DNA of 27,284 bases, taken from positions 1 through 27,284 of IMG/VR virus record IMGVR_UViG_3300033076_000665. One strand, 5' to 3'. The stretch is from a virus. Taxonomy: Duplodnaviria > Caudoviricetes. Numbering within the stretch: the stretch's first letter is position 1; each line of letters opens with the position of its first letter. Shown here one piece after another: positions 1 through 27,284 of the stretch. The notes beneath the pieces were generated by a model. That model made no database searches. It was not told the DNA's origin and saw only the letters and a program-made list of their open reading frames with translations. Position numbers and translations under genes: made by a program.

Positions 1-1293
1 CGCAGACAACTTGAGGCCTTCGGGGAAACCCTAGGCGACAGCGTCACCCGCAAAGAAGGCGGGCGTATTGTTTATGGCGGCGGCGGTGCTTCTGCTCCTG
101 CACAAACCACCCAAGTCTCGGACCTTCCTGACTGGGCAAAACCGTACGCTAAGGACACACTCGGCCAAGCTTCTGCGCTCACGGACATCAACCAGAACCC
201 GTACCAGACGTACGGCGGTCAGCGCATCGCTGACTTTTCGGGCCTGCAGACACAAGCGCAAACGGCTGCCGGTAACTTGACTGGCGCTCCTCAGATGGGT
301 GTGGCTACGGGTATCGCTGGTCAGGCAGCTGGTCAGGCGCTCAATATGGGGTACGACCCTATGCAAGCGTCGATGATGTCTGTGCAGGCTCCCGGCCTGC
401 AGAACTTCCAGATGGGTCCAGCCCAGCAGGTGCGTACAGGCTCGTTCACTCAGCCGGGTACAGCCGACGCCTACATGTCTCCGTACATGCAAAACGTTGT
501 CGACATCCAGAAACGTGAGGCAGGACGTCAGTCAGACATTCTGCGTAACCAGCAGCAAGCCCAAGCAGTGCAGGCCGGTGCTTTTGGCGGTTCCCGCCAA
601 GGTATCGTTGAAGCTGAGCGCCAGCGCAATCTTGGCCAGCAGATGAATGACATCCAAGCACAGGGTTCACAAGCTGCGTACCAACAGGCGCAGCAACAGT
701 TCAACGCCGAGCAACAAGCACGTCTGGCTGCGCAGCAAGCCAACCAACAGGCAGGTCTGACAACAGGTCAGGCGAACTTGAACGCACTATTGGGCGTTCA
801 GAATCTTGGCGCAACGCAAGGCTTGGCAGCGCAAACAGCCAACCAACAGGCATACCAGAACGCACAGCAGCTGGCTGAACAGTCTCGTCAGTACGGCGCA
901 GGGCTTGGTCTGCAAGGGCTTCAGACCGCCCTCACGGGTGCAGGTCAACTGGCCAATATCGGCCAGCAACAATTTGCGCAGAACCAAGACGTCATCAACC
1001 TACAAAACACATTGGGCCAGCAGCAAACCGCCCAGCAGCAGAACATCCTGTCGCAGCAGTATCAGGACTTCCTCAACCAACAGAAGTATCCGTACCAGCA
1101 GCTGGAGTTCATGTCGAATATCCTGCGCGGCACCCCGATGGGTACGGTCAGTACGCTGTACGGCCAACAGCCGTCTGCGGTCTCACAGTTGGCGGGCCTA
1201 GGCACAGCCGCGTATGGCGCATCGCAGCTCATGGCTGATGGTGGTGAAGTTAAGGCTTCTGGTCTGGCCGATCTGGCTCTCTCGAAAATCTGA
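1..1293 (+). CDS. Phage DNA ejection/pilot (internal virion) protein, Gln/Ala-rich; 5'-truncated at the window edge
   Basis: Frame 1 is open from base 1 (RRQLEAFGETLGDSVTRKEGGRIVYGGGGASAPAQTTQVSDLPDWAKPY...) and runs into the listed 277..1293 ORF, so the true start lies upstream. The GGGG-TT-LPxW-PY start, YMSPYMQNV, AGAFGGSR and QYQDFLNQQKYPYQQL segments are typical of podovirus ejection proteins. It lies upstream of other internal virion genes. Confidence 0.75.
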   Translation, partial: RRQLEAFGETLGDSVTRKEGGRIVYGGGGASAPAQTTQVSDLPDWAKPYAKDTLGQASALTDINQNPYQTYGGQRIADFSGLQTQAQTAAGNLTGAPQMGVATGIAGQAAGQALNMGYDPMQASMMSVQAPGLQNFQMGPAQQVRTGSFTQPGTADAYMSPYMQNVVDIQKREAGRQSDILRNQQQAQAVQAGAFGGSRQGIVEAERQRNLGQQMNDIQAQGSQAAYQQAQQQFNAEQQARLAAQQANQQAGLTTGQANLNALLGVQNLGATQGLAAQTANQQAYQNAQQLAEQSRQYGAGLGLQGLQTALTGAGQLANIGQQQFAQNQDVINLQNTLGQQQTAQQQNILSQQYQDFLNQQKYPYQQLEFMSNILRGTPMGTVSTLYGQQPSAVSQLAGLGTAAYGASQLMADGGEVKASGLADLALSKI

Positions 1294-1301
1294 GGTTAAG
1301 T

Positions 1302-2885
1302 ATGATCAACGTCAATCAGATCACTTCGATGCTGGCCAAGATGCCAGATCAGGCGCTGCAGCAATACGCTGCCATGCACAAGAACGACCCGTACATCATG
1401 TCGTTGGCTGTGTCGGAGTCTAACCGTCGCAAAGAAATGCGTTCGGAAGGTCAGGCACGTATGGCGGGTCAGCAACAGCCCAAAGTTGTGGATCAAGATA
1501 TTGCTGGAATGCATCAGCAAGCCGCGCCTATGCCAGAAGAGCAGGGTATTGCGCAGTTGCCAGCAGGAAATATGAACTTTGCGGACGGCGGTATTGTGGC
1601 GTTTGCTGACGGCGGAAACATTGCACGGGATAACCCTGCCGCCATGAGCGTATTAGCTCCTTTGCAGCAGGCCGTTCTGACGGCAAAACAACAATACGAG
1701 GCCGCTGCCAATTCAGGCGACTCTCGTTCTGCGCAACTGTACCTGCAGCAACTTTCCGACGCACAAAGTCAGCTAAGTTCAGCGGCAAAGCAGCAGTTTG
1801 GTGACAGCTCTGCAGGGCAGGCTATCACTGCTGCTCAACAAGCCTCAGCTCCTGCCGCACCTGAACCAGCGCAGACAGGCACGCCACCTATCCCTAGTAC
1901 CACGCAAAGCGTGTCTCCATCAGCACTCTCTGCACAATCCTCTGGTATTGGCGCTCCTCCTAGTACTGGTGCTGCTCCCGGTATGGGTAGCCCTCGTGGT
2001 TTCGGTGATTACGCTGCTGCCAAAGCCGGCCTTGCAGACTTGTACAAAACCCCAGACCTGTCCGAGTACGAGCAGGCACGCAAAGACCAAGCGGGTGCAG
2101 GTGTGGGTATTGCCCAAGAAGCCGCTGGCCGCACCAAAGACTTCTATGACAAGCTAGGTGAGTTTGGGCTGAAGCAAGAAGAGCGCCTGAAGGCGCGCGA
2201 AGGCAAGCTGGAAGAAGACACGACAAAGAACAAAGGCCTGTCTATTCTGGAAGCCGGTCTGGCCATGATGTCTGGAACATCCGCCAACGCTTTCGAGAAC
2301 ATCGGCAAAGGCGCTATGGCTGGCGTGGCCAATTACAAGAAGGGTCTGGCTGCGCTCAACGACCGCAAAGACCGCTTGGATGACGCTTACAACCAGCTGG
2401 ACACCGCCCGCTACAGCGATCAGAAAGACCGTTTCCAGCAGATGGAAGCAGCCCAGAAGAACGTGGATGCGGCCAAACTCGGCATCTACCAAGCAACGAC
2501 CGACATCGCTGCCAAGAAGACAGACCTCAGTGCCCAGCAAGCCCGTGCTTTGGCTGATGCCACCGTTAAGTCTGTTGAAAGTGAGCGCGATCGTCAAAGC
2601 CGTCAAGCTATTGCTGCGGCTCCGGGCGACACGCAAAAACTGTACACAGCGTTGGGTGGCGGTGATCTGCGGAAGGGTTTTGAGGCTGCCAAGCAGATGG
2701 AAGCTGCTAACAAGAAGGACATCATGACGCAGTACACGGAATGGCTCAAAGCCAACCCAACACTGGCCATGGACCCCAACAAAGCGATGTCCGAGTTCAT
2801 GAAACAGTCTTTGGTCATGGGCGGTATCGGGGCTCCGCAGCTTTCATCTAAGCCAACTGGACAGGTGCAAGGTAGTTTGAAATAA
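1302..2885 (+). CDS. Putative internal virion/ejection protein (527 aa)
   Basis: GAGG RBS before the ATG. Ala/Gln-rich helical composition, tandem FADGG motifs, and a GLAMMSGTS..AFENIGKG amphipathic segment typical of ejectosome proteins. Located between the pilot gene and the giant virion gene. Confidence 0.7.
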   Translation: MINVNQITSMLAKMPDQALQQYAAMHKNDPYIMSLAVSESNRRKEMRSEGQARMAGQQQPKVVDQDIAGMHQQAAPMPEEQGIAQLPAGNMNFADGGIVAFADGGNIARDNPAAMSVLAPLQQAVLTAKQQYEAAANSGDSRSAQLYLQQLSDAQSQLSSAAKQQFGDSSAGQAITAAQQASAPAAPEPAQTGTPPIPSTTQSVSPSALSAQSSGIGAPPSTGAAPGMGSPRGFGDYAAAKAGLADLYKTPDLSEYEQARKDQAGAGVGIAQEAAGRTKDFYDKLGEFGLKQEERLKAREGKLEEDTTKNKGLSILEAGLAMMSGTSANAFENIGKGAMAGVANYKKGLAALNDRKDRLDDAYNQLDTARYSDQKDRFQQMEAAQKNVDAAKLGIYQATTDIAAKKTDLSAQQARALADATVKSVESERDRQSRQAIAAAPGDTQKLYTALGGGDLRKGFEAAKQMEAANKKDIMTQYTEWLKANPTLAMDPNKAMSEFMKQSLVMGGIGAPQLSSKPTGQVQGSLK

Positions 2886-2890
2886 TACGT

Positions 2891-2926
2891 ACACCCCAAG
2901 GCTCCCGGCGGCTTTGGGGTGTTTTT
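2891..2926 (+). terminator. Intrinsic terminator-like hairpin
   Basis: ACACCCCAAGGC (2891-2902) pairs with GCTTTGGGGTGT (2911-2922) with one G-U pair and an 8-nt loop, followed by a short T run. It starts 6 nt after the stop at 2885. Confidence 0.65.
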
Positions 2927-2948
2927 CCAAGCCGAGACTGACACTGCT

Positions 2949-5900
2949 ATGGCCCAATATCTTTCCCTTCCAAACGGTAACTCTATTGAAGTCCCTGAAG
3001 GGATGGATGCCCGAACGGCTTACGCCAAAGCCATGGAGCAGTTTCCTGACGCGTTTGGCCTTACGCCAGATGTAAAGCCCCCAGAATCAGGTTTCACTGC
3101 CGGCCTGAAAAGCGGTATTGAATCACTCAAAGGTGACATCGGCGCTCTTGGCGCTGGACTGGGTGTTCAAGGTGCGGCTGAGTACGCCAAGCAGCAACGC
3201 GAGAAGGCTGCCCAAATCTATGAAACCCCAAAATTCACTGAGCATCCGCTCGATTACGTCACCGGTTTGCTCGGTCAATCAGCCGCGTACATGGCGGCTC
3301 CTGCAGCGGCTGCGCTTGGCGCTGCTGCTCTTCCGCTTACTGGCGCTGCTGCTACTGCTGCTGGTATTGGCGCAGCAGGTCTGGCTTCTGCTACCCAGTT
3401 CACTGGCTCCAACCTAAGCCGACAGCTTGAAGAAGGTACTGCGCCTGAAGACCTGAAACTTGGATACGCCGTAGCTGCAGCCATCCCGCAGGCTGCCTTG
3501 GATACGGTATCTATGAAGATGCTGCCCGGTGTGAACAAGCTGCTGGGCAAATGGGGTATTGAGGCCACAGAAGAGCAAGCGCTGGCTGCTGCTCGCAAAC
3601 TGGCACAGGCTTCTACAGCCGGTGTAATCAAAGCCGGTGGTATCGAAGTCGCCAAGAACGCAGGTATTGAAGGCTTGACGGAAGCAGGCCAGCAGGTGCT
3701 TGAGCGCATGCAGGCAAATCTGGACTTGATGAGTCCGGATGCGCGCCAAGAGTACCTTGACAACTTTGCCGGTGGTGCTGCGCTGGGTGGCTTGTTTGGT
3801 GCAGGCAGCCGATTTGGTGAGCAGGCCCGCGCCAAAGCCAAAGTCGCAGCAGAAGATCGCAAGGTAGCAGATAAAGCCGCTGCTGAAGAACAGGCACGTA
3901 AAGAAGCCGGCTATCTGGAAGCAGAAGCCGCAGCGCCCACACAGGCAATGCCTTACGTTGAGCCAACCGCTGTTGCGCAGCCACCACTACCCGGGTTTGA
4001 GGCTGTTGAGCCTGCAGCTACGCAAACTGCGCCAGCACCGGCCCCCACAGAACTTCTCCAAGAGCAGCAGTATCTCCAGCGCATCATGGAGGATAACCGC
4101 ATGCAGCAAAGCGCTGCTGTGGAAAAAGGCGATTACGCCACGGCGGAAAAACTGAGCGATCAGTACAACGCCTTCGATACGCGCTTGAAAGAACTCGACA
4201 CGCAGATCAAAGATGCTGGCTACGAGGACGCCGAAGCGCAGCGCATCAAGGTGCAGAAGCAAGTGGCCGCCACGCAGGCCAAGCTGCAAAACCTGACCGG
4301 GGATGCCTACGACCCAATTGAGGGGCGCAAGCTCATCGACAAACTCAAAGAGCAGCAAGCCAAGCTGACGGAACTTGGTGGTCCGCAGCAGGAACTCAAC
4401 GCCCCGCTGATGAAGCTGACCACGCCTGAAGAAGGTCTGCGTCAAGCAAATAAAGCTGCTATGGAACAACGCCAAGCCGACTTGGCCGCATCCGCCGCCC
4501 CTGCTGAAGAAGCGCAGCCTGATCTGTTTGGCCAGCAACTGCAAGACGTGGCACAGGAGACACAAGCCGGTCGCGCCGAAGACATGACGCATCTGACCAC
4601 CTTGTTTGGTGGTGCGCTGCAAGGGCTGGAACCTGCCGTCAAACTGCCCGATACCTTTAAGGTGCTGCCGGCACAGCAAGCCAAGGCCAACAAGGCGACG
4701 TTCGACAACTTGCTGAACCAGTACCAGAAGGCCAACACTGCCCTGTCCCCCGCTGCCCGAGCACAAGCTGGCGCTATCCGCGACCAGATCAACAGTTTGC
4801 GCAGCCAAGACGACGGCTACCTCAAGCGTGCGTTTGACGCCCGTGCCTCTCAGGACGAAGCTCTGGCCAACCTGATGGGCGCTATGACTGACATGCGCTC
4901 CGGCATCTACTTTGGTGGCCGTGACGTAGCCGCTGCGTCTACCAACATGGAAGGGCTGCGCAAGCAGGCTGACGAGGCCCGGGCCAAGTACATTGAAGCT
5001 GCGCTGCAGGAAGCCGCGATTCATCGCCGTGCTGCCGGCAACCCCGCTATTACTGCCGATGAAGCCGTCAAAGCTGCGGATGCAATGGATCGTGCTATGC
5101 GCGAAGCCATCGACGAAGTTGCTACCCGTAGCGAAGCAGATCGCGGTGGCGCATACAAAGAAGAGCAGGTGGTTTTGCCGGCGCAGATGCGCGGTTCTCA
5201 AATTGTCAGCCCCGCCGTTACCGAACGGCGTGATGTGCGCCCGTTGTCTGAGCGCCCGTTTGGTGCCCCCAAGGCAGCGCAGGAAGTCATTGCTGAGCAG
5301 CTTAACGTGCTGCCTAAAATTCGTGACGATCTGATCAACAAAAAGGCCCCCGTACAAAAAGGTGAAGCCGCTCTGCTGAATAAGCAGTATGCTGCTGCTG
5401 AAGCTGCTAAGGTTGCCGAAGCCCGAGGAGAAACTGCTACTACTGTTGGTGGTGAACTGCGCCGCCGCACGGAGTTTGTCCGCAACAAGATGGAGAAGCT
5501 GCCCGAGAACATGCGCGGAGCGGCCTCCAAAGTGCTGAATGAATCTGCGGACATTATGGATTCCGGCAAAGCTACCAACGCACTACTCGATGCTGTGGAA
5601 CCCGTAGTGGACACGCTGAACCGCAATATGATGCCGCGCATGAACGACCTACGTGCAATCAGCGACGCCATCAAAGCCATGGCCCCCACCGCTGTTGAGC
5701 AGCAGGAAGCTGGCCAGAAAGACCTGTTTGGCACCACTACCGACCGCCGTCGCAAAGATCAAGAGCTTGGCGTTATCCGCCGCAACTTTGAGGCGTTCCA
5801 GAACTCGGAGCCCGTGAAGAAAGCCCGCATGGCAATTGCTCAAGCGGAAGCTGCGGCCAAGCAAGCCGAGGCTGAAGAAAAGGCCGCAGCTGCCAAGCGT

Positions 5901-8900
5901 GCTGAGCGCAAGGCAGAAGAGCGCGTGCGCTTGGAAGAAACACTGCCGGAACAGCGCAAGGCTTGGGCAGAAGCGTTTGCTTCCGCCAAAAAACAGGCGG
6001 TTATTGAGGCCAATGCGACGTTCAATCCCCAGATCGCAAACGCGCTTAAGCAACTGGACAAGATTCGAGAGCAAGTCGAGCAGACTGAGCTCATGGGTGC
6101 AGCCGATGTTACGCCGAGTAAGGAGGTCATGGCCGAAGTCAAAGCACTGCGCGACAAATACGGCGCGGTCAAAGAGCGCCTTGAGAACCTGCTGATCGAC
6201 AAAGAGTCGGCACTGCAAGACGCCAACATCCGCACGCAAGCGTTGCTCGACAGCAATGTCGAGTTCGAGAAGAACGAGCTGCAACGTCTGGAAAAGCAGT
6301 ATGACAAGCTGGCTGCCAGCACCGCTACACGCCCCGAAATTTTGGCTGCTCAGAAAGAAGCCCAAGCTCAACGCGAAGCTGTGGCTATGGCTGAGAAAAA
6401 GCGTGCCGACGAGTTGGCTGAGCGCGATCGTCTGGCCCGTGAGCATGATCAGCGCATGGCCAAGGCTTATCCCGGCGCTGTGCTGCAACGCGTTACACGT
6501 GAAGTTGAGGTTCAGTACCGCGACAAAGAAGGCAAGCTGCGCAAAGAGATGGTGCCTATGCGCTCCAACACGGGCTACATCACCGCCCCTGAGCGGCTTG
6601 CTGCCGATCTGCGCGAGAAGCAAATTCAGGAGTTGGAAACAGCGCCCAAAGCCGGTACCCGTTCAACGGAGATCACAAAGCGCGCAACAGGCCCTGTGGC
6701 ACGCGGCACTACCGGCAAGGACGTGGTGAAGATCACAGAGGCTCGTGGCGAGAAGACACGCAATGTAGCTGTTACTTCTGATGAAATCAAGGAAGCTAAC
6801 GCTATTGCGGAGCAGCTGAAGAAGACTAGCCCCAAAGAACGCGCTGCCCAAGTACAAGAAGCAGAGAAGACCGCTGCTGAGCTGATGGGCATCGACACCG
6901 ACAAACGCAACTGGCGCAAGAAATGGCTGGAAGCTGGCGGCAAGCTGGACACAGTGCTGCGCGAAATGGACAAAGGCAAGTACGACGCACCATCGTTCAC
7001 CGGCCTGAAGATGGGTACCATCAAAGCACTCAAGGCTGGAGATATTGGCACCGTCCTGAAGAACTTGGCCGATGCTGGCTCCAGCAAATTTGTGCAGAAG
7101 CTGGCCGGTGCACTAGCTCCGTTAGTTAGCGACGTCAAGGTTGTGATCTCCGAAGACCCCATCATTGTCGATGGCCGCCGCGCTTCCGCAGACTACAACG
7201 CCAAGACCCAGACCGCTCGCTTTGATGTTGCGCAGCTGTCCGAAGAAAACGTCCTGCACGAACTGATCCACGCCGCCACGCTCAACGCTTTGCGTCGGCC
7301 AATCTCGGCCTTGAACGCTGCGCAGCAGGCTGCACGCCGCGAACTGGAGGCCATGTTCAAGTACATCAAGAACAACAAGGCGCTGGCACGTGAGTACGGT
7401 CGTGAAAACGTTGAAGAATTTGCCTCAGAGCTTCTCTCCAACAAAGTGCTGCAAGACAAGCTTAAGGACGTGAAATGGTACGGCGGGGGCAACATGTTCA
7501 CCCGCTTCATCAACCGCGTTCTGGGCATGCTCGGCCTCAAAGAAGGCGTGGACTTCCGCGCTGGCGCTGTGGACAAAGTGCTCAATCTGTTTGAGAAGAC
7601 CGCGCCCATCGAGGAAGCCAATACCGTGGCGTCTATCCTTCGCGGTGTGTTTCCCGACAAAGAAACGGTCTATACCGACAAGGTGAGCACTGCTGCACAA
7701 GACGCAGCCAAGGCCATGGTAGCTAGTACCCGCAAACTGGGCGACAAAGTTGAAGCCTCGTTCTTCAACCCAACGGCTGGTCTGGCATGGCGCACGCAGC
7801 TGTTGGATCGCTTTGCCCCCGTCGAGGCGCTGCTCAAAAAGGGCGTCGAGCGTGGGTTGATTCCAGACATGCAGCTTTTCCAGACACAGTACTACTTGCG
7901 TTTTGGTGAGCAGCGTAGCCAGTATGTAGCGCAGGCTGCATCTGTCGGTGTGCCACAACGCATCAAGCAGTCCGACGGCTCCTATACTATTGAGGCCGTC
8001 AAAGGAGCAAACATTGCTGACATCGCCAAGACGCTCGGGGACGCAGGTATCGGTAGTGAGCAAGCTGCAGAAGAAATGTTCACTGGCTGGATGGCGGGGC
8101 TGCGTGCAGGCCAAGGCAAGATCGGTTGGAATAAGCTGAACTTCAAAGATGCGGCAGCCGCCAAAGCCAACTGGGAAAAGATCAACCAAGAAGTCCAGAG
8201 CAACCCGCAGCTCAAGGAAGCCTTCAGCAAAGCACGCGATCAGTACCGCGAATACAACGCTAACCTGCTGAACTTCTTGGCCGATTCTGGTGCACTATCT
8301 CGTGAGAAAGCCGCTGAACTGAAAGCGCTGGACTACGTGCCGTTCTACCGGATTGATGGCGACTCCCTGAACTTGATGATCGACAACGAACATCCAGTAC
8401 GTATTGGAAATATCGCGCAACAACCATACCTCAAAGAACTGGTTGGTGGAGAAGATTCTATCCTGCCCTTCTTCAGCAGCGCGTTGCAAAACACCAACTT
8501 GCTCATGGACATGGCGCTGCGTAATATCCAGACCAAGGACGTGGCGTACGTACTAAAGCAGCTTGACGGCGCTGAAATTCGTAACGGTGCAGGTCCTGCG
8601 GGTAACAACGTCATTCGTTTCCGTGAACATGGCGAGATGAAGCACGCGATTATCGACACTGACGCCTACGGCGTACCGGCTGAGCTGTTGGTCAAGGGTA
8701 TGGAAGGTATCAAGACCACCATCCCGGCAGTTGTGCGTTTGATGAAGTACCCGGCTAACTTGCTGCGCAAGACAGTGACAATGTTCCCGACCTATGCAAT
8801 GCGTCAGGCCGTGCGCGATCCGTTGAGCGCTTGGCTTGTTACTGGCGGTGACTTCACCCCGATTGCAAGCTCCTTCAAAGAGCTTGGCAAGATGGTAGCC

Positions 8901-10229
8901 GGAAAGAGCGAGCTGGAGGAAACTCTGCAGCATGCTGGCGCTATCAGCAGCAACGTGTTCTCTGGCGATAAGCACGACATGGAGATGATCCTGCGCAGCT
9001 TGGCCGGAGGAAAGGGTGGTTGGCAGAAACTCATTGCCAAGGCAGAAGGTCTGGCCATCCAAGGCGATTCGTCTACTCGCGCTGTGCTCTACGACATGTA
9101 TCGCAAAAAGGGTATGACGCACATGCAGGCGTTGCTTGGTTCGCTGGAGTCCATGAACTTCAACCGCCGTGGTGTGTCGCCCAGCTTGCAATTCATGTCC
9201 ATGATGGTGCCGTTCTTCAACGCACAGATTCAAGGTCTGGACGTGCTATGGCGGGCTGCTCGCGGACAGTCCCTGCTGGAAAAAGAAATGAACGTCCGTG
9301 CCACCATGCTCAAGCGCGGTGCCATGATGGCTGCCGGCACACTTGCCTACGCTGCGCTGATGCAAGACGATGACTCCTACAAGAACGCTACTCCTGAGCA
9401 ACGCGCCCTCAACTGGCTCATCCCAGTACCGGGTACGGAAGCTACGCTGCGGCTGCCGATTCCGTTTGAACTGGGTTACGCGTTCAAGGCCATCCCCGAG
9501 ATGATCTACAACGTTGCGCTTGGTGACCAGAAAGCTAGCGATGCCGCAAAAGCACTGGGGGCTCTGGCATATCAGTCGGTGCCGATCGGTATGCCGCAGG
9601 CCATCAAGCCGATTATCGAGGTTGCGTCCAACTACTCGTTCTTCACCGGAGACCAGATTGAGACGGCCCGTATGCAGCGTTTGGAAAAGAGCGAGCGCTA
9701 CACAGCGAATACCTCCGAAGTGGCCAAGATGCTGAGCGCTGCCGTCGGCCACGCAGTGTCTCCAACACAGGTGGAGTATCTTATCCGTGGCTACACCGGT
9801 ACGATGGGCGTCGCAATGACACAGCTGCCAGACATTGCACTGCGCCCACTGAGCGGCGAAGCGGAGCGTCCTACAAAACTCATCAGTGAGTACCCGGTGG
9901 TTGGTACCTTGTTCCAACCACGCGACGGCAGCGGCGTTGTCAACGCGGCATTCGACCGAATCAAGGAGTTCCAGCAAGCGCATACCACGCTGCAGGCCAT
10001 GATCCAAGAAGGCCGCACAGCAGACGCACAAGCCTTCGCCCAGAAGTACGCTACGGATATTGCGGCCAATTCAATCGGGGGGCAGTTCCGTCAGCAGATG
10101 GGGGAATTGGCCAAGCTGCGCCGCGCTGTTACCGCATCGCAGACGCTCACGCCAGACCAGAAGCGCCAGCGTATTGATGAGATCAAGAAGATGGAGCTTC
10201 AGCTGGCCCGTCAGATTCGAGCGATTTAA
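2949..10229 (+). CDS. Large polyvalent internal virion protein (~2426 aa) with zincin metallopeptidase (MPTase-like) and C-terminal LPD38-like domain
   Basis: ATG at 2949 is preferred over 2919, which lies inside the hairpin. N-terminal Ala/Gly hydrophobic stretch and long coiled coils. HELIH at 7257-7271 with downstream EEFASE. C-terminal NWLIPVPG..LRLPIPFELGYAFKAIPE matches the LPD38 pattern as I recall it. Confidence 0.8.
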   Translation: MAQYLSLPNGNSIEVPEGMDARTAYAKAMEQFPDAFGLTPDVKPPESGFTAGLKSGIESLKGDIGALGAGLGVQGAAEYAKQQREKAAQIYETPKFTEHPLDYVTGLLGQSAAYMAAPAAAALGAAALPLTGAAATAAGIGAAGLASATQFTGSNLSRQLEEGTAPEDLKLGYAVAAAIPQAALDTVSMKMLPGVNKLLGKWGIEATEEQALAAARKLAQASTAGVIKAGGIEVAKNAGIEGLTEAGQQVLERMQANLDLMSPDARQEYLDNFAGGAALGGLFGAGSRFGEQARAKAKVAAEDRKVADKAAAEEQARKEAGYLEAEAAAPTQAMPYVEPTAVAQPPLPGFEAVEPAATQTAPAPAPTELLQEQQYLQRIMEDNRMQQSAAVEKGDYATAEKLSDQYNAFDTRLKELDTQIKDAGYEDAEAQRIKVQKQVAATQAKLQNLTGDAYDPIEGRKLIDKLKEQQAKLTELGGPQQELNAPLMKLTTPEEGLRQANKAAMEQRQADLAASAAPAEEAQPDLFGQQLQDVAQETQAGRAEDMTHLTTLFGGALQGLEPAVKLPDTFKVLPAQQAKANKATFDNLLNQYQKANTALSPAARAQAGAIRDQINSLRSQDDGYLKRAFDARASQDEALANLMGAMTDMRSGIYFGGRDVAAASTNMEGLRKQADEARAKYIEAALQEAAIHRRAAGNPAITADEAVKAADAMDRAMREAIDEVATRSEADRGGAYKEEQVVLPAQMRGSQIVSPAVTERRDVRPLSERPFGAPKAAQEVIAEQLNVLPKIRDDLINKKAPVQKGEAALLNKQYAAAEAAKVAEARGETATTVGGELRRRTEFVRNKMEKLPENMRGAASKVLNESADIMDSGKATNALLDAVEPVVDTLNRNMMPRMNDLRAISDAIKAMAPTAVEQQEAGQKDLFGTTTDRRRKDQELGVIRRNFEAFQNSEPVKKARMAIAQAEAAAKQAEAEEKAAAAKRAERKAEERVRLEETLPEQRKAWAEAFASAKKQAVIEANATFNPQIANALKQLDKIREQVEQTELMGAADVTPSKEVMAEVKALRDKYGAVKERLENLLIDKESALQDANIRTQALLDSNVEFEKNELQRLEKQYDKLAASTATRPEILAAQKEAQAQREAVAMAEKKRADELAERDRLAREHDQRMAKAYPGAVLQRVTREVEVQYRDKEGKLRKEMVPMRSNTGYITAPERLAADLREKQIQELETAPKAGTRSTEITKRATGPVARGTTGKDVVKITEARGEKTRNVAVTSDEIKEANAIAEQLKKTSPKERAAQVQEAEKTAAELMGIDTDKRNWRKKWLEAGGKLDTVLREMDKGKYDAPSFTGLKMGTIKALKAGDIGTVLKNLADAGSSKFVQKLAGALAPLVSDVKVVISEDPIIVDGRRASADYNAKTQTARFDVAQLSEENVLHELIHAATLNALRRPISALNAAQQAARRELEAMFKYIKNNKALAREYGRENVEEFASELLSNKVLQDKLKDVKWYGGGNMFTRFINRVLGMLGLKEGVDFRAGAVDKVLNLFEKTAPIEEANTVASILRGVFPDKETVYTDKVSTAAQDAAKAMVASTRKLGDKVEASFFNPTAGLAWRTQLLDRFAPVEALLKKGVERGLIPDMQLFQTQYYLRFGEQRSQYVAQAASVGVPQRIKQSDGSYTIEAVKGANIADIAKTLGDAGIGSEQAAEEMFTGWMAGLRAGQGKIGWNKLNFKDAAAAKANWEKINQEVQSNPQLKEAFSKARDQYREYNANLLNFLADSGALSREKAAELKALDYVPFYRIDGDSLNLMIDNEHPVRIGNIAQQPYLKELVGGEDSILPFFSSALQNTNLLMDMALRNIQTKDVAYVLKQLDGAEIRNGAGPAGNNVIRFREHGEMKHAIIDTDAYGVPAELLVKGMEGIKTTIPAVVRLMKYPANLLRKTVTMFPTYAMRQAVRDPLSAWLVTGGDFTPIASSFKELGKMVAGKSELEETLQHAGAISSNVFSGDKHDMEMILRSLAGGKGGWQKLIAKAEGLAIQGDSSTRAVLYDMYRKKGMTHMQALLGSLESMNFNRRGVSPSLQFMSMMVPFFNAQIQGLDVLWRAARGQSLLEKEMNVRATMLKRGAMMAAGTLAYAALMQDDDSYKNATPEQRALNWLIPVPGTEATLRLPIPFELGYAFKAIPEMIYNVALGDQKASDAAKALGALAYQSVPIGMPQAIKPIIEVASNYSFFTGDQIETARMQRLEKSERYTANTSEVAKMLSAAVGHAVSPTQVEYLIRGYTGTMGVAMTQLPDIALRPLSGEAERPTKLISEYPVVGTLFQPRDGSGVVNAAFDRIKEFQQAHTTLQAMIQEGRTADAQAFAQKYATDIAANSIGGQFRQQMGELAKLRRAVTASQTLTPDQKRQRIDEIKKMELQLARQIRAI

Positions 10230-10416
10230 CCGGGCGCTGGGGGAGGTAAAACCAAACCCCCAGTAGTCCGTCCTTGATGCAAGGCACCGCCTTGATACGG
10301 AGCCGCTGACCTACCGCAGCGCGTAGCCCGAGTTCTCGGGCTTTCTCCGTATCAATGGCCGGTACAAAAAAGCCCTCACCGTGCTTCAGGCGTTCCCATG
10401 GATAGTTGATCTTCAT
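10183..10416 (-). CDS. Small conserved phage protein (YPW..GEGFFVP family), possibly DNA-binding
   Basis: The YPWERLKHGEGFFVP...GVWF pattern is common in small phage proteins found downstream of primases. It overlaps the primase 3' end and, tail to tail, the giant gene. Confidence 0.65.
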   Translation of the reverse strand: MKINYPWERLKHGEGFFVPAIDTEKARELGLRAAVGQRLRIKAVPCIKDGLLGVWFYLPQRPVKSLESDGPAEAPSS

Positions 10417-13318
10417 CCACAGTCTCCTTTGGGCGGCTGATGTGCATGACGTTGACGCGCATGCTCGGGCCGTTGGTCTTGGTCAGCATGTCCTTCTTCG
10501 TGTACGTCACCTTGAACAGCGCCTCCATCTGGCTCTTGAAGTCAGCGTAGCCGAAGCTCATGGACACGCAGTGTTGCTTGAGCAGCTGCTCCTCGATGTA
10601 GTACTCTATGTACCCGGGCCTGAGCAGTTCGTGCTCGATGCGCCCCAGCACCTTGCTGCGCGTGATGGAGGTCTCCTTGGTGTCGCCACCGTCGCCCCAT
10701 GTAGCCATGATGCTGCGTCCCTCGACCTTGCGCACGACAATGAAGCCGCCGTAGTTGTCTCGGGTGTAGGCGTTCAACACGTCCTCCGCCGTGCGCACGT
10801 TGCGCCGCAAGTTGCCTCTGGACTTCTCCACAAGCGCTTTGAGAGCATCAACAACGCCGTTGATCGGCACGTTCAGCAGGTTGGCGTACTTCGGGCCCAG
10901 CAGTAACGCTGCCGTGACAACCTCCGTGCACCCCGCATGCCAGTAACGCTCGTCATCACTGAACGACAGGGCCTCTTTGAGCCGCGCATGTATTCGACGG
11001 TAGGCTTCGGCTGCCACGTCCTGATGACGCACAAGCCAGCGCACCCACGCTTCGCCCGCCACGCCGTAGTTGTCGTTGAGCTTTTTGAGCATCGCGTTCT
11101 CGTCGGGCGTCCATGTCAGCGCCACGTTCGGGCTCCACTGCAGCATGCGCAGCAGTTCACCATTCGAGCTGTGCTTACGCGCTCCTGACATGTAGTCTGT
11201 CAGGTGGACGTTGCCGGTCATCGTGCAGGTACCACTCCAGCGGCTGTTGTTGATGCGCTCCTTGTTGGCACCGGACTCCATGCGCTCCTTGCCCTGCCCC
11301 TCGGTCTGCGAGAAGATGAACGTCGGTGCCCACTCCATGTTGTCCCGCGCCTTGGCAGTGATCTCGTCGATCAGCAGCGGCAGGCTGTTGAGCAAACCCA
11401 TGCGCTGTTGCATGGCCACGGGGGAGGTTTCAGCGCCCGTCCTGTACTGTGTCGGGTGCCCCCAGACGCCAGCCTTGGCGCTCAATGTAAGTGACTTGCC
11501 TGTGCCGGACTCAGTAGCACCGATGTACCAGACGAAGCCATCGTACTCAGAAAAGCGCATCAAGGAGCTGCCGAAGCTGTCCAGACAGAACGCCAGCATG
11601 GTGAACATTTTCTTCTTGGCGAATAGGTTCCACACGTCTTGCCAGTCTTCGAGCGTGCCCTTGGACTTCGTGTTGTTGTTGATGTTCTCTAGTCCGGGCA
11701 TCGGGGTGCGAATCTCCCGGCCATCCTTGGTGAACACACGACCGCTGTACACGAATGAGCCGTCCTTTTGCCAGCCGAACTGTTGCGGAACTACGACAGC
11801 CTTCTTGGTCAGCGATGCTTCTTCCACACAGGCACGCACGTAGTCGAACAGGTTGGCGTCGTTGCCTTTACCGAAGCTGGCGATGATGTTCTGGCCGGCC
11901 AAGAACTTCACGGTCTCGTCCTTGGACACCACGCACTTGCTTGGCATGGTGATGTGCTTGGCTCCGTCAGGACGGGTAGCGACAAGGTGCACCGCGTAGT
12001 CTTCTTCCTGCTGCAGCATGTCAACGACAAACAAGTCATAGGCAAGGATTTGCACCTGTTTTTTGGACTTGGTGCCATCGCCGTCCTCGATCGTGCGCTC
12101 ACAGTACACACCGCCGTTGGTGCCATAGTTGTAACCGCGTGGTGGCGCTGGGCGCTTAACGACCAGACCGGTTGACGGGTCTTCCACGGACACGCCTTGC
12201 TCGTCCTCTTGGTACAGCGCGTCTTCCGGCATTTCCTGTACAGGCGTCAGGTCGATCAGCTTCTCGGTGTTGTCCGTCTTGATCTCGCGGCCAAGCCGCA
12301 GCGGGTTTGTAATCTTGCCAAAGTGAGGGCAGCCAGCGCACAGGCCGGGGTTCTCACTGTCCATCTTCACGCACGGGTACGGGCCCTTGATGGCCGCCAG
12401 CTTCTCGCGCATGCGTTGAGCAGGGTATGGGTGCAGTTCGCTGAGCCATGTGCTCCACTCGTCGCCGTCTTCGCACACCTTTGTCCACGAAAGTAGCCCG
12501 CGCCAGATCGGCTCCAGTCCGTCTTCCTTGGGGTTGTCGATGTAGTTCTTGAGCTGGGCGCAGCCCACGCCGTTCATGGTGGCGTCGTAGATGGGCTCGA
12601 AAAGCGTCATGCTGTTTTGCATGAGCTTGACCTGCGTAGCGTTCGGGTCGCGCTTGAGACGTTGGCCGGGGATGGCCTCAAATTTTGGTGCGTGGTGCTC
12701 TGGTGCCAACAAAGAGTTGATGACTGTTCCCAACTGCTCCAGAGAGAAGACATCGCCCTGCCCCATCAACTTGACGGGTTTCGGCGTGCCGTACTTCTTC
12801 TTGAAGTTGGTTGTGCCCGGTACACGCAGGACACGGGCGGCGTCAGCCGTCACGGTCATGTCGATGGCCAGCGCTTCTTGCTTGCACAGACGCTTGAAGT
12901 TCTCAGCAACAGGTTTCCAAGAAACGATGTCGGCTTCCTTGTCCAGCGGCCAGTAGCAGTGCAAGCCACCACCAGACGCTACGATCCACGGCGTGCCCAG
13001 ATCGGCCAGTCCGGTCTTTTCCAGAAACGTGTTGAGCGCAAGGGCCGCAGCCTTCTTGGACTCGTAGCCGTCCATGTCGATGAACAACGATTTCACAAAA
13101 CGTGCGTTGTCCGCCGTGCGCTTGCCGGACTCCTCAAAGGTAGCCAGCGCGAAATACACGTCGCGGTCTGCGCCGTGCCACTTGTTTATGGTGGGTTCTA
13201 GGTCTTCAAGTTTCTCCTCGTACGCATGCGCTTTTTTGTTTGAACTCAGCTCTGCCGCACAGTAATACCCATGTCCCGGGGACGGCAAAACCACCGCTAG
13301 AAATTCAGCGGGTGTCAT
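10376..13318 (-). CDS. Primase-helicase: RepB/AEP-type primase fused to DUF927-type superfamily helicase/ATPase
   Basis: Primase motifs FIDMD, SGGGLHCYW and DAARVLRVPGT. Cys cluster PYPC..PGLCAGCPH. QFGWQ (DUF927-like), Walker A GATESGTGKS and Walker B LLIDEIT. GAGGA RBS. Confidence 0.88.
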   Translation of the reverse strand: MTPAEFLAVVLPSPGHGYYCAAELSSNKKAHAYEEKLEDLEPTINKWHGADRDVYFALATFEESGKRTADNARFVKSLFIDMDGYESKKAAALALNTFLEKTGLADLGTPWIVASGGGLHCYWPLDKEADIVSWKPVAENFKRLCKQEALAIDMTVTADAARVLRVPGTTNFKKKYGTPKPVKLMGQGDVFSLEQLGTVINSLLAPEHHAPKFEAIPGQRLKRDPNATQVKLMQNSMTLFEPIYDATMNGVGCAQLKNYIDNPKEDGLEPIWRGLLSWTKVCEDGDEWSTWLSELHPYPAQRMREKLAAIKGPYPCVKMDSENPGLCAGCPHFGKITNPLRLGREIKTDNTEKLIDLTPVQEMPEDALYQEDEQGVSVEDPSTGLVVKRPAPPRGYNYGTNGGVYCERTIEDGDGTKSKKQVQILAYDLFVVDMLQQEEDYAVHLVATRPDGAKHITMPSKCVVSKDETVKFLAGQNIIASFGKGNDANLFDYVRACVEEASLTKKAVVVPQQFGWQKDGSFVYSGRVFTKDGREIRTPMPGLENINNNTKSKGTLEDWQDVWNLFAKKKMFTMLAFCLDSFGSSLMRFSEYDGFVWYIGATESGTGKSLTLSAKAGVWGHPTQYRTGAETSPVAMQQRMGLLNSLPLLIDEITAKARDNMEWAPTFIFSQTEGQGKERMESGANKERINNSRWSGTCTMTGNVHLTDYMSGARKHSSNGELLRMLQWSPNVALTWTPDENAMLKKLNDNYGVAGEAWVRWLVRHQDVAAEAYRRIHARLKEALSFSDDERYWHAGCTEVVTAALLLGPKYANLLNVPINGVVDALKALVEKSRGNLRRNVRTAEDVLNAYTRDNYGGFIVVRKVEGRSIMATWGDGGDTKETSITRSKVLGRIEHELLRPGYIEYYIEEQLLKQHCVSMSFGYADFKSQMEALFKVTYTKKDMLTKTNGPSMRVNVMHISRPKETVDEDQLSMGTPEAR

Positions 13319-13330
13319 AGTTGTCCTCGG

Positions 13331-13492
13331 TTATTTCAGATCGTCGGCCAGTGCTTCTTTTTCTTTGATCATGCGATCAAGGCGCTTGATGAGCTCGTAC
13401 GTCCAGTCTGCATCCAGCTTGCCGTACCCTTGTAGATATGCGTAGTTGAGCAGTTCTTCGTCGGTCAGATTTTGTGGTCGAATGCCTTGCAT
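13331..13492 (-). CDS. Hypothetical protein, 53 aa (MQGIRPQNLTDEELLNYAYLQGYGKLDADWTYELIKRLDRMIKEKEALADDLK); not in the ORF track
   Basis: Translated by hand. GGAG lies 6 nt before the ATG. It fills the gap between the HTH gene and the primase and has an LTDEELL..ELxxRL pattern common in small phage proteins. Confidence 0.7.
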   Translation of the reverse strand: MQGIRPQNLTDEELLNYAYLQGYGKLDADWTYELIKRLDRMIKEKEALADDLK

Positions 13493-13743
13493 GCTTTGCT
13501 CCATGCCTCCTCGGCTGTGCCGGAAGACTGTAAGATTTTGAGAAGATTGGTGACGTTGGGGCGGTATGCAACAAAGACTTCGCCGCCTTCAAACCAGTTG
13601 TACACAGTCTGGCGGGTTGCCCCGGTCAGCGTAGCAATCTTGGTCACAGGGAAGTCGAGGTGCACAGCCCAGCGCCCGAGCTGGTTTCCCAGCGTCTTGG
13701 GTGCTTTTCGGACGTTGCCCTTGATTTGATCGGAATAGGCCAT
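13465..13743 (-). CDS. Helix-turn-helix DNA-binding protein (Cro/XRE-like)
   Basis: VTKIATLTGATRQTVYNWFEG is a classic HTH signature. Confidence 0.8.
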   Translation of the reverse strand: MAYSDQIKGNVRKAPKTLGNQLGRWAVHLDFPVTKIATLTGATRQTVYNWFEGGEVFVAYRPNVTNLLKILQSSGTAEEAWSKACKAFDHKI

Positions 13744-13752
13744 GGTGTTGAA

Positions 13753-13768
13753 GGGGGCCGAAGCCCCC
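13753..13768 (-). promoter_or_regulatory. GC-rich hairpin with C(UUCG)G tetraloop between the SD sequence and start codon of the HTH gene
   Basis: The minus strand reads TAAGGAGAAC-GGGGGC-TTCG-GCCCCC-TTCAACACC-ATG. Confidence 0.7.
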
Positions 13769-13775
13769 GTTCTCC

Positions 13776-14753
13776 TTACTCGTCGTCCCAGTCGTCGACC
13801 ATCGACGCCAGATTGTTTTTAGCCGCAGGCACAGCGCTGGGCTTCTTCTCTTCCTTGCGGACTACCGGCTCATCGGCTTCTTCCACAGGCGCAGCGGCAA
13901 CCTTCTCAGCCTTGGCTTTCTTAGCCTTGGGAGGAGGCGGTGGTGCTTCCTCGTCGTCACCATCGTCAGCAGGCGCGGCTTTGGCAGCGGCGGGGCGCTT
14001 ACCTTCCAGCGGTGCGGCTACCTTGGGCACGCTGTCCATCTTGGCCACGCTCATGGTGATAGCCTTGATGGCGTCGTCGGATGCGCCTTGCTCCTTGATG
14101 GTGGGGTACTCATCATCGGTCAACCAGCGCATGGCCTTGAAGAACAGCTTGGGGTTCTCTGCCTTGGTGTCGAACTTCATGCGCGTCACGACCTCGGATG
14201 GGTCAATGTTCTGCGCGGCCAGCCAGCGTGCATACGCTTGCAGCGGACGGTTGTCGCCATCTTCCTTGCCGAAGATAGAAGTAGCGGGCAGCGCCAGCTG
14301 CATCACATCGCCTTCCATGTCGTTGGCCAGCACCACAGCCAGACGCTGTTGGAATTTGCAAGCACGGCTGTCGCCTTGGCCGGAGCCGGCAATGTTCTGC
14401 GCACACTCGCGGCAGTTGGAGGACTGCTTGTTCTCGCTGTCAGGGCTTGGCGTTTCACCGTCGGCAGACCAGCAGTCAGGAGGCGCTGGGTTGGCCGCAT
14501 CGTACTGAGCCATGTAGAACACGCGGGAGACTTTGGGGGCCGCATTGACCAGCACCACGTCCAGATAGCGTTCGTCAATGGCCGCAACTTCTTTGCCGCC
14601 AGCAACCAGACGGAACACACCGCCTTTGATGGAGATGCGCTTACCGCCACCACCGCCACCACCTGCGAGTGCTTTGGCCATGGCAGACAGCTCGCCGCGC
14701 TGCTTGGCGAATGCGGGTACTTGGCCCGGGTTGAAAAGTGCTACGTTACTCAT
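13776..14753 (-). CDS. Probable single-stranded DNA-binding/annealing protein
   Basis: Located in the replication module. Globular N-terminal domain with CWS.DG..P, CxxC and C. Pro/Ala/Lys-rich linker and acidic aromatic C-terminal tail DDWDDE. AAGGAG RBS. Confidence 0.6.
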   Translation of the reverse strand: MSNVALFNPGQVPAFAKQRGELSAMAKALAGGGGGGGKRISIKGGVFRLVAGGKEVAAIDERYLDVVLVNAAPKVSRVFYMAQYDAANPAPPDCWSADGETPSPDSENKQSSNCRECAQNIAGSGQGDSRACKFQQRLAVVLANDMEGDVMQLALPATSIFGKEDGDNRPLQAYARWLAAQNIDPSEVVTRMKFDTKAENPKLFFKAMRWLTDDEYPTIKEQGASDDAIKAITMSVAKMDSVPKVAAPLEGKRPAAAKAAPADDGDDEEAPPPPPKAKKAKAEKVAAAPVEEADEPVVRKEEKKPSAVPAAKNNLASMVDDWDDE

Positions 14754-14765
14754 CTTGAGTTCTCC

Positions 14766-15224
14766 TTACTTGGTGGGTTTGCGAACAGAAATGGCGTACT
14801 CCGTCATGGAGTTCAGGCCGGGAGGTACGACGCCGGGGTTCTCTTCCAAGAACGTGGCCATGTTGGTCTGCGCGATGCGCTTCTCAAGCAAGTCTAGTGC
14901 GTCGTGGTTTTTGATGAACTCCTTGAAGGAGTCCCAGTCTTGGGTGTTGTAGCGCGTCTTGGTTGACAGCACCACCGTACCGTTGTCGGTGCGCACAGAG
15001 TTGACGCCCATCACGAGCATCTGATCCTTGAGCGCAGTCTTCACTGCATCTTGCTGACGCTTGATCTCCTCGACAGCTGCGTCATACTCAGTTGTGAGTT
15101 CCTGAATCTTGGCAGCCATCTTGCGGTAGACCTTGGCCAGCTTGTCCATAGGGATGGCAGCCAGCGCAGCAGCTTCTGCATCTTGTGGAGCCTGTTGCGG
15201 CGCCTCATCGTCTAAAAGTTCCAT
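14766..15224 (-). CDS. Conserved phage replication-module protein (coiled coil plus DWDSF..FI..LLEKR..PPG domain)
   Basis: ATG at 15224 with AAGGA RBS is preferred over the listed 15287 start. The motif set is typical of proteins encoded between SNF2 helicase and SSB genes in phages. Confidence 0.7.
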   Translation of the reverse strand: MELLDDEAPQQAPQDAEAAALAAIPMDKLAKVYRKMAAKIQELTTEYDAAVEEIKRQQDAVKTALKDQMLVMGVNSVRTDNGTVVLSTKTRYNTQDWDSFKEFIKNHDALDLLEKRIAQTNMATFLEENPGVVPPGLNSMTEYAISVRKPTK

Positions 15225-15244
15225 GCGAGTTCCTTTGTTTTGTT

Positions 15245-15287
15245 TGTCTAGGGTTTGACACTGTACTACGATTTTTTGGCTTTGCAA
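15245..15287 (-). promoter_or_regulatory. Putative sigma70 promoter with an overlapping palindromic operator
   Basis: Minus strand TTGCAA (15282-15287), 16-nt spacer, TACAGT (15260-15265), followed immediately by the imperfect inverted repeat TGTCAA-ACCC-TAGACA (15245-15260). It lies in the only AT-rich gap of the module. Confidence 0.5.
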
Positions 15288-15296
15288 CTCCTTTCC

Positions 15297-16910
15297 TCAA
15301 GAATTTTTTACTTCACTATCGAACAGTCCAACGAGCAACGCGTTGTCAGAAACTTTGGTGTTCATTGCCTTGAAAAGTTTCTTCTCGATGGGGCTTGACT
15401 CGATGTGCACCACAGTAACTTTGTCGGAGTCTTGACCTTTACGATCAGCTCGTGCTATGCACTGGATGTACTGCTCCACGCTCATGAGCGGGCCATAGAA
15501 CACCACGGTGTCAGCTGCCGTTAAGGTAATGCCGTGTGCCGTTGCAGCTGGCTGCATGACGAGCACGCGGGGGCCGCGCATGCTGTTGATTGTGGTGCGT
15601 GTCTCAACGTCAGGGCAGTCGCGGGCGCTGAGTCCTTGGAACTCTTCAATGATCTTGCCGCGCTTCGTCGCACTCACGTCGCCGTGAATCTGCTCAACCG
15701 CTACGCCTTGCTTTTGCAGGTGCCGCACGATGGTGTCGATGCTGGAGCGGAACAGCGCGAAGATTATGACCTTACGGTTGGTTTCTTCCAGCACTTCATC
15801 GAGCACGTTCAAGCGCGGTGCAGCGTCGAACTCCACAACTTCCTTGTCGTCAGTGTACGCAGCGCCGCAGGAAATCTGCAGCAGCTTGTTCACCGCAACG
15901 CCAGCGTTGACTGCGCTGATCGTCTCACCCGCCGCACGCACCAAGAGCTGCTCTTTGAGCATCTTGTAGTACTTGTTCTGCTGGGCAGTCATCGGCACTT
16001 CGCGTGTGATCGTCATGACAGGTGGCAGATCAAGACACTGGGCTTTTGTGAAACGAATTGCAGGTTGCAGTGCACTGAACACTGTTGCCGTAGCGTCCGC
16101 TTTGGGGGCCCACTTGAACATGGTCACCTTGTTCATCACCTTGTCGCGCCATGCCGTGAAAAACTTGGGCACGCCCGCAGGGTTGACCAGCTTGGCCAGA
16201 CCGTACGCATCCACAGGGGACTGCGATGCCGGGGTACCTGTCATCATCCACAAGTAGGTCTCAGGCTTGATGATGCTTGCCAGCGCCTTCCAGCGCCGCG
16301 TGCTCGGGTTCTTGTACGCGTTGGCTTCGTCAACAATGACGAGGTCGAACTTGCCGTTGGCATTGATCTCGTCCGCAATCAGGTTCAAGCCATCGTAGTT
16401 GGTGATGACGATTTCGTAGTCGCGCTGAATCATCTCGATGCGCCGTGTCGACTGCGCATGGTGGGCCACCACAGCAGAGCGATGAATCACGCTGGAGTTG
16501 ATGTCGCCCATCCACGCACTGTGCATGATGGACAGCGGGCACAGAATCAACACACGACGCACATCACCGCGCTTCATGAGATAGTCTGCAGCCCACAAGG
16601 CGCTGAGCGTCTTGCCCGTACCGGGGTCGTTGAACACGAAGGCTCTTCGATTGAGCGTCAAGAAACCAGCGGTCTCCACTTGGTGCTGCATCGGCTTGTA
16701 CTTACCCGGCCAGTCGTAGCGTCCAGCGATTGGGCTTGGCGCGTTCTTCACCCCGAGGTTGCGCAGCACTCGCGCTTCGTCCAGACCCCAGTACACAGCC
16801 ACCTCATACGTGCCGTTCTTCTCAGAAAGAACTTTGTGCTTGGGAATGACGCTGTACTTGTGCGGGTTGCGTGTGCGCAGCACAAGCGCTTTGTTGTCAA
16901 TGATCTGCAT
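15297..16910 (-). CDS. SNF2-family (SF2) helicase
   Basis: Motif I NDPGTGKT, motif II VIVDEAN, motif III MTGTP, motif V AHGITLTAA and motif VI QCIARADRKGQ. The start at 16910 (MQIIDNK) overlaps the upstream stop (TAATG). Confidence 0.92.
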   Translation of the reverse strand: MQIIDNKALVLRTRNPHKYSVIPKHKVLSEKNGTYEVAVYWGLDEARVLRNLGVKNAPSPIAGRYDWPGKYKPMQHQVETAGFLTLNRRAFVFNDPGTGKTLSALWAADYLMKRGDVRRVLILCPLSIMHSAWMGDINSSVIHRSAVVAHHAQSTRRIEMIQRDYEIVITNYDGLNLIADEINANGKFDLVIVDEANAYKNPSTRRWKALASIIKPETYLWMMTGTPASQSPVDAYGLAKLVNPAGVPKFFTAWRDKVMNKVTMFKWAPKADATATVFSALQPAIRFTKAQCLDLPPVMTITREVPMTAQQNKYYKMLKEQLLVRAAGETISAVNAGVAVNKLLQISCGAAYTDDKEVVEFDAAPRLNVLDEVLEETNRKVIIFALFRSSIDTIVRHLQKQGVAVEQIHGDVSATKRGKIIEEFQGLSARDCPDVETRTTINSMRGPRVLVMQPAATAHGITLTAADTVVFYGPLMSVEQYIQCIARADRKGQDSDKVTVVHIESSPIEKKLFKAMNTKVSDNALLVGLFDSEVKNS

Positions 16911-17341
16911 TACACGTCTTCCTTCAGGCGGCACCAACCATGAACCGTTTCAAACAAACCGCTTGCGCTAAGGCGTGTGCACGCGTGAGAATAAAAATCG
17001 TATTTATGCTCATCGTTGCCGTTAACCCATTCGTCACCGTACTTAGCCCGCCACAACGTAACCAGCTGTGACAACGGTATTTGATACGCTTCGAGCTCGT
17101 TCGGATTGAATGTTTTGATAGGTGCTTGTATGCCGGCATTTACCCGGCGCTGCTTTGCTTGGTTGTACTGGTTCCCCAGCACACCAAGCTGTTGCGCTGA
17201 AGCGATGTTCTGCACCTCTTGAAAAGCGCCTATCTGATTGGCAAGCCCTTGGCCGTAACTGGCGCTATCCAGCGCGTGGCTACTTGTCTCGCTCGCCAGC
17301 ACGCCGGGGGCAAGCCCGGTGCTTTGATCCCATAAGCTCAT
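16910..17341 (-). CDS. Hypothetical protein (paralog of 17352..17723)
   Basis: AGGAGAACAACC-ATG RBS. C-terminal LVTLWRAKYGDEWV motif. Confidence 0.75.
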   Translation of the reverse strand: MSLWDQSTGLAPGVLASETSSHALDSASYGQGLANQIGAFQEVQNIASAQQLGVLGNQYNQAKQRRVNAGIQAPIKTFNPNELEAYQIPLSQLVTLWRAKYGDEWVNGNDEHKYDFYSHACTRLSASGLFETVHGWCRLKEDV

Positions 17342-17351
17342 GGTTGTTCTC

Positions 17352-17723
17352 CTATTCAGGTTTGCGACAGACGAAGCGCGCTCTGTCTGTCAGGTAGTGT
17401 TGTTCTAGCTGGCCTGTTTGTCGCAGGCGTTTGTACACACGTGTGAATGTTTGATCGTCCTCTAGCTTGTCGAGGTCAACCCATTCATTGCCGAATCGAG
17501 CAACCCACAGGTTGAGCAGGTCTTCGATCTTCGCCTCGAATATCTCACTGGTCAGGTCAGCCATGTTGATTCGATCGAGGTCTGTGATGACACCGCCCGG
17601 GGCGGTGATGGTGTGTGTCGGGCCAGTGCTACCGAACGGACCACCACTGCTGGTACTGATTATGTACGGCGAGCTTGTGGTGGTCGTTGTGTCCGTTATG
17701 TACGGGAGTCCTGTCAGGCTCAT
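17352..17723 (-). CDS. Hypothetical protein (paralog of 16910..17341)
   Basis: ATGA overlap with the upstream HNH gene. Thr/Ser-rich N-terminus and LLNLWVARFGNEWV motif. Confidence 0.75.
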   Translation of the reverse strand: MSLTGLPYITDTTTTTSSPYIISTSSGGPFGSTGPTHTITAPGGVITDLDRINMADLTSEIFEAKIEDLLNLWVARFGNEWVDLDKLEDDQTFTRVYKRLRQTGQLEQHYLTDRARFVCRKPE

Positions 17724-17980
17724 TTGATCGAGTGGTCTGCGTTGCGTTTGTACGTGCGGTTGGCGCTCGCGGTCTTCACCGTGAGGTTGCTGCGCGTCGT
17801 CGTGCCACCTTTGGACAGCGGCTTCTTGTGGTCAACGTCCTTGCCGTCGCCCTTGTGCACGACACCTTCCTTCATCAACATGCGACGCGCTTTGTTGCGC
17901 GCTGCACGGGCCTTCTTGGCCTTCTCGGTTTGATCGTACGCCGGGTAGCTGGCGCGGTCTTCTTTGTTTGCGTAGGGCAT
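17720..17980 (-). CDS. Small HNH endonuclease-like protein
   Basis: Basic N-terminus plus GDGKDVDHKKPLSKGG...SNL...SANR (HNH/HNN pattern). AAGGAG RBS. Confidence 0.8.
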   Translation of the reverse strand: MPYANKEDRASYPAYDQTEKAKKARAARNKARRMLMKEGVVHKGDGKDVDHKKPLSKGGTTTRSNLTVKTASANRTYKRNADHSIK

Positions 17981-17989
17981 GATGGCTCC

Positions 17990-18655
17990 TTAGTGTTTAG
18001 GGTTGAACTCGCAGCCGGTGACTTGGCACCATTTGCAAAGTGGGGTTTGATTTGGATTCCACACGTTGTTGTCGAAACAAGCCTCCAGTCTAGCCGTGCG
18101 CTCACGATAACGCCACCATGCTGCATGCTTGGCGTCGCGCATCATTTGCATCTTGACCATGGAGTTCTTGACGATGAACAGCAGCGCTGAGTTCACCTTG
18201 CGGATATGGGGGAAGTGCTCGAACACCATGATGGACATCAGCACCAACTGATCACGGTCTGGGTACTTGTCGTTGCCCGTCTTGTAGTCGATCACCCACG
18301 CTGTAAGGTTGTCGTCATCTACGATCAGCAAGTCCGCGATGCCGCGCACCCAGACGTTGGGGTCTTTCCACGGCACAGGCTTGAGATCAGTGGTCAGCGC
18401 CATTTCGTACTCGGCCAACTTGCGACCGGGTTTCTTGAGCAAGCTGTCCACCACGTCTTTGAACTGCGCGTGTTCAGGAGGGATGGGTTTGCCGTCGCGC
18501 ACATACAGCTCAAGCGACTCATGCACTTGGTTACCGTAGCGCGTTGCCTCGGTCTCTTGGAACGGGTACTTCTTGAGCACCTTGACCTCGTGGTATCGGC
18601 GCTGACAGCCCTCGAAGTCTTTGAGGGAGGAGTGTGACCATGCTGGTTTTTTCAT
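17990..18655 (-). CDS. PD-(D/E)XK exonuclease (Cas4/RecB-like)
   Basis: WSHSSLKDFEGC, GNQVHESLE, RGIADLL, IDYKTG, QL and C-terminal CKWC...C cluster. Confidence 0.88.
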   Translation of the reverse strand: MKKPAWSHSSLKDFEGCQRRYHEVKVLKKYPFQETEATRYGNQVHESLELYVRDGKPIPPEHAQFKDVVDSLLKKPGRKLAEYEMALTTDLKPVPWKDPNVWVRGIADLLIVDDDNLTAWVIDYKTGNDKYPDRDQLVLMSIMVFEHFPHIRKVNSALLFIVKNSMVKMQMMRDAKHAAWWRYRERTARLEACFDNNVWNPNQTPLCKWCQVTGCEFNPKH

Positions 18656-18834
18656 GTGCTTTCCTTTTTGCTGCTTGCCGCAAGCTGTTGCGCAAAGTCG
18701 TAGTACTCATGCGGAGGAACCACGCGCACAACGGCTACGCCGTCTTTGTCGAGCGTTGTCACCATCAGGCCCATGCCAAAAATCAGGGCGTTGACCATCA
18801 GTTGTTCTTGAGAGTTTTCTGGAATGTTGTTCAT
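18652..18834 (-). CDS. Hypothetical protein (60 aa, MNNIPENSQEQLMVNALIFGMG...)
   Basis: Start at 18834 with AGGA RBS. ATGA overlaps at both ends. Confidence 0.6.
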   Translation of the reverse strand: MNNIPENSQEQLMVNALIFGMGLMVTTLDKDGVAVVRVVPPHEYYDFAQQLAASSKKEST

Positions 18835-19058
18835 AACTTGTTTCCTAGTTCTTTGAGGCGGTTGTACATGAGCATGTATTCGAGGGCGTCTTGCAGTGTT
18901 TGGTGGCAGGAGTACCCGATGTAGCTTGCGCTGTTTGGGCGCACCATCCATTGGTCGCCGTCAGTATCCAGTCTGACGTCCCAGTCTGCGTACTCGAACA
19001 GGATTTTGATGGCATCATCGTCAAGCGCCTCAGTCGAATTTTGCGGAGTGGATGGCAT
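18831..19058 (-). CDS. Hypothetical protein (75 aa, MPSTPQNSTEALDDD...)
   Basis: ATG at 19058 with GAGG RBS. The stop overlaps the next gene's ATG. Confidence 0.6.
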   Translation of the reverse strand: MPSTPQNSTEALDDDAIKILFEYADWDVRLDTDGDQWMVRPNSASYIGYSCHQTLQDALEYMLMYNRLKELGNKL

Positions 19059-19338
19059 CGTTGAGCCTCTTGGAAAACTCAAGCACAAACTTCTCGTCGG
19101 TAAACAGGCGGTGCCCCATGTCGAACAGGATGCCGTGCGTGACCTCGTGCCAGAAAGTCTCTGCGCGTTCCTTGGGCGTACGCTTTTTGCGAGAGATGTT
19201 GTGATAGTGCGCAACGTGGATGTCCGTGTTGGCGTAGTCGATGTAGCCGACGGCCCCTTTGAACGGCACAAACTGTGTGTGCACAATCTTGTAGCGTGTC
19301 TTGCCTATCTTGAGGCTGGTTGGTATGGGCATGTTCAT
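19030..19338 (-). CDS. Small HExxH zincin-like metallopeptidase
   Basis: ETFWHEVTHGIL (HExxH at 19135-19149) plus downstream DEKFV. AGGAGAACAACC-ATG RBS. Confidence 0.7.
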   Translation of the reverse strand: MNMPIPTSLKIGKTRYKIVHTQFVPFKGAVGYIDYANTDIHVAHYHNISRKKRTPKERAETFWHEVTHGILFDMGHRLFTDEKFVLEFSKRLNDAIHSAKFD

Positions 19339-19351
19339 GGTTGTTCTCCTG

Positions 19352-21361
19352 TCAGTTCTTGGCAAGGCCATATCTACGGTGAGCGCCACCGTCAGCGGCC
19401 AGAGGAATCCCCGGCAAATACTTCGGCTCCACGGTCATCTGCGCCAAGACCCAAGTCTTAGCGTCAGCAACCTCTGCATCTGGCACAACTGCAATCAATT
19501 CATCATGCACTGTGCCTGCCACGGGGTACTTCTTCGCCACCCGCAACATTCCGTCCGTCATCACAATCCGCGCTGTACCCTGCACCACGTTGTTCGTGAT
19601 CTTGCCGGGATACAGCTTCGTCGCATCTTCACCGTACACCCACTGCAGGTCGCCGTCTTTGATCGAGCCGTCCGGCTGCTTGACTTTCTCGCGCTCTTGC
19701 CGCAGGTTCGGGTACAGGAGACTCATGCCGTTTGGCAATACGATCTCCTCCTTTTTGAAGGTAAGGCATTTATACACTACCTCTTTTCCGCCGTAAAGGG
19801 ACTTCTCCAAAAGATGTCCACACATCTCCCAGAACGCCACCACAGGGTGCGCCGTGGCCCGGTATTTGTCGATGATCATCTTGGCCGCAAGGCAGTGCAC
19901 CAGCAGCTCCTCGTCGGTGCAGGTGTGGGGAATCTCCAACATCTTCTTCTCGTTGTCCTTGTAGCTCAAGAACTTCTCGATGTGCGCTGACGTGACGCCC
20001 AGCTTCTTTGCAAACGCTTTGTCGTACCGGACAGGCGGCGCACCGAGGAAACCAACGAGTAGCTGCGCGGCGAAGCTGGCCCACCCCAGTCCATAACCGC
20101 ACCCCAGAAGCGCTGACTTGGCCGACTGGCGCAGGTCAGGGTGGCTCTCTTTGGTCATTCCGGGGATGTTGAACATCTGAGCACCGAACGCTGCGTAGGG
20201 GTCACCGCCTTGCTTGAAGATCAGCAGCATGTCCTCGTAGTCGGCCAGCCATGCCAGCACGCGGGGTTCGATCTGAGACAAGTCACCGACGACAAGCTGG
20301 TGCCCCTCTGGGGCCATGATGGCCTTGCGCAGAAACGAGCCGCGCTTTAAGTTCTGCATGTTGATGGCCGAGCCCTTGGCTGCTGTCCAGCGCCCAGACT
20401 TCGCGCCGTAGTACGAGAGCGGTACAGGTAGTCTTCCACGCTTCGAGATGTCCAAAAACCGCTGCGCCCGCGTACGCTCTGTGGTCGACTTGACCTTGAG
20501 GCGAGCTTCACAAAGAGCGGCAATGTCTTCGTTGTCCCCGTTAAGCATCGCTTGAAAAAGCGCGTCGTTCTTTGCAAGAGCAAGCGTCTGTTTGCCAGTG
20601 GTCTTGCTTTTCTTGTACGGAGGTGTTGCGCCAAGCGATAGGAGGACTTCTGCAAACTGCTTGTTGGATGCGAGCGATGCTTCGTCCACGCCGATTTTCT
20701 TGAGTAGTGCTTCACGTTTTTCCTTCTCCTCACCAAGCGCATCGACCAACATGTTTTGATCAAGCTCCAGCAGTGGTCGTGTGTACATCTTGAGCGTCAT
20801 GTCGATCAGGCGCAGCTCCGACTTGGGGTACTGCCAGCCGCCTAGCTTGAAGAAAATCTGCTCACACAGCCACGTGTCATGGCAGCAGTACTCGGCCAGA
20901 ATCTTCTCAACGCGTGGCGGCAACGCGTCAAGGATGTTTTCCGACGGACTCAAGCCGTCGCCCTTTGGCGGCAGGCCGAACTGCTCTGCAAGTCTCTTCA
21001 GGCTGTTGCCTACTTCAACCCCACGCAGAGCACGCCCCATGCTGAGGGTGTCCATGATGAATGCCGGATGAGCGTTGTAGTGCCAAGCCATTACTGACAC
21101 ATCGAACATGGCGTTTTGGGCCAGCACAGCAGTCCTGCTCCAGTCAATCGAAGCGAAGAACGCCGGAAGGTCTCTGCGTGTCACCCATACCGGTGCGTCG
21201 TCGCTGCCCAACCACTTCCACGACAACCCCCACGCCTTGAATCGTGGGTCGCGTACGTACTCTTCGTTGGTCTGGTGTGTGAAGCCCAGCTGAATGTCCG
21301 CTGCGCGGCCCCACGAAGTTTCAAAGTCAAGCACGACGGCTTGATCAAACGGTTTGCTCAT
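19352..21361 (-). CDS. polA: Phage DNA polymerase, family A, with 3'-5' exonuclease domain
   Basis: ExoI LDFET, ExoII QNAMFD and ExoIII YCCHD. Motif A GDLSQIEPRV, motif B RQSAKSALLGCGYG and motif C TVHDE. Start at 21361 with GAGGAG RBS. Confidence 0.95.
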   Translation of the reverse strand: MSKPFDQAVVLDFETSWGRAADIQLGFTHQTNEEYVRDPRFKAWGLSWKWLGSDDAPVWVTRRDLPAFFASIDWSRTAVLAQNAMFDVSVMAWHYNAHPAFIMDTLSMGRALRGVEVGNSLKRLAEQFGLPPKGDGLSPSENILDALPPRVEKILAEYCCHDTWLCEQIFFKLGGWQYPKSELRLIDMTLKMYTRPLLELDQNMLVDALGEEKEKREALLKKIGVDEASLASNKQFAEVLLSLGATPPYKKSKTTGKQTLALAKNDALFQAMLNGDNEDIAALCEARLKVKSTTERTRAQRFLDISKRGRLPVPLSYYGAKSGRWTAAKGSAINMQNLKRGSFLRKAIMAPEGHQLVVGDLSQIEPRVLAWLADYEDMLLIFKQGGDPYAAFGAQMFNIPGMTKESHPDLRQSAKSALLGCGYGLGWASFAAQLLVGFLGAPPVRYDKAFAKKLGVTSAHIEKFLSYKDNEKKMLEIPHTCTDEELLVHCLAAKMIIDKYRATAHPVVAFWEMCGHLLEKSLYGGKEVVYKCLTFKKEEIVLPNGMSLLYPNLRQEREKVKQPDGSIKDGDLQWVYGEDATKLYPGKITNNVVQGTARIVMTDGMLRVAKKYPVAGTVHDELIAVVPDAEVADAKTWVLAQMTVEPKYLPGIPLAADGGAHRRYGLAKN

Positions 21362-21369
21362 AGTTCTCC

Positions 21370-21666
21370 TCAGTGTGCTTGGTAGTGTTCGGGCATCTTC
21401 TGGAACGCCTGAAGGTTGAGCCTGTCGTAGCAGGCGCTGACCATGCCTGCTGTATCCCATGGGTCGGCGTTGATGCTCAACGTAGCCATGACCTCGTCGT
21501 TGCTCATGATGATTACGGCCCTCTGATTGCGCTCGTCGTCATAACAGGCTGCCAACATGGTCAGCATCTCTGCGAAGTGTTCCTTCTGTTCTTTGCTGCC
21601 GTGCTTGGACAGCTTCATGATTGCAGCGGTGGCTGCTGCCGAAATTGTTTTGCTTACTTCATCCAC
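21370..21666 (-). CDS. Hypothetical protein (98 aa, GTG start)
   Basis: GGAGG-ACATACA-GTG at 21666, in frame with the listed 21370..21843 ORF. Confidence 0.65.
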   Translation of the reverse strand: MDEVSKTISAAATAAIMKLSKHGSKEQKEHFAEMLTMLAACYDDERNQRAVIIMSNDEVMATLSINADPWDTAGMVSACYDRLNLQAFQKMPEHYQAH

Positions 21667-21965
21667 TGTATGTCCTCCATAGCTTGTAGTGTGTGCGCCA
21701 ACAGGGGCAGTGTTGTTTCGTTGATCACAAGGGCGACGCCCTTGCTTGCACGTATGCGCTCGATGTTGGCGTCCTGCAGTGCAGTAGTCTTGCCCTTGCC
21801 CGCCTTTGCCTCGATGGCAAGAAAGAACCCATTGTGGCAACACAAGAAGTCAGGCACGCCATGATTACCCATACCATTACTTACCGGCATAACAAAGTAA
21901 ACGCCTGCGTCTTTCAGCATTTTCTTAATCTGGGACTTAACGCGCCCCTCGGGGGTTGTAGCCAT
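21654..21965 (-). CDS. VRR-NUC domain nuclease (probable Holliday junction resolvase)
   Basis: TPEGRVK...GVPDFLCC..G.FLAIEAKAGKGKTTALQ. AAGGA RBS before the ATG at 21965. Confidence 0.88.
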   Translation of the reverse strand: MATTPEGRVKSQIKKMLKDAGVYFVMPVSNGMGNHGVPDFLCCHNGFFLAIEAKAGKGKTTALQDANIERIRASKGVALVINETTLPLLAHTLQAMEDIQWMK

Positions 21966-22599
21966 CGAGTGTTCCTTTCTTTCTAAGCTGTGCGTACACG
22001 GCACCGTTTGTTACACCAAGCTTGCGTGCGGCTGCTGTTGCCGACATTCGCACCCCATCCAGTACTACCCACACCGTAGAGCGCCTGTTTGTTGCCTGCA
22101 CAACAGGTGTAGCCCAGCGTACGTTACCGGGTTCGTACCCTTTTGTTGTATCAATACGATCTAGCGTCGTGTTAGGCGGTCTGTCTCCTACATCCGAGCA
22201 AAACCGTTTGAATGACTTTGCCCACGGGGCATAGAACGTAATACCAACAGCGCCGTAGCGGTAGAAATCCTTATCGGACGGTTCCAAGCAGCGCCGACGC
22301 GCAGATATGTAGCTGTTATATTCCCGCTGGTGCGCTTGTCGCCAAGGGTCTGTCGATTGTTTGTTTCGCTCGATGAGCTGCTTTTTGTGTAAACATCCGC
22401 AGGAGCGGGCAGCGCCGGAGGTGACGTCGTTTGTCCGCACAACAACTCGCTGCCCGCAATCGCATACCGCCCTCCATACCGCTTGGTTTTTAGGGGTGCG
22501 CCCTAAGTACTCTTCTATCTGTAGCAGATCAAACCGTGTACCGATAAGCTCTGCGGAACGGCCTGTTTTCTTTACTTTCGCCTCGGGGGTCATTGCCAT
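21937..22599 (-). mobile_element. Free-standing HNH-family homing endonuclease gene (CDCG/SCGC zinc module, LDRID..GY.PGNVRWAT, C-terminal HTH)
   Basis: WRAVCDCG...SCGC, TLDRIDTTKGYEPGNVRWATPVVQATNRR and C-terminal TAAARKLGVTNGAVYAQL. The ATG at 22599 overlaps the upstream TAA. Mobility is inferred from the family. Confidence 0.8.
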
Positions 22600-23012
22600 T
22601 AGAAATCCTTGTCCTTGATTGCAAACGGTCGCTGCGCCTGCAGGGCGGCAGCATCTTTGTACATCGCGGCTGCAACTTTTTCGTCGCCAATGCTTACGCG
22701 ACTCGCGGGGGTGTTGTCGCAACCAAAGAACGCATCCAAGTCCGCGCCCTTGAGGTGCTTGAAATCGCCTTCGTATTCAATCACGACGCCCACTATGCGG
22801 AAGAACTTATAGATCGTGTGGTACACGCGCAGCGAGGCCGTTGTTTCTGTTGCGGTGCGTACACGTATTGCGAGCGCTTCGCGTGCTGCTTCTGCTGTTG
22901 CAGCGTAGCTGCGCACAATCGCCAACTCTTTTTCCAGCGCGTCCATACGCTCTGCCTGCGCCGCGTGGGCTAGCCGCTGCAGCGGCGGCTTTTTCCACTG
23001 TGCTTTCTTCAT
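22599..23012 (-). CDS. Hypothetical protein (137 aa, N-terminal coiled coil)
   Basis: GGAGAATCAACC-ATG RBS. TAATG coupling to the next gene. Confidence 0.65.
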   Translation of the reverse strand: MKKAQWKKPPLQRLAHAAQAERMDALEKELAIVRSYAATAEAAREALAIRVRTATETTASLRVYHTIYKFFRIVGVVIEYEGDFKHLKGADLDAFFGCDNTPASRVSIGDEKVAAAMYKDAAALQAQRPFAIKDKDF

Positions 23013-23044
23013 GGTTGATTCTCCGTAATAGGTTTGTAGGAAGT

Positions 23045-23170
23045 AGGGGGACAGCAGATTCCGCGCCCCCTGTCGCGGTGAGGAGTAATGGGTAAGATAG
23101 GCAACCTCGGGCTGAGCACCCTCTTACCCCGCGAAGCGTAGTCACATCTGCAAGGATCGTACGCCGCGCC
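23045..23170 (-). ncRNA. Candidate structured RNA (three stem domains plus loop-loop pseudoknot), family not recognised
   Basis: Inverted repeats 23045-50/23066-71, 23073-78/23129-34, 23091-97/23122-28 and 23136-40/23160-64. Complementary loop hexamers at 23054-59 and 23146-51. It occupies the largest intergenic gap. Strand is inferred from the flanking genes. Confidence 0.5.
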
Positions 23171-23180
23171 AACCATGGAC

Positions 23181-23462
23181 TCAGCCCTTGGTGTTCTGTC
23201 GCTGGTGCGCTTGTTGGTTGCGAACTTCTGCCAGCTTCAACGCGTAGTGCCGCGCCTTGTTGGCGTCGTCACTGTCTTTCTTGCCTTGGCGCATGCCGTA
23301 TTTGATCACATTGCCTTTGAGGTAGCCGACCCATTCTTCGGGCGTCAGTACCGCCTCCATCACAGCCCACGGCTGGATGCCCATGTCTTTGTAGTGTTGG
23401 CCGCCCACTTGCAGATCGTCTGCAGCCATGCCGTTGATTCCGGGTTTGATCGTGTTTGTCAT
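23181..23462 (-). CDS. DUF3310 protein (related to T7 gp1.7 nucleotide kinase)
   Basis: QVGGQHYK..IQPW...GYLKGNVIKY..R.GKK...D..KA.HY signature. Confidence 0.85.
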   Translation of the reverse strand: MTNTIKPGINGMAADDLQVGGQHYKDMGIQPWAVMEAVLTPEEWVGYLKGNVIKYGMRQGKKDSDDANKARHYALKLAEVRNQQAHQRQNTKG

Positions 23463-23483
23463 AGCAGTGCTTCCTCTGTTTGG

Positions 23484-23789
23484 TTAATCGTTTGTTTCTC
23501 TATTGACCGGTGCATCGCCGGCAAAATCGCGCCGTCCACGCGGTCGAACGGCCACCACTTCCTTTGTTGGATGAGGGCAATCGTCTGGCGGCGTGACAAC
23601 ACACCAGATCGGCGTGTATCGCTGTCCGTTTTGTTCCCACCTGTCGATGTAGGTGTCGGGCATGAACTTGAGATACTTCGTGACATTGTATTTGTCCCTA
23701 TCAGTGAGCTCCGCTAGTTTGGCAGCGGTGAAGCCGTCTGGGTGCGCACGCAGCAGCGAGCGCAGGTCTCGTACTAATCCTGTTCTCAT
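23484..23789 (-). CDS. Putative winged-helix DNA-binding phage protein
   Basis: LLRAHPDGFTAAKLAELT...MPDTYIDRW...WCVVTPPDDCPHP. ATGA overlap with the upstream gene. Confidence 0.65.
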   Translation of the reverse strand: MRTGLVRDLRSLLRAHPDGFTAAKLAELTDRDKYNVTKYLKFMPDTYIDRWEQNGQRYTPIWCVVTPPDDCPHPTKEVVAVRPRGRRDFAGDAPVNRETND

Positions 23790-24073
23790 TTCTCGTGCTT
23801 GTTCTTGAAGGGTTTAACAGATACCGTTGCGCGTGAGTACACGCCAAACTGTTTGTACGCAATAATTTCTTCTTCGCGCTTGCGTGACATGCCTTTCATG
23901 TACCCAACATCTTCACCCTTGGCGCGGCGTGTGTCCACACTGTCGGATGCGATTTGGCCAGTCGTTTTTCCCGATTCTCCTTTTGGTCTGAAGTACGAGT
24001 CCTGCACGAAGATGCTGTCGCGCTGGTGCTTGTGCCACAGGAAGGGGGAGTGTTCATTACACGTGCATTGCAT
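23786..24073 (-). CDS. Hypothetical protein (95 aa)
   Basis: GGAGA RBS. The stop overlaps the next ATG. Confidence 0.65.
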   Translation of the reverse strand: MQCTCNEHSPFLWHKHQRDSIFVQDSYFRPKGESGKTTGQIASDSVDTRRAKGEDVGYMKGMSRKREEEIIAYKQFGVYSRATVSVKPFKNKHEK

Positions 24074-24443
24074 TCATATCTCCTGACATGCGTTGCAGCA
24101 ACTCTTTGGCTGCCGCCCGAGCGCGATAGTCTGCGTGAACCTGCTTACGGCTCTTTGACGGACGGGGTGCGTCCACACCTTTGCCCAGCATGTAGATGCG
24201 CGTCTGGTGTCTGCCCTCGCCGTCCCACGTCACGATAAACGCAGCGCCCGACTTGTGCAGGTGGTACGTGTAGTCGTAAACGGTCAGGATGTGCAAGCCG
24301 GTTTCTTCTGCCAACTCACGACAGGTGCGTGTCCCTTCCATCAACAGGCGTATCAGTAGCGCGTAGGTGAACGCCCCCATCTTCTTTGCCCGCTTGGCTC
24401 CGGGCTTCCTGCGCCCCGTCACGTCCATGTTGGTCTTGATCAT
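24057..24443 (-). CDS. Winged helix-turn-helix protein
   Basis: LLMEGTRTCRELAEETGLHILTVYDYTYHLHKSG. AAGGAG RBS before the ATG at 24443. Confidence 0.75.
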   Translation of the reverse strand: MIKTNMDVTGRRKPGAKRAKKMGAFTYALLIRLLMEGTRTCRELAEETGLHILTVYDYTYHLHKSGAAFIVTWDGEGRHQTRIYMLGKGVDAPRPSKSRKQVHADYRARAAAKELLQRMSGDMNAMHV

Positions 24444-24639
24444 TTGTGTTCTCCTTACTGCCGAAAATTTTGTTCCAGTTCGCAGCGAACGCTGCGTCAT
24501 CGCGCTGTTTTCTTGGTGCGCTGCCCTTGCCGCCATCACTCATGGTTCTTCTCCTTGACTCAGTGGTCGCCTTAAGTGCCCATATAACAAACATCCCGGC
24601 GATAAACGCCAGCAATAAATCCCACTCTGCTTCACTCAT
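24316..24639 (-). CDS. Small membrane peptide in frame with an MSDGGKGS...NWNKIFG peptide (second start at 24543)
   Basis: Both ATGs have RBS (GGGAGAAGAAC, AAGGAGAAGAAC). Hydrophobic segment LLLAFIAGMFVIWAL. The 3' part overlaps the next gene by 128 nt, so the functional extent is uncertain. Confidence 0.5.
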   Translation of the reverse strand: MSEAEWDLLLAFIAGMFVIWALKATTESRRRTMSDGGKGSAPRKQRDDAAFAANWNKIFGSKENTNDQDQHGRDGAQEARSQAGKEDGGVHLRATDTPVDGRDTHLS

Positions 24640-25262
24640 GCGTTCTTCTCCCGCAGCTTGGCTTCGATGGCGCGGACAAATGCAAGCCACCCCTGTTGTT
24701 CACGCACGGTGTCGTTTATTTCCAATATTTCCTCTTTTGTCAGCCCTACCCACGGCTTGCTTGCTGGTGGGGATGTGTAGAGCTTTTTGTTTTCCATCTC
24801 CAGTGCAATTTGAACTTGCTTGATGTCACCCGCATACAAAGCATTCATCGCACCCCACACTTCTTTGTATGTGACGGCCACCGGCTCCTGCTGCTGTGCT
24901 GGCTTAGGAAATGCCCGAGCACCTGCGGGTGGGGATGTGTAGAGGTTGTCTCCGCGCTTGACTCCAAGCTGAGTCAGCAAGCTGTCGTTGTTGTAAACAT
25001 CCTCCACGCGACAAAACGGTATAGTCGCCACCGGCTCCTGCTGCTGTGCTGGCTGCTCTTCGTCACTACGTGACTGTGCCCCGTCCGGTACGGACATAAG
25101 TGCTTCGCTTTTGCTCGCTAAAGCTACGCGAATGGCGGTGATGGCTGTAAATGCCTCATTGAGCAAAGACTGATTGGGAAGCCCTGCGTCAATCATGTAG
25201 TAGTGGCATTTTTTCAACGCCTCCAGCGCCAGCTTCAAAGCCTCTGTTTTCTTGTCAGTCAT
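24636..25262 (-). CDS. Modular hypothetical protein (EALKLALE / QPAQQQEPVA / LYTSPP / WVGLT..AIEAKLREKN modules)
   Basis: Start at 25262 by ATGA overlap. Contains internal repeated peptide modules. Confidence 0.75.
   Translation of the reverse strand: MTDKKTEALKLALEALKKCHYYMIDAGLPNQSLLNEAFTAITAIRVALASKSEALMSVPDGAQSRSDEEQPAQQQEPVATIPFCRVEDVYNNDSLLTQLGVKRGDNLYTSPPAGARAFPKPAQQQEPVAVTYKEVWGAMNALYAGDIKQVQIALEMENKKLYTSPPASKPWVGLTKEEILEINDTVREQQGWLAFVRAIEAKLREKNA
24877..25054. repeat. 28-bp direct repeat (24877-24904 / 25027-25054) encoding PAQQQEPVA
   Basis: gccaccggctcctgctgctgtgctggct is present twice. Shorter copies lie near 25493, 25566, 25645 and 25787. Confidence 0.9.
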
Positions 25263-25348
25263 TTCAATACTCCAGTGATAACGCCGATCAAATACCCGAG
25301 CGTAAAAGCAACCATTGGATGGCAAAGAAATTTGAATACCTTATCCAT
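25259..25348 (-). CDS. 29-aa membrane peptide MDKVFKFLCHPMVAFTLGYLIGVITGVLK; not in the ORF track
   Basis: AAGGAGAAGAACA-ATG RBS. The stop overlaps the next ATG (ATGA). Hydrophobic with GxxxGxxxG. Confidence 0.65.
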   Translation of the reverse strand: MDKVFKFLCHPMVAFTLGYLIGVITGVLK

Positions 25349-25934
25349 TGTTCTTCTCCTTGAGCTGCTGCGCCACTTCCGGAAGGTCATGCCATGAGTG
25401 CAGTGATAGTTCTGCTGGCTGTCCTTTGAGAGCGTTTGCAGTGCGTGTCAGGATGTCTGCAAGCTGATCGCGTTGCGCTGTAAGTTCTTCAAGCTCCTGC
25501 TGCTGTGCTGGCTGTGGGGCAGGATAGATGCACTCACCACCAAAACACTCTCCGTGTTCCATGCACTGCTGCTGTGCTTTGAATGCCGCAAGATCTTTGC
25601 TCAGACGCTCGCACTCGGGGCAGTAGCAGGACTGTCCTTGATCTTGTGCTGGCTGTGGCTCAGAAAAGCCTAGCATTTTGTTGGTAGTTCTTGCCATATT
25701 CCACGCTGCACGAAACGCCTCGTTGGTTTGGAAACCGACATCGCGTTCGTAATCGGCAAGCGTGGGCCATGCGTAGTCAGTACGTTGCTGTGCTGGCTGC
25801 TCGGCCAGTGCGGAGCGGATGGAGTTCATTACATCATTTGAACAGCATGGAGCATAGCCAACACTTTTTCCGCTGTGTATCCATTCGTGCCACTCCAGCG
25901 CCAGCTTCAAAGCCTCTGTTTTCTTGTCAGTCAT
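25341..25934 (-). CDS. Modular hypothetical protein (EALKLALE / QPAQ linkers / Cys motifs / LKEKN end)
   Basis: AAGGAG RBS and ATGA overlap. CYCPEC and CMEHGECFGGEC modules lie between QPAQ linkers. Confidence 0.75.
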   Translation of the reverse strand: MTDKKTEALKLALEWHEWIHSGKSVGYAPCCSNDVMNSIRSALAEQPAQQRTDYAWPTLADYERDVGFQTNEAFRAAWNMARTTNKMLGFSEPQPAQDQGQSCYCPECERLSKDLAAFKAQQQCMEHGECFGGECIYPAPQPAQQQELEELTAQRDQLADILTRTANALKGQPAELSLHSWHDLPEVAQQLKEKNNG

Positions 25935-26098
25935 TTCGTCTCCTTCAATCGGCACTCATAAACCGTATCGCTGATGCGAAAAGAACCAAGCGTTCTGCAA
26001 TCTGTGGCAATAGAGGCTGCGCTGATAATCCAAACAAGACAGAGTACAGCAGCAACACAAATTGCTATGACGAAATTCAAAAATGGATCGTCAGTCAT
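25931..26098 (-). CDS. Small single-pass membrane protein (55 aa)
   Basis: Hydrophobic helix FVIAICVAAVLCLVWIISAASI followed by C..LGSF.....YEC. AGGAG RBS. Confidence 0.7.
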   Translation of the reverse strand: MTDDPFLNFVIAICVAAVLCLVWIISAASIATDCRTLGSFRISDTVYECRLKETK

Positions 26099-26346
26099 TT
26101 CATTTCTCCTCTTGCTCGGATGGCTGCGGCGCACCTTCTTGCTTCCATGTCTTCACGGTTGTTATCTCCCATGTACCTTGCATCACACACCTTCGCACAC
26201 GCCTCGTTTTCTTCTGCTCTCGCGGCAGCAGCACCAGCGGCGTAGACAAGCTCACACAATCGGCGCACTTCAGGCCAGACACCGACAGACGCAAACCCCT
26301 CGGCTTCAACTTGCCGCGCCATCTTGATGATGTCTTCTCTGTTCAT
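26095..26346 (-). CDS. Conserved phage hypothetical protein (REDII.MAR / EACAKVC / CAAAIRARG family)
   Basis: Motif set common in small proteobacterial phage proteins. Coupled overlaps at both ends. Confidence 0.75.
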   Translation of the reverse strand: MNREDIIKMARQVEAEGFASVGVWPEVRRLCELVYAAGAAAARAEENEACAKVCDARYMGDNNREDMEARRCAAAIRARGEMK

Positions 26347-26528
26347 TCACTTTCTCCTTTCTTACACGTGCAGCATCGACCTTGGTCGCAGTCCCCGGTG
26401 CACTCCGACTTCTCAGCCAGCAGTGCAAGCAGGAAGCTGATGAGCGTGCCCATGATCACCGACACAGCGGCGATCACGAGTACCATGTAGAAAAAGTACG
26501 TGGCAAGTTGCCAAAGTCCGTAGCTCAT
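26343..26528 (-). CDS. Small membrane protein with C-terminal CTGDCDQGRCCTC motif (61 aa)
   Basis: Start at 26528 with AAGGAG RBS. Long hydrophobic stretch. Paralog of the next gene. Confidence 0.75.
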   Translation of the reverse strand: MSYGLWQLATYFFYMVLVIAAVSVIMGTLISFLLALLAEKSECTGDCDQGRCCTCKKGESE

Positions 26529-26707
26529 TTCATTTCTCCTTTGTCGCACGTACAGCTCCGTCCTTGGTCGCAGTCGCCAGTGCATTTACTCTGAGGTACG
26601 AACGCGACGAGTAGCTGCAAGATGCTGCCAACAACGACAACAACCGCAGCTACTACCACGACACCGTAGAACATCGACAGCAATAAATTCCACAGTCCGA
26701 TCGTCAT
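26525..26707 (-). CDS. Small membrane protein with C-terminal CTGDCDQGRSCTC motif (60 aa)
   Basis: Start at 26707 with GAGGTG RBS. Long hydrophobic stretch. Paralog of the previous gene. Confidence 0.75.
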   Translation of the reverse strand: MTIGLWNLLLSMFYGVVVVAAVVVVVGSILQLLVAFVPQSKCTGDCDQGRSCTCDKGEMK

Positions 26708-26717
26708 TTCACACCTC

Positions 26718-27278
26718 TCAGGCAAACAGTTCTTTGAGGTAATCGTACACCGCTTTGGCCTGCTTTGGTGTCAAACGTTCAACAATTTTTTCAGCACTGA
26801 ACTCGTCTTGTACTGACGTGTTTGCAACAGATTGAACCGCTGCTTTTGTTTTAGGTTTCTTCTGCTCAGCCTGCTGCTCTTTGAGCTTTTTACGCGCAGC
26901 GCTGCCTTTGAGTGGGCGGTACTCCGTCGTGGCTGCAGCCAGTTTCCCATAGCCGTCTTCTGTCACCAGCCCCTGTGCAACCAACTGCCCGAGGATGGAC
27001 GTTGTCGAGCTTTTCTTGAAGCCTTGCTGCTCCAGTGCGTTGGAGATTTCAATACGCTTCTTGCCGGGGTTGTTGAGCACGTAGTCGAATGTGACGCGTG
27101 TCACGTTGTTGGTCACTGTGAAGTATGGGCGTTCTGTTTGCATGGTTGGTTGCTCCTTTGTGTTGTACTCGATCTTTGCTGCGTTGCCTTCGTCATCCCA
27201 CTCGTCGGGGATGGGAGAGAAGTGCGCTTGCGTTTGGGTCATGGCTTTTGCAAAAGCCTCTTGGATGGAAGAAGACAT
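26718..27278 (-). CDS. Hypothetical protein with winged-helix-like central domain; start uncertain (27278, 27143 or beyond the window)
   Basis: TFDYVLNNPG..R.EI...L...G.KKSSTTSILGQLVAQGLV resembles a wHTH. The frame remains open to the window edge. Confidence 0.7.
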   Translation of the reverse strand: MSSSIQEAFAKAMTQTQAHFSPIPDEWDDEGNAAKIEYNTKEQPTMQTERPYFTVTNNVTRVTFDYVLNNPGKKRIEISNALEQQGFKKSSTTSILGQLVAQGLVTEDGYGKLAAATTEYRPLKGSAARKKLKEQQAEQKKPKTKAAVQSVANTSVQDEFSAEKIVERLTPKQAKAVYDYLKELFA

Positions 27279-27284
27279 GATGAC

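Follow-up and report, generated by a model that had tools for sequence, protein, structure and literature searches.

A conserved non-coding RNA with three pseudoknots at an early-gene junction of uncultured tailed phages

The DNA analyzed here, referred to as the window, is a 27-kb tailed-phage fragment (27,284 nt; IMG/VR record IMGVR_UViG_3300033076_000665). A run of minus-strand genes extends from 27.3 to 10.2 kb and carries, in this order, small early genes and the genes for a VRR-NUC/Hjc-like nuclease, DNA polymerase A, an exonuclease, an SNF2 helicase and a DUF927 primase/helicase. The RNA element that we describe sits on the same strand in a 168-nt gap between the gene for a 93-aa DUF3310 protein (23462-23181; Pfam PF11753, E 7.7e-15), whose UGA stop occupies 23183-23181, and the gene for a 137-aa protein without known family (23012-22599). 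This gap, which an initial annotation of the sequence had pointed out as being ~170 nt long, was the largest of the 28 junctions in the 17-kb run. The next largest gaps, also on the minus strand, measured 96 nt (24540-24635) and 78 nt (18952-19029). The 137-aa gene is followed by an HNH endonuclease gene (22602-21937), the nuclease gene (21962-21654) and then DNA polymerase A, while the primase gene lies 10 kb away from the element. On the plus strand, positions 2919-10229 encode a 2436-aa protein with an LPD38 domain that is preceded by glutamine/alanine-rich proteins; these are probably virion core or ejection proteins. The closest cultured relatives by protein were Pseudomonas phage Rollin and Rhizobium phage RHph_TM3_14A (27-43% identity), and no element was found around their nuclease gene. 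DNA queries against cultured phages returned chance matches or none, and likewise against plasmids.

The initial annotation had proposed a novel structured RNA with a kissing-loop pseudoknot at 23045..23170. All of the strings on which it relied were found in place, namely GCGUA (23164-23160) and UACGC (23140-23136), GCAGAU (23151-23146) and AUCUGC (23059-23054), AGGGGG (23071-23066) and CCCCCU (23050-23045), as well as GGUAAGA/UCUUACC, CUC/GAG and two occurrences of GGCGCGG. The element proved to be larger than first noted, spanning 23187-23042 of the minus strand (about 145 nt). The expectation that it would fold better than shuffled sequence was not borne out, with z-scores of -0.38 and -0.32 and 65 of 200 shuffles equally good. 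Since its thermodynamic fold is no better than that of shuffles, the case for the element rests on comparison.

A protein-anchored fetch yielded 80 DUF3310 loci and one locus of the 137-aa protein, and 16 of these 81 loci resembled the gap. Pattern scans of IMG/VR and metagenomes gave at least 209 locus hits with at least 95 distinct cores, which fell into at least 63 clusters at 85% identity; an automatic P1 rule had dropped four clusters before this count. After editing by eye, in which L314 and L636 were removed as false positives, L633, L723 and L747 were restored and L616 was left out, the final set contained at least 64 clusters including the window, the homologs being from uncultured phages. 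Looser patterns run on viral and metagenome sequences produced mostly noise and three new members. A pattern scan of GTDB found the element's architecture in 0 of 120 matches, which says little as 4 of 64 parts were scanned. Because the first search pattern fixed the 3' core but not its partner strands, the invariance of the 3' core is partly imposed.

We aligned 56 of the first 71 cores by MAFFT and scanned the alignment for mutual information without guidance from a structure. The top four column pairs were two from the kissing helix, one from a second pseudoknot helix (PK2) and one from hairpin P1. None of 500 shuffles reached the observed score, and slid partners fell to 39-55%. Hairpin P1 (23131..23169, minus strand) pairs 23169-23160 with 23140-23131 and contains an internal loop, an apical pair (C23155-G23145) and a 9-nt loop, L1. 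P1 was 68.7% paired and all 10 of its pairs changed on both sides, with the apical pair being CG in 52 and GC in 3 of the 56 sequences. Isolated mismatches in P1 were G.U in 31 cases versus A.C in one, which fixes the minus (mRNA) strand as the strand of the structure; the element was also always on the sense strand among the homologs. The 5' strand of the kissing helix, (U)GCAGAU (23146..23152, minus strand), lies in L1. The helix has 7 bp in the family and 6 bp in the window, where a U.U mismatch is present at 23152/23053, and 99.2% of its cells were paired in the 56 sequences. Five of the seven pairs were invariant and the two variable pairs changed jointly on both sides; the outer pair was UA23/AU18/GC10/CG1/GU1/other 3 and the third pair was UA43/CG13.

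The 3' half of the core is formed by PK2 and P3. Stem P3 (23045..23071, minus strand) pairs 23071-23066 with 23050-23045, was 92.6% paired and measured 6-7 bp in 59 of 64 clusters. Its loop holds CGCGG (23065-23061), an unpaired A (23060) and the 3' kissing strand AUCUGC (23059-23054). The CGCGG string pairs with CCGCG upstream of P3 (23074..23078) to form PK2, which was 97.5% paired and whose second pair appeared in all four Watson-Crick forms (CG41/AU7/UA5/GC2/other 1). PK2 and P3 thus make up an H-type pseudoknot, and its long loop makes the kissing contact with the loop of P1. We then counted changes of the 5' side, the 3' side and the pair state on a rough tree from which the tested columns had been masked. 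The counts were 9/9/9 for kissing pair 3, 15/18/18 for the outer kissing pair, and 10/10/10 and 13/14/14 for PK2. These near-equal numbers indicate that the pair changes were joint and repeated.

The kissing pairing of the initial annotation therefore stood, with covariation on the tree, while the fold that it had drawn for the middle of the element did not. The proposed UCGCGG/CCGCGA arm is contradicted by the comparison, as its UCGC belongs to the 3' strand of P1 and its CCGCG has its partner, CGCGG, in the loop of stem 3. The bases of the inner CUC/GAG hairpin overlap the partner strand of helix P0 (below), and the first GGCGCGG, suggested as an alternative pairing partner, is missing from homologs such as L081. 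PK2, P0 and the capture of the upstream stop codon go beyond that annotation. We also considered whether the region is coding, since an ORF (23172..22807) covers it. This ORF had no conserved reading frame, the best frame being open in 17 of 64 clusters. The distance from the P1 loop to stem 3 was evenly spread modulo 3 (22/21/21 in the 64 clusters), with single-base gaps relative to L081, indicating that the element is non-coding. Several unpaired bases were conserved, namely a loop C (59/64), a loop U (58/64), a purine before PK2 (64/64) and the single unpaired A that precedes the kissing strand. From the arrangement of the helices we infer that PK2, the kissing helix and the tip of P1 would meet in one junction and gather these bases into a pocket. 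Taken together, a conserved non-coding triple-pseudoknot RNA is real and well supported at this locus, its helices, strand, non-coding state, independence of neighbors and the location of the stop codon within P0 (below) being shown by comparison.

Between P1 and PK2 lie hairpin P2 and a joiner. P2 (23090..23129, minus strand) pairs 23129-23122 with 23097-23090, is extended above these strands and had a z-score of -2.35 on its own; its sequence is variable, and it is short or absent in some members. The third pseudoknot helix, P0, is formed between the P2 loop and sequence 5' of P1 at the upstream gene's end. In the window its 5' strand, GGGCUGAGU (23179..23187, minus strand), comprises the last codons and the stop of the DUF3310 gene. 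This strand forms 9 bp with GCUCAGCCC (23109..23117, minus strand) in the P2 loop, so that a UCA faces the UGA stop. The linker between P0 and P1 (23170..23178, minus strand) contains CAU in 29 of 63 clusters. Cognate P0 duplexes averaged -16.3 kcal/mol (n=61), while exchanged partners reached -9.8 and a control from the same locus -8.5 kcal/mol. With narrow windows, the cognate partner was the best in 22 of 61 and among the top three in 33 of 61, whereas an earlier test with wide windows was weaker, placing the cognate first in 9 of 59. P0 was present in 50 of 63 clusters (L089 left out) with a length of 6-17 bp and no fixed sequence. Four clusters (L157, L369, L380 and L127) kept the core without P2 and P0, and some members have a local hairpin instead of P0. 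The survival of the core without these helices suggests that the working unit is the compact double-pseudoknot core.

The position of the upstream stop codon was examined in the 49 clusters that had both P0 and an upstream ORF, the ORFs being chosen by length so that a few are probably wrong. The stop overlapped P0 in 28 clusters and lay within 3 nt before it in 7, and was thus in or beside P0 in 35 of 49; it was more than 3 nt upstream in 10 and 3' of P0 in 4. All three stop triplets were found opposite their complements (UGA:UCA 7, UAG:CUA 7, UAA:UUA 2), along with 6 wobble forms, and the median distance from stop to P1 was 14 nt. Two points count against sensing: compaction of the genome could by itself bring stops as close to P1 as the ribosome footprint permits, and the stop lies elsewhere than P0 in about a quarter of members. 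On the other hand, compensation maintains P0 even though ribosomes must open it, and this counts for a sensing role. In L028 (about 2740-2765) and L724 (before P1) the upstream gene has gained an earlier stop, yet the locus still carries an in-frame stop next to or within P0. In L120 and L171 the longest upstream frame crosses P1 and ends in the kissing loop; here the ORF was probably mis-called.

A rival explanation is a translation switch, in which the terminating ribosome would melt P0 and thereby govern how the following gene is initiated. The two genes would in this way stay coupled over the 168-nt gap, for instance by pairing of the joiner with the Shine-Dalgarno sequence. The joiner J (23079..23089, minus strand) is pyrimidine-rich (CUCC-like) and has a purine end in every cluster (A51/G13 of 64). 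Downstream of P3 follow a conserved AC(C/U) tail (23042..23044, minus strand), which read ACC in 31 of 64 clusters compared to 16 of 768 background positions and AC in 43 of 64, and then a G-poor spacer (23013..23041, minus strand; composition A366 C298 U235 G125) with the Shine-Dalgarno GGAG at 23024-23021. The CUCC of the window's J is complementary to this GGAG, and the placement of the stop in or beside P0 fits such a switch. The spacing of genes fits as well, as the element was found right behind DUF3310 in 19 of 81 protein-anchored loci, while in 54 of the 62 DUF3310 loci without an element behind them the next gene begins no later than 3 nt past the stop and in most cases overlaps it. 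According to PMC10666635, gaps of more than ~20-40 nt prevent reinitiation unless long-range structure comes into play. However, covariation between J and the Shine-Dalgarno sequence did not reach significance (cognate -4.85 versus permuted -4.54, p=0.065, with some starts mis-called), and Shine-Dalgarno strength did not follow J complementarity (rho 0.06). Core and J also persist before genes that lack a Shine-Dalgarno sequence, are apparently leaderless or are separately promoted, and the switch leaves the invariant core unexplained. We therefore regard it as unlikely.

Pseudoknot-based translational coupling is known from IncI repY/repZ. It has also been described for the IF3-L35-L20 operon, as cited in PMC10666635. 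The element resembles both in having a long-range pairing near the upstream stop that a translating ribosome would open, but in both known systems the pairing involves the downstream initiation region, whereas the element's Shine-Dalgarno sequence is in no covarying helix. Dicistrovirus IGR IRESs are likewise intergenic and of similar size, with three pseudoknots and a loop that pairs with a codon-like strand. They differ in that no sequence or Rfam match links them to the element, which pairs with an upstream stop codon located 5' of the loop. Moreover, dicistrovirus IRES activity in E. coli was independent of the fold (PMC9458429). The resemblance is thus one of architecture only.

We compared the element to known RNA classes. 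Rfam 15 gave no match for the window other than RefA5 at E=2, which lay elsewhere, and 14 homolog loci returned five sub-threshold chance hits only, so that the novelty suggested in the initial annotation was not removed by this check. Across the 64 clusters no catalytic motif of a known ribozyme class was found. A hammerhead ribozyme, with its CUGAnGA and GAAA core, was rejected, as CUGAnGA occurred in 3 of 64 clusters in sense and 3 of 64 in antisense orientation. HDV-like and theta ribozymes have a P1-P2-P3-P1.1-P4 order and an invariant C in J4/2. The strand order of the element is different, and a C is present at the equivalent place in 9 of 64 clusters, where the base covaries with its partner in PK2. 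HDV-like/theta, twister and glmS ribozymes do share with the element a compact two-pseudoknot core, conserved unpaired bases, optional peripheral helices and an intergenic position in phage, but their strand order is another and none of their sequence motifs is found in the element, a candidate ribozyme. ARAGORN reported no tRNA or tmRNA (0), the T-loop motif was seen in 4 of 64 clusters and ACCA in 7 of 64. As in tRNA-like ends of the TYMV type, P3 (6-7 bp) could be stacked on PK2 (5 bp) to give a helix of ~12 bp with AC(C/U) behind it; unlike those ends, the element is internal to an mRNA and has these motifs at the low counts just given, and a tRNA-like acceptor was rejected. Group I and II introns were rejected, as P7-like strings occurred in 5 of 64 clusters on each strand, no Rfam intron matched and the element is intergenic and ~145 nt long; a loose intron domain-5 string matched 25 of 64 clusters. 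A mimic of the Cas12a repeat was rejected as well: that repeat is a continuous hairpin, which was present in 0 of 64 clusters, where the halves stand in reversed order and the helix varies. The UG27 RT-associated ncRNAs form arrays beside a reverse transcriptase, according to the preprint 10.64898/2026.09.22.753630. The element is single copy and no reverse transcriptase was found among the 20 window proteins and 33 neighbors scanned. A literature search found no description of the motif strings or of this context; alignment files of PMC10690425 and the supplement of PMC5737381 were outside its scope. The motif was absent from the searched supplementary files of PMC10690425, which did not include the alignment archives, and the 8,495 candidates that this study derived automatically from IMG/VR may include it, whole or in part, without a name. 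The element thus appears to be an RNA fold class that is undescribed, whose function may fall in a known category.

The distribution of the element was examined on a tree of 48 nuclease sequences. Its presence required 2 gains or losses compared to 12.3 for shuffled labels, indicating that it is inherited with the nuclease lineage, and a hopping mobile element was rejected on this basis. One copy each was found in the window and in five other records, and circularly permuted forms were seen in 0 of 120 candidates from the 16 of 64 parts of the collection that were scanned. Two complete records, G001 and G004, whose DUF3310 proteins are 83-90% identical, are without the element, as are 34 of 48 DUF3310-nuclease intervals. 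This bears on the suggestion of the initial annotation that a structured single-stranded DNA serves as a replication origin for the primase, and likewise on an RNA primer site in that role. The proximity of replication genes would suit an origin, and the enrichment of G.U (G.T in DNA) pairs fixes the strand, not the polymer. However, phages lacking the element, its distance of 10 kb from the primase gene and its respect for the upstream stop codon all speak against it, as do the kissing and H-type pseudoknots, which are RNA geometries. We consider an origin highly improbable.

The neighbors of the element vary. Upstream we found DUF3310, ParB-like, AAA, vWA-like and dGTP-diphosphohydrolase genes, and downstream the nuclease (35/64, within 210 nt), polymerase, helicase or unknown genes, with no gene common to members as a partner; the upstream proteins are of many kinds that are unrelated to each other. 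A sigma70-like promoter stands between the element and the nuclease gene in L692 (11/12), L761 (10/12) and L127. In the first two it is near-consensus and located 7-8 nt before the nuclease start codon, which suggests that their nuclease mRNAs are leaderless. L127 (= L904, about 1600-1700) has, within 40 nt of the element, two hairpins, the second of which is terminator-like, and then the promoter. Promoter-like matches were few, at 4 of 64 versus 1 of 61 for the control at the chosen score, with two of the four doubtful and L127 coming from a separate pattern; a terminator within 100 nt of the element was seen in 1 of 64 clusters. The core is intact despite intervening promoters and terminators, which argues that the element does not depend on the next gene or serve its translation. 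In the window itself, the scan found no promoter near the element and, between 10.0 and 27.3 kb of the minus strand, no intrinsic terminator.

Two further explanations were weighed. In the first, the element would act like put of phage HK022, binding host RNA polymerase as nascent RNA and conferring resistance to termination ahead of the replication genes. The single copy in a 17-kb co-directional early run, in front of nuclease, polymerase, helicase and primase genes, is consistent with such a role, as are its descent with the nuclease lineage and the terminators that follow it in L127. As presented in PMC9378689, a paper that nowhere uses the word 'pseudoknot', put acts on RNA polymerase without proteins. 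Like the element, put is a protein-free structured RNA that precedes the replication genes in an early phage operon, but put is about 70 nt long with two stem-loops (PMC9378689), compared to ~145 nt, three pseudoknots and a stop overlap in the element. Furthermore, no need for overcoming a terminator is evident in the window, and a promoter-like site lies behind the element in three lineages. A put-like function is therefore quite unlikely. In the second, host nucleases would cut a stable RNA of ~145 nt from the early transcript, and this RNA would target a conserved host protein in trans, either as its decoy or as its inhibitor. Both ends of such an RNA would be closed by pseudoknots (P0 at the 5' and P3 at the 3' end), the five never-varying kissing pairs are as expected of a recognized surface, and the terminators within 40 nt in L127 and the independence of neighbors agree with a released RNA. 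The window copy, though, has neither a promoter of its own nearby nor a terminator, and a shared partner gene is missing, making this explanation rather unlikely as well.

To our knowledge, natural RNAs with three pseudoknots in less than 150 nt are rare, and the known ones (ribozymes, IRES, tmRNA) do something specific. We tentatively propose, as a possibility to be held with reserve, that the element is a self-cleaving mRNA-processing RNA of an undescribed class gated by the ribosome that ends the upstream gene. A compact conserved multi-pseudoknot core is a feature shared with self-cleaving ribozymes. According to PMC10085705, ribozyme candidates are picked for pseudoknots, for conserved positions and for a length of 50-80 nt, and the compact core with conserved unpaired bases fits that profile. 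For self-cleaving RNAs near phage genes, processing of polycistronic mRNA has been proposed (PMC6765202). In such a mechanism the junction pocket would be an active site or a binding pocket. Cleavage within or next to J would divide the long early transcript where the small early genes give way to those for DNA replication. Each product would retain a protective structure at its new end: P0, P1 and P2 would shield the 3' end of the upstream piece, and the PK2/P3 knot would shield the 5' end of the downstream piece, ahead of its ribosome-binding site. Since P0 would be opened by ribosomes finishing the upstream gene, folding or cutting would depend on upstream translation. Self-cleavage was ranked first because no expression platform is supported and the choice of neighbors is free. 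Against it stand the single copy, the vertical descent, the absence of permutations among the candidates scanned and of a known catalytic motif; known bacterial ribozymes are often scattered and permuted. Most ribozyme-like motifs that have been tested are not known to cleave.

The same pocket could instead belong to a riboswitch aptamer with a nucleotide or a defence signal as its ligand, through which the replication genes would be regulated, in line with the riboswitch-like leader of the initial annotation. The pocket-like junction is conserved and DNA-metabolism genes are downstream, but no expression platform is supported, the element is kept when decoupled from the next gene and no Rfam riboswitch matched; we find this very unlikely. 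A bolder form of the self-cleavage proposal, which we hold to be doubtful, is a new ribozyme class in which an anticodon-like loop would read the upstream stop, so that termination switches catalysis and times the split of early and replication mRNAs. The strong covariation, the short minimal form (L157) and the dozens of natural variants make tests feasible at once. A new self-cleaving class would, if true, be notable in itself. Likewise, a helix that covers the stop and co-evolves with all three stop triplets would, if true, be a new means of reporting translation to an RNA structure and would bear on gene coupling across long gaps.

Some minor observations concern the genes directly behind the element. 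The 137-aa protein had no Pfam or PHROG match and belongs to a small family with a KAQWKK-like start. A member of this family immediately follows the RNA in 5 of 64 clusters (including L081, L082, L145 and L628). In L753 an HNH-like ORF is apparently right behind the RNA. In three sequencing runs, contigs of related phages (other genomes, with low likeness to window 21860-23232) join DUF3310 almost directly to the nuclease, and these joins lack the RNA as well as the 137-aa and HNH genes. The start of the window's HNH protein (MAMTPEAKVKK) is similar to that of the nuclease (MATTPEGRVKS), whose start the HNH gene overlaps, as if the HNH gene had been inserted at the nuclease start and had duplicated its first codons.
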